From assembly GCA_963706595.1 (NCBI GenBank), contig OY970166.1, forward strand, positions 2,432,001 through 2,496,000: a stretch of DNA of 64,000 bases. Direction: 5' to 3'. Below the pieces are notes generated by a model. That model did not search any database. It was not told the DNA's origin and saw only the letters and a list, made by a program, of their open reading frames with translations. The position numbers and the translations under genes were made by a program. Shown here in pieces: positions 1 through 64,000 of this stretch. The stretch's first letter is position 1, and every line of letters starts with the position of its first letter. This DNA comes from an uncultured cyanobacterium. GTDB taxonomy: Bacteria > Cyanobacteriota > Cyanobacteriia > Cyanobacteriales > Nostocaceae.

Positions 1-2
1 GT

Positions 3-374
3 AAGAATACTGGGCAAATTGCCGAAAATAATACTTTAGCTAGTCGCCTAATTACTTATCACATTTATCGAAAAGGACGCGCCCCCAACTATCGCCTAGA
101 TTGGAAGCTAACTTTGGCTGATTATTTAGACGCGAATGAAATTATGTATCATCAATCCTATCCTGGTAATGATACATTAAGGCAGAATCCGTTAGAAGGC
201 GATCGCGCTGCCATAGCCAAACTTAACCGCCAGCAGAGAAACGCCCTCGTGCAAGTTTTAGCCGATATCTTCAACCCCAAACCTGAGAACACCCAAACAC
301 CCAGGCGCGAAACAACACCCACACCCAGCAAACCCCAGTTACCCCAAACAGGCGGCGCTGAACTACTCAAATAA
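3..374 (+). CDS. Conserved cyanobacterial hypothetical protein, 5'-truncated by the window edge
   Basis: The frame of ORF 114..374 is open back to position 3 (KNTGQIAENNTLASRLITYHIYRKGRAPNYRLDWKLTLADY...). Confidence 0.7.
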   Translation, partial: KNTGQIAENNTLASRLITYHIYRKGRAPNYRLDWKLTLADYLDANEIMYHQSYPGNDTLRQNPLEGDRAAIAKLNRQQRNALVQVLADIFNPKPENTQTPRRETTPTPSKPQLPQTGGAELLK

Positions 375-436
375 AACACCTCTCTGCGCCCCTTTGCGCT
401 AACCTCCGCGCACCTTTGCGTTTCAAAACCCGACTC

Positions 437-802
437 ATGGAACAACTCATCAAAAGCGGACTAGGTTGGCGAATAGGCTGGAACCCCAACGCACCAGAAT
501 TCAAAGGATTAATAGGAACAGAAGATTGGGCAATAGAATTAACAGAAGCCGAGTTAAATGATTTTTGCAGACTCCTTGCACAGTTAGCAGACACCATGAA
601 ACAACTCGCAGCCGAATTAATGGCAGAAGAGAAAATTGCCTGTGAAGCCGAAAGCGACTTATTATGGCTAGAAGTAGAAGGCTATCCCCACGCCTACAGT
701 TTGCGCTTGATTCTGAATACAGGAAGAGGCGTAGAAGGCAAATGGGAAGCCACCGCAGTACCAGAATTACTACAAGCATCTGGGATGCTGAAAGTTTTTT
801 AA
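437..802 (+). CDS. DUF1818 family protein
   Basis: MEQLIKSGLGWRIGW...WAIELTEAELNDFCRL resembles this cyanobacterial family; ATG at 437. Confidence 0.7.
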   Translation: MEQLIKSGLGWRIGWNPNAPEFKGLIGTEDWAIELTEAELNDFCRLLAQLADTMKQLAAELMAEEKIACEAESDLLWLEVEGYPHAYSLRLILNTGRGVEGKWEATAVPELLQASGMLKVF

Positions 803-852
803 ATTAACCCCTTGATTATTTTAAAGCTTTGCATTACAATGGTAATTCTGAC

Positions 853-926
853 CGGGGCGTAGCGCAGCTTGGTAGCGCGCCACTTTGGGGTAGTGGAGGT
901 CGTGGGTTCGAATCCCGCCGCTCCGA
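853..926 (+). tRNA. tRNA-Pro (anticodon GGG)
   Basis: CGGGGCGTAGCGCAGCTTGGTAGCGCG...; anticodon arm CCACT-TTGGGGT-AGTGG; T-loop GGTTCGAATCC; no encoded CCA. Confidence 0.97.
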
Positions 927-941
927 TAGACAAAAGACCCT

Positions 942-978
942 GCCTGCTAGTCTTTAAATCAAAGATTAGCGGGCTTTT
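942..978 (+). terminator. Probable intrinsic terminator after tRNA-Pro
   Basis: Hairpin GCCTGCTAGTCTTT/AAAGATTAGCGGGC followed by TTTT. Confidence 0.6.
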
Positions 979-1092
979 CAATTTTTAAAATTATCTGATG
1001 CCCTAATTCACATTTTTGACATACGTTCCAATACTAAATTAGATATCTTGGGAAATATTTTCCAATCATAAGCATAAGCACGATCATCTCCA

Positions 1093-1270
1093 ATCTGACA
1101 CACCCTACAAAATCCTTAAATCCTGTAAATCCTGATGCAGACAAAAAATCATCAGCCGGTGCGTCAGATGTTGAAAATCTCTTCATGATTACCAAATCAT
1201 CGAATCTGACACACCCTACAAAATCTTTATCCTGTAAATCCTTAAATCCTGGATATCCTGATTCTGACAA
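1093..1270. repeat. Duplicated REP-like unit with AAATCCTG-type short repeats
   Basis: ATCTGACACACCCTACAAAATC occurs at about 1093 and 1204, each followed by AAATCCTG/ATCCTG iterations ending in GACAA. Confidence 0.7.
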
Positions 1271-1328
1271 TGGCTAGTTTATAATTGAGCCAAGTGTAAC
1301 TTTTCCATTTACCAAGGAGGAATCAGTC

Positions 1329-1544
1329 ATGAAGGGATGGGAAACTTTAGATGCAATAGAAAGACAACCTGATAAAGTAAGTGGAGCATGGGTATTTCGA
1401 GGAACAAGAGTTCCGGTGACTGCATTATTTGAAAATTTGCGCGATGGTGCAACAGTAGATGAATTTTTGGAGTGGTTTCCACCTGTGCAAAGATCACAAA
1501 TTGAAGCTGTACTTAATTATGAGCTTGAAGCATTAGCTGCTTAG
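1329..1544 (+). CDS. DUF433 family antitoxin-like protein
   Basis: SGAWVFRGTRVPV...GATVDEFLEWFP signature; AAGGAGG RBS upstream. Confidence 0.85.
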   Translation: MKGWETLDAIERQPDKVSGAWVFRGTRVPVTALFENLRDGATVDEFLEWFPPVQRSQIEAVLNYELEALAA

Positions 1545-1546
1545 AT

Positions 1547-1867
1547 ATGAAAATTCTTTTTGATCAGGGAACTCCAGTACCACTACGAAAATATTTAACA
1601 GATCATTCTGTAACAACAGCTTATGAAGAAGGATGGTCTAATTTATCAAATGGAGATTTATTAAAAGCTGCTGAAAATAAAGGATATCAAATACTTGTTA
1701 CAACGGATCAGAATTTGCGTTATCAACAGAATTTGAGCGAACGTCAAATTACAATTGTAGTTTTACTGTCAACTTCATGGCCAAAAATTAGGACACAAGT
1801 TGATAAAATTTGTTCTATTATTAATAACACTGAATTTTGTGATTATAAAGAAATCACTATCATCTAG
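1547..1867 (+). CDS. PIN-like toxin (DUF5615/VapC45 type), partner of DUF433
   Basis: MKILFDQGTP...ILVTTDQNLRYQQN; starts 2 nt after the DUF433 stop. Confidence 0.8.
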   Translation: MKILFDQGTPVPLRKYLTDHSVTTAYEEGWSNLSNGDLLKAAENKGYQILVTTDQNLRYQQNLSERQITIVVLLSTSWPKIRTQVDKICSIINNTEFCDYKEITII

Positions 1868-1887
1868 TTCAATTTATTAAGGACTCC

Positions 1888-2003
1888 GGCGACTAGAAGT
1901 CACAGCTACACAGACAAAACCCGCCTACGCGGGTTAAATTTTTTTGGTTTTTCTTAGTCCGCATAGGCGGACTTGGTTTGTATAGCCGCGATTTCTAATC
2001 GCC
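1888..2003. mobile_element. MITE-like dispersed repeat, family A
   Basis: Terminal inverted repeats GGCGACTAGAAGTC.../...GATTTCTAATCGCC with internal CCGCCTACGCGG hairpins; related copies at 34416-34557 and 62254-62370. Confidence 0.8.
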
Positions 2004-2062
2004 AGGGCTAGGTGCTACTTTTGATATTGCTAATTTTTCCATGTTATAGCATAAAGGAAACG

Positions 2063-3373
2063 ATGGATAAGAAAATTCTAATACTTGGTTCAAGTCAACA
2101 CTCATCTTTAGTTACTGCGTATGAATGGCATCAATTACCATTAGATTTAAATGTAGCTGGTTATGATATAGTTATTCTTAATTTTGTACCATTTATTGAT
2201 AAAACATATTCAGAAAAAATAGATTTAAGCTCCTTGCCGAAAATTTCACACTTTACAAGTCTTTTGTTCCATACTAAAAGTGAAATCCTAGTTATAGGAG
2301 ATCCTTCTACAAAGATTGGTAATTATACAAATTCTATGTCAATTGATTGGTGGCTACCAGTTGAATTTAAAATCAGCCCTAAATTCATCTCACATATTAA
2401 TATTGTGGATCATGATTTTGCTTATTATTTTCAACAAGTAAATACATCATTGTTTCAGCTAGATGGCACTTCAATCAAGCCAAATCTACAAGTTTATTTT
2501 AAAGTAACAAATGTAAATGTTGATGATTTTGAAGTAACAACATCTCCTATAGCTGAAACATCGGGTAAACAAGCAACAGGTTTTATATTAAAAATACAAG
2601 TTAAATATACTAACACTATTTATCATAAGGGAATACAAAAATCTAAAGAATCTGGAGAAATTATCTGGTTGCCTCCAACTACAAAGATATCAAATCATGA
2701 TGCTATAAATCTAATTTTATCTGAACGTTATGGTTTAAAAATAGAAGAAGTATTACCAATTTGGATAGAAAACTATAAACTTCCCAATCAAATCATTATT
2801 GAAGAAATAATATGCAATTATATTAATGAAATTAATAATTTAAAATCTAAATTGACCATAGAACAACAAAAATTAAAAGTTGAAAAACGCTATCATAAAC
2901 TCCTCTATGAACAAGGTGTAGATGGATTAGAACCTATTGTACGTGAGGTATTAAGAGAATTAGGTGCTACAGTAAATGACCCTATTAAGGGAGAAAATAG
3001 AGAAGATGGATTACTTGAAGACCCTACAGGTAGAGAAGCAATATTAGAAATTAAAGGTAGAACTAAATCTTTATCACTACAAGATGTACGCCAGCTAGAC
3101 CAATGGGTAAGAGATGCACTTTTTAGTGATAATCCAAAAGATAGAAAAGGTATAATTATCGCTAATATGTATTGTAATGTTTCCCTTGAACAGCGCAAAG
3201 AACCATTTCCAGCTAATTGTATTGACATGGCTAAACAAAACAAATATTGCTTATTGACTACAAGACAGCTTTATTATGCAATTTGTTTAAAGCAACAAAA
3301 TGAATTTCAAGAAACAGAATTTTGGGATACAATATTTAACACTGATGGTGTTTGTTCATTACCTGAGATTTAA
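2063..3373 (+). CDS. AT-rich protein with coiled coil and C-terminal PD-(D/E)XK nuclease-like domain
   Basis: ATG 2063 preceded by AAGGA; C-terminal LE...REDGLL...ILEIKG...DVRQLDQW resembles a Mrr-like motif. Confidence 0.6.
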   Translation: MDKKILILGSSQHSSLVTAYEWHQLPLDLNVAGYDIVILNFVPFIDKTYSEKIDLSSLPKISHFTSLLFHTKSEILVIGDPSTKIGNYTNSMSIDWWLPVEFKISPKFISHINIVDHDFAYYFQQVNTSLFQLDGTSIKPNLQVYFKVTNVNVDDFEVTTSPIAETSGKQATGFILKIQVKYTNTIYHKGIQKSKESGEIIWLPPTTKISNHDAINLILSERYGLKIEEVLPIWIENYKLPNQIIIEEIICNYINEINNLKSKLTIEQQKLKVEKRYHKLLYEQGVDGLEPIVREVLRELGATVNDPIKGENREDGLLEDPTGREAILEIKGRTKSLSLQDVRQLDQWVRDALFSDNPKDRKGIIIANMYCNVSLEQRKEPFPANCIDMAKQNKYCLLTTRQLYYAICLKQQNEFQETEFWDTIFNTDGVCSLPEI

Positions 3374-3481
3374 GTTTAATCAAATCTTCTTCTTTGCGTC
3401 TTTGCGCCTTTGCGTGAAACCAATCCATATCTTAATTCAGCAACGCCGAAATAATAAATTACAGATGTAGACGCAAAGTCA

Positions 3482-4522
3482 CTACTCTATACTCAAAATA
3501 TCTCTGTGCATTAAAGCGCGATCTACTAAAGATTGAATTTGGTCAGATGATAGCGGATCACCATTGGCATAATGTTCTATCCAAGTTTTACTAATTAGAT
3601 TGGGGTCATCTGGTAAACTGGCTAAATCCCACCCAGGCATTTGTAAATCTTCCATGAGCCGATTTACTTTGGGGTCATAACTGAGGGCGAAACAGCGACA
3701 ACCTTCAGCCGCAGCCATGATTAAGCTGTGCAGACGCATCCCAATTGCCATTTCTACACCTTTATAGACACCTTTTAATAATTGCGGGTCTTCTAAAAGC
3801 AGAATTTTACTGACATCTTTTAATTGGGGTTGAATCGCTTCGGCGATCGCTAAATCTTCACTCTTCTGAAATGGCAACAGCAAAATAAAGGCTTGGGTCG
3901 CTTTCTGGAAGTCTACTAAAGCACGAGTCAGGTTAGCTAAACGTTTTTCAGTCAGTTGGGGATGATTCCTCAGAGTCACAGCAACTCTCGGCGCTGGTAA
4001 ATCCCAAAGTCCTGGGACTGGCTTACTTTCTAACGCCCAAACTGGGTCAGGCGCAAGTAAACAAGGAATTTTCCAATCATTCAATAAAGCAGCGCTAGAG
4101 CGATCGCGCACACTAACTCTGCTACAATATCCGAAGGAGTGTTGTGCCAATAGGCGAGTTTGAGGACGAACTAAGGGACCGATACCTTGCGCCCAAGCTA
4201 CAGTTTTCAAACCCATTTTCTGAGCCAATATCATCAGCCCCCCATAATAAAATGGACTAATGGTACTGGTGACATCTTGAATTAAACTTCCTCCGCCCCA
4301 AATGAAAGTATCGCAAGAACGCAGAGCTTGGATTACAGGTAAAATCTTCATGCGGTTGTGAGATTCCACACCATAGCGATCGCGCGTTTGTTCTGGATTC
4401 CCAGAAAGCACCACAGGGGTCACATCAGGTGGTAACATTTGCAAAAGCGTCGCCAATAAAGCCTCGTCACCACCATTACCTTTACCGTAATACCCAGACA
4501 ATAACGCCCGCATCTTTGCCAT
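3482..4522 (-). CDS. csaB: Polysaccharide pyruvyl transferase CsaB
   Basis: GYYGKGNGGDEALL, WGGGSLIQD, SVRD and GMRLHSLI motifs. Confidence 0.9.
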   Translation of the reverse strand: MAKMRALLSGYYGKGNGGDEALLATLLQMLPPDVTPVVLSGNPEQTRDRYGVESHNRMKILPVIQALRSCDTFIWGGGSLIQDVTSTISPFYYGGLMILAQKMGLKTVAWAQGIGPLVRPQTRLLAQHSFGYCSRVSVRDRSSAALLNDWKIPCLLAPDPVWALESKPVPGLWDLPAPRVAVTLRNHPQLTEKRLANLTRALVDFQKATQAFILLLPFQKSEDLAIAEAIQPQLKDVSKILLLEDPQLLKGVYKGVEMAIGMRLHSLIMAAAEGCRCFALSYDPKVNRLMEDLQMPGWDLASLPDDPNLISKTWIEHYANGDPLSSDQIQSLVDRALMHRDILSIE

Positions 4523-4563
4523 GTTAAATTGATAATTTTAAATTACTGAATTTTTATTTACTT

Positions 4564-4911
4564 ATGCACGCTCTTTCTATTCCCACCTGGATTATTCACG
4601 TTTCTAGCGTTATTGAGTGGATTGTCGCCATTTGGTTAATCTGGACTTACGGCGAACTCACTGGTAATCGCACATGGTGGGGATTATCTCTAGCCATGTT
4701 ACCAGCTTTAGTGAGTGCGATGTGTGCCTGTACTTGGCATTATTTCGACAATCCTGCATCTTTAGAATGGTTGGTAACGCTGCAAGCTGCAATGACATTA
4801 ATTGGTAATTTTACACTTTGGGCAGCTGCGGTATTGATTTGGCGTTCCACAAAACCAGAAGATATTACAACCAAGACAGTTACAGCCCAACCGATGGAAT
4901 CAAAATCATGA
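4564..4911 (+). CDS. DUF2499 (Ycf49-like) membrane protein
   Basis: MHALSIPTWIIHVSSVIEW...CACTWH signature. Confidence 0.8.
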   Translation: MHALSIPTWIIHVSSVIEWIVAIWLIWTYGELTGNRTWWGLSLAMLPALVSAMCACTWHYFDNPASLEWLVTLQAAMTLIGNFTLWAAAVLIWRSTKPEDITTKTVTAQPMESKS

Positions 4912-5201
4912 TCTCGAAAGAAACCCTATTTGTGCTTTCTTTATTTCCCTATTTGGGTTTCTTGTGGTTTATTCGCCGTAGTCCCCAAATGCCACGTTTA
5001 GCCCTATATGGATTTTACGGCACGCTGGTATTTGTTGCCATTACCATCCCGGCGGCAATTTACGCGCAATTGCATTATGGTGTTTCTTTGGCTGATGTAG
5101 ATTGGTTACACGGAGGCGCAGAAATATTTTTAACCTTTGCTAACATTCTGCTGGTGGTGGGTTTCGCCCAAGCCATTAGGGAGTTAAAAATGAAAAATTA
5201 A
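4908..5201 (+). CDS. DUF3593 membrane protein
   Basis: LFVLSLFPYLGFL...LADVDWLHGGAE; ATGA overlap with the upstream gene. Confidence 0.8.
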   Translation: MISKETLFVLSLFPYLGFLWFIRRSPQMPRLALYGFYGTLVFVAITIPAAIYAQLHYGVSLADVDWLHGGAEIFLTFANILLVVGFAQAIRELKMKN

Positions 5202-5293
5202 ACGCAGATGAACGCCGATAAACGCGGATAAATTTAGATGTTTAATTATTTGAGTTGACTTTTTTGGTTTTTTGTAGTAATGGGAATAAATAA

Positions 5294-6064
5294 ATGGATG
5301 TGATTCCAGCTATTGATTTATTAGAAGGTCGCTGTGTCAGACTATATCAGGGAGACTACGAGCGATCGCAAGTTTTTAGTGAAAACCCAGTAGAAATTGC
5401 TAAACAATGGGTTGACCAAGGTGCGACCAGATTACATTTAGTTGATTTAGATGGTGCAAAAGCCGGTAAAGTAGTAAATTTAAAGGCAATTGAAGCGATC
5501 GCTCAAGCGATATCTATACCCATTGAAATTGGTGGAGGATTGCGCGATCGCATCAGCGTACAACAAGTGTTTAATTTAGGAGTACAGTGGGCAATTCTGG
5601 GGACTGTAGCCGTAGAACAACCCCAATTAGTCCAAGAACTCTGTCAAGAATTTCCCGAAAAGATTATCATAGGGATAGATGCGCGTAACGGATTAGTCGC
5701 AACTCGTGGTTGGTTAGAAACCTCCGAAGTTTTAGCAACCCAACTAGCCGTACAAATGCAAGAATTAGGTGCAGCAGCCATCATCTACACAGATATTCAC
5801 CGTGACGGTACACTCATCGGTCCCAACCTAGAAGCCTTAAGAGAACTTGCGAGTGCAATATCCATTCCCATTATTGCCTCCGGGGGAGTCAGTTCTGTCA
5901 CCGATTTATTGAGTCTATTAGGCTTAGAAATGCAAGGCGTAAAAGGCGTAATAGTCGGTAAAGCCTTATATACTGGCGATATTTCCCTCAGAGAAGCACT
6001 CCGCGCCATCGGTCCCGGACGCATTCAAGATATTCCTCCCAATTTAGACTCCAGTTTTGCTTAA
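5294..6064 (+). CDS. hisA: ProFAR isomerase HisA
   Basis: [37 protein letters not shown] and IIASGGV motifs. Confidence 0.97.
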
Positions 6065-6074
6065 GGCGCTTCTA

Positions 6075-6186
6075 GCCGTTGCTGAATCAAAGTATGAAAT
6101 ACCAAAATAACCTTTCTTCTTCTTCGTACCTTTGCGCCTTTGCGCCTTTGCGTGAAACAAAATCCATATCTTAATTCAGCAACGCC
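6075..6186. repeat. MITE-like repeat containing CTTTGCGC tandem units
   Basis: Inverted ends GCCGTTGCTGAAT...ATTCAGCAACGCC; the right half recurs almost identically at about 3390-3447. Confidence 0.7.
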
Positions 6187-6308
6187 CGCTTCCACAAAAA
6201 AACGCCATAAAAGCCCTCCGTTCCGCATTTCTCTGCGTCCTCCCTCCGGGTTCGCCAAGTTCTCACTGCGTCTCTGTGGTTCGTTCCTCTTCATTGGATA
6301 ATACAGCC

Positions 6309-6872
6309 GTGACAGTAACATCAACCAACATTCCCCAATCGGTTTTTCGTCTGTCTCCGTTAATTCGGATCACACTACTGAGTCTATATATAGCACTCAC
6401 AGTCCCATTACCATTTTTAGCCCAAGCAACAGACGCACCAGTACCGCCGAAATTCTTGTGGATAGGAATTAGTATAGGCTTTATCGGCTTATATGCAGTC
6501 TTAACCGAGCGAGTCATAGTCGATGACCAAAGCATTCAAGTTACATACCCGGTCTGGGTTCCCCGCTTTTTTCGCAAAGGTTGGACATTACCTTGGTTAG
6601 ATGTCAAAGAATTAAAACCCCGTTCCACAGGTCAAGGTGGACTGGTGTATTATTTTCTCAGTCAAGATGGCAAAGCGTATTTATTACCAATGCGTGTAGC
6701 CGGATTTTCCCGGTTAGTAAAAATAGTCGAAACAAAAACAGGCATAAATACCACAGATGTACGTCCCTTAGCACAACCGTGGATGTACTTAATTTTGTTA
6801 GGATTCACCCTGCTGCTGTTATTAATAGATGCTTGGACTATCATCACAGCATTAGGGATTTCTCAAACGTAA
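6309..6872 (+). CDS. Conserved cyanobacterial membrane protein
   Basis: FRLSPLIRITLLSLYIALTVPLPFL...TGQGGLVYY; three hydrophobic segments; probable GTG start at 6309. Confidence 0.7.
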   Translation: MTVTSTNIPQSVFRLSPLIRITLLSLYIALTVPLPFLAQATDAPVPPKFLWIGISIGFIGLYAVLTERVIVDDQSIQVTYPVWVPRFFRKGWTLPWLDVKELKPRSTGQGGLVYYFLSQDGKAYLLPMRVAGFSRLVKIVETKTGINTTDVRPLAQPWMYLILLGFTLLLLLIDAWTIITALGISQT

Positions 6873-6940
6873 ATCAAATATAGCCTTTCCTTCTTTCCTT
6901 CTTTCCTTTGTGTACTTTGCGTCCTTTGCGGTTCGTTCCT

Positions 6941-7712
6941 TTGGAGAATCAAACTAAAACAGCCCAACTAAGACTAGAACAAATTAACTTATCAGCCAAG
7001 CTGAAAGCCCAGCTTCAGGGATACCCCATATTACAGGATATCTCCTTCGAGGTATTTCCAGGCGATCGCATTGTCATAGTCGGACACCTCCGGTGCTGGT
7101 AAAACCTCATTACTGCGCCTAATTAACCGCCTCACTGAACCCACCAGAGGCAAAATTTATCTAGAGAATCAGGACTATAGCCAAATCCCGACTCTACAGC
7201 TACGCCAGGAGATAACACTGGTATTACAAGAATCCAAACTGTTAGGGATGACAGTCCAGCAAGCTTTAGCTTATCCTTTAGTTTTGCGTGGTGTACCTCA
7301 ACAGACAATTCAACAAAGAATTGCTGACTCGATAGAACAACTGCAAATTCCTAGTGAATGGTTGGGAAGGACAGAATTACAACTTTCTGTAGGACAACGA
7401 CAATTAGTAGCGATCGCGCGGGCTTTAATTATCCAACCAAAAGTTTTATTATTAGATGAGCCAACATCTGCCTTAGATGCTGGAACATCTGCCAATGTTA
7501 TGCAAGTCTTAACTCAGCTAACTCAAACTCATCAAATCACAATTTTGATGGTAAATAACCAGCTTGAATTAGCCCAGGTATTCTGCACCCGGTTATTATA
7601 TTTACAACAAGGTCAATTACTCACAAATCAAGCCGCCTCTGAAATTAATTGGACTAACTTACGAGAACGCTTGATACAAGCCCAAACCCAAGCCGCCGAA
7701 GAATGGATTTAG
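6941..7712 (+). pseudogene. ABC transporter ATP-binding protein with a 1-nt insertion in Walker A (pseudogene or assembly error)
   Basis: GGA-CACC-TCC-GGT-GCT-GGT-AAA-ACC at 7082-7106 reads GPSGAGKT if one base is removed; the downstream frame has LSVGQRQ and LLLDEPT. Confidence 0.8.
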
Positions 7713-7792
7713 TCAAATTAAAAATTAAGATTCAAACAGAAGAATCCACCTGGGGAATTTTGCACTTTGAATTTTAATTCATTTTACTCCTA

Positions 7793-8563
7793 TTAAGACC
7801 TTTGAGTACTAACCGTAGAGCGTTGAGGACTGATTCTTTCTTGAGTTAACTTGGCTGGTGACTGCGGAACATTGGGTTTTAGACTTTCCATGTTAAATCT
7901 ATATCCCACATTCCGGATAGTTTGAATCAAACTGGGTTGACGAGGGTCAAGTTCAACTTTTTTTCGTAGTGATAAAACATGAGTATCAATAGTGCGGGGA
8001 TTATCAATCGCATCAGGCCAAGCACGACGCAGTAATTCCGACCGACTCAGAGGCACTCCGCCAGCCTGTGCCAAAACGTACAGTAAACTGAACTCTTGCG
8101 GCGTTAAATCAATAAACTCACCTTGGAATCGAACTCGGCGCTGGACTAAATCAATTTGCAAACTGCCATAATCCAAATAAGCTGGTGCAGTAGGCGTGCG
8201 TCTGCGGCGAATTAGTGCTTCTACCCTAGCGAGAAACTCTTGCATTCCAAAAGGTTTGCTTAAATAGTCATCAGCACCCGCCTTTAAACCTGCGACAATA
8301 TCAGCCTCATTACTACGAGCTGATAACATCAAAATTAAAGGCTGTTGCTGACGATGCAACCAACGACAAAACTCAATCCCATCACCATCAGGCAAATCGG
8401 CATCAAGAATTACCAGTGTTGGTTGTTGACTCAAAAACACTTCCCTTGCTTGATAAATGCTGGCGGCTTGATGCACACGGTATTCCAACTGCTGCAAGTG
8501 CCATCCCAGCAACGACCTTAGATGGGGATTTCCCTCAACGATTTCAATACAAACCGAACCCAC
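7793..8563 (-). CDS. nrrA: OmpR-family nitrogen-regulated response regulator NrrA
   Basis: Receiver plus winged-helix domains; N-terminus MGSVCIEIVEGNPHLRSLLGWHLQQ as I recall for Anabaena All4312; NtcA promoter upstream. Confidence 0.85.
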   Translation of the reverse strand: MGSVCIEIVEGNPHLRSLLGWHLQQLEYRVHQAASIYQAREVFLSQQPTLVILDADLPDGDGIEFCRWLHRQQQPLILMLSARSNEADIVAGLKAGADDYLSKPFGMQEFLARVEALIRRRRTPTAPAYLDYGSLQIDLVQRRVRFQGEFIDLTPQEFSLLYVLAQAGGVPLSRSELLRRAWPDAIDNPRTIDTHVLSLRKKVELDPRQPSLIQTIRNVGYRFNMESLKPNVPQSPAKLTQERISPQRSTVSTQRS

Positions 8564-8595
8564 AGTGGCAAAACCCCTTAGCGTCGATGAATTTT

Positions 8596-8637
8596 AAAGT
8601 AACAAGCCCATGCTCAAGGTTTTGTAGCCATTGTTAC
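8596..8637 (-). promoter_or_regulatory. NtcA-activated promoter of nrrA
   Basis: Minus strand GTAACAATGGCTAC (GTA-N8-TAC, 8637-8624), then 22 nt, then TACTTT (-10 box TAN3T). Confidence 0.9.
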
Positions 8638-9121
8638 TTCCATTGCGATTAGCTATACATTACCTCATCGTAAAAGCAACAAAATCCTGCACTGATGCCT
8701 TGCCCAAAGCTGAATTAGTAATATTCTTTAATATATTCTTAAATTTTTGTTAGACTTATAAAAAAGTCTTTTTGGTTCAACATCCTCCCTCAGAGGGGTG
8801 TAGCTAACCAATAAACTATCACTAGTCAGGGTAAGCTTTACTTCAGCTTTATTGTGCCATCGGATTAAATTTGGGAAAAATTTATGACCGTATCCGCCAA
8901 TAAATTCGCGCAGTTTACACAAAGAATCATAAAAATATCTGGCCAAACGAACATATTCCAGATTTTATGGAATAGGATAGAATCACGTTGTACCTTCAGG
9001 AGGATCTAGCCTACGGTAGATTTCTTGTCCTTGAGTTGAAGCGAAGAAAGTGAAAATAACACTTCACATTTCGGCGTGAATCGTTTACAATTCTCATTCT
9101 AAAGAGATTAATATAGCAGTT

Positions 9122-9376
9122 ATGCTCCAAGACACACAAACCATCCGCTATTACCAACGAATTACTGATGCCTTCATCGAGTTATGGAATCGCGGTTATC
9201 GGACGGACGATATGCGGATGTATTTGGATGGGTATTTAGCCGCACTGCGACAAAGCAACGCTATTGAGCCTATACTGATTCATCGCTTAGAAGAGGAAGC
9301 TAGCCGCTACCTCTACGATTCATCAAATTTTGTTATGACTCAAACTCAAACGCAGGCGCAACTTGATTACTATTAA
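9122..9376 (+). CDS. Small conserved cyanobacterial protein (DUF6761-like)
   Basis: MLQDTQTIRYYQR...YLDGYLAALR; divergent from nrrA. Confidence 0.7.
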   Translation: MLQDTQTIRYYQRITDAFIELWNRGYRTDDMRMYLDGYLAALRQSNAIEPILIHRLEEEASRYLYDSSNFVMTQTQTQAQLDYY

Positions 9377-9557
9377 TGCCTTTTACTCGGTCATTTATTT
9401 ACAGTAACCATTAGACCAACGCTGATGATTATAGCATATCATTTGCCCCGGTCAAGGGTTTAGTGGTGTGAAATTTTGGAGATATATTATTTATAAAAGT
9501 ATCCCCTCTGCCCGGTTTTGGTTTTGCCAACTCGGAGGAGGGGATTTTTTCAGGAGA

Positions 9558-9881
9558 TTAGGAAGCTAGTGCTACTTCTACTAATTGCTGCAATTCGCCT
9601 TTTTGGTAAAGTTCAATCAGGATATCTGAACCACCGACGAATTGACCGTCAATATACACTTGGGGAATTGTCGGCCAGTTGGAATATTCTTTAATGCCCT
9701 GACGAATATCAGAGTCGGAGAGAACGTCAACTGTTTCAAAAGGAACTGCTAAGGTGTTGAGAATCTGCACAACATTGTTGGAGAAACCACACTGAGGCAT
9801 CAGTTTGTTTCCCTTCATGAAAACCATGATTTTGTTTTGTTGTAACAAATTATCAATTTTTTCTTTGGTTTCTGGAGTCAT
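9558..9881 (-). CDS. grxD: Monothiol glutaredoxin (Grx4 family)
   Basis: PQCGFS active site; WPTIPQVYI. Confidence 0.95.
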   Translation of the reverse strand: MTPETKEKIDNLLQQNKIMVFMKGNKLMPQCGFSNNVVQILNTLAVPFETVDVLSDSDIRQGIKEYSNWPTIPQVYIDGQFVGGSDILIELYQKGELQQLVEVALAS

Positions 9882-9960
9882 GGACTTTTTGTTTCCTATG
9901 TTGCTAATAGCCGAAATGTCAATAGTCAGTTTTTCAGTTAAACTTGAGACTTATTGATTT

Positions 9961-10218
9961 TTAAGAAGCTGCTGTTGCTTGCCAAGCTTCGGGGGTATAC
10001 GTTTTGACAGCCAAGGCATGAATCGCTTCAGTTGACATAGCTTGCCGCAAAGCACCATAAACTAACTGGTGTTGTTGTACCAGTCCCTTATCGGCAAACT
10101 GCGATGAAACTACTGTCACTTGATAGTGGTCTCCGCCACCAGTCAAGTCTTGCACCTGAATTTGGGCATCTGGGAGTTCCGCCTTGATCATTTCCTCAAC
10201 CTGCTGCGGATTAATCAT
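9961..10218 (-). CDS. bolA: BolA family protein
   Basis: GGGDHY...QHQLVY...IHAL; adjacent to Grx4. Confidence 0.9.
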
Positions 10219-10427
10219 CGCAATTCCTGAAAAAACTTACTTTTCTATTATTAACAGATAACAGATAGTTGCTATGCAACGTATGCCTGGACAAAACCCT
10301 TGTTAACTTCAGGTTTTGGACAAGCGCACGCTAAACGCGCTATGAGTCGCATAGTTGGCTAAAACTAACCTTTGCTAGCTAATTCCATCTTAGCATTTGG
10401 GCTTTCCAGCCAGATGTGCAGAATTGA

Positions 10428-11024
10428 TCAATTTTGGGATGAACTACCACTTGGTCTGGGGAAGGGTGCATCCACAAAACCCAATTCAAATAACTGCTGA
10501 TAGGCTTTCTTACCTAAATCCCGTGTGGGGTTTTGACTCTTAATAATCTGAACTAACAACGGGACGGCTAATTCTGGCTGATTTTGCGCTCGATGTACCA
10601 GTGCTAACTGATAGGTGGCTTCGTCGCGCTTTTGGGCGGTTTCTAAAGCTTTTTGACGCTGGGAATCGGAAACTCTCGTATCAATTCCTGTAAAGCTAGC
10701 GTTTAATTCTTGATAAAAATTAGATAATTGATTATAAACTTGACGGGCATCTTGGAGCTTCTTAGCTGCTAAGGGGTAGTTTTGAGCAGAAACGGCTTGA
10801 TCTGCCTCTTCCATCAGCCGTTGACCTCCCGCTATACTCAAAACGCTATTATTTTGGGCTGTAGGACGGAGAGTGTTGGGATCGTTGGGGTCAATGATTT
10901 GTACTTGACTATACATGGTGGGTAGTTTTTGTACCTGAGCATTGACTGGTGATAGCAGGCTAATAACTGCTATGAATGATAAGGAAGTCAGGCTAATGAA
11001 AGGGGGAACGGCGGCAGATTTCAT
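10428..11024 (-). CDS. Exported helical (TPR-like) hypothetical protein
   Basis: Probable ATG at 11024; signal-peptide-like N-terminus ending VNA-Q; helical repeats. Confidence 0.65.
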   Translation of the reverse strand: MKSAAVPPFISLTSLSFIAVISLLSPVNAQVQKLPTMYSQVQIIDPNDPNTLRPTAQNNSVLSIAGGQRLMEEADQAVSAQNYPLAAKKLQDARQVYNQLSNFYQELNASFTGIDTRVSDSQRQKALETAQKRDEATYQLALVHRAQNQPELAVPLLVQIIKSQNPTRDLGKKAYQQLFELGFVDAPFPRPSGSSSQN

Positions 11025-11197
11025 GGGGTCAAGTATTGCGACAACTAGATAGAAAAGGAATGGAAACTTCGGGTATCTTAACTCTGTTTTTGTCTTTAAC
11101 AAAACAAAGTGACATACTGAAGTTTCTCTGATTGAGACTGAAATTTGTGGTAATAGAGTTCCCATTGCTTGTGTATACCAACTAACTCAAATCGCCC

Positions 11198-13303
11198 ATG
11201 ATGAACGATGATGCTAATTCCTCTGATTTTCCAAACACAGGCGTACCAGCAAGCAGTTTGGGAATGATTTTACAACGTGGTGGTGAAGAATTAATTTTAG
11301 AAAAGGTTCTAGACCGTTTCACCGTCCGACCCACAACCGAATTTACTTCCCAACAATTATCTCAGGTTCTTTGGGGCTTTTGGCAACGGAGTATTCCCCA
11401 AGCACATTTAGAACTGTTCACAGTTGTACCCGGACAGTTAGAGTCGGCGATGTCTCAAGCACGGGCGGCTGAGAATGTGGCTTTTGCTGGTCATGTTTAC
11501 ACAATTAAAGATAATCCGGGAACTTTCGTTTACTTGAATGACCAAGTTACGATTCAATTTGCCTCTGGGGTAGATGCTGCCAGAATTGAGGCGATCGCTG
11601 CTAGTTTTGGCTTAGTTAAACAAAAACCCGTCCAGGGTATTCCCAACACTTTTGTGTTTCTAGTCAGCAAACAAGCCAGCGAAAATCCCATCAAAATTAC
11701 TAATCAGTTGCAAGGGTTATCCGAGGTGTTAGCAGCTGAACCGAATATCCTCGTTAAAGGTGAATCACATTACAGACCCCGTGATACCATGTATTCTCAG
11801 CAATGGTATCTTGACCACAAGGGCGGTAAGCAGTTAGTCGCGGGTTCTCATATTTCTGTGGAAGCAGCTTGGGATATGACTCGCGGTGTGCGTTCTGTGG
11901 TTGTGGCCGTAGTGGATGATTCTTTTGACTTGAACCATCCAGATTTGCAAGGTAGTGGCAAAATTGTTGCTCCTAGAGATTTAAGGAAAAATGGCTTTTT
12001 ACCTATACCGGGTGAAAAAGAAACCAGTCATGGAACCGCTTGTGCAGGGCTTGCTATTGCTGAGGAAAATGGCACGGGAATTGTCGGAGTGGCTCCTGGT
12101 TGTGCATTGATGCCGATTCGTAGTACTGGTTTTCTGGATGATGAATCTATTGAGGATATGTTCAATCATGCTCTGGAGAAGGGAGCCAGTGTAATTTCTT
12201 GTAGCTGGGGAGCTTCTGCTGTGTATTTTCCCTTGTCTTTGCGCCAACGGGCGGCTATTACTCGCGCTGCGACTACAGGACGTAACGGTAAAGGTTGCGT
12301 GGTTTTGTTTGCGGCGGGAAATGCTAACCGACCGATTAACGGTACTGTGTTTGAGCGCAATTGGCCGGGAAATCTGTTACAAGGTAATACAAATTGGTTA
12401 AGTGGATTTCCCATACATCCAGATGTAATTGCGGTTGCGGCTTCTACTAGCTTGAATAAAAAAGCTGCTTATAGTAATTGGGGAACGAATATTGCTCTGT
12501 GTGCGCCGAGTAATAACGCCCCACCAGGATTATCATTTCAGGGTCGGGGCTTTATGAATACACAGCCTGCGATCGCCACTTCTCTTCTCGGACGTGGAGT
12601 CTTAACTACTGACCAAATAGGAACCGCAGGTTTTGATCCTGGTGATTTTACCAATAGTTTCGGCGGCACTTCCAGCGCAACTCCCATAGTCGCAGGTGTG
12701 GCAGCATTAGTTTTGTCAGTAAATCCTGACTTAACGGCGCAACAAGTCAAGTTTATTCTGGAAGAAACTGCGGATAAGATTATTGACCCTGATCCTGACC
12801 CCCAATTAGGAATGCGAGAAGGGACTTATAACAGTAATGGACATTCTCAATGGTTTGGCTATGGCAAAGTCAATGCGGCTAAGGCAGTGCAAGCCGCCCA
12901 GAAACTACGCAATTCTGTGTTATCTGCCAGTAAACAAGTCAGGGGAGAGAATTCCCGTTCGTTAAGTATTCCAGACAATAATTTACAGGGAGTTAAAAGT
13001 GCGATCGCTATTAACGAATCCAGCACTATTAAAGATATTCAAATCACAGTTAACATCACCCATGATTTTCTAGGCGATTTAGAAATTTATTTAATAGCTC
13101 CGAATAATCAACAGGTGTTATTACAAAACCGGACTTTAGGCCGCCGCACTAATTTACAAACAACCTATACAATTGCGTCGCACCCGCCACTTAAACGGTT
13201 ACTTTCTCTTTCTGCTAGAGGAAGTTGGCAGTTATGGTTAATCGACTATGCCCAGCAAGATGTAGGAAAACTCAATAGTTGGTCATTGGTCATTGGTCAT
13301 TAG
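11198..13303 (+). CDS. S8 subtilisin-like serine protease with C-terminal P-proprotein domain
   Basis: Catalytic triad motifs VAVVDD, HGTACAG, GGTSSATP; C-terminal ITHDFLGDLEIYL...GSWQLWLID. Confidence 0.92.
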   Translation: MMNDDANSSDFPNTGVPASSLGMILQRGGEELILEKVLDRFTVRPTTEFTSQQLSQVLWGFWQRSIPQAHLELFTVVPGQLESAMSQARAAENVAFAGHVYTIKDNPGTFVYLNDQVTIQFASGVDAARIEAIAASFGLVKQKPVQGIPNTFVFLVSKQASENPIKITNQLQGLSEVLAAEPNILVKGESHYRPRDTMYSQQWYLDHKGGKQLVAGSHISVEAAWDMTRGVRSVVVAVVDDSFDLNHPDLQGSGKIVAPRDLRKNGFLPIPGEKETSHGTACAGLAIAEENGTGIVGVAPGCALMPIRSTGFLDDESIEDMFNHALEKGASVISCSWGASAVYFPLSLRQRAAITRAATTGRNGKGCVVLFAAGNANRPINGTVFERNWPGNLLQGNTNWLSGFPIHPDVIAVAASTSLNKKAAYSNWGTNIALCAPSNNAPPGLSFQGRGFMNTQPAIATSLLGRGVLTTDQIGTAGFDPGDFTNSFGGTSSATPIVAGVAALVLSVNPDLTAQQVKFILEETADKIIDPDPDPQLGMREGTYNSNGHSQWFGYGKVNAAKAVQAAQKLRNSVLSASKQVRGENSRSLSIPDNNLQGVKSAIAINESSTIKDIQITVNITHDFLGDLEIYLIAPNNQQVLLQNRTLGRRTNLQTTYTIASHPPLKRLLSLSARGSWQLWLIDYAQQDVGKLNSWSLVIGH

Positions 13304-13359
13304 TCATTCGTCATTGGTCATTAGTCATTAGTCATTAGTCATTGGTCATTAGTCATTGG
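13283..13359. repeat. Heptamer tandem repeat (TCATT[G/A]G)n, STRR type
   Basis: About 11 units; overlaps the last codons of the protease and fills the convergent intergenic gap. Confidence 0.9.
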
Positions 13360-14118
13360 TTATTTATCTGATGAATTTGCCAGCATTTCTGATTTTTGAC
13401 CGCTTAATTGTTGGAGAACTAATGCTAAATCTGAGGTGAGGTTTTGGGCATTTTGTTTTACTTGTCCAGCAGTGTAATCTGATACATTTAGTGCGGTTCC
13501 AATATTAATTTTTACACCAGTACCCCACTGAGGATAAGGTTGGCTGTATTTGATACTCACGGGTAGGATTTTTACCTCCAATCCTGGCTGACTAGATTCA
13601 GCACTCAAAGACAAACGCGCAATTCCTGGTTTTAACGGGTGAAGTTGGCCATCGCGATAAATATTACCTTCTGGAAAAATAACTAATATTTCACCTTGTT
13701 GAAGTAATTCCACAGCATGACGGAGAGTAGTAATGGCTGGACGTTGAGGATCTACGGGAAACCCTCCCATACTTCTAACTAACCAGCCTTGCAGTCCTTG
13801 GCACTCATTGATAGTTACCATAAATCGCAGGTCTCGCCCTGTCACACAGCGACCAGTCGCATAGGGCAGAACTAATGAGTCCCAACGTGACCGATGGGTA
13901 GGCGCGAGAATCACAGGGCCAGTTAAAGGAATATTTTCCTGTCCGGTGATTTCAATTTGTCGAAAAAATAATGGTAAAAGAACGTGCCGTCCAAATAAAT
14001 ATAATAAAGGACTTAACCAAGGAGACACCCGCGAAGTAGTATGAGCTACTTTAGTATTTACTTTAGTACTGACTGGTGTTTGTTGGCAGGTTTGATTAGA
14101 AGTATAAATTTCCATCAT
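13360..14118 (-). CDS. Lysophospholipid acyltransferase (PlsC family)
   Basis: HRSRWD (HX4D) and IFPEG motifs. Confidence 0.88.
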   Translation of the reverse strand: MMEIYTSNQTCQQTPVSTKVNTKVAHTTSRVSPWLSPLLYLFGRHVLLPLFFRQIEITGQENIPLTGPVILAPTHRSRWDSLVLPYATGRCVTGRDLRFMVTINECQGLQGWLVRSMGGFPVDPQRPAITTLRHAVELLQQGEILVIFPEGNIYRDGQLHPLKPGIARLSLSAESSQPGLEVKILPVSIKYSQPYPQWGTGVKINIGTALNVSDYTAGQVKQNAQNLTSDLALVLQQLSGQKSEMLANSSDK

Positions 14119-14216
14119 GATGGTAGCTGCTGGCTGTTGTTTTAAATATAATTAACCTTGACTTAGTTACACCGTAGTTTTTCTTTGGGGAATTGTGTTG
14201 GAGCTATTGGACAGTT

Positions 14217-14711
14217 TTATTTCTGTCTGTGATTGTTTTGCCGACGAGTTGCAAACCAAGTTTGTAATTGCTGACGACAAGTTGATTCTAAAATGCCTCC
14301 CATGACTCGCAGGCGATGGTTAGAAGCAGCACCATCAGGGATGTTGGTAACAGTACGAACTGCGCCAGTTTTCGGATCGTCCACGCCATAGATCAACATT
14401 CCTAGACGTGCTTGGACAATAGCACCTGCACACATCGGACAAGGTTCTAGGGTGACGTACAGGGTGCATTGATTTAAGCGCCAATTGTGTAAACTTTGAG
14501 CAGCCGCTCGCAGGGCGATGATTTCTGCGTGGGCTGTGGGGTCTTGGTTACGTTCTTTGCGGTTTTCGCCTGACGCAATCAAATTTCCACCCGCATCAAT
14601 AATCACAGCCCCCACAGGAACTTCACCAGCATCGCCGGCGATTTGTGCTAGCTCTAGGGCGCGACTCATCCATTGTCGATGAAGCAGATATTCTGGATAT
14701 TCGATGAGCAT
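14217..14711 (-). CDS. tadA: tRNA adenosine(34) deaminase
   Basis: GEVPVGA, HAE and LEPCPMC motifs. Confidence 0.93.
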   Translation of the reverse strand: MLIEYPEYLLHRQWMSRALELAQIAGDAGEVPVGAVIIDAGGNLIASGENRKERNQDPTAHAEIIALRAAAQSLHNWRLNQCTLYVTLEPCPMCAGAIVQARLGMLIYGVDDPKTGAVRTVTNIPDGAASNHRLRVMGGILESTCRQQLQTWFATRRQNNHRQK

Positions 14712-14733
14712 TTTTCTCCGCCCTCAAATCCAA

Positions 14734-15042
14734 CTATGAACTGGCTAAAAGTGGGTCGAGTTGAGCTTTGGTATCTAGCTGATACAGATCATCACAACCC
14801 CCAATATGTTGATTATTGATGAAAATCTGTGGTACTGAACGGCGATTATTGGCACGTTCGGCCATTTTGGCTCTGGCTGCTTCGTCGCCATCGATTTTGT
14901 ATTCGGTGAATTTTACACCTTTCCACCACAGCAACATCTTGGCACGGATGCAATAAGGGCAGGTTTGCCAAGTGTAGATTTCCACATTGGCTTTGACGCG
15001 TTCTGGGTGGCGACCGAAAAGAGAGTTGAGAACATTCAGCAT
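14734..15042 (-). CDS. grxC: Dithiol glutaredoxin 3
   Basis: CPYC, SVPQIFI and IGGCDDL. Confidence 0.9.
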   Translation of the reverse strand: MLNVLNSLFGRHPERVKANVEIYTWQTCPYCIRAKMLLWWKGVKFTEYKIDGDEAARAKMAERANNRRSVPQIFINNQHIGGCDDLYQLDTKAQLDPLLASS

Positions 15043-15358
15043 ATTTTTTCTTATGGAGTTTTGTTAATTATTTCTAGGGTAGATGATCCAGGATGGAGTT
15101 AACAAAGCATAGCTATAGCAGCCAATTGGGGCGATCGCCCGATGGCAGTACTAGTAAACTAGATATAAGGATGACGGTATTTATCGGGGAAAAATTACGG
15201 TAATTGTCATTATGGCGGGAATGATTGGCATTAAGTAGCAAAACTTAACACATCTGTTAGTAGATAGTATTTCCCACGTGTATCCGCCCTTTGGTAGACT
15301 TGAAGACTGAAATAGCCAGATAAAAAGACATAAGTCAAGCAGTTTAGAGGGTGACTCT

Positions 15359-16396
15359 GTGGAAAATACACTTGGATTAGAGATTATTGAAGTAGTAGAG
15401 CAAGCTGCGATCGCTTCCTCAAAGTGGATGGGCAAAGGCGAAAAGAACATTGCTGACCAAGTAGCAGTGGAAGCCATGCGGGAGCGGATGAACAAAATCT
15501 ATATGCGCGGACGCATTGTGATTGGTGAAGGCGAACGCGACGAAGCGCCGATGCTCTACATTGGGGAAGAAGTGGGTATTTGTACCCAACCAGATGCCAA
15601 AAACTTCTGTAACCCTGATGAATTAATTGAAATTGACATTGCTGTTGACCCTTGCGAAGGCACCAACTTGGTTGCTTACGGTCAAAATGGCTCCATGGCA
15701 GTTTTGGCAATTTCCGAAAAAGGTGGTTTATTTGCTGCGCCTGACTTCTACATGAAGAAACTGGCAGCCCCAGCCCCCGCCAAAGGTTTGGTAGACATTA
15801 ACAAGTCTGCTACTGAAAACCTGAAAATCCTCTCTGAGTGCTTAAACCGTTCTGTAGAAGAATTGGTAGTTGTGGTCATGGATCGTCCCCGCCACGAAGA
15901 ACTGATTAAGGAAATTCGCACCGCCGGCGCGAGAGTCCGACTAATCAGCGATGGTGACGTTTCTGCTGCCATCTCCTGCGCTTTTGGTGGTACTAATATC
16001 CACGCGTTGATGGGTATCGGTGCTGCACCAGAAGGAGTCATCTCAGCTGCGGCTATGCGCTGCTTGGGAGGACATTTCCAAGGGCAATTGATCTATGATC
16101 CAGCAGTTGTGCAAACAGGCTTGATTGGCGAAAGCAGAGAAGGCAACCTCGCCCGGTTGAAGGAAATGGGCATCAATGACCCCGATAAGGTTTACGATGC
16201 TAACGAATTAGCCTCTGGCGAAACAGTTCTATTTGCTGCTTGCGGTATTACTCCCGGCACTCTCATGAACGGTGTCCGCTTCTTCAACGGTGGTGCAAGG
16301 ACTCAAAGCTTGGTTATTTCCAACCAGTCTAAGACAGCCCGTTTTGTTGATAGTATCCATTTGTTTGACGATCCCAAGAATCTGCAATTGCATTAG
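15359..16396 (+). CDS. glpX: Class II fructose-1,6-/sedoheptulose-1,7-bisphosphatase
   Basis: [23 protein letters not shown] and DGDV motifs. Confidence 0.97.
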
Positions 16397-16402
16397 GAAT
16401 TT

Positions 16403-16630
16403 AGGGGAGTAGGGAGTAGGGAATGGGGAATGGGGCGTGGGGACTGGGTATTGGGGACTGGGTATTGGGTATTGGGTATTGGGTATTGGGGACTGTGTAT
16501 TTAGATGGAGAATTTTCTCCCCTGCTCCCTGCTCCCTGCTCCCCTGCTTCTTCTCCCCTGCTCCCTGCTCCCTTTCCTCTTCTCCTGATACCTATCGAAA
16601 ATAATCAATAATCAATAATCAATAATCAAT
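16403..16630. repeat. Cluster of short tandem repeats (GGGGAGTA/GGGTATT, CCCCTGCT, ATCAATA)
   Basis: Arrays visible directly between glpX and hemA. Confidence 0.85.
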
Positions 16631-16649
16631 TACCAATTAACGATAAATA

Positions 16650-17936
16650 ATGAATATTGCAGTGGTGGGGTTAAGCCATAAAACAGCCCCAGTTGAAGTC
16701 CGGGAAAAGCTGAGTATTCCAGAAACACAAGCTGAAAGTGCGATCGCTCATCTGAGCAGCTATCCCCATATTGACGAAGTAGCAATACTTAGCACTTGCA
16801 ACCGCCTGGAAATTTACATTGTTACCAGTGAAACCGAGCAAGGTATTAGAGAAATTACTCAGTTTCTTTCGGAACACAGCAAACTACCTGTACAGTCTTT
16901 GCGTCAACACTTGTTTATGTTGCTCCATGATGATGCTGTGATGCACATCATGCGGGTGGCGGCTGGGTTAGATAGCTTAGTTCTCGGAGAAGGTCAAATT
17001 CTGGCTCAGGTGAAAAATACTCACAAACTGGGACAGCAATATAATGGTATAAAAACAGTTCTGAATCGATTATTTAAACAAGCGCTGACAGCTGGTAAAC
17101 GGGTGCGGACTGAAACCAATATTGGTACTGGTGCTGTTTCTATCAGTTCGGCAGCTGTGGAGTTGGCACAAATGAAGGCGGCTAATTTAGCAGCTTGTCG
17201 AGTCGCAATTATCGGCGCTGGCAAAATGTCCCGTTTGTTGGTACAACACTTGGTTTCTAAAGGCGCTGCCCAAATCAGTATTGTCAATCGTTCTCAAGAA
17301 CGCGCCCAGCAATTGGCAAAACTTTATCCCGAACAGTCTATATATACTCACACTCTATCCGAAATGATGGCGGTGATTGCCGAAAGTGATTTAGTATTTA
17401 CTAGCACTTCGGCAACTGAGCCAATACTTGATCGCGCCAAGTTAGAAACAGTGCTAGAGTCTAATCGCTCTTTGATGCTATTTGATATTTCTGTGCCGCG
17501 TAATGTCCATAGTGATGTGAATGAATTGGCAAATGTGCAAGCCTTTAATGTGGACGATTTGAAGGCTGTGGTGGCGCAGAACCACGAAAGTCGCCGTAAA
17601 ATGGCGCAGGAAGCCGAGAAGCTATTAGATGAAGAAGTGGAAGCTTTTGAGATTTGGTGGCGATCGCTCGAAACTGTCTCTACAATTAGTTGTCTGCGAA
17701 ATAAAATTGAAACCATCCGCGAACAAGAATTAGAAAAAGCTTTGTCGCGCTTGGGTTCGGAATTTGCGGAAAAACATCAAGAAGTAATTGAAGCTTTAAC
17801 AAGAGGTATTGTCAATAAAATCTTACATGATCCGATGGTGCAGTTACGAGCGCAGCAGGATGTGGAAGCGAGACGACACTGTATGCAAACCCTGCAAACG
17901 TTATTTAATTTAGATGCAGGCGAGCAATTTAGCTAA
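16650..17936 (+). CDS. hemA: Glutamyl-tRNA reductase
   Basis: [30 protein letters not shown] and GAGKM. Confidence 0.97.
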
Positions 17937-17959
17937 ATTATGGGACATGGGGAATCAAA

Positions 17960-18346
17960 TTAACTATCCCTTTGTCCCTTTGTCCCCCAATTTCTACTCC
18001 CCAATTGTGATAACTCTTGGGTTTGTTCTTGCAGTCGGACGGACAGGCGATAGCTTCGCTCGCCAAGGGCATCGCACACTAAATCACACAACTGAAATAA
18101 AATCGGATCAGCTATTTCATAAATTACACTGACTCCCTCTGGTGTTCTTTTAACAATACCAGCTTGTGCTAAAACTTTGAGATGCTTGGATACGTTGGCT
18201 TGTCCTAGTCCAGTCTCCGTAATAATTTCGGTAACATTTTTAGCACCAGTTTTTAAACAACATAATACTTGTAGGCGACTGACTTCCGACAAGACTTTGA
18301 AATAATCTGCAACTTGGCTGAGGGCGCTGGGAAATATCTCTGACAT
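17960..18346 (-). CDS. ArsR/SmtB family transcriptional regulator
   Basis: FKVLSEVSRLQVL...QANVSKHLKVL helix-turn-helix; several Cys residues. Confidence 0.9.
   Translation of the reverse strand: MSEIFPSALSQVADYFKVLSEVSRLQVLCCLKTGAKNVTEIITETGLGQANVSKHLKVLAQAGIVKRTPEGVSVIYEIADPILFQLCDLVCDALGERSYRLSVRLQEQTQELSQLGSRNWGTKGQRDS
18050..18070. mobile_element. 21-nt small dispersed repeat inserted into a HIP1 site inside the ArsR gene
   Basis: GCG|ATAGCTTCGCTCGCCAAGGGC|ATCGC; removing the insert restores GCGATCGC and keeps the frame. Confidence 0.75.
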
Positions 18347-18382
18347 AGAACAATAAATATTGTTTGGTTTTTAGGTTGATTA

Positions 18383-18408
18383 TTCTACTATATAGCAATA
18401 TAGTAGAA
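18383..18408. promoter_or_regulatory. Perfect 11-4-11 inverted repeat, probable ArsR operator
   Basis: TTCTACTATAT-AGCA-ATATAGTAGAA between the divergent arsR and rhodanese genes. Confidence 0.6.
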
Positions 18409-18606
18409 AGGTTGGTTCTGCTTGGGTTTTGACAAAGGTCTCATAAATTCATCTTTAAACGCCGATGAACGCCGATAAACGCCGATAAATACCGAATATG
18501 CCTCTAAAGCTATGACCAATCGGTTTTTAATGGTACAAGTCCCTTTATCTGTGGAATCAATTAAAAATCTAAAATCTAAAATCTAAAATCTAAAATCTAA
18601 AATTGT

Positions 18607-19143
18607 ATGACTCCTGAAACTAAGTTACAATTAATTGATGCTTCCACTGTCAAAAGCTGGACTGAAACAGAAAAAGTGCATCTGATAGATGTGCGGGAAC
18701 CTTCCGAATATGCAGCAGAACATATTCCAGGTGCTAAACTTTTACCCCTTTCTCAATTCCAACCTGAACAAGTACCTTTTCAGCGTAATACGAAAGTGGT
18801 GCTTTATTGCCAATCGGGAAATCGCTCTAACCAAGCCGCACAAAAACTGATGAATGCGGGATTTTCAGATTTTGCTCAATTACAAGGGGGAATTATATCC
18901 TGGAAACAGTTAAATTATCCCACTAAAATTAATAAAGATGCTCCCATTAGTTTAATGAGACAAGTGCAAATTGTGGCTGGTTCATTAGTATTTACCGGAA
19001 CTATTTTGGGTGCTTTTGTTTCGCCTTGGTTTTTAATTTTAAGTGGCTTTGTGGGCGCAGGTTTAGTATTTGCTGGAGTCAGTAACACTTGTGCTATGGG
19101 AATGTTATTAGCGAAATTACCATACAATCAACGTATTAAATGA
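18607..19143 (+). CDS. Rhodanese-domain membrane protein (YgaP/DUF2892-like)
   Basis: IDVREPSEY, HIPGA, YCQSGNRS; C-terminal RQVQIVAG...GLVFAGVSNTC transmembrane region. Confidence 0.9.
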   Translation: MTPETKLQLIDASTVKSWTETEKVHLIDVREPSEYAAEHIPGAKLLPLSQFQPEQVPFQRNTKVVLYCQSGNRSNQAAQKLMNAGFSDFAQLQGGIISWKQLNYPTKINKDAPISLMRQVQIVAGSLVFTGTILGAFVSPWFLILSGFVGAGLVFAGVSNTCAMGMLLAKLPYNQRIK

Positions 19144-19365
19144 TTCACCTCTTTAATAGCTTCTTAGTTTTTAATAATTCTCATACAAGAGAAAAGAGGG
19201 AGTTATTTAATCAACCTTGTAAAATCAATCGCAAAATCTTTGAGTTGTCAAGTCACTTAATTGGTGTGAGGTTCAAGTTGGTTGCACATCAAGGTTAACA
19301 TTTAAAAATGTAAATTTTCATATCTTTCCATAAAAAATATTCGTTCATGATTGGAAGTAAAACTT

Positions 19366-19749
19366 CTAACCACCATATAATTCTATTAACTCTAACTTTA
19401 CGGTATTTTTACCATAATTAGCAACTAAAATAAATAACTTCAACCATTGAGAACCTAATAAAATTTCCTGTATTTCATCTCCAGCGAATACAGAAACTTC
19501 AAACTCTTGACCATCTAGGATTACCCTACCGCTATAAACATCAAATTCAGTTTCACCTTGAGCAGTTCTTAATTTATCTTGACCTAAAAAAGTCCAATCT
19601 AGACTTTCTATATCCTGTTTATTCATTGCTAAAAATTCAGTAAATCCTGTATCTAACATTGTTTCTACAGGAAAACTGAAATTCTCTCCACCAATTAAAT
19701 CAACTTCAAAATAAATTTGTCCATTTTCTCCAAATCTTCCCTCAATCAT
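19366..19749 (-). CDS. Clan AA (retropepsin-like) aspartic protease
   Basis: MLDTGFT catalytic motif, TAQG flap and ILLG motif. Confidence 0.8.
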   Translation of the reverse strand: MIEGRFGENGQIYFEVDLIGGENFSFPVETMLDTGFTEFLAMNKQDIESLDWTFLGQDKLRTAQGETEFDVYSGRVILDGQEFEVSVFAGDEIQEILLGSQWLKLFILVANYGKNTVKLELIELYGG

Positions 19750-20063
19750 ATTCTGCCACTAACTCCCGTTTCATTAATGCCAAAAATATGATGAATCACA
19801 TTAGGGTACTTTTCTCTCGCCATTTTACTTGCTACTTCTTTATCCTCATCAATGAAATAATCACCGCTATCAGGCTCAATGGCAATGTACCAACCATAGT
19901 ATTTATCTAGTATTTCTGGTTTTAAACGCTCAAAAATTACCCAGCAACGTTCATAAAATGCCTGTCTTCTCGCTCTATCTTGAGCTTTTTGTGCTTCTGT
20001 CCATTGAATTTCAGGAAATACTCTCCCACGTCTGACAATTCTCTCTGATGGACTTTGCGTCAT
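19746..20063 (-). CDS. Small protein coupled to the aspartic protease (DUF5678-like)
   Basis: YYGWYIAIEPDSGDYFID; ATGA overlap with the protease; paralogue at 26063. Confidence 0.7.
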   Translation of the reverse strand: MTQSPSERIVRRGRVFPEIQWTEAQKAQDRARRQAFYERCWVIFERLKPEILDKYYGWYIAIEPDSGDYFIDEDKEVASKMAREKYPNVIHHIFGINETGVSGRI

Positions 20064-20162
20064 ATTTTTTACCTCAATATAATTATTGTCTCTACACTAT
20101 TATAAAACATCCTCATTATTTTAGAGCGATCGCGTGGAGTGCAGCACTGGGGGGGTCAAATT

Positions 20163-20762
20163 TCAACCCAATACACCTTGACACAAAATACCTAAAATCT
20201 TGTTCAACTCCTTAATATAGTAATTATTCAAATCAATAAATATCTCTGTTCCTTCTAACTTTAAAAACTTCCAAATATCTCCTGTTGTTACCGCACCATA
20301 AATTGTTTTTATTTCGTTACCTTCCAGTTCATTAAACAACTGTGCTGCTAACATTGCTGCTGCACATTGACCCAAACCACCTTTAATATTTTCATTTTTA
20401 GCTTCTACAATAATTACTACAGGAGCATTAATTGTTAACTGTTCCTTAGAACGACTGATAACAAAATCACAATAACTATTTAAACCTTTCTCAACATCAA
20501 CATTAAAATCTGTACCAGAAAATAAACTAATTTGATAATTAGCTTTACGCCTAACTTCTAATAAAATTGGCGTAATAATCATTTCTGAGCGTGCTTTTTC
20601 TGTATTTATTGCTAATGCTAGTTCCGTAGTTTCTTCTAAAGTGTTAGTTAACTTTTCACTGATTTCTATAGGTTCTACAGTAGCAAATAAATCAGCTTTT
20701 TCATCAATTGTAATGTTAAATTTTTTCCTAAACTTAGTTAAGTTAAAATCACTATAAGCCAT
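20163..20762 (-). CDS. PD-(D/E)XK-fold protein of the expanded cyanobacterial 'MAYSDF' type
   Basis: TEKARSE...CDFVIS...IVEAK...GQC...YGAVTTGDIWKFL. Confidence 0.7.
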   Translation of the reverse strand: MAYSDFNLTKFRKKFNITIDEKADLFATVEPIEISEKLTNTLEETTELALAINTEKARSEMIITPILLEVRRKANYQISLFSGTDFNVDVEKGLNSYCDFVISRSKEQLTINAPVVIIVEAKNENIKGGLGQCAAAMLAAQLFNELEGNEIKTIYGAVTTGDIWKFLKLEGTEIFIDLNNYYIKELNKILGILCQGVLG

Positions 20763-20803
20763 TGCTCTTACCTTATTATTTTTAACAGTTTATCTAAAAT
20801 TTA

Positions 20804-21215
20804 ATATTCTTTCAGGAGAACCAATATCAACACATAATATTGATGAAGAACTATATAGAAATATATAGTTTGGGTGATCATAATGAAATATAAGTCTATT
20901 TTTATAGATACTTGGGGATGGTTAGCTTTAGGACATCGTAAAGATAATTATCATCAATCCGTCAAAGAACTTTATTGTCAATTAAAACAACAAAAGACTT
21001 TGATATATACCAGTGATTATGTTTTAGATGAATTAATTTCTTTATTATTTAAAAGAGAAAACTTTCAAGAGGCTACAACTTTTATTGAAGGTATCATGCA
21101 ATCCGCCGAATTAGGTAATTTGCAAATTGAACAGGTGACAATTGATAAATTTAAATTAGCTTATGAATTAAGAAAAAAATTAAACGATAAACCTTATATA
21201 GCGGTTATCAGTTAA
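20804..21215 (+). pseudogene. Broken toxin-antitoxin pair: antitoxin 3' remnant plus C-terminally truncated PIN toxin
   Basis: Remnant NILSGEPISTHNIDEELYRNI* precedes the PIN N-terminus (IFIDTWGW, TSDYVLDE); the PIN ORF runs into a MITE at 21197 before its last acidic motifs. Confidence 0.65.
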
Positions 21216-21304
21216 GTGAGATACAAGAACCCCACCCCCAACCCCCTCCCCGCAAGCGATGAGGGTGCTAAGATGTACCTTATATAATTGGAAATCGCTG
21301 TATA
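21197..21304. mobile_element. TA-bounded MITE-like element
   Basis: Ends TATAGCGGTT...AATCGCTGTATA; core CCCCCTCCCCGCAAGCGA recurs at about 39490 and 57030. Confidence 0.7.
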
Positions 21305-21391
21305 GCAGTATACTTTTCAGGAATCAGAAATTTGGTTGCAGTAAAGTTGTTTATCTAATTTTACCGAAATTATTTGGGCAATGAATTTGAT

Positions 21392-22189
21392 TTATTGTCC
21401 TAAATAGGCTTCTAAAACTTGAGTATTGGTTTGAATTTCGGCGGGAGTTCCTTCAGCTAAATTTTGACCTTCAGCCATGACCCAAACGCGATCGCACAAA
21501 GACATGATCAAATCCATGTTATGTTCAATAATCAGGAAGGTCAGACCGTCTTGACGGTTCCATCTGAGAATGCGATCGCATATATCATCAATCAATTTGG
21601 GATTCACCCCGGCGGCTGGTTCATCTAATAAAATTAACTTGGGATTAGTCATTAACGCCCGTCCCATTTCCAATAACTTGCGTTGTCCACCAGACAAGCC
21701 ACCAGCATATTCTTGTGCCTTTTGTGCCAATCCCACAGACTCTAACAAAGACATTGCTTGTTCTTTGAATTGCCTTTCTTCCTGAGCGACAATGTGGGGT
21801 TGTAACTGCACTTGCCAAAAATTCTCACCTGTTTGTTTTTGCGCCGCCAGCAGCATATTATCTAACACCGACAACCGCGAGAGAGTCCGCGCTACTTGAA
21901 AGGTGCGGATTAATCCCTGCTGGGCAATTTGATATGGTTCTAACTGCTGAATCGGTTCACCGTCAAAAATCACACGTCCCTTGTCTGGGCGAATAAAATT
22001 GGAAAGGAGGTTAAACAAAGTAGTTTTACCAGCACCATTGGGACCAATCAAGCCAGTAATACTACCTTTATTCACCTCAATTGTGGCATCCTTAACTGCT
22101 TGAATACCGCCAAAGCTTTTACAAAGTCCACTAGCAGCTAACAAAGGAAGTGGGTGTGACTGATTATTTACCATAAAATTCATACTCAA
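21392..22189 (-). CDS. Neutral/branched-chain amino acid ABC transporter ATPase (LivG/NatA-like)
   Basis: GPNGAGKTT, RTFQ, LSGGQRK and LLDEPAAG. Confidence 0.9.
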   Translation of the reverse strand: MSMNFMVNNQSHPLPLLAASGLCKSFGGIQAVKDATIEVNKGSITGLIGPNGAGKTTLFNLLSNFIRPDKGRVIFDGEPIQQLEPYQIAQQGLIRTFQVARTLSRLSVLDNMLLAAQKQTGENFWQVQLQPHIVAQEERQFKEQAMSLLESVGLAQKAQEYAGGLSGGQRKLLEMGRALMTNPKLILLDEPAAGVNPKLIDDICDRILRWNRQDGLTFLIIEHNMDLIMSLCDRVWVMAEGQNLAEGTPAEIQTNTQVLEAYLGQ

Positions 22190-22291
22190 TTAATTAAAAA
22201 TCACTTATGTAGCATTCCTAAATAAGTTGTGAACCTCTTTACTTCTTCTCTTGGCGACCTTGGCGACTTGGCGGTTCGCTGAATTCACCAA

Positions 22292-23428
22292 TCACTTACC
22301 AAGAGTGAGTTCCTCCTTTTTCCCTAAAATACCTTGAGGTCGCCAAACCATCAGAATCATTAAAATTAGACCAATAACCATGATCCGAAAAGCACCTAAT
22401 TGATCAGAAGATAAATTTGTAAAGATTTTCGGTAAAAATTCTCTGGTTGCAGCATCATAAGTAAAGAAAATGACCGCGCCTAAAATTGTGCCAATGTTAT
22501 TCCCCGAACCTCCTAAAATCACCATAATCCAAGCGTCAAAAGTTAGTTGGGGTTGGAAATTATCCGGGTAAATGGCGCTGAGTTGCCAAGCGAAGAAAGC
22601 CCCAGCGACACCTGCGATCGCACCTCCTAACATCAGTGATTGTACTTTATACCAAAAAACATTTTTACCCATAGCTTTAGGTACTTCTTCATCCTCACGG
22701 ATAGCTTTTAGCACACGACCCCAAGGCGATCGCACCAAAATTTCCAACCGCCAAAAAACGAATGCTAAAACCAACAGCGCCAACAGCATCAAACCTGCTT
22801 TGGGCTTATAATCATACAAACCAATAATTCCCGAAATATAAATTGCGGCTGTCAACAAAGCGAAGATAATTCCTACCCCCAAACGGGAAAGTAACTCTTG
22901 CTTTTTACTAACTTTCTTACCAGAATCAGCCAGCAGAGATTTTTGGGCGGTGCGAATCCATCGCCATAATGCAAATAAAGCGATCGCAGCCAGCAGTGTC
23001 AGCAATCCCATCATCACCAATCTGACAAACAAATTGGGTGCTGTAGATAAAGGGATAGGATAACTTTGGACACCAAAAGCCCCAGATATCCAGGTATCCT
23101 TCACAGGTAACTCTTGATTATTCACCACCAACCGAATTAATTCGCCCACCCCAATGGTGACAATAGCCAGATAATCTTCCCGTAAGCGCAGAGTTGCAAA
23201 ACCGATAATTAAACCCAACAAAGCTGCTACCATTGCGCCAACGACTGCTGACACCAGTAGAGGAACGCCCTGAAAGCTTAACAACACCGTGGTATAAGCC
23301 CCCAGAGTCATAAAAGCAATATGACCAAAATTAATTAACCCTGTATAGCCCCACTGCAAATTCAGTCCTAAACCAAACAGGGCAAAAATTGTCGTAGAAA
23401 TTGCTAAAAAAATGAGATATTCAACCAT
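22292..23428 (-). CDS. Neutral/branched-chain amino acid ABC transporter permease (LivM/NatC-like)
   Basis: GLNLQWGYTGLINFGH, LREDYLAIVT and GRVLKAIREDE. Confidence 0.9.
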   Translation of the reverse strand: MVEYLIFLAISTTIFALFGLGLNLQWGYTGLINFGHIAFMTLGAYTTVLLSFQGVPLLVSAVVGAMVAALLGLIIGFATLRLREDYLAIVTIGVGELIRLVVNNQELPVKDTWISGAFGVQSYPIPLSTAPNLFVRLVMMGLLTLLAAIALFALWRWIRTAQKSLLADSGKKVSKKQELLSRLGVGIIFALLTAAIYISGIIGLYDYKPKAGLMLLALLVLAFVFWRLEILVRSPWGRVLKAIREDEEVPKAMGKNVFWYKVQSLMLGGAIAGVAGAFFAWQLSAIYPDNFQPQLTFDAWIMVILGGSGNNIGTILGAVIFFTYDAATREFLPKIFTNLSSDQLGAFRIMVIGLILMILMVWRPQGILGKKEELTLGK

Positions 23429-23618
23429 AGGAATTTAAATTTAGTTCTAATATGCTTTATCCATAACTTTGTCAAGCAGTTACACCGAACTTCCCTAGAT
23501 TTTTGCCCCACGCCTTCAAATAGGTTTAACTTTAGGATAATTTTATCCTGCCGTTAAGCATTGTTTATTTTTGGGAACAATAGTTTTGTATTTTGGGTAA
23601 ATGTTATCGTGTATTCCT

Positions 23619-23816
23619 ATGAACTTGCTGAGAATTAGAATCCATCACTTAATCGAGCAATTAAATGATGAAGAATTGCAAAGTGCCTGGGAGACTCTCC
23701 ATGCTTTGCATTGTGACTCTTATATGTCCCAAGCGATACAACAAGCCAAGCAATTGCAGCAACCGTGGGATATTTTAACCCGTGAAGAAGCGAAACGAAT
23801 GTTAATGTATTTCTAA
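23619..23816 (+). CDS. Small antitoxin-like protein
   Basis: IHHLIEQLNDEEL...LTREEA; lies upstream of a RelE-like gene. Confidence 0.55.
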   Translation: MNLLRIRIHHLIEQLNDEELQSAWETLHALHCDSYMSQAIQQAKQLQQPWDILTREEAKRMLMYF

Positions 23817-23875
23817 ATGAGGAGCGCTTTCGAGCTAATGTCAGTAGACCTCAAGTTTTGTTAAGGTAACGTCTA

Positions 23876-24133
23876 GTGAGTTTGGAAGTGCGCTATGCCA
23901 GGTCTTTTTTAGTAGACCTGAAGAATTTAGAACCGGTTGTCTACCAACGGGTATATGATTTTGTCTTTTCCGAGTTTACTGAAAATATGCCTCTGCATAG
24001 TCTCCCAGAACTGCGATGCCTTGATGAAGAGGGAATTTTCCACCGTTTCACTCTCGATAATTATCTAGTGGGGATTGAAATTAGGGGTGAAATTGTCAAA
24101 TTTCTGCGTGTCATACCTATGCCAGAGGTCTAA
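23876..24133 (+). CDS. RelE/ParE-fold toxin-like protein, apparently degenerate
   Basis: VRYARSFLVDLKNL...HRFTLDNYLVG. Confidence 0.6.
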   Translation: MSLEVRYARSFLVDLKNLEPVVYQRVYDFVFSEFTENMPLHSLPELRCLDEEGIFHRFTLDNYLVGIEIRGEIVKFLRVIPMPEV

Positions 24134-24276
24134 ATTGAGTGATAAATGTTAAATTATGGGCAGTTTGTGACTGATGCTCAATACCCAACACTTAAAACTG
24201 TATAAGGCTAGGCAGGGATGGCTGTAAGCTTACATTAAACTTGTTTTTGAAGCAATACTTTATTTGAGATTTCCCT

Positions 24277-25863
24277 ATGGATGCAAAGGCACTTTGGCAA
24301 CGATACCAAAACTGGTTATATTTCCACGAGGGACTAGGACTTTACCTTGACGTTAGTCGGATGGGTTTTGATCACGCTTTCGTGGAATCGTTGCGGCCGA
24401 AGTTTGACAAAGCGTTTGCGGATATGGCGGAATTAGAAAAGGGTGCGATCGCCAATCCTGACGAAGGCCGCATGGTGGGACATTACTGGCTGCGAAACCC
24501 TGATTTAGCACCCACACCAGAACTGACACAAGAGATAGTCCACACTCTCGAACAAATCGAAGCCTTTGCAGAAAAAGTCCACACAGGTGCGATTCATCCA
24601 CCTAAAGCCAGCCGCTTTACCGATATAATATCCATTGGGATTGGTGGTTCTGCACTGGGTCCAGAATTTGTTGCAGAAGCCCTTGCGCCTGATTTCCCCT
24701 CTCTAAAAATTCACTTTATCGACAATAGTGACCCCGCAGGAATTGACCGCACTCTCAACCAACTGGGAAACAGTCTATCCAGCACCTTGGTTTTAGTGAT
24801 TTCCAAATCTGGAGGCACACCGGAACCCCGCAATGGCATGATTGAAGTCAAAGCCGCCTATTCTGGTCAGAATTTAGACTTTGCTAAACACGCTGTCGCC
24901 ATTACTAGCGTTGATAGCAATTTAGATAAAGTCGCCCAAGCAGAAGGCTGGCTAGGCAGATTTCCCATGTATGACTGGGTGGGAGGACGTACTTCAGAAT
25001 TATCTGCTGTGGGGCTAGTACCAGCCGTATTACAAGGAATTGACATTCGCGCCATGATTGAGGGTGCGAAAGAAATGGATGATGCTACCCGCGTCCCCAA
25101 TTTGGAAAATAACCCGGCGGCTTTGTTAGCTTTGGCTTGGTATTTTTCCGGTAATGGTAAGGGTGAAAAAGATATGGTTGTCCTACCTTACAAGGACAGC
25201 TTGCTGTTGTTTAGTCGGTATTTACAACAGTTAGTCATGGAATCTTTAGGTAAAGAAAAAGACCTAGATGGCAATACTGTTTATCAAGGTATCGCCGTTT
25301 ACGGTAACAAAGGTTCCACAGACCAACACGCTTACGTGCAGCAATTACGTGAGGGTATCCCCAATTTCTTTGCTACCTTCATTGAAGTGTTAGAAGACCG
25401 TGAGGGTAAATCTTTAGAAATTGAACCTGGGGTGACATCAGGCGATTTTCTCTCTGGTTTCCTTTTAGGAACTCGACAAGCGCTGTACGAAAATCAGCGC
25501 GATTCGATTACAGTGACTATTCCCCAAGTCAACCCGAAAACTGTGGGTGCGTTAATTGCTTTGTATGAACGCGCTGTAGGTTTATACGCCAGCTTGGTGA
25601 ATGTCAACGCCTACCATCAACCTGGGGTAGAAGCTGGTAAAAAAGCTGCTGCGGTAATTCTGGAATTGCAATCTCAGGTAATGGCTGTATTGCAAAAGGA
25701 AAAAACCGCCCTTTCTCTGGAAGAAGTCGCCCAAAAAGCGGGTGCTGCTGAGGAAGTTGAGGCAATTTACAAGATTTTGCGGCATTTACACGCTAATGGG
25801 CGCGGTGTGGTGTTACAAGGTGAACTGGGTAAACCCGGTAGTTTGAAGGTTTCTGTGGGTTAA
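24277..25863 (+). CDS. pgi: Glucose-6-phosphate isomerase
   Basis: [32 protein letters not shown] and QPGVEAGK. Confidence 0.97.
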
Positions 25864-25949
25864 TAGTTTTAGCTGAAAAACCAGTTTGCGTTAGTCAATT
25901 GTTGGCAAGAATATAGCAATACTATCTGATTGGCAAACACGAGAGACTC

Positions 25950-25982
25950 AGATCCCCGACTTCTTCAAGAAGTCGGGGATCT
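25950..25982. repeat. 33-bp palindromic dispersed repeat
   Basis: AGATCCCCGACTTCTT-C-AAGAAGTCGGGGATCT; second copy at 40699-40731. Confidence 0.85.
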
Positions 25983-26062
25983 TTCTATTCGTAAGTTAAT
26001 AAATAAAGATGTTATTGGCGTACAATTGAGTTAATGCAGTCTTGACAGTGAGGGTTAATAAT

Positions 26063-26380
26063 GTGACGCAATCAACGCCGAAACGACCCCTACGGCGAGG
26101 AAGAATTTTTCCTGAACTGACTTCAACACCAGAGGAACGGGCTAAACGTAAAGCTGAAGATGAAGTATTTTATCTCCGTTGTCGCGCTATATTTGAACGA
26201 GTTCGTCCCGATTTGATTTCAGAACACTATGGCTGGTATATTGCTGTAGAGCCGGATAGTGGTGATTATTTCGTTGATGAAGATAAAGAACTCGCTAGTC
26301 AGAAAGCGCATGAAAAGCACCCAAATGCTGTACATTGTATGTTCTGCCTGAATGAGACTGGAGCTACTGGCAGAATATGA
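26063..26380 (+). CDS. Small protein coupled to the aspartic protease (DUF5678-like), second copy
   Basis: RRGRIFPE...HYGWYIAVEPDSGDYF...NETGATGRI; paralogue of 19746..20063; probable GTG start. Confidence 0.7.
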   Translation: MTQSTPKRPLRRGRIFPELTSTPEERAKRKAEDEVFYLRCRAIFERVRPDLISEHYGWYIAVEPDSGDYFVDEDKELASQKAHEKHPNAVHCMFCLNETGATGRI

Positions 26381-26739
26381 TTCAGGGTATATTTGGGAAT
26401 GAGGGGCAGCTATTTTTTGAAATTGAATTTATTAATAATGATGGATTAAATTTGCCTGTGGATGCCCTTTTAGATACGGGTTTCACAGGTTTTATGGCAA
26501 TTAATGAACAAGATTTAGATGGTCTTGATTGGCTATTTGTACGCCAAGAAATTCTGCGAACTGCACAAGGAGAAACAAATTTTAATATATATTTAGGGAA
26601 GGTTTTATTGGATGGACAGCAGTATGAGATTCCTGTTTGTGCGGGGGATGAAATAACAGAGGTTTTATTAGGTTCAGAGTGGTTGAAAATTTTGCCGTTG
26701 GTTGTGAATTTTCAGGCTGATATTTTGACTTTGGGTTAA
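26377..26739 (+). CDS. Clan AA (retropepsin-like) aspartic protease, second copy
   Basis: LLDTGFT, TAQG and VLLG; ATGA overlap with the upstream gene. Confidence 0.8.
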   Translation: MIQGIFGNEGQLFFEIEFINNDGLNLPVDALLDTGFTGFMAINEQDLDGLDWLFVRQEILRTAQGETNFNIYLGKVLLDGQQYEIPVCAGDEITEVLLGSEWLKILPLVVNFQADILTLG

Positions 26740-26789
26740 GATTTAAGGAACCGCAGAGGCGCAGAGAACGCAGAGGTAAGAGAATTTTG

Positions 26790-28262
26790 TTATTTGGCGG
26801 TGGTTGGTAAGTCGCGGAGAAAGTAAAAGCGATCGCTCTTCCAATCTTTTCCTTTTTCTCTTCCTAAATAGCCTGTGAGGGGTGAGGAAAGTTCTATTAA
26901 GATTTCGTGCATTTCCTCTTTTTTTAGGAGTTGTGGCGGATTTGAGCCAAAATATACGCCATGTAAGGTTTCGACTCCTGTTGATTTTTCCCCTGAGTTT
27001 TGCAGATAATTTTTTACTAGCTGGATTATGTGCGATCGCAATTTAATATGGTTTTCTATTTTATCTATATATTCATCAATTTTATCGTCTATTTGTCCAG
27101 GTTCTAAATATTTCTGCAATTCCAACAAATTGATTGCACCTGGATATTTTGCTTTCAGTTCAACCAGTTTTTGTAAAGTCATAGCATTAATAATACTTAC
27201 TTTCCATTCTTGTGCTGCTTTTTCTGTGTCTCTAGATGGCTTACCGGGACCAATTACTAATTTCGCTGAGTTGAAAAATTGCTCAGAACCTAAGTGCATT
27301 CCCCCAAGTTTAATTAATTCTTCCACAGTACCGCTAGGAATGAGCCTACCTGCTTTACATTCGCAAACTAGGGGATAAGGTTGTGAACAATATAAATCTA
27401 AGCCTCCCGCACCACCTTGATAAGCCTCTTCAATTTTGAATCCTAAAAAATCAAGGCTTTGACGGGCGATAATTTCAAAGTCTGTCCCAGCGTGATAATT
27501 ACTTTTTTTCTCTTCTAGTTCTATACTGCGATCGCCTAAAGATACAATTGTTTTTATCCAAGCTAAATCTGCATTAATAGACTGAGTTAAACTGTCACTA
27601 CTCCAACCCAAAAAGATTTTGATGTCATTATCTAATTGCTGCACGGCTGGGTTTGTGCTGGCTATTTGTGATAATGCACTTTGTAATTCTTCGAGTTCTG
27701 GGTGTTTGGGTGGTTCTAGGTTTTGTAATTGGCGTTGGCGTTGGGCGAAGATGCGATCGCTTAACACTGGTTTTGCTTCTGAAGCAGTAATATTAGATAA
27801 ACTAACAAATTTACCTAATTTTTCTTTAATGTCAGCATTAACAGAAATTTCTTTAAATTCAGGTAAATGATAAACTCGCAAGTAAGCCAGAAAAATATAC
27901 GGTTTTTTCTGTAATATTGCTTCAAATGCTTCTGGTGTCCAGATTGTTAATTGAGATAAAACGTCTAAAGGTTTAGTTTTATCTAGCATTTGGCAACGTT
28001 CACATCTCGCCCAAGCTTTAATTGAAACTATCGTAGAATCAATTTGTTGAATACCACTTTGAGCAATTGGTGAAAAACTAGGGCGGTAGTATTGCTCAAT
28101 TGAAAGTGGAATGCTTGAAGTATGAACAGGATAAAGAGCGAATTTATCCCCTGTATTCAACAATTTTTTGGGCATAGCTGTAATAATTCGCCCTTCTATT
28201 AAAGCTTCAACATCAGCATAAGGCAAGCATAGGGCTTTATAAATTAAAACTGATTTACTCAT
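26790..28262 (-). CDS. DUF1802-like N-terminal domain fused to a Mrr-like PD-(D/E)XK nuclease and a C-terminal wH-like domain
   Basis: VEALIEGR...FALYP...LAYLRVY at the N-terminus; GTDFE...LDFLGF...GGAGGLDLYC...VCECKAG nuclease motif. Confidence 0.72.
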   Translation of the reverse strand: MSKSVLIYKALCLPYADVEALIEGRIITAMPKKLLNTGDKFALYPVHTSSIPLSIEQYYRPSFSPIAQSGIQQIDSTIVSIKAWARCERCQMLDKTKPLDVLSQLTIWTPEAFEAILQKKPYIFLAYLRVYHLPEFKEISVNADIKEKLGKFVSLSNITASEAKPVLSDRIFAQRQRQLQNLEPPKHPELEELQSALSQIASTNPAVQQLDNDIKIFLGWSSDSLTQSINADLAWIKTIVSLGDRSIELEEKKSNYHAGTDFEIIARQSLDFLGFKIEEAYQGGAGGLDLYCSQPYPLVCECKAGRLIPSGTVEELIKLGGMHLGSEQFFNSAKLVIGPGKPSRDTEKAAQEWKVSIINAMTLQKLVELKAKYPGAINLLELQKYLEPGQIDDKIDEYIDKIENHIKLRSHIIQLVKNYLQNSGEKSTGVETLHGVYFGSNPPQLLKKEEMHEILIELSSPLTGYLGREKGKDWKSDRFYFLRDLPTTAK

Positions 28263-28264
28263 GA

Positions 28265-30229
28265 TTAATTAAACAAATCACTCAACTCGTCTGAGTCGTC
28301 TGTTTCACTAAGAGTTTCATTAAATAATTCATCTAAAACATCGCTATCATCATCAAGTTCAGGCATATTACCGGATGGATCACTTAAAATTTCTCGAAGT
28401 AAAAGATTATCAATCGTAATCTTATTTTTAGAAATAAAATCAAAAATTTGCTCCTCTGTTAATTGATAATTTGACCGCTTTTGAAAAATAGATGAAATTG
28501 CCACAAGTGGGCGAATTTGTTCTTCTATCAAATCTACGTGTTCTCCACCTTTTTCTGATATGAGTTCGTTCAGCCATTTAGAGGCTTCTGAATTTTTCTT
28601 CATTTGTTCTATCTTCGATTGCGAACGAACTAAACAACCACGAGTTAGATTAAATGTTTCATAATCAACTAAACGTTTTAATGCAGCTATTAATGTAAAT
28701 GGAGAATTTTGTATTACAGAAACACCAATCTTTACTTCTTTGCCATTCTCACTACCGAGAATTTTGAAATTAATAAAAACTTTATCCTGTGATTTAGGAC
28801 TATTCTGTGATTTAGGTTGAATATCGTTTGTAACTTCTTCAATCAATACTTCTTCTAATGTCTGCCCTTTTAAAGTTATAAAACCAAAGTATAGAGCTTC
28901 AGCAATTAGGTTGCTATCCTCTAAATACTCGTCACTATCAAATTCACTTTCCCTATTAAAGGCTAACTCAAACCTCTCAAATGGGTCAGATGGCAGTGGA
29001 TCTTGATCAATTTTAAAGTTATCTGCACACCATCGCAAAGCTTCCCTTACACTTGGTTTACTTACTTTTCCGTATTCTCGCAGTTTACTTTCTTCAAATG
29101 GGTAGAGTGCATGAGGAGGAATTAATATTTTTGACTTATAATACTCTTGCAGCCAAATAGTAACTAACTCAACCATAGAATCACCACTAACGTATTTTAA
29201 CTCTACTGGTTTTCGCTGTGTAAATTTTGAAATCCTATCAGGCGTACCACCTGGCAAAGAATTTACCTTGTCTCTCCATGTTTCAGGAAGCATTACTGTG
29301 AGAATTACAACACCTTGACTAAGTTCAAAATTTTCGAGCGTATCATGCATAATTTTCACTAAATTAGCTATTACGCTTTCGGTCGGCAACCCATCCTCTG
29401 TAGAATTATTTTTAACGTCTATTTCATCAAAACAAATTAGGACTGGGTTATAGTAACTGACCAAATTTATAATTTGCTGAATAGCTTTGAGAGCTTCAGC
29501 TTCTCTATCTTGATTAGTTTTACTAGGATTAGGTAATCCCAACTCATCAGCATTCAACTGAGCTAATTCTTCACCAGATAACCATTTAATTGCGAAGGGT
29601 GCTTGAGTTTCTGAAAGTGTCCATAAAATAGCCCGTAAGATATAAGGATCTGCATTGGGTTTATTTTTAAGAACTTGTGCTTGCAGAACATTCATTAAAT
29701 TTCTATTTTTTGCCAAGCTCCTTCTATATGCTTGGTCAAATTTTTTAACTAATTCTGCTGGCTTGGAAAAATTATCAGGTTTAACTTCGTTTACCATAGC
29801 TGTGGCTACTTCCTGCCACTGCATTACCCCTTGGCTACCAGTTTGACTCAGGCTATCTGCTAAGGTTTGCTGAAATTGGTACTTAACTAGATTTAAATCT
29901 GTATAGTTATTACCACCTGAATAAACGAATAAAGCACCTCCTTCTTTTTCCAGTTGATGACGAATGCGACTGAGAAGATGAGTTTTACCAACTCCTTGTT
30001 GTGCAGTTATGCTAATTGAAGTAATTTTATCTTGACTAAATTGACTTGTTCGCACAAATTCAATTGCCTCAAAAACTTTATTAGAAGCATGAGCATTTAA
30101 GGTAGATACATCTGGTAACTTTTTACCCCAAATATCCTGCTCTTTCGCAATGCCAGCATTGGTAAATGGATTGTGACTTTGAATAGCGGTGTTTACGGTT
30201 TCTATGGGGGAAGGAGGAGGATTTGTCAT
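28265..30229 (-). CDS. P-loop (AAA+-like) ATPase, 654 aa, with acidic C-terminal tail
   Basis: Walker A AQQGVGKT and Walker B VLICFDEID; LYPF and VREAL sensor-like segments. Confidence 0.8.
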   Translation of the reverse strand: MTNPPPSPIETVNTAIQSHNPFTNAGIAKEQDIWGKKLPDVSTLNAHASNKVFEAIEFVRTSQFSQDKITSISITAQQGVGKTHLLSRIRHQLEKEGGALFVYSGGNNYTDLNLVKYQFQQTLADSLSQTGSQGVMQWQEVATAMVNEVKPDNFSKPAELVKKFDQAYRRSLAKNRNLMNVLQAQVLKNKPNADPYILRAILWTLSETQAPFAIKWLSGEELAQLNADELGLPNPSKTNQDREAEALKAIQQIINLVSYYNPVLICFDEIDVKNNSTEDGLPTESVIANLVKIMHDTLENFELSQGVVILTVMLPETWRDKVNSLPGGTPDRISKFTQRKPVELKYVSGDSMVELVTIWLQEYYKSKILIPPHALYPFEESKLREYGKVSKPSVREALRWCADNFKIDQDPLPSDPFERFELAFNRESEFDSDEYLEDSNLIAEALYFGFITLKGQTLEEVLIEEVTNDIQPKSQNSPKSQDKVFINFKILGSENGKEVKIGVSVIQNSPFTLIAALKRLVDYETFNLTRGCLVRSQSKIEQMKKNSEASKWLNELISEKGGEHVDLIEEQIRPLVAISSIFQKRSNYQLTEEQIFDFISKNKITIDNLLLREILSDPSGNMPELDDDSDVLDELFNETLSETDDSDELSDLFN

Positions 30230-30279
30230 GGTGATTCGATGTGATGCGAGGAACTACAAGATGTGCAGGCAAAATTTGA

Positions 30280-30948
30280 TTAACTCAAGCGTTTGGCGTA
30301 AGAACGTAGTTGTGTGCCTGCTATAGAAATTGAATCTTCTCGTTTATCAGCAGTAAAGTCTGGTATTTCTCCAGTTATCAGCTGCAAAATGTCATCAGCT
30401 TGCATTTCTATCAGCCATTTGTTGAATTTTTCACGGCTAACGCGATCGCCTATTTCTCGCCTAATTCTGTAAATTGGCACTAAATTATCTAGACTGTGAT
30501 TTTGGTTCAGCTTGTCGTAGACTTCCAACGCGACAGACTTAAACTCGTCGTAAGAAGCAATATTTGCACTTTTCACTGCATTCACTGGTGCAGATGTACC
30601 AACACTTACATCTATCTGACTAATCCACCGCACCAACGCATTCGCCGCCCAAGTACCAACAATAGTCCCTTCAAACTTAAAATCACCACTTCTCAAACTC
30701 TCACTTAGAACCTCCAAACCCTTGGGAGAGTTAAGAGAGTATCCAGTTTTGGAAATAGCGATCGCGCCTTCCGCCTGTAATTCCGCGAATATGTCCTTAA
30801 AATCTGCTACCTTCTTACCCTTAGATATAATGCGCTTCGTTAGTTGACCCTTCTTAACTTCCTGCTTTGTTGCTCCCAAATCCCACAAAGCCAGCAGCAG
30901 ACGTGTTTTAGCTTGGGTAGCCTGTAAAAGATTTTGTCCCGCACCCAT
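30280..30948 (-). CDS. Hypothetical protein, probably two winged-helix-like domains
   Basis: RLLLALWDLG...ELQAEGAI and LVPIYRIRREIG.VSREKFNKWLIEMQ segments joined by a low-complexity linker; first gene of the operon. Confidence 0.6.
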   Translation of the reverse strand: MGAGQNLLQATQAKTRLLLALWDLGATKQEVKKGQLTKRIISKGKKVADFKDIFAELQAEGAIAISKTGYSLNSPKGLEVLSESLRSGDFKFEGTIVGTWAANALVRWISQIDVSVGTSAPVNAVKSANIASYDEFKSVALEVYDKLNQNHSLDNLVPIYRIRREIGDRVSREKFNKWLIEMQADDILQLITGEIPDFTADKREDSISIAGTQLRSYAKRLS

Positions 30949-31577
30949 ACCATGTTTCCTATTTGACTAATAATTATTATCATAATGTGATTTGATGACT
31001 TTAGGTACAAAAATCAGATTATTTGCTAGATATTTCCCATCAATAGCTAAGTGTATTCATAATAAAACTGAAATATATCAAAAACTTAATTTAGGTAAAC
31101 TGGGGATAAATCTCAAAAAATAATTCCACCTTAGCACTGTCTGTGGCACAGTTCACATTGCTGCTCTAATACATTCTGCACTCGGATACTTCCGATACTA
31201 CCCCCCCTGCTCATACTTAATTTCTAAGGTAAACCAAAGCGATCGCCAATAATCTGACTTTGCGCTATTTTTTGATACTCAGCATTGCATCCACATCACT
31301 GTCACTGTATGTGGGTTGTAAATATTACTTTTATTTGTTTACGTATTATCAATGGAGTATTATTTATATCTACCTCAACTATTTTTTATACATTTCCTAT
31401 TGACTTTAATTCTTAAAAGCTCTACATTCTCTTATTGGAATAATTGATAATAATTGACGATATTTTTGCAAAGAGTTCTTAATAAAAATGTTAAATCTGC
31501 TCTTACAAGAGTTATGATTATTATTCTTAACTCTTAACTTTTATTCTGTAAATTGATCAAATTGACAGAGGCAAAGG

Positions 31578-32300
31578 ATGAGTGATTACGTAATTGAATG
31601 TCACAACTTAGAGACGGCTTATGTTGGCTCTTTGAATCGTCCGATCCTCAACAATATTAACTGTCAAATTAAGCAAGGTGAATTTGTTGTACTGTAGGAC
31701 TCAATGGTGCTGGTAAATCTACATTATTGCGATCGCTTGTAGGGTTAGTACCATTAGTCAGGGAGAAGTTGGCATCAACGGCGTGGCATAAATAACCGCA
31801 CACTTCCCCAAATCCGCCGTGATATCGGAATGTTGTTTCAAGGCGGTGGGTTAATTCCTCAGTTATCAGCAATTAAAAATGTATTATGCGGTAGGCTTGG
31901 CACAAGAACAACTTGGCAAACACTATTCGGCTTTCCTAAACGCGATGCCTCCTAGCATTAGAATTACTGGAAGAGTTGGGTTTAAGAGACTTAGCCTATC
32001 AAAAGACTAGCAAACTTAGTGGTGGTCAGCAACAAAGAGTAGCGATCGCTCGTGCTTTAATTCAATCACCAAAAGTACTCTAGCAGACGAACCCACCACC
32101 GGGTAGATGTTATCGCTACCCAACAAGTAATGGAAGCTTTAGCCAAATTACACACCGAACAAGGTATGACCATTGTCACAGTCTTACACGACTTAGCAAT
32201 AGCCGCCTAATATGCCCAACGCGCGATGTTCTTGATCCGGGTGCATCGTTTACGAGGTCTTGCGATAACTTGCAAGCCCAGTTTGTGGTCAATAGTCAAA
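31578..32300 (+). pseudogene. phnC: Phosphonate ABC transporter ATPase pseudogene
   Basis: MSDYVIECHNL..., [24 protein letters not shown] and ADEP are spread across frames; several single-base deletions and a premature TAA near 32208. Confidence 0.8.
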
Positions 32301-32344
32301 GCCCACACTAATTAAATCAATTTATTTGCACCGACCTACTGATA

Positions 32345-33138
32345 ATGAGTTATCTACCAATTTCTAAATTTCTCCGCCGTTACTCTTGGGTAAGTCCCTT
32401 AGTCATTTTATTAATTGTTATTATAATTTACGGGTGGGCTTTGCAAGGACTTCAGCTTAATTTTGAACTGCTGACATCTAGCGCCCCCTTCATTGCTGAT
32501 TTTATTTCCCGCTTATTTCCTCCCGATTTTAGAGTTATTGATATTGCCATCAAAGCACTGATTGAAACTGTACAGATGTCTCTTTGGGGAACAACCATTG
32601 GGGCGATTATCTCTGTACCAATAGCAGTTGCTAGCGCTCGTAATGTTGCTCCTACTTGGCTGCAATGGCTGGCTAATTTGCTGCAAAATGCTGTGCGTTC
32701 TGTCCCCTCAATTATTTTAGGGCTAATTTTCGTTGCCGCCACAGGTTTAGGCGCACCAGCAGGCACTCTCGCTTTAAGTATATATACTATCGGCTATCTA
32801 GCCAAGTTTTATCAACAAGCCATTGAAGCGTTGAGCCTCGCTCTTTAGAATCTCTAGAAGTTATCGGCGCATCTCGACTGCAAATTGCTCAGTATGGAAT
32901 TTTACCGCAAGTGCTACCCCTGAGTTTAGGTTATACCTTATGGATGTTTGAGTACAATATTCGTGCTGCTTCTGTGTTGGGTGTAGTAGGTGCAGGAGGT
33001 ATTGGTTTTCAGTTAAAAAGTTATATTGATGGGTTTGAATATAACAAAGCTACAACCATGATGTTAGTACTTTTAGTAGTAGTGACAGTGATAGATGGTT
33101 TCAGCAGCAAGTTGCGTCGCCGCCTGGAGTCAATATAA
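32345..33138 (+). pseudogene. phnE: Phosphonate ABC transporter permease, frameshifted near 32830
   Basis: ETVQMSLWGT...GLGAPAG and FEYNIRAASVLGVVGAGGIG; one added base restores AVEPRSLESL and joins the two ORFs. Confidence 0.85.
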
Positions 33139-33175
33139 TTCGTAGTTACAATCAGTCGGGGCTTGTACTCTCTTT

Positions 33176-33290
33176 AATTACGAATTACGTTAGCGTAGCT
33201 CTCCCGTTCGCGTAGCGTTCCGCAGGAAAGGGAGCATTACGAATTACGAATTACGTTAGCGTAGCTCCTCGGAAAGAGGCATTACGAATT
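33176..33290. repeat. AATTACG heptamer repeat carrying nested small dispersed repeats
   Basis: TTACGAA units interrupted by TTAGCGTAGCTC...GCATTACG inserts, the first with a further internal insert; related inverted copy at about 34250-34305. Confidence 0.7.
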
Positions 33291-34246
33291 ACTTTAAAAT
33301 TTCCTGCGCCCGATTAATATTATTCCGCACAGATTGCGCCGAAATCTGCAAAGCTTCTCTTTCCCCATCGGTGAGATACAATTCCAAAATCTTCTCAACT
33401 CCACCGCAACCCAAACGACAGGGAACACCAATCACAATATCATCTAAACCATATTCACCTTGTAAATAAGTCGCCACAGGTAACAACCGCGACTGATTCA
33501 ACAAAATAGATTCCACCATCACACTCGCAGCAGAAGCAGGGGCAAAAAATGCCCCACCAGTCCGCATCAATTCCACAATTTCCGCGCCCCCATTGCGGGT
33601 TCTCTCTACCAAACGGGCAATTGTGGCTGTATCGAATAATTCTGTAATGGGAATGCCGTTAACCGTCGCATAACGCGACAAGGGAACCATTAAATCACCG
33701 TGGCTACCCAATACCATCGCCTTGACATCAGCCGGTAATACCCCTAATTCTAAAGCAATGAAAGTTTCAAATCTAGCTGAGTCTAACACCCCAGCCATAC
33801 CCATAACTGCGGTGACGTGGTAAACCTGTAGCTTCCCAAGCCAAATATGTCATCACATCTAAGGGATTGGTGACTACTATAAAAATAGCATTGGGAGAAT
33901 AGGCGATCGCACTCTTAGCAGCTTCCACCACAATTTTGGCATTAATTTTCAGCAAATCATCCCGACTCATCCCAGGTTTGCGAGGAATACCGGCAGTAAT
34001 TACCACAATTTCGGAATCAGCCGTATCAGCATAATTAGTTGTCCCGATAATCTGCCGATGATGTAACTCAATACCCCTAGCTTCCATCAAATCTAATGCT
34101 AAACCTTGAGGCATTCCCTCAACAATATCCAGCAACACCACATCTGCAAAATTTTTCTCAGCAATGCGTTGGGCTAAAGTGCTACCAACCTTACCAGCAC
34201 CAACGATGGTGACACGAGGTGAACGGCATAGAATAGGAGAAATCAT
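33289..34246 (-). pseudogene. mdh: Malate dehydrogenase (LDH-like) split by a 1-nt insertion near 33808 (pseudogene or assembly error)
   Basis: GAGKVG, TAGIPRKPGMSRDDL and TNPLD in the first ORF; GMAGVLDSARF and GSHGD in the second. Confidence 0.88.
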
Positions 34247-34415
34247 AATAATTCGTAATGCCTCTTTCAGAGGAGCTTCGCTAACGTAATTTGTAATTCG
34301 TAATTAAGAAAGTTAGAGTGTATTGGCTTGAGCCAATTCTTGAAGCATCAGACATATTATAGATTAAATAGGACTTTGACTAAATTATAAAAGCTAAAAT
34401 ATATAAAATAGCCCT

Positions 34416-34557
34416 GGCCATTAGAAATCAGGGGACAACAAAAGTCATCCGCCAACAAGGACTAAAGAAAAATTCATGCTTTGCAACCCGCGCAGGCGGC
34501 CTTCCCTACGGGAAGACGCTTCGCGTTATGTCTGTGTAGACGCAATTTCTAATCGCC
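34416..34557. mobile_element. Degenerate MITE, family A
   Basis: Ends GGCCATTAGAAATC...ATTTCTAATCGCC; carries an extra internal insert. Confidence 0.6.
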
Positions 34558-34609
34558 TGGAAAAATGATTATTTCATCACTACTCAATTATCAAAAGTAG
34601 GTAGTCAAA

Positions 34610-34852
34610 ATGAGTGCAGAACAAGAGTTATTAACCAAGTGGCGTTCCCTTCCACAAAACAAACAAAAGGAAGTCTTAGATTTTGTGGAATTTCTTCGCT
34701 TGAAAACCTCTGTAAATAAAACTACCTTGGGAGAACGGTTACGGCAAATTCGCTCTAAAATTGTTGCTTCTGGGAAACATTTATTAGATGAAGATGAAAT
34801 AGAGAAAGAATTCGCTAGTCGCAGAGGTGGGTTACAGGGTAGAGAAGGATGA
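34610..34852 (+). CDS. Antitoxin-like small protein (DUF2281-like)
   Basis: LPQNKQKEVLDFVEFL signature; overlaps a PIN stub via ATGA. Confidence 0.65.
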   Translation: MSAEQELLTKWRSLPQNKQKEVLDFVEFLRLKTSVNKTTLGERLRQIRSKIVASGKHLLDEDEIEKEFASRRGGLQGREG

Positions 34853-34899
34853 AAATAACTTATATTGATTCAGGAGTATTACTTAGTGCAACTGTTTAG
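34849..34899 (+). pseudogene. PIN toxin 5' stub
   Basis: MKITYIDSGVLLSATV*, i.e. only the first strand and catalytic Asp of a PIN domain. Confidence 0.6.
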
Positions 34900-35198
34900 A
34901 GTATCTAGTATTATTCAAGTAATCTCTATTTTTGATTAACTTAGAACTTACGCACTTTACAAATTAATCAGGGTATGATTTCAATAAAATACGTCGTTTC
35001 AGACTTTTATCCCCGATTATTTTGATTGTAAATAGACCAGCATTGTAGGGGTTTAGCAATGCTAAACCCCTACGAAAGATATGGTTTTGATAATACATAT
35101 TTAATGTTAATTGTCAATGCTTAACTTCTATAATTTTTTCTGGTCGATATTCTAGAGTAATGTATCACTGAACTGTAATCGGTATAAAATAAAATATT

Positions 35199-35226
35199 GA
35201 AACCTGCCGAAGCAGGTTTTGTTTTT
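35199..35226. terminator. Hairpin terminator downstream of ndhO
   Basis: AAACCTGC-CGAA-GCAGGTTTT. Confidence 0.6.
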
Positions 35227-35251
35227 GTAAGCTCAGATTTTACTTTGAGAA

Positions 35252-35467
35252 TTAGTTAAATTCTTCAAGTTGATCCAAACGTAACCAAATATTTGGTGTT
35301 GGCACTTTCCCGAATTTGATCAGAGCGTAATCACCTTTAACATCGACAATTTCGCCCTTGCTGTCAAACAAATACGAAGGAAAGCGGGTATCACTGGCTT
35401 TTGCTTCCAGACTGTTTTCCAACTTCTCGCGGATAGCGCGAACCATGTCTCCCTTTTTAACTGCCAT
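35252..35467 (-). CDS. ndhO: NDH-1 subunit O
   Basis: KKGDMVRA...SLEAKASD...[13 protein letters not shown]. Confidence 0.92.
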
Positions 35468-35623
35468 AAATTGCCTCTTGAATTTGTGGATCGTTTTAAG
35501 AGGATTTTAGCTTGTGGACAGATGTATTTTCACTTAAGAATATCTTGACTACAAAGGAAGAAGGCAATATTCTTCCTCAACCCCAGTCCCAAGTAGGGGC
35601 GGGTTTACAGATATCATTCAAAA

Positions 35624-36502
35624 TCAACGAGGATATTCCACTCCCCACTCCCCACAATTTTGACACTGGGGGCAGAAATGACTCGAACGCCCAGCTAATT
35701 TAATTCGCTGTATAGGTGTACTACAAACTCGGCAAGGTTCCCCAGTGCGGTTATATACCCAAGCCACACCGCCATAATTACCGTTAACTCCTTGAACGTT
35801 GAGGAAATTACTAAAGGTTGTCCCGCCAGCCGCAATGCTGGTTTCTAAGACTTGAATGATGGCTGTATGTAAACGCTCTATTTGCTTTAACTGCAAATCT
35901 AAACAGAAGGTTATTGGTAAAATACCACTTTTAAATAAAGCCTCATCAGCATAAATATTACCTAAACCCGCTACCACTGACTGATCTAATAGTGCCGTTT
36001 TGATGGGACGACGGCGATTTTTCAATTTAGCAGCCAGATATTCAACGGTGAATTCGGGTGAAAATGGGTCTACTGCCAGTTTTGCTAAACCAGTCATGAT
36101 ACTTTCTACTGGTACGCCTGGGGGAACATACCACATTTGTCCGAAGGTGCGCTGGTCAACAAAGCGTAATTCTTGCTGGTCTTTAAAATATAATCTCACC
36201 CTGGTGTGCTTGTGTACTGGTTCATCTTGATTTACCCACAGTAATTGACCAGTCATTCGCAGATGAACGCCTAGCCATACGGGAGATGAATGAGATGCAA
36301 GGGTAAGTTGAGCTAAAAGATATTTACCACGACGATGCCAAGAAGCGATCGCACTGCCGGTAATTTCAGGAATAAACTCATCTACAGAAAATGGGTAGGC
36401 GATGGTGCGCTTGTGCAACACATCCCCACCCGTAATTTCTCGATGCCGGGTCAATTGATTTAGACCCCTGCGGACTGTTTCGACTTCAGGCAATTCAGGC
36501 AT
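35624..36502 (-). CDS. mutM: Formamidopyrimidine-DNA glycosylase
   Basis: MPELPEVE, RRGKYL, HLRMTG, GLGNIYADE and a C-terminal zinc finger. Confidence 0.97.
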   Translation of the reverse strand: MPELPEVETVRRGLNQLTRHREITGGDVLHKRTIAYPFSVDEFIPEITGSAIASWHRRGKYLLAQLTLASHSSPVWLGVHLRMTGQLLWVNQDEPVHKHTRVRLYFKDQQELRFVDQRTFGQMWYVPPGVPVESIMTGLAKLAVDPFSPEFTVEYLAAKLKNRRRPIKTALLDQSVVAGLGNIYADEALFKSGILPITFCLDLQLKQIERLHTAIIQVLETSIAAGGTTFSNFLNVQGVNGNYGGVAWVYNRTGEPCRVCSTPIQRIKLAGRSSHFCPQCQNCGEWGVEYPR

Positions 36503-36582
36503 TTAAGCTGATAAAATAGGCAAATTTTAGTAATGGATAATGGTGGGTTACTGACTATCGTCCTAACCCACCCTACAACTGC

Positions 36583-36795
36583 TTATTTCTTGGCTTTAGC
36601 CTTTGGTGCTTCTACCTCAACTAATTCGTCTATGGCAAAGTTATTGGTGTTGATACCAGAGTAATTGACCTTATCAAAGCGGACAATTGCTGCGTATTTG
36701 ATGCCGCTTTGGTCGACAGTAGCCACAGTGCCTACTTCTTGAAACCAGTAGGATTCGGGGCGGAGAATACGTACTTTAGAACCACGTTGAACCAT
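36583..36795 (-). CDS. psaE: Photosystem I subunit IV
   Basis: [14 protein letters not shown]...VRFDKVNY. Confidence 0.97.
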
Positions 36796-37021
36796 GATTA
36801 TCTTCCCTTTTAATTATTGATTGCCAATAGGGGCTATTTGATTTCACTGTACATCGTCAAGGTCTCGCCTAGAGGCTTTGTTAAGTTATTTATCTGTTGA
36901 ACTCTTCCTTTGAGCAGTTACTCATCTCCCAGCCCAAACCTAAGATAGGTGTCAGACCCTCCTTGACAAAAACCCTATGATCGCTTAAGTTCATTCAAAA
37001 ATACACAAAGTAAGCAAAACT

Positions 37022-37606
37022 TTATGTTTTACTCAAGACAAACACACTACCCTCGTTACCCCTGCCGATTCGCAAATCGCTATCTATATAAGTAATGTCC
37101 AGCCAGCCTTGCTGTTTATCACTGTTTATCGCAGCGTCAATCGCCGGAAACTTTTTACCAGCTTCAATTTGCTGGATAAAACTGGCGGGAGAACTGTAAT
37201 CCATCAAACGTTTTAAACCCAGAATTGAGCGCTGAAATTTTACTTGGACACGTCGTTCGGAAACAGGTTCAAATTTGGCAGCGACGCTAACTAAACCTTC
37301 GAGATAAGGTAGACCATAAATCTCGGCTATGTTATAAACGCTGGTAGTGTTGACCCGGATACACTGATAAATTTGACCAAGTTTACACAAAGGAATACGA
37401 TCCAGGTTTAAAAGAGCCTTGCTGGTTGTATATATTAAGCGCCAATCACCATCGAGCAAATTGCTTGCTTCTATGGGACGAGGCGTAGGATTAAAGTCTT
37501 CCAAGTTAGCGATCGCCGCTAAGATAGCCTGCTTTTGTGGTTCACTAGCTAGTAAGCCGCGATTTGTCCCCGCGATCGCATCAATCAGATTTGCTTTGCC
37601 AATCAT
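37022..37606 (-). CDS. PAP/fibrillin family protein
   Basis: NRGL...NPTP...GDWRLIYT...WLDITYID...RIGRGNEGSVFVL. Confidence 0.9.
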   Translation of the reverse strand: MIGKANLIDAIAGTNRGLLASEPQKQAILAAIANLEDFNPTPRPIEASNLLDGDWRLIYTTSKALLNLDRIPLCKLGQIYQCIRVNTTSVYNIAEIYGLPYLEGLVSVAAKFEPVSERRVQVKFQRSILGLKRLMDYSSPASFIQQIEAGKKFPAIDAAINSDKQQGWLDITYIDSDLRIGRGNEGSVFVLSKT

Positions 37607-37847
37607 CCTCTACTACCTCAAAAATTATCAGGATTCATCCACCTTAAGTCGATATTAATGTCGTATGTATAGCGCCTTACAAAACACTAGAAATCTATTC
37701 CAGATTGTCCTACCACTATTAAATAAAATATTTCTGTCAGCTTACGGATTTATTCACCCCAGAGTCGAATGAATAATTAAATTATCCCTTGACAGTGATA
37801 GACTTCTTAATGTCTAGTTACATGAACCTTTTTGTGTTTTCGTAGAT

Positions 37848-38087
37848 ATGTTGAATTCTCCCTTAAGTGAAGAACCCCGTAACCAACGCGCACCAGTAAT
37901 TCCACTCAAGCAAGAGTCTTCTATGTTGGACTGGTTGCAATTTCAAGGCCGTCTGGTAGCGCGTAACGTCCAAGAAACTGAGTTTTCACAGCAAGAAGCA
38001 GAAATATCAGAGTTCTTGAGTACAGAAGACGGCATAGACGATTTTGATCTGGATGATGACAGTGATGTGAGTGTAGACGAAGATTAG
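37848..38087 (+). CDS. DUF3134 family protein
   Basis: EEPRNQRAPVIP...LDWLQ..GRL with an acidic tail; lies upstream of mraY. Confidence 0.7.
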   Translation: MLNSPLSEEPRNQRAPVIPLKQESSMLDWLQFQGRLVARNVQETEFSQQEAEISEFLSTEDGIDDFDLDDDSDVSVDED

Positions 38088-38264
38088 CCGATGGCGGCTG
38101 GGGACTATACCGTTACGCGGCAGTCAAAAGTTTACCCTGAGCGAAGTCGAGGGGTCAAAAGTCAAAAGTCAAAAGGCTTTTGCCTGATGAAATAGATGCT
38201 GATTTGTGCCGTGTTGAACTAGTTAATATGTATTGTTCTCATTGTTGAGTTTTATAAGTGTGGA

Positions 38265-39377
38265 GTGAAGGGAATTTTTGTGGACGCTAAATTGTCTCCT
38301 AACCAAGGATCAACTGTTTCGGGTATCGGACTAGCTTCTAGTTTAGTTGTAGCCCTGAGTGTAGCAGCATTAATATTTGATTGGCTGGGCAACAGAACGC
38401 CCTGGCAAGGGATGTCACTAACTTTACCCTTGTTGGTGTCTGCCGTGAGTTCAGCCGCTATCGGCTTTGTGGTCATACCACTGCTACAAGCGCTGAAAAC
38501 TGGGCAAATCATCCGTGAAGATGGACCCCAAGCCCATTTAAAAAAAGCTGGTACGCCAACGATGGGGGGTATATTTTTTGTCCCCGTGGCTGTGGCGATC
38601 GCCTGCGTATTTTCTAATTTTGCCCCAGAAGTGCTTGGTGTGTGTGCTTTAACCCTGAGCTATGGATTTGTGGGCTGGCTTGATGATTGGCAAATTTTAC
38701 GCCGCAAATCAAATAAAGGCATATCCCCGAAGATGAAACTAGCTTTGCAAATTGTATTTGCAGCCGTGTTTTGTCTGTGGCTGATGTTTACTCAAGATGC
38801 TCAGATTACAAATATAGCTTTACCTTGGGTGAGCTTTACATTGCCTTTAGGATTCTTATTCTGGCCTTTGGCTGGTTTTGCCTTAGTTGCAGAAAGTAAC
38901 GCCACTAATTTAACTGACGGTATTGATGGTTTAGCAGCTGGAACCGTGGCGATCGCCTTACTCGCATTAGGTGCGATAATTGCCCCGGCTTACCCTGGAT
39001 TGATGGTTTTTTGTGCCGCATTAAGTGGCGGTTGCTTAGGTTTCTTAGCCCATAACCGCAACCCAGCCCGTGTATTCATGGGTGATACAGGTTCCTTGGC
39101 GCTGGGTGGGGCTTTAGCTGCTGTGGCATTACTGACTAATAGTTTGGTAGCGCTGTTTATTCTCAGTGGGATTTTCTTTGTAGAAACCGTTTCTGTAATC
39201 GCCCAGGTAGGTTATTACAAAGCGACAAAGGGACCAGATGGAAAAGGCAAGCGGTTGTTTAAAATGGCTCCCCTACACCATCATTTAGAGTTAACCGGTT
39301 GGTCAGAATTACAAGTAGTAGCGGTATTTTATATCATCGCTGGGATTTTAGCGGTCATTTGTTTAGCGATCGCGTAG
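38265..39377 (+). CDS. mraY: Phospho-MurNAc-pentapeptide translocase
   Basis: KAGTPTMGG, NATNLTDGIDGL, FMGDTGS and MAPLHHH. Confidence 0.96.
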   Translation: MKGIFVDAKLSPNQGSTVSGIGLASSLVVALSVAALIFDWLGNRTPWQGMSLTLPLLVSAVSSAAIGFVVIPLLQALKTGQIIREDGPQAHLKKAGTPTMGGIFFVPVAVAIACVFSNFAPEVLGVCALTLSYGFVGWLDDWQILRRKSNKGISPKMKLALQIVFAAVFCLWLMFTQDAQITNIALPWVSFTLPLGFLFWPLAGFALVAESNATNLTDGIDGLAAGTVAIALLALGAIIAPAYPGLMVFCAALSGGCLGFLAHNRNPARVFMGDTGSLALGGALAAVALLTNSLVALFILSGIFFVETVSVIAQVGYYKATKGPDGKGKRLFKMAPLHHHLELTGWSELQVVAVFYIIAGILAVICLAIA

Positions 39378-39442
39378 CGTAACTTAGAAATCGCTCCTTT
39401 TTAAAACTTTTGAACTTTTGAAAAACTAATTTAAGAAACGAC

Positions 39443-39468
39443 AACCTCCGGATTTGCGGGGGTTTTTT
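39443..39468 (+). terminator. Probable intrinsic terminator after mraY
   Basis: AACCTCCG-GATTTG-CGGGGGTT followed by a T run. Confidence 0.55.
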
Positions 39469-39610
39469 GATGAAATTCACCCCACCCCCAGCCCCTCCCC
39501 GCAAGCGAGGAGGGGAGCAGGAGCGAACCCAAAGACATCTGCACAAAACCCTCTCCTTACCAAGGAGAGGGACAGGTTTTGCTATGCAAAACCAGGGTGA
39601 GGTTTTTCCC

Positions 39611-40114
39611 CTAAATTTGCAACTGACTAACCAAATGAGCCATTTCTGGCAAAATCAGCTTTTCCATCCCCAATCGCACTGCATTACTAGAACCGGGAAG
39701 GGAAAATATTAATTTATGTTGATAAACGCCAGCCACAGCACGAGAAGCGATCGCGCGGGAACCAATTTCTTGATAACTTAAAAATCGAAACAACTCCCCA
39801 AATCCGGGTAAAGTTTTTTCTAATAATTTTTCAATCGCATCATAGGTAGTATCTCTGGGAGCGATGCCAGTACCACCATTGAAGATGATTACATCTAAAC
39901 TAGTATTTTTACCCAATTCTGCTATCTGTGCTTGAATTTGGGCTGGCTCATCCTTGAGGATTTTGTACGCTTCCACAACATGGTGAGCCGCAACAAGCAA
40001 TTGCTGGATTAGCTGACCACTTTTATCAGTTTCTGGGTTACGAGTATCACTGACTGTAATCACAGCACAGGTGACAATCTTTCCTGGCGAGTCGGGGTGT
40101 GGTTGCGTTGACAC
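39611..40114 (-). CDS. Molybdenum cofactor biosynthesis protein, MoaB/MogA family
   Basis: ITVSDTR, DKSG, GGTGIAPRDTT and LPGS. Confidence 0.9.
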   Translation of the reverse strand: MSTQPHPDSPGKIVTCAVITVSDTRNPETDKSGQLIQQLLVAAHHVVEAYKILKDEPAQIQAQIAELGKNTSLDVIIFNGGTGIAPRDTTYDAIEKLLEKTLPGFGELFRFLSYQEIGSRAIASRAVAGVYQHKLIFSLPGSSNAVRLGMEKLILPEMAHLVSQLQI

Positions 40115-40217
40115 GAGGAGTAAGGGACTAGGGGGAAAGACAAAGAATGTAGAGACGTTCCATGGAACATCTCTACAACGGTGGTTTCAGACACATATTT
40201 GAATTTAATCTGTGTTC

Positions 40218-40556
40218 TTATTCAGCTTTATTGAATCCCAAACCGTTTTGTTCGGCGTAACGTTCCATAAAGCGCATAAAACGCTCCCATTCTTCGGGGG
40301 ATTTCATCACATGAACTGCTTCTATGCCTTCTGGTTTACCGTTGACAAATTTACCCTTAACTTCGCGGGTAATGATTTCGCCTTCCTCGTCGATCAGGTA
40401 CATCCCGGTGATTTCTTCGGTGCTACCTTCTGCCAATATTTGGGGATTTGTAAAGATAAACGTTGCTGTGCCACTGTCTCCAGTGCGCGATCGCGTCAAG
40501 CGTACTTCTGGAATTACTTCTTCATCAATACCTTTAGAAAATTGAATTTTGACCAT
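40218..40556 (-). CDS. psb28: Photosystem II assembly factor Psb28
   Basis: [21 protein letters not shown]...[12 protein letters not shown]; probable ATG at 40556. Confidence 0.95.
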
Positions 40557-40966
40557 GATCTGTGTATTTAATATTTTGTAGTTGTAATCGTTAACTTGTA
40601 ATTCTCTCATTTTTTGGGAACTGCTGAAAACCGTTATATTTTTAGCTGAGATTCTTTGACAGCTTTCCATAGCATAAATGAGTCCATAAAGCAAATATAG
40701 ATCCCCGACTTCTTGAAGAAGTCGGGGATCTGAGGCGATCGCTGAAATTTCTGTTTGGCTGGAAGGAAGAGTAATATCATGTATCTCTGCAACAAAAACA
40801 GTAAATTTTGGTTTGAAGCAGATACTACTAATTAGTCTTTTGGAGTCAAGCTTTAAAATTTGGGTAAAAAATTTGCAGCCCAGATGATAGTTACTCTGGT
40901 GTTGTGGGTATTCTGTTTACTAGAGGCTTAAATTACCTAAGCATTTTCCACAGGACATAACAAAAC

Positions 40967-41353
40967 ATGGCTAGTTCAGGGGAAGATTATTTCATTATCC
41001 GTCAGAAGAAAGACGCTCGGCGAAAGAGACTTTTAGCGATCGTCTCAATTATTGGCTTTGGCGGTTCTATGCTGTTTGGGGCATTTAATACGATACAACG
41101 AGCTATGCAAGCTCCTCAACCTCAGCCAGCACCTATCTCTGTTGAGTCTTCATTGCAACAACAGGCGCAGGGTTATGAGTTAGTTTTACAACGAGAACCT
41201 GAAAATCAAGTTGCACTGGAGAAACTGTCTTTGTTGCGGATACAGTTGCAGGATTTTAAAGGTGCAATGGAACCGTTGGAGAAGTTGATCAGCTTGTACC
41301 CTGATCGGCAAGATTATCAGGTGATGTTAGAGAATGTTAAGAAATCGGAGTGA
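40967..41353 (+). CDS. Membrane-anchored TPR protein
   Basis: One hydrophobic segment, then GYELVLQREPENQVAL...PLEKL TPR-like pattern. Confidence 0.7.
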   Translation: MASSGEDYFIIRQKKDARRKRLLAIVSIIGFGGSMLFGAFNTIQRAMQAPQPQPAPISVESSLQQQAQGYELVLQREPENQVALEKLSLLRIQLQDFKGAMEPLEKLISLYPDRQDYQVMLENVKKSE

Positions 41354-41483
41354 GTGTGCGATCGCCCTTAAAATTGCTGACTCTTTTCAATAAAAATTTT
41401 TGTATCTCTAAATTTGCCAATTAATAGTCAAATTTGCTGTTTATCAAGCAAATAGACAAATATCACCACATAAAAAGGAATAA

Positions 41484-42152
41484 ATGTTCATGAATTTAGA
41501 TTGGGAAGTTACCTTAGATAAATATGTAGAATGGGAAGAGCAACTTATTCAAAGACAAGAGGTTTTGCAAAAAATATCTACTCAAAATGAAAATTTTATT
41601 GCCCAGCTACTATCTGCTGATAATCCAATTAAGATTGAGCTAGGCGCAGGAAAAGAGCGCCAACTAGAAGGATGGACTACTGTAGATATTAATGGCGATT
41701 GTGACCTCATTTTAGACTTACAAAATCCTCTTCCATTTCCAGATGAAAGTGTCAGTGAAATATACTCTTCTCATGTTCTTGAACACTTTCTTTACCCTAA
41801 TCCAATGGCAGGAATTTTAAATGAATGCCATCGGATCTTAAAACAAGGAGGTATTTTTAGCGTATGCGTACCTAATGCAAGAATATATATTGAGGCATAC
41901 TTGAATCCTGATAAATTTGATCAGAAAAAATACTGCCTATATAAACCCGCTTATCATTACAAATCTCCAATTGATTATATCAACTACATTGCCTATATGG
42001 CTGGTCATCACTTTCATTTGTTCGATGAAGAAAACTTGGTATCTACTTTATCTGAAGCAGGGTTTAAAAATGTTATGTTGAGGGATTTCGATCCAAATAT
42101 TGATCTTGAAGGACGGAGGAATGAATCTATTTATGCCATCTGTGAAAAATAA
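41484..42152 (+). CDS. Class I SAM-dependent methyltransferase
   Basis: IELGAG, PLPFPDESVSEIYSSHVLEH and RILKQGG. Confidence 0.85.
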   Translation: MFMNLDWEVTLDKYVEWEEQLIQRQEVLQKISTQNENFIAQLLSADNPIKIELGAGKERQLEGWTTVDINGDCDLILDLQNPLPFPDESVSEIYSSHVLEHFLYPNPMAGILNECHRILKQGGIFSVCVPNARIYIEAYLNPDKFDQKKYCLYKPAYHYKSPIDYINYIAYMAGHHFHLFDEENLVSTLSEAGFKNVMLRDFDPNIDLEGRRNESIYAICEK

Positions 42153-42325
42153 GATCATTCTTATGTGAAGTTGCATAAAATTATTAAATCCAGTAATTTA
42201 TACGTGATTATGTGCAGTAGTTTTCCTTTAAAACTTATTATATGCACCTTCAGGTTAATACTTTTATAAAATGGCAAATTACGAATAAAATCTAGGATAA
42301 ATAACTAAAAATAAGCATAAAAAGT

Positions 42326-45300
42326 ATGAATAATGAACTCGCTAATTCTGAACTTAACCGCTTGATTCCCCCTGAAATCAAAAATGATGAATTTTATGCT
42401 GTTATTCAAAAAATTTCAGCAGCAGAAGATATTAAAACAGTTTTAGAAATTGGCTCATCTTCAGGAGAAGGAAGTACCGAAGCATTTGTAACTGGACTTC
42501 GGCAAAACCCTAATAAACCCAAATTATTTTGCATGGAAGTTTCCAAAACTAGATTCCATGAATTACAAAAAAAATATATAAATGATGATTTTGTCAATTG
42601 CTATAATGTGTCATCTATTAGCATAAAAAACTTTCCTGACGAGCAAGAAGTTATTGATTTTTATAAAAATACTCAAAATAAGTTACACTTTTATCCCATT
42701 GAGACGGTTCTTAACTGGCTAAAACAAGATATTGAATATGTACATCAATCTGGAGTATCTGACAATGGTATTCAAAAAATTAAGCAAGAGCATAATATTG
42801 ATTATTTTGACTTAGTTTTAATCGATGGTTCAGAATTTACTGGTATAGCTGAACTAAACGAGGTATATGGAGCTAATTTTATTTGCTTAGATGATATTGA
42901 AACATTCAAGAACTATCAAAATCATCATCAGCTTCTTGCAGATCAGAACTATAAATTAATTGCTCAAAATACTTCTGTTAGGAACGGTTACTCTATTTTC
43001 AAGAAAATAGATAGCGTTGAACAGTACATATCACAATATGAAACATCTGAGCAATTGCTTGTCAGAAAAATTGTTAAGTCAGGAATGGTTGTTTTTGATG
43101 TCGGAGCAAATATTGGTGACTATTCAATTCTGCTAAGTAAACTCGTAAATGAATCTGGAAGAGTCTATTCTTTTGAACCAGCAACAGATACTTTTAATAA
43201 ACTACAAAAACGAATTTCTCAATCTAATTTTAATAATGTTTCTTTAACACAAAAAGCAGTTTATTCAAATAATAGCCAAATTGAATTTAATGAGTTTGCA
43301 GAAGACTTCTCAGTTTGGAATAGTATTGGTAAACCACAAATGCTAAATCCAAATGGCTCTGGAAAATATGTACCGATTGTAAACACTGAAATTGTAGAAA
43401 CTGTTACCCTGGATTTCTTCTGTAAAAGTAATAATATTCAGAAAATTGATTATTTAAAAATTGATGTTGAAGGCGCAGAAAGTGATGTTTTGCAAGGATG
43501 TACAGAACTATTAGAAAACAAAGCTATTAGCTTTATCCAGTTTGAAATATCACAAAAAATGCTGGAAGGATTAAATCGTCATGCTCACTCTAGTTTTGAT
43601 ATTTTAGTTAAAAACGGTTATGAATGCCATCGCATTACTCGAAGTGGGGATATTGGGGAAGAAGTAACAAATTCCGATTCTTTCTATGAAAATTATATTG
43701 CTTTTCCTTCCTTACCTATTCATTTCTTTACTATTGTTCTCAACGGACAACCATTTATAAAATACCACATAGAAATATTCAAACAACTTGCTTTTAAATG
43801 GCATTGGCACATTGTTGAAGGTGTAGCAGATTTAAAACATGATACTGGGTGGAGTGTTAGATTAGGTGGACGTATTACTGATGAAATTCATAAAAATGGT
43901 CGTAGTAATGACGGCACTACAGAATATTTAAACGAACTAGCGCAACTTTACCCTGATAATGTCACAATTTACCGGAAGCCAGAAGGTATTTTCTGGGACG
44001 GAAAACGCGAAATGGTGAATGCACCACTTGCTAATCTTCAAGAAGAATGTTTGCTGTGGCAAGTAGATGTGGATGAATTATGGACATTAGAACAGGTTTG
44101 TAATGCCAGAGAAATATTTATTACTAACCCTAATAAAACTGCTGCATTTTATTGGTGCTGGTATTTTGTTGGCGAAAAACTAATTATAAGTACTCGTAAC
44201 TGTTATGCCCAAAACCCTCAACAAGAGTGGCTAAGAACTTGGAGATTCAGGCCTGGAGCATTTTGGGCAGCACATGAACCTCCAGTATTAGTAGAAACTT
44301 TGGCAGATGGACAATATAAAAATATTGCTGATGAAAATCCTTTCTTACATCAAGAGACTGAAAAGTTTGGTTTAGTTTTTCAACATTTTGCCTATGCTAC
44401 AAAAGAACAATTACAATTTAAAGAACAATACTATGGTTATAGTAATGCTGTAGCTCAGTGGGAAGCCTTACAAAAAACACATAAACTACCAATTTTTTTA
44501 CGTGAATATTTTTCCTGGGTTACAGATCAAACTCAAGTAGACATTGCAGATTCACTTGGAATAATACCAATTGCACAAAAAGAAATTGGTAAAAATGATT
44601 TGCAGTTTTTACAACCAGATGAAGTACAGCAAAAAAAATTACAAATTAAAACAATAGTACCAATAATTATTGTTGATGGTGTATTTTTCCAACTCTACGA
44701 AACTGGTATTGCACGTGTCTGGAAATCATTACTAGAAGAATGGGCAAATAACGGATTTGCAAAACATATCGTTGTGCTTAATCGTGCTGGAACTGCTCCT
44801 CAAATCCCTGGTGTTAGATATCGTAATATAGGACGCTACGACTATAACAACACTGCTCCTGACCGAGAAATGCTACAGCAGGTGTGTGATGAAGAAGGAG
44901 CATATTTATTTATCTCTTCTTATTACACTACTCCTCATACCACACCTTCTGTGTTCATGGCCTATGACATGATACCAGAAGTTATGGGATGGGATATGAA
45001 TAATCCCATGTGGCAAGCAAAACATCAAGCTATTCAAACAGCATCTGCTTATATAGCCATTTCTAAACATACCGCATCTGACCTTGCAAGCTGTTTTTCT
45101 GATATACCACTCGAAACTATTACTGTTGCTCATTGTGGTGTTAGTTCTACTTTCTTACCTGCAAAACCCGAAGAAATTAATAATTTTAAAATTAAATACG
45201 GTATTACTAAACCTTACTTACTCTTAGTTGGTGCTGGTGGTGGTTATAAGAATACTCTGTTATTCTTCCAAGCTTTTTCAAAACTTGTCAGCAGTTGTGG

Positions 45301-46147
45301 ATTTGACATTATATTAACTGGAAGTGGTGGTGTATTAGCACCTGAATATCGAGCTTATACATCAGGTAGTGCAGTTTATATGCTGCAACTCAGCGATGAA
45401 GAGTTAGCAATAGCTTATTCTGGTGCTATAGCGCTGGTTTATCCTTCTAAATATGAAGGTTTTGGGATGCCGATAATTGAAGCAATGGCTTGCGGGTGTC
45501 CTGTAATTACTTGTCCTAACGCCTCAATTCCCGAAGCTGCGGGAGAAGCAGCAATATATGTGAATGATGATGATGTGGATGGACTAGCAAATGCACTCTG
45601 TGAGGTGCAAAAACCTAGCATTCGTCAAGCATTGATTTTTGCTGGTTTAGTGCAAGCACAAAAGTTTTCTTGGTCAAATATGGCAGAAACTGTTAGTTCT
45701 GCCTTAATTAAGGCTACTCTTCTGAGTTTGAATCTTAAAGAAATTAATTTCATTATTTTCCCTGATTGGTCACAACCAGAAGAGTCAATTGGTTTAGACT
45801 TGGAGCTAGTTTTGAAGGTGGTAGCAAATCATCCTGATAGTGAAAAAACTACTTTACTGGTCAATACCAAGAACATTTCTGTAGAAGATGCCGAACTATT
45901 TTTATCTAGTGTGGCAATGAATATTCTAATGCAAGAAGATTTAGATATTACCGAGGGATTAGAAATTTCCCTGGTTGCAGATTTGGCAGATATTCAGTGG
46001 AAAGCTTTACTACCTCGCATCAGTGGCAGAATTATCTTAGAGCATGAAGATGAAAACAGCATAATTCAAGCAAAAGCCGAGAATATCACAGCTTATGAAT
46101 TAGAAAGTTTAAATTCAGTTATAGACGAACAGTTTTTTTTTACTTAA
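42326..46147 (+). CDS. Multidomain protein: methyltransferase-like, FkbM methyltransferase, GT-A-like and GT4 glycosyltransferase domains
   Basis: VLEIGSSSG; FDVGANIG...FEP...LKIDVEGAE; QVDVDE; YPSKYEGFGMPIIEAMACG. Confidence 0.85.
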   Translation: MNNELANSELNRLIPPEIKNDEFYAVIQKISAAEDIKTVLEIGSSSGEGSTEAFVTGLRQNPNKPKLFCMEVSKTRFHELQKKYINDDFVNCYNVSSISIKNFPDEQEVIDFYKNTQNKLHFYPIETVLNWLKQDIEYVHQSGVSDNGIQKIKQEHNIDYFDLVLIDGSEFTGIAELNEVYGANFICLDDIETFKNYQNHHQLLADQNYKLIAQNTSVRNGYSIFKKIDSVEQYISQYETSEQLLVRKIVKSGMVVFDVGANIGDYSILLSKLVNESGRVYSFEPATDTFNKLQKRISQSNFNNVSLTQKAVYSNNSQIEFNEFAEDFSVWNSIGKPQMLNPNGSGKYVPIVNTEIVETVTLDFFCKSNNIQKIDYLKIDVEGAESDVLQGCTELLENKAISFIQFEISQKMLEGLNRHAHSSFDILVKNGYECHRITRSGDIGEEVTNSDSFYENYIAFPSLPIHFFTIVLNGQPFIKYHIEIFKQLAFKWHWHIVEGVADLKHDTGWSVRLGGRITDEIHKNGRSNDGTTEYLNELAQLYPDNVTIYRKPEGIFWDGKREMVNAPLANLQEECLLWQVDVDELWTLEQVCNAREIFITNPNKTAAFYWCWYFVGEKLIISTRNCYAQNPQQEWLRTWRFRPGAFWAAHEPPVLVETLADGQYKNIADENPFLHQETEKFGLVFQHFAYATKEQLQFKEQYYGYSNAVAQWEALQKTHKLPIFLREYFSWVTDQTQVDIADSLGIIPIAQKEIGKNDLQFLQPDEVQQKKLQIKTIVPIIIVDGVFFQLYETGIARVWKSLLEEWANNGFAKHIVVLNRAGTAPQIPGVRYRNIGRYDYNNTAPDREMLQQVCDEEGAYLFISSYYTTPHTTPSVFMAYDMIPEVMGWDMNNPMWQAKHQAIQTASAYIAISKHTASDLASCFSDIPLETITVAHCGVSSTFLPAKPEEINNFKIKYGITKPYLLLVGAGGGYKNTLLFFQAFSKLVSSCGFDIILTGSGGVLAPEYRAYTSGSAVYMLQLSDEELAIAYSGAIALVYPSKYEGFGMPIIEAMACGCPVITCPNASIPEAAGEAAIYVNDDDVDGLANALCEVQKPSIRQALIFAGLVQAQKFSWSNMAETVSSALIKATLLSLNLKEINFIIFPDWSQPEESIGLDLELVLKVVANHPDSEKTTLLVNTKNISVEDAELFLSSVAMNILMQEDLDITEGLEISLVADLADIQWKALLPRISGRIILEHEDENSIIQAKAENITAYELESLNSVIDEQFFFT

Positions 46148-47811
46148 GTAACAAACTCTACTCTCAAGACAAATGGCAAGAGGCTATTGCACAATTTCAA
46201 GAACTTCTCAAAATCCAATCATGTGATGCAGAAGTTTATTGGCAATTAAGTGAGTGCTATAGACAGTTAAACCTATTAGATGAATATTTCCAAACACTCC
46301 AGCAAGGAATTAAACTTCATCCTAGAGATGGGCAATTGCATTTTTCATTAATTGTTAACTTGCGGGTTCATGGGCATGTTCAGGAAGCTATTAATTGTGC
46401 CGAAAATGCCTGTAAATACTTACCTGAGAATTACACCTTTCAAATTTTTAAGTATTTAATAGTTCCATCACTATACAATAACCCAGAAGAAATTAGCTTC
46501 TATCGGCAACGCTATACTCAGGGACTGCAAGATTTAACTCAGGAAACTTCTCTGAAAACCCCTGAAGAAAAAAATAGTGCCTTAGCAGGTATAGGTCGGC
46601 TGACTAACTTTTACTTATCATTTCAAGCACAAAATGATATTGAATTACAACGTCAGTATGGCGAGTTAGTGCATAAAATTATGGCAGCCAACTTCCCCCA
46701 ATGGGTAGTTCCTTTATCTATGCCACAACTTCAGCCTAATCAAAAAATTAGGATTGGCTATGCTTCAAATTACCTACATTCTTATAGTGGAACTTTATGG
46801 TTACTTGGCTGGCTACGTTACTGTAATCATGAACACTTTGAAATTTATTGTTACTACACAGGAAACACTCCTGATGCAATAACTCAAAAATTTCAAGAAT
46901 ATAGTGATGTATTTCACCATATTCCGCATAACTTATCCGCAGTTTGTCAACAGATAATTGCCCATAAGCTGCACATTCTAGTTTATCCCGAAATTGGTAT
47001 GGACGCACCAACTATGCAAATGGCAGGTTTGCGGCTTGCACCTGTGCAGTGTACAGCTTGGGGTCATCCAGTAACAACTGGCTTACCGACAATTGATTAT
47101 TTCTTATCTAGTGAGTTAATGGAAGCAGAAAATGCCCAAGAACATTACTCAGAGAAATTAATTCTTTTACCTAATATTGGTGTTTCGTACCCTAAACCAT
47201 ACATTCCTCCTGTTAGCAAAACTCGTTCAGATTATGGTTTAAGTGATGCAGATATAATTTATTTATGTTGTCAAGCACCTTTTAAATATTTACCACAATA
47301 TGATTTTATCTTGGCAGAAATTGCTAGTCGTGTGCCAAAAGCTAAATTTCTCTTTCTGCGTGGTGAACTACTTAAACAACGTCTAAAACGTGCTTTTGCT
47401 GCTGTTGATTTAGATTTTCAAGATTACTGTGTGTTTCTGACGATTCCAGAACGGCTAGATTATTTAATGATTAACCTACTTTCAGATGTTTACTTAGATA
47501 CATTTACTTGGTCTGGTGGTAATACTAGCTTAGAAGCCATAGCCTGTAATCTTCCCATTGTCACTTGTCCAGGGGAGTTTATGCGGGGTCGTCACACTGA
47601 TAGTTTTTTTAAAATGATCGGTGTCACAGATACTATTGCTAGTAATCAACAAGAATATATTGAAATTGTGGTTAATTTGGGATTAAATCGAGAGTGGAGA
47701 AATGATATTGTTGAAAAAGTGAAGAAAAATAAAGATCGTCTATTTGATGATCAAGTTTGTGTGAAAGGTCTAGAGGATTTTTATAAACAGGTTGTTATAA
47801 AAAAAATGTAA
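46141..47811 (+). CDS. TPR + SPINDLY/O-GlcNAc transferase (GT41-like) frame, probably the C-terminal part of the upstream gene
   Basis: RIGYAS, RLAPVQCTAWGHPVTTG and YLDTF.WSGGNTSLEA; the TPR-like coding frame extends upstream of TTG 46336 to the T9 tract with no start codon. Confidence 0.8.
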   Translation, partial: YLSNKLYSQDKWQEAIAQFQELLKIQSCDAEVYWQLSECYRQLNLLDEYFQTLQQGIKLHPRDGQLHFSLIVNLRVHGHVQEAINCAENACKYLPENYTFQIFKYLIVPSLYNNPEEISFYRQRYTQGLQDLTQETSLKTPEEKNSALAGIGRLTNFYLSFQAQNDIELQRQYGELVHKIMAANFPQWVVPLSMPQLQPNQKIRIGYASNYLHSYSGTLWLLGWLRYCNHEHFEIYCYYTGNTPDAITQKFQEYSDVFHHIPHNLSAVCQQIIAHKLHILVYPEIGMDAPTMQMAGLRLAPVQCTAWGHPVTTGLPTIDYFLSSELMEAENAQEHYSEKLILLPNIGVSYPKPYIPPVSKTRSDYGLSDADIIYLCCQAPFKYLPQYDFILAEIASRVPKAKFLFLRGELLKQRLKRAFAAVDLDFQDYCVFLTIPERLDYLMINLLSDVYLDTFTWSGGNTSLEAIACNLPIVTCPGEFMRGRHTDSFFKMIGVTDTIASNQQEYIEIVVNLGLNREWRNDIVEKVKKNKDRLFDDQVCVKGLEDFYKQVVIKKM

Positions 47812-47825
47812 ACATTGGTTAATAA

Positions 47826-47931
47826 AATTTTCTAAGTTTTTGGTTTTTAGAAGTTTAATAGTTGCTTCCAGCCAAAGATAATCGTCAACTTCATGCAGTT
47901 GTTGTAGGTAATTTTGTGTTATGTTTAACAT
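47826..47931 (-). pseudogene. DUF29-like N-terminal fragment
   Basis: MLNITQNYLQQLHEVDDYLWLEATIKLLKTKNL, after which resemblance is lost. Confidence 0.5.
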
Positions 47932-48098
47932 AATATAAATTCCTCTTTGTGAGTAGTTATCATTTATAATGATGTATTTGTCATCACATAATACTAATAA
48001 TCGCCCTTAATTCAAAGATTAACATAATTCATGGCGTAAGTCCTATTATTAGATTTTCTGGTTGGCTTTTCAGACATAATGCGATAAAATTTAAAGTC

Positions 48099-48335
48099 AT
48101 GACAACCGCAAAACCAACAATTAATTCTGTTATTGTCCCAAAAAGACTACCCTTTTTGGAATCAATCTGTTGGCAAACAGCAGATGTATATAGGTTTACT
48201 CTAGAAGAAATGCTAAGTCGTTACGAGCGTGGTTGGACATATCGTACACTGTTTAACAACCTTGAAGGTGAGGAACTTGCTTTCCTCAAGAACCTTGCTA
48301 TAAGGTATAAATCCTGGTTGCAAGTTGATTTATGA
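48099..48335 (+). CDS. Small putative antitoxin of the AbiEii-like gene
   Basis: LPFLESICWQ...MLSRYERGW; ATGA overlap with the downstream gene. Confidence 0.65.
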   Translation: MTTAKPTINSVIVPKRLPFLESICWQTADVYRFTLEEMLSRYERGWTYRTLFNNLEGEELAFLKNLAIRYKSWLQVDL

Positions 48336-49093
48336 CATTCAGATTAGAACACCATAATAAAATTCTCACGATTCTTGAATCTTTAGACTCTGAAGTCCTT
48401 ATTGAGGGTTCTGCTTACTTCGGTGGTGGGACTCTTCTTGCTCTTGATTTTGAAGAATACAGATGGAGTAACGACATTGATTTTATTGCTTCTGTTGGTA
48501 GAGAAGGCTACAAATACCTCCGTAAAGTAGTATTTGACGGTGGGTATGAAGCATTATTTCGTGATTTGAGTAAAATCAAAATTGGACGTGGTATGACTAA
48601 CCAATATGGAATCAGGATGATAGTTTTTGTAGATGATGTGCCTATCAAAACAGAAATTATTGCGGAAACTCGTTTCCAACCTGACCCGCCAAGATATCCC
48701 AAGTGGTCGCCTGTTCCTTGCTTAAGTCTCTATGACTGTTTTACCTCTAAACTGCTGTCAAATTCCGACCGCTTCATGGATGACAGCGTTGAGGCGAGAG
48801 ATTTAATTGACCTAGCAGTTCTCAGATTACAATCTCCAATCCCTGCAATATCAATTGATAAAGCCGAGAAAGCCTATGAGGTAATGCGTCCTTTGCTCAT
48901 AGCAATACAACGCTTTCAGTCAAGACCAAATTACAGAGAAAAATTTTTTGTGGGACTACAAGTTGATAAAGCTCAGATCCCCAAAATTATTGACGGTATT
49001 GATTTATTAGCAGAAGATTTAGGTTTATCCCACACTCTAAGGCTTTTTCAAGAACAGCACGATATATTTGAAGATTTAGAATCGTGCTTCTGA
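48332..49093 (+). CDS. AbiEii/AbiGii-family nucleotidyltransferase toxin
   Basis: FGGGTLLAL...YRWSNDIDF...SKL...RDLIDL. Confidence 0.85.
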   Translation: MTFRLEHHNKILTILESLDSEVLIEGSAYFGGGTLLALDFEEYRWSNDIDFIASVGREGYKYLRKVVFDGGYEALFRDLSKIKIGRGMTNQYGIRMIVFVDDVPIKTEIIAETRFQPDPPRYPKWSPVPCLSLYDCFTSKLLSNSDRFMDDSVEARDLIDLAVLRLQSPIPAISIDKAEKAYEVMRPLLIAIQRFQSRPNYREKFFVGLQVDKAQIPKIIDGIDLLAEDLGLSHTLRLFQEQHDIFEDLESCF

Positions 49094-49099
49094 AAACCA

Positions 49100-49120
49100 G
49101 AGGACTGAAGTCCTCACTAC
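49100..49120. repeat. REP-like hairpin repeat
   Basis: GAGGACTGAAGTCCTCACTAC is identical at 50017-50037; an inverted variant lies at about 49985-50005. Confidence 0.75.
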
Positions 49121-49239
49121 GAGCTTTTAAGCAATTATTGTTTACGATAATTTTCTCTACTCCTACGTGAATTCTTCTATATCATACATAATGCGATAAA
49201 ATTCAAGAGTAAAGAATGTGAAACCGTGAGAAGTTAAAC

Positions 49240-49494
49240 ATGAAAACAGTCCCCATCCAATTACCAGAAACAGTATTTTCTTCGCTCCGTAAAAATCCTG
49301 AAGAGTTTGTTCAGGAAATGAGAATTGCAGCCGCAGTTAAATGGTATGAAATCGGTAATATATCCCAAAATAAAGCCGCCGAAATTGCTGGGCTAACTCG
49401 TGCAGAATTTATCAACGCTTTATCTCGTTATCAAGTTGATTTCATTCAATACACTGCGCAAGAATTGGCTGAGGAAATAGCGAATGTTGATTAA
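49240..49494 (+). CDS. UPF0175 family antitoxin-like protein
   Basis: AAVKWYE.G.ISQNKAAEIAGLTRAEF. Confidence 0.85.
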   Translation: MKTVPIQLPETVFSSLRKNPEEFVQEMRIAAAVKWYEIGNISQNKAAEIAGLTRAEFINALSRYQVDFIQYTAQELAEEIANVD

Positions 49495-49972
49495 TCGTAT
49501 TATCATTAATTCTTCGCCTCTAATTGTTTTATTCAAAAGTAAACAAGCTGAACTCTTAGCACAACTATTTACAGAAATCTTAGTTCCTGAAGGGGTGTTT
49601 GAGGAGGTAACTAAAGGAGGAGGAGATGATATTGCTTCAAGACAATTACCTACTGTTTCTTGGATACAAATAGTAAAACTCGATAGCATCGCACCTGAAG
49701 TAGCAGCTTGGGATTTAGGAAGAGGAGAATCACAAGTATTAAGTTTAGCTTTGAGGAATTCAGATTATGCCGCTATTGTGGATGATAGAGCAGCACGGCG
49801 TTGTGGTCAATCATTAAGTATTCTTACTATGGGTACTGGAGGTTTACTCATTTTAGCAAAAAGACGGGGACTTATTACCAGCATATCTCCAGGAATTCAG
49901 GCTTTACGCGATGCTGGTTTATGGTTGTCAGATAGTATAGTCAATATACTTAAAAATCAAGCAGGTGAATAA
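49484..49972 (+). CDS. DUF3368 PIN-like protein
   Basis: INSSPLI...LGRGESQ...VDDRAAR...GTGGLL; overlaps UPF0175 gene. Confidence 0.85.
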   Translation: MLINRIIINSSPLIVLFKSKQAELLAQLFTEILVPEGVFEEVTKGGGDDIASRQLPTVSWIQIVKLDSIAPEVAAWDLGRGESQVLSLALRNSDYAAIVDDRAARRCGQSLSILTMGTGGLLILAKRRGLITSISPGIQALRDAGLWLSDSIVNILKNQAGE

Positions 49973-50041
49973 CGTTCTAATGTTCGTAGTCAGCACTTCA
50001 GTGCTTCCGGAGAGAGGAGGACTGAAGTCCTCACTACAAGC

Positions 50042-52231
50042 TTATGTAATATACCTTTGCCACATTTGCTGATAAGCATTTTCCATATCACGAGTAAACT
50101 GTTTAGCATTCCACAGTGGTGCAGTTTGACGAGACTGTAATAACTTCCAATGTATTTGTCGTCTCAAATTAGCATCAGTACCCAAACGCACACCCCACTC
50201 AATATACTCGTCATCACTCCAAGCAATACCTTCACTAATACCTGCATTTACCATCATGGTGTAACTATTCCGTGCTGAAAATTGCTCTCCCACTTTCGTG
50301 ACTAGAGGTACACCCACCCATAAAGTTTCCATTGTCGTGGTTGCACCATTATAGGGATAGGTATCTAACACCACATCAGCAATCTGTAAATTAGCACGAT
50401 GAATTGAGGATGACGGGACTTTTTCTAAAAAGCGTAATCTCTGTTTATTTACTCCTTCTGACTCCGCAATCTCTTCAAAAAATTCTCTGACTACACCTAC
50501 ATTTTTATTAATATCTTTGATTAAAAAATAACTATTTGGTACTTCCTTGAGGATTTTCATCTGTAAACGCACATTATCAGGGTTGCGTTTATAACCAGAC
50601 TGGGCGCTAAAATAAATGACCGCATCACTAGGAATTTCTAAATCCTCTCGTCGCAAAGTCGGTACACCTACTTCAAAACCATCAACAGCTAGATAGGTAT
50701 TTGGTAATCGCCAAATTTTTTCACTGTAATATTCTTGGGCATATTCTGGTAAAACATAATTATCAGCAATATAGTAATCAATAGCAGGTATCCCCGAACC
50801 ATCCCAACCTAACCATGTTACTTGAATTGGTGCTGGTTTTAATGCCACTGCTTCCAAAGTATTTTTACAAGTCATACTATCCAAATCTACTAAAATATCA
50901 ATTTCATCTTGATGAATTTGTTCAGCAATTTCGATTCCATCTGGCCCTAATTTCCTGACATGATCTGAATTTTGTTCATACCAATCTTGCAGAAAGTCGT
51001 GAATATGAGAACGGTAAGTAGCAAAATAAGTATAAATTTCAAATTCTTCTCTATTATGATGTTGATATAACCACCGTGCTAACCAACCTACTGAATGTTC
51101 TCGCAAACAATGGGAAAGATAACCAATTCTTAATTTCTTTGGTGCTTTTATTCTTTGAATATTGGCTTGAGAATAACGGTTATATTGTTCTTGAGCATAA
51201 GCTTGTATGCTGCTTTGGCATATTTTCAGGACTTCATTATGTAAAAAACGGTTTTGTTGAGCATCATCACGTAGATAAGGAAGAAAATATGTACAATGAA
51301 TTATACGATAAATTGCATCACGATCTAACAATAATTGTTGTTCAATTAGTTGAGATAAATTATCTTTATATTGTTTGATAAAAGGGATTGCTTTAGTCCA
51401 ATTTACACCAGTAAATAGTAAAGTATTTAAAATAATATAGTTAGAACACAATAAATCAGGTAAATTTTTAGATATAGAATAAGCTTGATAAGCAAACTCA
51501 ATTGCTACATCAACTTGATTAACATTTTGATGAAATTCAGATAGCGAAGTCAGAGCCTCTACATTATTAGGTTGTATCTGGAGACATAAATTACAGTATT
51601 TAATCGCTAAGTCAAAGCGACTCTCTTTCAGAATTGCTTGATTGGCAGTAATTAAGAAATAATCAATCAGCTTTAATTTATCCTCTATATAGGGAATACA
51701 AACTTCTGCAAACTCTAGAACCCAATCTAAAGCAGGATATTTTTTTAGAGCTTCTTTTAAAACTAGCATTAAAAAAGTAGGGTCAATATTTAAATTTTCA
51801 TCCTGAATTTTTTTAATTAATTCTAAGGTTTTTAAATTATCATTGCTAATACTATTTAACTTTGTAGATAGATGTACTAGTTTTAATAAATTCAAAACAT
51901 TATCTTGATTAATTTCCCGGATATGGTGACGAATTGCCCAAGCTAATACATAGCTATCTAAATCTTCTTGGCGTTGTGCTTCCGTGTCTAAAATGTTGAC
52001 TAATTCCTGAATGTACTGCCCCATATTTGCTTCTTCTTCGTCAATAAGGGCTAACATCCAAGCAGTTTGCGCTTCTGCTTCTTGACCATGTAATAATAAA
52101 GCTAGACCTAAATACCAATGGTATTTTTTTATTTCTGGATACTGTTCACTTAATTCTTCATAAAAATTGATTGCATTGCCATATTCTCCATTAGTCAGAA
52201 ATTGAAAAGCTTGTAATTCTTGAGGGTTCAT
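50042..52231 (-). CDS. TPR + SPINDLY/O-GlcNAc transferase-like protein (paralogue 2)
   Basis: LRIGYLS...HSVGWL, KPAPIQVTWLG and LDTYPYNGATTT. Confidence 0.9.
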   Translation of the reverse strand: MNPQELQAFQFLTNGEYGNAINFYEELSEQYPEIKKYHWYLGLALLLHGQEAEAQTAWMLALIDEEEANMGQYIQELVNILDTEAQRQEDLDSYVLAWAIRHHIREINQDNVLNLLKLVHLSTKLNSISNDNLKTLELIKKIQDENLNIDPTFLMLVLKEALKKYPALDWVLEFAEVCIPYIEDKLKLIDYFLITANQAILKESRFDLAIKYCNLCLQIQPNNVEALTSLSEFHQNVNQVDVAIEFAYQAYSISKNLPDLLCSNYIILNTLLFTGVNWTKAIPFIKQYKDNLSQLIEQQLLLDRDAIYRIIHCTYFLPYLRDDAQQNRFLHNEVLKICQSSIQAYAQEQYNRYSQANIQRIKAPKKLRIGYLSHCLREHSVGWLARWLYQHHNREEFEIYTYFATYRSHIHDFLQDWYEQNSDHVRKLGPDGIEIAEQIHQDEIDILVDLDSMTCKNTLEAVALKPAPIQVTWLGWDGSGIPAIDYYIADNYVLPEYAQEYYSEKIWRLPNTYLAVDGFEVGVPTLRREDLEIPSDAVIYFSAQSGYKRNPDNVRLQMKILKEVPNSYFLIKDINKNVGVVREFFEEIAESEGVNKQRLRFLEKVPSSSIHRANLQIADVVLDTYPYNGATTTMETLWVGVPLVTKVGEQFSARNSYTMMVNAGISEGIAWSDDEYIEWGVRLGTDANLRRQIHWKLLQSRQTAPLWNAKQFTRDMENAYQQMWQRYIT

Positions 52232-52298
52232 TTTTTTACAGTAAAAACCTATTCATATCACAAATGTAAGCTGAGAGATATTTGAAAAGTTTTGGCGA

Positions 52299-52461
52299 AT
52301 ATAGAAATCCGATTTGATTATTGAAAAAAGCTAAGTATATGTATATGTAGGGTGTGTTATGGCTTTAGCCTAACGCACCCACCGTCTTCCAGGTCTTGGT
52401 GCTGTACTCTCCTCAATAACACACCCTACGTGTGTTTCATAAATCAAATATGAATCCTATA
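52299..52461. mobile_element. MITE-like element between the OGT paralogues
   Basis: Imperfect inverted ends TATAGAAATCCGATTTGATT...AATCAAATATGAATCCTATA; internal inverted pair GTAGGGTGTGTTA/TAACACACCCTAC. Confidence 0.6.
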
Positions 52462-52467
52462 GAGTTG

Positions 52468-54690
52468 TTATTGCTGATTCTCCATCACATATTTCTGCCA
52501 CATTTGCTGATAAGCGTTTTCCATATCACGAGTAAACTGTTTACCATTCCACAGTGGTGCAATTTGACGCGACTGTAATAACTTCCAATTTATTTGTTGT
52601 CTCAAATTAGCATCAGTACCTAAACGCACACCCCACTGAATATACTCCTCATCACTCCAAGCTATACCTTCACTAATACCTGCATTTACCATCATGGTGT
52701 AACTATTCCGTGCCGAAAATTGCTCACCTACTCTTGTTACTAGAGGTACACCCATCCATAGAGTTTCCATTGTCGTGGTTGCACCATTATAGGGATAGGT
52801 ATCTAACACCACATCAGCAATAGTTAAATTAGCACGATGAATTGAGGATGACGGGACTTTTTCTAAAAAGCGTAATCTCTGTTTATTTACTCCTTCTGAC
52901 TCCGCAATTTGTTCAAAGAACTCTCTGACTACACCTACATCTTTATTAATATCTTTGATGCAAAAATAACTATTTGGTACTTCCTTGAGGATTTTCATCT
53001 GTAAACGCACATTATCAGGGTTGCGTTTATAACCAGACTGGGCGCTAAAATAAATGACTGCATCACTAGGAATTTCTAAATCCTCTCGTCGCAAAGTCGG
53101 TACACCTACTTCAAAACCATCAACAGCTAGATAGGTATTTGGTAATCGCCAAATTTTTTCACTGTAATATTCTTGAGCATATTCTGGTAAAACATAATTA
53201 TCAGCAATATAGTAATCAATAGCAGGTATACCCGAACCATCCCAACCTAACCATGTTACTTGAATTGGTGCTGGTTTTAATGCCACTGCTTCACAGCTAA
53301 TATCCGCAGTCATACTATCCAAATCTATTAAAATATCAATTTCATCTTGATGAATTTGTTCAGCAATTTCAATTCCATCTCGCCCTAATTTCCTGACATG
53401 ATCTGAATTTTGTTCATACCAATCTTGCAGAAAGTCACGAATATGAAAACGGTAAGTAGCAAAATAAGTATAAATTTCAAATTCTTCTCTATTGTGATGT
53501 TGATATAACCATCTTGCTAACCAACCTACTGAATGTTCTCGCAAACAATGGGAAAGATAACCTATTTTTAGTTTTTTCTTAGGGGCTTTTATTCTTTGAA
53601 TATTAGCGTGAGAATAGCGGTTATATTGTTCTTGAGCATAAGCTTGTATGCTGGTTTGGCATATTTTCAGGATTTCATTATGTAAAAAGCGGTTTTGTCG
53701 AGCAGCATCACGCAAATAGGGCAGATAATATGTACAATTAAGTAAACGATAAATTTTATTTCTCTCTAAATTCGGTTTTTCTGTAATTAGCTTATTTAAA
53801 TAACTTTCATACTGTTGGATAACTGGGATAGCTTCATACCAACGTCCACCAGAACGTAATAAACCCTGTAATACCATGACATTAGCATTGATTAAATCAG
53901 TGGTATGAGTTGATAAATTCTGTATTTTTTGAGAAAGATTAATTCCTTGGTCAAAATTGCTAACTTCATAATAAAAAGTTGCTAAGTGACTCAGGACTTC
54001 AGAAATAACTTCTGCATCTGGATAATTAATTTTTAAAGCTAGTTCAGCATATTTAATTGCTAAATTAAACTTGTGTCCTGTATAAGCTGCTTCCGTAGCA
54101 GTTATCATCAAACAGTGAGTCATTTGTAAGGGATCTAAATAGTGAATACACGCTTCAGAAAATTCTAATATCCAAAGCTCAAACCATAATAATTTGAGAG
54201 ATTTTTTTAAAACAAAAAATAGTAATTTTCTATCTATTGCTTCTATGTCAGAATTTAAGATTTCAATAATGCCTAATTCTTCAAAGTTATTTTGAGTCAG
54301 ATTTTCTAAATCTAAAGATAATTTGATTAGCTCTAAAATATTATTAATATTACCAGGATAAATCTCTCGTAAGTGTTGACGAATAACCCAAGCAAGTTGA
54401 TATTGTGTTAATTCTTCCTGTCTTTGTGCTTCTGTTTGTAATACCTTGACTAATTCATGAGTCCACTGCTCAATTTCTGCTTCTTCTCCCTCAAATATTG
54501 CTAACATCCAAGTAGTTTGTGCTTCTGCTTCTTGACCTTGTAAAAGTAAGGATAATCCAAGATACCAATGATATTCTTTAATTTCTGCTTGACTATTAAT
54601 TAATTCTTGATAAATTTCTCCTGCTTGATAATACTCACCTTGTTGAAAAGTTCTAAGCGCTCGTTTTGCTTGAGATTCTAGATTATTCAT
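52468..54690 (-). CDS. TPR + SPINDLY/O-GlcNAc transferase-like protein (OgtA-like), directly downstream of pilA
   Basis: Same catalytic motifs as paralogue 2; position matches pilA-ogtA of Nostoc punctiforme. Confidence 0.9.
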   Translation of the reverse strand: MNNLESQAKRALRTFQQGEYYQAGEIYQELINSQAEIKEYHWYLGLSLLLQGQEAEAQTTWMLAIFEGEEAEIEQWTHELVKVLQTEAQRQEELTQYQLAWVIRQHLREIYPGNINNILELIKLSLDLENLTQNNFEELGIIEILNSDIEAIDRKLLFFVLKKSLKLLWFELWILEFSEACIHYLDPLQMTHCLMITATEAAYTGHKFNLAIKYAELALKINYPDAEVISEVLSHLATFYYEVSNFDQGINLSQKIQNLSTHTTDLINANVMVLQGLLRSGGRWYEAIPVIQQYESYLNKLITEKPNLERNKIYRLLNCTYYLPYLRDAARQNRFLHNEILKICQTSIQAYAQEQYNRYSHANIQRIKAPKKKLKIGYLSHCLREHSVGWLARWLYQHHNREEFEIYTYFATYRFHIRDFLQDWYEQNSDHVRKLGRDGIEIAEQIHQDEIDILIDLDSMTADISCEAVALKPAPIQVTWLGWDGSGIPAIDYYIADNYVLPEYAQEYYSEKIWRLPNTYLAVDGFEVGVPTLRREDLEIPSDAVIYFSAQSGYKRNPDNVRLQMKILKEVPNSYFCIKDINKDVGVVREFFEQIAESEGVNKQRLRFLEKVPSSSIHRANLTIADVVLDTYPYNGATTTMETLWMGVPLVTRVGEQFSARNSYTMMVNAGISEGIAWSDEEYIQWGVRLGTDANLRQQINWKLLQSRQIAPLWNGKQFTRDMENAYQQMWQKYVMENQQ

Positions 54691-54712
54691 GATTGTGAAA
54701 CTAAAATAAAAA

Positions 54713-54745
54713 ATAAAAGTAGGTAAGAATATTACCTACTTTTAT
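54713..54745 (-). terminator. Hairpin/terminator between pilA and ogt
   Basis: ATAAAAGTAGGTAA-GAATA-TTACCTACTTTTAT followed on the minus strand by a T-rich tract. Confidence 0.65.
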
Positions 54746-54818
54746 ATTAATTACATGAAATTATATGTGTAATATGGTTGAAAAATTGATATTTTCCAAA
54801 GCCATTTTATAAACTATC

Positions 54819-55388
54819 TTATTCAATTGCTTTGAAGCCCTTAGTATCAACACATATTGGTGCAACTGTGCTAACAGCAGGAATAACAGTTACACCATCG
54901 GCAGCGAAAGCACCTGCATCTTTCTTCTGGCAAAGGATAGCAGTTGTTGTTGTCGCACCACCAGATAGAATTAGGTCAGTAACACCTATAAAGGATCTAA
55001 GATTACTGGTATTAATCGGATTAGCAACGTTCAGTGAGGCAATGAAAGCACCAGCATCATCTAAAGTACCACCACCAATTTTCTCAACTGTGTATTTATA
55101 GTTAGTAGTTTGAGTTGCAATACCTAGACCCATGTTGGTAATATCAGTAGCAAACTTCTGGTTTTCTAGATAGAATGTTTGTTGACCTCGGTTCATAGAA
55201 CCAGCGTATTGTTTACCCTCAGATTCTCTGGCTTTGTTAGCTTGGTTCAAGAAGGAAGGTAATGCAATAGCGGACAAAATACCGATGATGATGATTACAA
55301 CAAGTAATTCAATAAGTGTAAAACCTTGCTCGTCTTTCTTTTTATTGAGGATGTGTTGGAGAAACTTGGCTTTTAATTCGGTTTTCAT
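54819..55388 (-). CDS. pilA: Type IV major pilin
   Basis: MKTELKAKFLQH leader, G|FTLIELLVVIIIIGILSAIALP prepilin motif and a C-terminal Cys pair. Confidence 0.9.
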   Translation of the reverse strand: MKTELKAKFLQHILNKKKDEQGFTLIELLVVIIIIGILSAIALPSFLNQANKARESEGKQYAGSMNRGQQTFYLENQKFATDITNMGLGIATQTTNYKYTVEKIGGGTLDDAGAFIASLNVANPINTSNLRSFIGVTDLILSGGATTTTAILCQKKDAGAFAADGVTVIPAVSTVAPICVDTKGFKAIE

Positions 55389-55432
55389 AAGTGTTTTCCC
55401 TGAGTTATGATTTTATCTTCCGTTCTAGATAT

Positions 55433-55441
55433 AACTTACCC
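55433..55441 (-). promoter_or_regulatory. SigF-type promoter element of pilA
   Basis: GGGTAAGTT 44 nt upstream of the ATG; matches the GGGTAAR element known for cyanobacterial pilA promoters. Confidence 0.65.
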
Positions 55442-55498
55442 ACACTCGATCAATTTCATATCACCCCAACAAAAAATTTTTTCTCATCGTTGTTTGAG

Positions 55499-56830
55499 CT
55501 ACGAAGATTGACGCTCTAGCATTATGTAACCAAGGCTTTCTAGCCTCAAAAACCACTTTTTCACTATATTGAAAGCTTGCTCCTCATCTGTCGGTGTTGA
55601 GGTTACGGGGTCTATTGGTCTAAATTGTTTCCAACGCTCTACTAGAGACATCATCGGCTGGGGTTGATCGAACAAAGGTATCAAGCAACTGGCTATTGAG
55701 CTTTCTATCTCAATAAATCCTGGTGTCGGCGATAAATATTGACTAATCACAAATGGTCGAATTTCTTGAAGAGAAGCGATGATACCTTCTTGGAACTTGG
55801 AATTTTTTAACTGAGGACACAGATGCACTTGCGCTGTATGCCAATCAGAGTCAGTCCATTCGGAAATGGGTAAAACATCCTGTGCTGACTGAGGATGACC
55901 ACACCAAAAGTCAATCAGCCGATGAATAGGATGTAGTAGTTCAAATAAATGTAGGCTCTGTTCTACAGAAATATCTGGTAAGCTCATAGCCAGAAAAGCA
56001 GGTAAATTATCTGGCTCTTTGAATAAATCCATCAATTCCCACTGTCGCCAGTTAACCATACTGATAAACTCTAGGTCAGAGTCTCGCAAAGCGGTAAACA
56101 AATCAGTTACGGTGTAACCTTTATCCCCTTGAAACAAGTAATTCATTAAAATTAATTCTTTTCCGTCTTCCCCTTCATAATTGGAGTTCCACGTTGTAGC
56201 TTTAAGCTGGACATTATCCTTCAAAGCCTTCATACTTTCCACTACGATGTCCATTTCCATGTCTTCTGGGTTTCCTTCCATTAAACCCATCATGGTGAAG
56301 ACCTTTTGAGCGCGAAACAGATGGAATCTCTGAAGTGAACTATGTAGATTACTCCGAATAATCCCATCTGGCTTTAAAACTGCTTTCATTGCTCCTAACG
56401 CCACAGTCAAATCAGGAAAGAGATACAGCAGTTCATCACAATTAATATAATCAAATTGATAATTTAGGGTTGGCAATTCCTGAAGAGGCAAGACATGAAA
56501 CTCTGCGTTATCAAATCCATGATGTTCTAAACGCTGCCGAGCTAATTTAATTGATTCCTCTGAAATATCAACTCCGATAATTTTTGCTCCTGGATTAGCT
56601 TCTGCTAGAACTAGAGATTTATAACCAGTACCACATCCAGCATCTAAAATTACTTTATCTTTGGTATTTATAACTTTTTGGTTTCTTACATAATAAGATG
56701 TGAATAAGTTATGAATATAAAGTAAATTGGGTTTTTCTTTAGGTGATTGTTCAAGGGGAATTCGGGGATATGGACAACTGTCAAATTGTTGACGAATTTT
56801 CTCTAGTAGCTCAGATTCGATATTTACCAT
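55499..56830 (-). CDS. Class I SAM-dependent methyltransferase, upstream of pilA
   Basis: ILDAGCGTG, GVDISEESI and VLKPDGII. Confidence 0.88.
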   Translation of the reverse strand: MVNIESELLEKIRQQFDSCPYPRIPLEQSPKEKPNLLYIHNLFTSYYVRNQKVINTKDKVILDAGCGTGYKSLVLAEANPGAKIIGVDISEESIKLARQRLEHHGFDNAEFHVLPLQELPTLNYQFDYINCDELLYLFPDLTVALGAMKAVLKPDGIIRSNLHSSLQRFHLFRAQKVFTMMGLMEGNPEDMEMDIVVESMKALKDNVQLKATTWNSNYEGEDGKELILMNYLFQGDKGYTVTDLFTALRDSDLEFISMVNWRQWELMDLFKEPDNLPAFLAMSLPDISVEQSLHLFELLHPIHRLIDFWCGHPQSAQDVLPISEWTDSDWHTAQVHLCPQLKNSKFQEGIIASLQEIRPFVISQYLSPTPGFIEIESSIASCLIPLFDQPQPMMSLVERWKQFRPIDPVTSTPTDEEQAFNIVKKWFLRLESLGYIMLERQSS

Positions 56831-56878
56831 TGCGATTACTCCTGATACTAAATTTTTGGGTATGATTACACAAGTCTT

Positions 56879-56887
56879 AGTATGCCC
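56879..56887 (-). promoter_or_regulatory. Possible SigJ-type element
   Basis: GGGCATACT 48 nt upstream of the methyltransferase ATG; 8/9 match to the GGGAATACT J-box. Confidence 0.5.
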
Positions 56888-57137
56888 AAATTTTCATATT
56901 TATAACACATCACAACAGCAAGAGGTGATTATAAATTGCAGCTACTCAGACAAATACCACCAAACCTGGATTTTGTACGTCCGTGCTGGTAAGTGAAATT
57001 AGTGGGCTATAAGAACCCAACCCCCAACCCCCTCCCCGCAAGCGAGGAGGGGGCTATGATATAGCTTATATGATTAGGAAACGCTATATATTGTATTCAA
57101 ATCAGAATGGCTGTAAACTTTACCAAAAGTAGCATCA

Positions 57138-57935
57138 ATGAAAACAGATGTAATTTTTTATGAACTGATTAAGGAACTACCACAAATATTTTTTGAACTG
57201 ATTGAAAAACCTGATACAAATCCCAACATATATACATTCACTGCGCCTGAAGTTAAACAACAATCCTTTCGCTTAGATGGCGTATTTACCACAAGAGAGG
57301 GTTTTGAAAATGAACCTTTATATTTTGTAGAATTGCAAACCTACAAAGATGAAGAGTTTTACGAACGGCTTTTTGGGGAAATTTTTGTTTATTTCCGTCA
57401 ATATCAACCAGCGAACTCAGACTGGTATGCAATTGTCATTTACGACAAACGCATTCACGAAAGCCCACCTCATCCCCGCTATCGGGTTTTAACCGAACAG
57501 CATCTACACTGTGTTTATCTGAATGAACTTTCTACCAGAGATGAATATTCTTTGGGGTTAGGAATTGCTAAACTATTTGTAGAAACACCTAAAAAAGCAC
57601 CTTCCTTAGCCCAACAGCTAATCACTCAGGCGAGGCAAAACTTACCTGATGAAAATCTGCAAAAGAAAGTGCTAGCATTTATTCAAGCCATAGTATTTTA
57701 CAAGTTTCCCACGCTAGCTTTAGAGGAAATTGAAGCCATGCTTGATTTAGATGAATTCCAAAATACTCGACTATACCAGAGTATCTTAGAAAAGACCAGG
57801 CCGCAAACTGAATTAGAAACGAAATTAAAATTAGCCTCAAAACTTACCGAGAAAGGTATGAGTATTCAAGAAATAACAGAACTGTTAGAACTAGATGCCC
57901 AAATCATTAGGCAACATCTACAACAACAGTCATAG
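57138..57935 (+). CDS. Rpn family / DUF2887 PD-(D/E)XK protein
   Basis: MKTDVIFY...EVKQQSFRLDGVF...YFVELQ. Confidence 0.85.
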   Translation: MKTDVIFYELIKELPQIFFELIEKPDTNPNIYTFTAPEVKQQSFRLDGVFTTREGFENEPLYFVELQTYKDEEFYERLFGEIFVYFRQYQPANSDWYAIVIYDKRIHESPPHPRYRVLTEQHLHCVYLNELSTRDEYSLGLGIAKLFVETPKKAPSLAQQLITQARQNLPDENLQKKVLAFIQAIVFYKFPTLALEEIEAMLDLDEFQNTRLYQSILEKTRPQTELETKLKLASKLTEKGMSIQEITELLELDAQIIRQHLQQQS

Positions 57936-58952
57936 ATAATGCTTTCTCATGCTCCCCTCTCCTTAGTAAGGAGAGGGGCTGGGGGTGAGGTTCTTGATTC
58001 AGTTTAGTAAAGAACCACCGTGTACACACAACTTATCGAATCACTACCAGTCCTCGAATTACCCCACCCTAACCCTCCCCTTGCAAAGGGGAGGGGACTA
58101 GATTTTCCGGTTTCCCCCCTTGGAAAGGGGGGATTAAGGCAGGGCTGTTTCATTCCACAAGAGCAAGCAGTTTGTCAATATCATTAGAAAGAAATCTATG
58201 AGCAATTGTGATGGAAGTATGACCATTGCGGCGCAGTATATTCATAGCGATCGCTCTGAGAACTGAGAGATTTGCCGGAGCATTCCCCAGACGGATAGTG
58301 GAATTATCTTCCTTGAGAACGGTATCTTTAACCCAATGAAGGCAATTTTCGATACTCCAATGACCGCGAATGCCACAAGCAAATTCTGCGGCTGTGCGAA
58401 TCAGGCTACTGATATAACAGACAATCTCATGATATTTTTTACCCCCTCGTGTTCCGAATCTTTCCACTCGAATCAAAGATTTAATACCAGTCCATTGTGG
58501 GTCAATTCCATTCAAATCATCGAAAACTTCGACGATACGTGTTGTGAGTCTATCCCTAGTTTTTTCGGTTTGTACATAACGACTCTTTGGTTTTGTTAGT
58601 GCCGCAATGCGTTGAATATGACGGTGCAGTTTTGGCTGATTATTTTTGACGGCAATGACGTAATCGTTGTTGCTGTCTATGATTAACTGGCAAGTTTTTT
58701 TTGGCAATGTAGGGAATCAAAGCTAAATACAGCACCTTTTATTTCCAAAGTGGCAATTAATCTTTGTACGGTCTGGATTTCACTCTCCGTCTTATTTTCT
58801 AGTTTCTCCATACCTAAGACCAGCCCTCTTTTACTCGCAAATACTGAGACTATGCTGACAAAGTTCTGACTACATGACTTGTAGTTTTCAACTGTTCCTT
58901 TAATGCTTTTACCATCTATGCCACACCATTCTGATGGTTCTAAATCAACGTA

Positions 58953-59057
58953 GTGGACTGACAAGCTTAAAATAGTGCATTAGATAAAAGCAGAAAACAT
59001 TGATTTATCTCAATTTTGTCAAAAATCTATTGCAACATTTTAGCCTTGTCACCCCAG
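58953..59057. mobile_element. 105-bp MITE carrying the IS630 ends (left copy)
   Basis: GTGGACTGACAAGCTTAAAATAGTGCATTAG...TTGCAACATTTTAGCCTTGTCACCCCAG, bounded by TA. Confidence 0.85.
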
Positions 59058-59059
59058 TA

Positions 59060-60308
59060 GTGGCGTGACAAGCTTAAAATAGTGCATTAGAATGGAGGAA
59101 AAAAAAGGAGAAATTGATGGGGAGAGGTCGTAGAGATAAAGTCATATTAGATACAGAGAAAAGAAAAAGATTAGAAGCGATCGCTCGCAACGGACAGGCC
59201 CCAGCCAAAAAAATATTGCACGCACAGGTGTTGTTAATGTGCGATGAGGGAGAGGGTGCAAGGAAAAAATGGACAGATGAAGAAATAAGTATAGGGTTAA
59301 GGGTTCATCGCAATACGGTGGCAAGAATCAGGAAGAGGTTCCTCGAACAGGGAGAAGAACCTGCCTTAAATCGTCATCAGAGGTTAAAACCACCAAATGT
59401 CAGCAAGATAGATGGTCAGACTGAAGCCCAAATCATTGCATTATGTTGTTCTGAACCTCCCACGGGGCAAGCACACTGGAGTCTCAGATTACTGACGCAA
59501 GAAATTCAAAACCGAAAAATTATCATAGAAATTTCTAGGGAGACGATTAGAAAGACATTAAAAAAAACAAATTACGCCCCTGGAAAACAGAAAGATTTTG
59601 TATTCCCGAACGGGATATAGCACGTTTTGTCTCTCAAATGGAAGTAGTTTTAGACCTCTACAGCCAAGAACATAGTGATTTGGAACCTTTAATCTGTATG
59701 GATGAAGCTTCTAGACAATTAACAGGGCATCTTTATGAGCCAAAACCAATGGAACCGGGTGAAGATGCAAAAGAAGATTATCACTATACTCGCGAAGGAG
59801 TCCAAGCTTTGTTCATGTTTTTTGACCCGATCAGAGGTTGGCGACGTGTCAGCAATCGCGCTCATCGGACTCGTGTTGATTGGGCCGAAGAAGTCCGTCA
59901 ACTATTAGATGAAGACTATCCCCAAGCCACCAAGGTCAAATTGCTATGTGACAACCTCAACACTCATAGCATTACATCACTTTACGAAGCTTTTCCCGCA
60001 CCAGAAGCTCACCGCTTGGCTAGGAGACTGGAGATTTATTACACTCCTCGCAATGGAAGCTGGCTCAACGTTGCCGAAATTGAATTAAGCATTTTAAGCC
60101 AACAGTGCCTAGACCGACGAATTCCTAGTATTTGTCAACTATCTAGAGAATTGACCGCTTGGCAAAACGAACGTAACCGCACCGCAGGTAAAGTTATTTG
60201 GCGTTTTACTACTGATGATGCTCGTATAAAACTTAAACATCTTTACCCAGTGTTTGAAACTCACAAAATCGTTAATTCTAATGCAACATTTTAAGCTTGC
60301 CACGCTAC
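59060..60308 (+). mobile_element. IS630-family element
   Basis: Imperfect TIRs GTGGCGTGACAAGCTTAAAATAGTGCATTAGAAT / ATTCTAATGCAACATTTTAAGCTTGCCACGCTAC; TA on both sides. Confidence 0.92.
59114..60294 (+). CDS. IS630 transposase, OrfA/OrfB joined by a probable programmed -1 frameshift
   Basis: HTH OrfA (WSLRLL, ISRETIR); A8C slippery run at 59560-59568; DDE OrfB (CMDEA, CDNLNTH, WLNVAE). Confidence 0.9.
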
Positions 60309-60310
60309 TA

Positions 60311-60416
60311 CTGGCGTGGCAAGCTTAAAATAGTGCATTAGGTAAAAAGCAGAAAACATTGATTTATCTCGATTTTCTCAAAAATCTATTGCAACATTTT
60401 AGCCTTGTCACGCCAG
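60311..60416. mobile_element. 106-bp MITE carrying the IS630 ends (right copy)
   Basis: Close direct repeat of 58953-59057, bounded by TA. Confidence 0.85.
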
Positions 60417-60862
60417 TAGTGTTGCGCCCAATCATTGAATTTTGCCGCCAGTTTATCAAAGTCTACTCCCATCACGACACGTCTGATAGTTGAGTACGAA
60501 GGGACACCATGCTTTTGGATTCCAAATGTCTCTATCAATGTGCGCCGATGCCGTTTGACAAAATCTCCCCATGCACGATACCCGACATATCCACTCATGG
60601 TACCCATTATGACAAACAGCAATACCAACCAAAGTGGATGCCTTCTACCATCAGTCGTTCTAAAGTCTTCAACTTGCCTCAGTTGTTCAATCAGATTTGC
60701 ACCCATAATTTTTTATCCCCTTAACACTTGCAATTTTACCTGTTTTAGGGAATGAAACAGCCCTGGGGATTAAGGGGGGTAAATTCAGGGTCTGTGCTTG
60801 ATCTGCATCTCTTAGCTGATTATGCTATATTAGCCGTAGTCGTTATGAGTACAATTAATATT

Positions 60863-62233
60863 ATGCCTAACCCCACAGTAGAAAATTTGGTAATTATTGG
60901 TTCTGGGCCAGCTGGCTACACAGCCGCTATCTATGCAGGACGAGCAAATTTAAAACCTGTGGTCTTTGAAGGCTTTGAAATGGGGGGTTTACCTGGTGGT
61001 CAACTGATGACAACGACGGAAGTCGAAAACTTTCCGGGGTTCCCCCAAGGTATTACGGGACCGGAACTGATGGATAACATGAAGGCGCAAGCTGAACGCT
61101 GGGGCGCAGAGTTATATACTGAGGATGTGACATCTGTTGATTTGAGTCAGCGTCCTTTTATTGTCCGTTCCCAAGAAAGAGAAATCAAAACCCATAGTAT
61201 AGTTATAGCTACTGGTGCAACAGCCAAGCGTTTGGGTTTACCTAGCGAACATCAATTTTGGAGTCGGGGTATCTCTGCTTGTGCAATTTGCGACGGTGCG
61301 ACACCAATTTTTCACGGTGCAGAATTAGCTGTGATTGGTGCTGGCGACTCGGCGGCGGAAGAGTCTATTTATTTGACCAAATACGGTTCTAAAGTCAATC
61401 TGCTGGTGCGTTCTGATAAAATGCGCGCCTCTAAAGCTATGCAAGACCGGGTTTTAAGTAACCCTAAAATCCAAGTGCATTGGCATACTGAAGCGGTGGA
61501 TATCTTCGGTGATGGTTACATGGACGGGGTGAAGGTGCGGAATAATCAAACTGGTGCAGAAAGTGAAATTCACGCCAAGGGTTTATTTTACGCTGTTGGT
61601 CACACTCCCAATACTGCCTTATTTCAAGGACAACTAGAACTGGATGAGGTGGGTTATATTGTCACTAAAAACAATTCTGTAGAAACCAGTGTAGAAGGTG
61701 TGTTTGCAGCTGGCGACGTGCAGGACCATGAATTTCGCCAAGCAGTTACGGCTGCGGGTACTGGCTGTATGGCGGCGATGTTAGCTGAACGCTGGTTGTC
61801 GTCTAAGAGTTTAATTACAGAGTTTCATCATCAGTCAGCTACAGCAGTGAATGAATTGGAACCCCAGCCAGCGAAGAAAACGGAAGCGGAAAAGGAAGCT
61901 GGATTTAATTTGCAGGCGACTCGTCATGAGGGGGGTTATGCTTTAAGAAAATTATTCCATGAAAGCGATCGCCTACTCATAGTCAAATACATTTCCCCTG
62001 GTTGTGGCCCTTGTCATACCCTAAAACCGATATTAAATAAAGTCGTAGATGAATTTGAGGGTAAAATCCACTTTGTCGAAATCGACATCGACCAAGACAG
62101 AGATATTGCCGAAAATGCCAACGTCACCGGAACACCGACGATTCAATTCTTCAAGGATAAGGAACTTTTGAAAGAAGTCAAAGGTGTGAAGCAAAAGAGC
62201 GAATATCGTCAGATAATTGAAAGCTATCTTTAG
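60863..62233 (+). CDS. ntrC: NADPH-thioredoxin reductase fused to thioredoxin (NTRC)
   Basis: [19 protein letters not shown] and a C-terminal CGPC thioredoxin domain; probable ATG at 60863. Confidence 0.92.
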
Positions 62234-62253
62234 ATGATGGTTTAAAAGTATGG

Positions 62254-62370
62254 GGCGATTAGAAATCGCTACTACACAAACAAAGTCCGCCTACGCGGAC
62301 TAATGATAAACTAAAGATTTTTAACCCACGGAGGTGGGTTTTGTCTGTGTAGCCGCGACTTCTAGTCGCC
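62254..62370. mobile_element. MITE family A, inverted relative to 1888-2003
   Basis: GGCGATTAGAAATCGC...GCCGCGACTTCTAGTCGCC. Confidence 0.8.
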
Positions 62371-62430
62371 AGGGCTGTTTTCATTCTCCGCGTCGGTAAG
62401 CTTCTATAAAAAATTCAATTCATCCTCTCT

Positions 62431-63711
62431 CTAAGCAGCACTGGGAAACGCCCTATTAATCGCTGTCTCTTGACCAACCAAAGAAATATAAGGTTCTTGT
62501 AAATACTTACACGCAGATGTTATGGCATCTTTGACACTCACAGATGCAATCAGTTCTTGAAACTGCTGGTCAAAATCAAGTCCTAAACCTAGCGTTTCAT
62601 ACCAACCGTATATTTGAGCAATTTGTCCGTTAGTTTGTTTACCCAAAGCATATTGACCTAAAATTTTGTTTTTAGCCGCTTGCAAGGCAGTTTCTACTAC
62701 TTCTGTCGTACAGAGTAAATCCACTTCTTGACGTAGCCCTTGCAGAGCGATGCTGGTATTTTCTGGTGCTGTACCCATATACACCACAAATGCCCCTGGA
62801 TACAGCCTTGTGGGATAAAATGCCGAGACTTCGTAAGCTAAACCCCGTTTTTCCCGTAATTCCACAAACAAGCGGCTAGAAAGCCCATTGCCCAAGTAGG
62901 TAGACAGTAATTTTAATGGGGCGTAGTCTGGACAATTAACCGATGACCCCAAATAACCCAACATCACAATTGACTGCTGTGTTTGTACAGGCTGTAGTCG
63001 ATGCTGCGGTTCTGCTTGAACTTCTGGTAAAGTAATTAATGGTAAGGGTTGTGGCGGAATTTGCCAATCGCCAAATACTTGTTCTACAAGTGCTACCGCA
63101 TCTTCTAAGGTAACTCGCCCGGCAATACTAATGACTAAATTATCTGGGCGAAAATAAGTTTGGTGATACTGCACTAAGTCATCACGAGATAAGCCGCCCA
63201 TTGTGGTTTCATCTCCCAATATTGACATAGCATAGGGATGATTTTGGTAGATTACCTGCCGCATTTGGCTAAAAGCAATGGTAAAGGGCTGTTCTTTTTG
63301 AGAACGAATATTTTGCAGTGCTAAACGCTTCTCTAGTTCCACTTGGGCTTCGGGAAATGTAGGCGATCGCAATATTCGCCCAGCCAATGTTAAAATCTCC
63401 GAGAAGTCCGATGTCACCGTCTTTAAAGACAACAAAAAATAATCAGTCGCAGCATCTGCACTTAAACTTGCACCCACAGATTCCACTTTTTCAGCCAGTT
63501 CCCAGCTTGAAAGTCCTTCACATCCTTTGGTCATCACTGCTGAGAGCAAATGGGCTAACCCCGCTTTTTCTCGCCTTTCGTAACAACTACCAGCCCGGAC
63601 AAACATCCGCGCCGCCACAATATCCGCCACCGGATTTTCAGCCACCAGCACTACAATGCCATTACTCAATACAGTCCGATGAATAGGAGAGGAAGATAAG
63701 GAAGGTTTCAC
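62431..63711 (-). CDS. M16 family peptidase, subunit lacking HXXEH
   Basis: LSNGIVV...GLAHLLSAV...SSRLFVELREKRGLAY. Confidence 0.88.
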   Translation of the reverse strand: MKPSLSSSPIHRTVLSNGIVVLVAENPVADIVAARMFVRAGSCYERREKAGLAHLLSAVMTKGCEGLSSWELAEKVESVGASLSADAATDYFLLSLKTVTSDFSEILTLAGRILRSPTFPEAQVELEKRLALQNIRSQKEQPFTIAFSQMRQVIYQNHPYAMSILGDETTMGGLSRDDLVQYHQTYFRPDNLVISIAGRVTLEDAVALVEQVFGDWQIPPQPLPLITLPEVQAEPQHRLQPVQTQQSIVMLGYLGSSVNCPDYAPLKLLSTYLGNGLSSRLFVELREKRGLAYEVSAFYPTRLYPGAFVVYMGTAPENTSIALQGLRQEVDLLCTTEVVETALQAAKNKILGQYALGKQTNGQIAQIYGWYETLGLGLDFDQQFQELIASVSVKDAITSACKYLQEPYISLVGQETAINRAFPSAA

Positions 63712-63791
63712 AATAATTAGTAATCTATGATTAGTTATTCTTGATGGTTACAGCAGTTTGGAATTGAATCAAGTACACATCTTAATATTAT

Positions 63792-64000
63792 TTAACAGGA
63801 TTTAAGGATAGTTACCGCATAATTTTGCGGTGAAAGGAACTGTTGCGCTAATTGTTGCAGTTCTTGAGTATCAAACGATTGAATCTGTTGAGGATATGCC
63901 ACTGCTAATTCAGCTTGAGCAATAGTATTGTAATATCCATAAAGCCCGGTTAACTGATTTGGTGTTTCCGTAGAAAAAGCATACTCATTACAAACCAGTC
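63792..64000 (-). CDS. 3' end of an upstream gene, probably the partner M16 peptidase
   Basis: Open frame ...CNEYAFSTETPNQLTGLYGYYNTI...QQLAQQFLSPQNYAVTILKSC*. Confidence 0.7.
   Translation of the reverse strand, partial: LVCNEYAFSTETPNQLTGLYGYYNTIAQAELAVAYPQQIQSFDTQELQQLAQQFLSPQNYAVTILKSC

Follow-up and report, generated by a model that had tools for sequence, protein, structure and literature searches.

A predicted winged-helix, ATPase and nuclease operon of filamentous cyanobacteria with an exchangeable catalytic domain and a probable role in immunity

How does an intact predicted nuclease spare a host that encodes no methylase of its own to go with it, and why would the catalytic domain of such an enzyme be swapped, and not the domain supposed to read the substrate? 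Both questions are raised by three genes, A, B and C, in a window of 64,000 nucleotides from an uncultured cyanobacterium of the Nostocaceae (contig OY970166.1, positions 2,432,001 to 2,496,000). All three are intact and co-directional on the minus strand, and the ORF coordinates agree with the gaps of 50 and 2 nt reported in a first-pass annotation of the same DNA. The absence of an adjacent methyltransferase, reported there as well, holds for the locus and beyond: none adjoins the operon in the window, and none is linked to it in relatives, as judged from 263 neighbour representatives at 169 loci. A-B-C is a predicted three-gene operon, common in filamentous cyanobacteria; scans of it for promoters and terminators gave chance level only. 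Its features and immediate surroundings are as follows.

30280..30948, minus strand: gene A, 222 aa, with two winged-helix-like (wH-like) halves at about aa 10-112 and 128-222 (sequence)
28265..30229, minus strand: gene B, 654 aa, an AAA+ ATPase of the Orc/Cdc6 type (initiator clade), followed by a REase-like domain, probably inactive, and an acidic disordered tail (model)
29981..30004, minus strand: Walker A motif of B, AQQGVGKT, aa 76-83
29423..29437, minus strand: Walker B motif of B, ICFDE, aa 265-269
28370..28972, minus strand: aa 420-620 of B, its C-terminal domain, with a REase fold that is probably inactive (model)
26790..28262, minus strand: gene C, 490 aa, made up of an ASCH (DUF1802) domain in degenerate form, a helical linker, a PD-(D/E)XK nuclease and a winged helix (model and Pfam)
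27723..28247, minus strand: ASCH/PUA-fold domain of C, aa 6-180 (fold search)
27063..27575, minus strand: exchangeable cassette of C, its nuclease domain (aa 230-400), with E263, D289, E301 and K303 (fold search)
26793..27056, minus strand: winged helix at the C-terminus of C, aa 403-490 (fold search)
26042..26739, plus strand: convergent pair of a 112-aa hypothetical protein and a clan AA aspartic-protease-like gene, frequent but non-obligate neighbours
31350..33138, plus strand: decayed phn insert, outside the system, with phnD deleted relative to genome G010

The three genes travel together, as had been proposed: the order A-B-C is kept in 69 of 78 related GTDB loci, and the remaining nine stop at contig edges. 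In all 79 intact operons, K82, D268, R332 and R395 of B and E263, D289, E301 and K303 of C are invariant, which bears out the earlier description of the Walker and nuclease motifs as intact. Residue 269 of Walker B is E in 73 of the 79 and Q in the other six. Relative to the closest congener, dN is below dS for each domain. Tandem copies occur at three loci (L043, L082 and L212). Among the genomes sampled, 24 of 35 from the host family and 11 of 14 from another family have the ATPase, and all operon records that carry a name are cyanobacterial.

The structure model of B (pLDDT 91) matches Cdc6/Orc over aa 14-411 (Z 14.3-15.1; best rmsd 3.5 with 243 residues aligned), followed by TnsC (Z 14.1) and BrxC (Z 13.3), with MuB also among the top folds. 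NCBIfam gave no assignment, the ATPase scoring below the Sll1717 cut-off, and PDB sequence searches with the operon proteins were uninformative. The C-terminal domain of B has the element order alpha-beta-beta-beta-alpha-beta in the model, lacks a (D/E)xK motif and carries KIGV[AS]V in its stead; it is probably a catalytically dead nuclease fold, in line with weak Foldseek matches to Nt.BspD6I (E 2.7e-3). The VIA fold matches leave aa 420-620 uncovered, and hhalign comparisons of this domain with the nuclease of C and with the C-terminal half of the paralogue fell below significance. An inactive REase following the AAA+ core has been stated for related, FtsK-coupled ATPases (PMC10853773). Several B homologues, a minority, are fused to SeqA-C-like domains, whose matches fall short of the cut-off (E 3e-5 to 1.5e-3).

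Protein A matches nothing in Pfam, NCBIfam, PADLOC or the PDB, and only unnamed clusters in the Atlas. Its putative winged helices are suggested by sequence, and its C-terminal half resembles the longer multi-wH protein of an FtsK-type paralogous operon (profile match, probability 91%, E 1e-6). A is a putative DNA-binding loader or adaptor of the ATPase.

Protein C (model pLDDT 86.6) is a composite. Pfam places DUF1802 on aa 10-178 (E 3.6e-35), and the fold of aa 6-164 is that of ASCH domains (CXorf40A, Z 9.2, rmsd 3.2, 130 aligned; ZmASCH, Z 8.4), which supports a PUA-like N-terminal domain, a possibility raised as a question in the first-pass annotation. The nuclease (aa 229-396) had been called Mrr-type. 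Its best structural matches are, however, the catalytic domains of FokI (Z 13.8, rmsd 3.0, 149 aligned) and N.BspD6I (Z 13.6), and Mrr_cat turned up with sub-threshold scores alone, in two of the fusion homologues. The terminal winged helix is closest to that of Orc/Cdc6 (Cdc6 wH, Z 10.1, rmsd 2.3, 84 aligned); DpnI, relevant to the idea of a 6mA-reading winged helix, is absent among the 50 fold matches listed. A complex prediction for B(1-625) with C(1-226) scored 0.09, a value that bears neither way on contact.

That the N-terminal domain of C reads modified DNA, as proposed in the first-pass annotation, is weakened because the fused ASCH domain has lost the conserved motifs of standalone DUF1802 proteins (KEW, RKGGI.E, PT.EHQ and GGC[KR]SW; 13 standalone against 12 fused sequences, aligned), and because the nuclease region has 17 long homologues of which 16 are single-chain AAA+-iREase-REase-wH fusions without ASCH. 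These 16 are known as protein chains, beside which a separate ASCH gene may lie, and none was found in metagenome DNA at 79 loci. The fused ASCH domains have invariant residues of their own, W84 and C87.

The operon had been described as sitting in an accessory slot. A recently inserted accessory island is, however, ruled out: within the genus, the operon is ancestral in this slot and was deleted several times over, and it is phn that is the insert. Five of 11 congeners have lost the operon, leaving deletion scars with differing ends. In one of these (G003), the slot now holds PDC-S28 (E 2e-276), and in another (G004) a retron-type RT with a Schlafen/AlbA_2-TPR gene; no replacement defence gene was detected in the other three. 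The slot is fixed amid housekeeping genes, with pgi at 38 and mutM at 39 of 87 loci, and most neighbours are non-defence genes. No element-end or terminal repeats bracket the operon, viral contigs gave no match, and a plasmid search yielded no operon and one distant match of 22%.

The nuclease domain has a history of its own. It falls into four main allele classes, which differ, among other places, in the helix preceding the catalytic E and in the segment following ExK. Across 39 operons, its divergence is uncorrelated with that of pgi of the host (rho 0.03), as it is with that of the other domains (0.12-0.18). Congener monophyly is rejected for the REase tree (p-AU 3e-7) and not rejected for ASCH (p-AU 0.18), in tests run under LG+G4 on 25 hand-picked rows, among which the ATPase test carried a long-branch warning; the nuclease tree itself is a quick tree with no mixture model. 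In the trees of the N-terminal half of A and of the winged helix of C, the five congeners stay together. The trees indicate that the nuclease domain is swapped across families like a cassette, independently of the domains that flank it. The C-terminal half of A, B and ASCH co-vary, which may reflect DNA linkage rather than physical contact.

Is such an operon already known? No family of PADLOC-DB 2.0.0 was matched by A, B or C at E-values up to 1, in keeping with the earlier failure to recognise a named system. The architecture is, however, not undescribed: an unnamed operon of an Orc/Cdc6 ATPase, an ASCH-REase and a triple wHTH protein resembling DndG has been predicted, in one sentence, to act against selfish elements (Rakesh, Aravind, Krishnan 2024; PMC10853773, section 22). 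Both operons combine an Orc/Cdc6 ATPase, an ASCH-fused REase and a multi-wH protein (putative in the case of A) without HerA/FtsK; they differ in that A appears to have two wH halves instead of a triple wHTH and that the Orc/Cdc6-type winged helix is on C rather than B. The main text of that paper mentions neither cyanobacteria nor ASCH degeneration, nuclease allele exchange or loss and replacement, and the ancestral slot with its losses and replacements, the allele exchange and the ASCH degeneration are added to that text here. In the HerA/FtsK capture systems with Orc/Cdc6-iREase (PMC10853773), the ATPase and the multi-wH protein are homologous, whereas the third gene is an exonuclease-PD-(D/E)XK-FtsK protein instead of ASCH-REase-wH. 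One such FtsK-type operon (L117) lies elsewhere in the host genome (G000:C1, about 1,835,800-1,841,400); a HerA/FtsK domain is found there and in none of A, B and C.

BREX, compared here for its BrxA/BrxC pair, has PglX, PglZ and BrxL, whereas none of these and no modification module of any kind is present here: PglX and PglZ are absent among the same 263 representatives. Likewise, the Ssp phosphorothioate systems (SspB/SspC) include the modification genes SspA/SspD, and no Ssp modification gene was matched in the operon or among its neighbours. The fold of B is the same initiator-clade AAA+ fold as in TnsC of Tn7 and MuB of Mu (Z 13-14), and in Tn7 a REase-fold nuclease is recruited; unlike these elements, the operon occupies a fixed slot and has neither transposase nor element ends.

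The operon is probably an immune system. The preferred reading, to which we give a probability of about 0.65, is that of an ATP-gated nuclease directed against invading phage or plasmid DNA, with a swappable catalytic cassette and no cognate methyltransferase. A would bind DNA and load or target B. ATP-bound B would oligomerise on duplex DNA like Orc/Cdc6, TnsC and MuB, as a switch or scaffold rather than a motor, and the oligomer would recruit and cluster C, whose FokI-like domains would then cut. The host would need no protective methylase because cutting would require assembly on the triggering substrate. The cassette may be under balancing selection, for differing sequence preferences or for escape from inhibitors encoded by invaders, and for the degenerate ASCH domain the odds are roughly even between a reader of modified bases and a non-catalytic module that binds nucleic acid or serves for docking. 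Linkage, invariant catalytic residues, dN below dS, the folds, the fusions, repeated loss, replacement by defence genes, cassette exchange, the E-to-Q changes in Walker B and the published prediction argue for defence. The fixed housekeeping slot, the mostly non-defence neighbours, the lack of a match on viral contigs, the single distant match on plasmids, the three losses in which no replacement defence gene was detected and the high frequency argue against it; at 24 of 35 host-family genomes, the operon is commoner than most defence systems. Of the original proposal of a candidate defence or restriction system, the conserved unit, the intact sites and a defence-like evolutionary pattern stand, the reader mechanism is weakened, and the novelty of the architecture does not hold.

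Within defence, the operon might instead be a type IV-like system in which a modified base on the invading DNA would be flipped out and read by ASCH, which would also steer the cut, assisted by the ATPase. C joins a PUA-superfamily domain to an intact predicted nuclease without a cognate methylase, a combination shared with type IV enzymes such as VcaM4I, MspJI and YTH-McrBC, and the invariant W84 and C87 and the SeqA-C-like fusions of B homologues fit as well. In these enzymes, however, the reader is not a degenerate ASCH domain, and neither an Orc/Cdc6 ATPase nor a wH protein is the partner. The motif loss, the 16 fusions lacking ASCH in the chain (their flanking genes being unseen) and the confinement of the exchanged classes to the nuclease, not the supposed reader, make this possible but doubtful. 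ASCH domains are predicted to bind modified bases (PMC4738411), whereas a DNA-reader role is described as experimentally unconfirmed (PMC11037411). A sequence-specific enzyme that borrows solitary host methylation, e.g., of GATC/HIP1, as self mark, with the nuclease classes as specificity variants, is unlikely. HIP1 is abundant in the host genome (0.78 per kb), the named records are all cyanobacterial, the SeqA-like fusions would suit it, and the class differences include regions with which type II enzymes contact DNA. The fusions are, however, weak matches in a minority, no recognition site could be inferred, the catalytic domains of FokI and BspD6I are non-specific cutters, and rapid class swapping would require prior protection of every new specificity.

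A role in repair, with ASCH sensing damaged bases and the ATPase-nuclease incising, would fit the slot near mutM in Nostocales, the genes in Microcoleus loci that we take to be endonuclease-V-like and Nudix-like, and the conservation of standalone DUF1802, found in Deinococcus radiodurans too. Yet mutM is several genes off in an ordinary housekeeping block, the operon was lost by five of the 11 congeners, defence genes have taken over its slot, and swapping between deep nuclease classes would be unusual for repair enzymes; this reading is improbable. More improbable still is a selfish addiction module, or a domesticated Tn7/Mu-like core of TnsC-like ATPase and TnsA-like REase-wH, without benefit to the host. 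The folds of B and the tandem copies are compatible with it, but the window region is devoid of transposase genes, no terminal repeats bracket the operon, which keeps one slot throughout Nostocales, and it is easily deleted.

The preferred reading can be extended, speculatively and with rather poor odds, to a system derived from the BrxA/BrxC-SspB/SspC core but free of modification. A TnsC-like ATPase switch would license a FokI-like nuclease, ASCH would have turned from ligand binder into an adaptor that stands in for the covalent bond between ATPase and nuclease, and the cassette being shuffled, for specificity or evasion, would be the catalytic domain, of which balancing selection would maintain a few ancient alleles throughout the filamentous cyanobacteria; taken furthest, this reading would make solitary GATC/HIP1 methylation of the host the self mark. 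If immune, the operon would be a very common predicted defence system of filamentous cyanobacteria, and may bear on cyanophage resistance and on the poor transformability of filamentous strains. In a literature search with most subscription journals outside its reach, neither an experimental study of the operon nor a relevant DUF1802 paper was found. The natural single-chain fusions and the four allele classes are ready reagents, and the minimal wH and Orc/Cdc6 core could illuminate the roles of BrxA/BrxC and SspB/SspC.

As to the surroundings, the phn operon had been described as decayed: the deletion of phnD is real, and the frameshifts in phn and mdh could be assembly indels. The convergent neighbour pair (clusters c11 and c12) occurs at 25 and 24 of 87 loci, respectively, and is kept by congeners that lost A-B-C.

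The A-B-C operon of the window is real, intact and widespread, and a role in defence is most likely. It comprises three genes:

26790-28262, minus strand: gene C, 490 aa, an ASCH (DUF1802) domain, a helical linker, a PD-(D/E)XK nuclease and a winged helix (wH)
28265-30229, minus strand: gene B, 654 aa, an Orc/Cdc6-type AAA+ ATPase
30280-30948, minus strand: gene A, 222 aa, two winged-helix-like halves

All three ORFs of the first-pass annotation were found again in the sequence, separated by the reported 50 and 2 nt and carrying the reported motifs. The genes are AT-rich (GC 0.35-0.43 vs. 0.41 for the genome) and single-copy (tblastn). The closest named homologue of C, with 93% identity, is from Nodularia spumigena, which places the host among the nostocalean cyanobacteria. 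Pfam places DUF1802 at aa 10-178 of C and gives weak P-loop matches on B; no family was assigned to A. The earlier view that this architecture is not a named system holds in that PADLOC profiles gave no match to A, B or C at E-values up to 1, but an operon of this kind was predicted in one published sentence (PMC10853773), which almost certainly concerns the A-B-C family. A literature search found no experimental study of the operon, and it is not described in the available part of 10.64898/2026.10.19.760177. MANTIS, according to the available part of its description (10.64898/2026.09.23.753747), requires a methyltransferase, unlike the A-B-C operon. Comparisons with BREX and Ssp follow the portions available of 10.1101/2025.10.09.681413 and PMC10853773.

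The predicted structure of B (pLDDT 91) matches Cdc6/Orc, TnsC, BrxC and MuB over aa 14-411 (Z 13-15). Its aa 420-620 show a REase-like order of elements without catalytic residues, with weak structural support when searched as part of whole B. In C (pLDDT 86.6), the N-terminal domain, which had been suspected to be PUA-like, indeed has an ASCH/PUA fold, with middling scores for CXorf40A (Z 9.2) and ZmASCH (Z 8.4) and ASCH entries recurring throughout the Foldseek list. After the helical linker, the nuclease is nearest to the catalytic domains of FokI (Z 13.8) and BspD6I (Z 13.6), and the winged helix is Orc/Cdc6-like (Z 10.1). We infer that both halves of A look like winged helices; the C-half matches a multi-wH protein, which belongs to a paralogous operon elsewhere in the genome:

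G000:C1, about 1,835,800-1,841,400 (L117:3839-9359), minus strand: multi-wH protein, Orc/Cdc6-like ATPase and 3'-5' exonuclease-nuclease-FtsK

The latter agrees with a published HerA/FtsK capture system. The Walker B motif of its ATPase reads CFDQ, and its multi-wH protein seems to lack a C-terminal part, with 245 aa vs. 272-292.

The three genes are tightly linked. Among the best 80 of 160 confirmed matches in a GTDB scan, which favors close relatives, 69 of the 78 loci have the order A-B-C and the remaining nine stop at contig edges; metagenome loci share this layout. In an even sample of the phylum, 67 of 301 genomes contained a match at E-values up to 1e-20. Among the matches listed, 50 genomes carry a B-type ATPase (E up to 1e-90), including 24/35 genomes of the host family and 11/14 of family f3; it was not found in 165 genomes of eight other families, nor in f23 (0/13) and f30 (0/8). 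The weaker matches inspected were mostly the paralogous type of operon. Each of 79 intact operons has the four nuclease residues, the Walker A lysine and Walker B aspartate, R332 and R395 unchanged. The Walker B glutamate is replaced by glutamine in six, all divergent (L124, L126 and L128-L131), a natural change that suggests an ATPase with slow or no hydrolysis.

Neighbors were surveyed as 844 ORFs within 4 kb at 169 loci, 85 of which extend >3 kb on both sides; most are non-defence genes. When 263 of the 265 cluster representatives of at least 130 aa were scanned with PADLOC, the only DNA-methyltransferase matches were L228, a fragmentary one in L184 and two to mad2 that were both weak and partial. 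The reported absence of an adjacent methyltransferase is borne out, and no such partner is conserved at these loci. L043, L082, L212, L054 and L165 have either two or three divergent copies of the operon in tandem or a doubled C or B, as expected if strains stack alleles. Upstream of the operon, L037:7725-8630 and L058:7705-8685 encode a copy of the N-terminal domain of A behind a long Lys/Ala-rich, histone-H1-like region; ORFs of similar length occur in L180, L212 and L214, the sequences inspected being those of L037 and L058. L040 has the same A domain in a fusion with Mdh.

Of 17 long homologues of the nuclease-wH region of C, 16 are ATPase-iREase-nuclease-wH chains (iREase, inactive REase-fold domain) without ASCH; in the other, P0408, a kinase-like domain (MAD6/PglW-like, below cut-off) replaces the ATPase. 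These fusions connect ATPase and nuclease with a single function, and they make ASCH look dispensable. Methylation sensing may still play a role, since several other ATPase homologues have a C-terminal SeqA-C-like domain (weak score). Thirteen standalone DUF1802 proteins share KEW, RKGGI.E, PT.EHQ and GGC[KR]SW-type motifs, whereas all four are missing from twelve fused ASCH domains, whose identity to the standalone form is 22%; the fused form has its own invariant set (W84, C87 and F172). The standalone form (about 190 aa; L149:74-652, L150:4250-4849, L151-L164), a conserved ASCH-family protein with enzyme-like motifs and varied neighbors, occurs in many cyanobacteria; a Pfam model search did not find it in the host genome. 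The status of ASCH is taken from the available parts of PMC4738411, PMC11037411, PMC12707154 and PMC7641849.

The domains differ in their histories. Relative to three congeners with mdh or pgi 94-97% identical to the window, identity is 91-95% for the N-half of A, 83-91% for the wH of C, 45% for B and 45-65% for the nuclease. L129-L131 have nucleases with 78-83% identity to that of the window, yet ATPase identity is just 26-30%. Over the 79 operons, there is co-variation among the C-half of A, the two B domains and ASCH (rho 0.70-0.82), but the nuclease hardly follows the other domains (rho 0.12-0.18) or pgi (rho 0.03, n = 39), all descriptive values from non-independent pairs. The nucleases form classes of 29, 26, 9 and 9 members plus six others, each class occurring in several families with 75-82% identity within it. 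The class signal is limited to about aa 241-400 of C, which inside this segment is by construction, its absence outside being informative. In AU tests on 25 chosen rows, congener monophyly was rejected for the nuclease (p 3e-7) and, with a long-branch warning, the ATPase (p 2e-4), and not for ASCH (p 0.18); the N-half of A and the wH of C keep the congeners as a group. dN was below dS in every domain comparison with estimable dS. In the favored mechanism, deduced from folds and conservation and by analogy to Orc/Cdc6, TnsC and FokI, B would assemble on DNA in an ATP-dependent manner, guided by A, and license C, whose nuclease domain would be an exchangeable cassette.

The block from pgi to ndhO-mutM is common to all 11 congeners. 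Six carry the operon, divided between two contigs in G001, and five retain deletion scars with differing ends; thus, the operon is ancestral in this slot and was lost repeatedly.

Scars and slot contents in congeners
G002: A1-86 and C471-490; HTH and CFI-box-CTERM gene pair (L139:6978-9145)
G003: C457-487; PDC-S28 (PADLOC candidate, not a proven system)
G004: last 44 bp of C; retron-type RT (358 aa) adjoining a Schlafen/AlbA_2-TPR gene (L141:4595-7267)
G008: C430-490; same pair as G002 (L146:5419-7311)
G010: C429-490 and A1-100; phn and partial mdh duplication

The G004 genes are possibly an unusual retron effector pairing; the pair in G002 and G008 gave no defence match. In the slot, phn is confined to the host genome and G010, relative to which phnD (~1.2 kb) is deleted at window 31350-33138. 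Two ORFs make up mdh at 33289-34246, compared with one of 318-324 aa in congeners; this split, like the phn frameshifts, may stem from assembly indels. A pair encoding a 112-aa hypothetical protein and a clan AA protease (26042-26739) frequently occurs in duplicate next to pgi in Nostocales, and a related copy lies at 19746-20063 (near 19.4-20.1 kb). A MITE-like repeat of ~190 bp, with many copies in the genome, is located at about 34941-35136.
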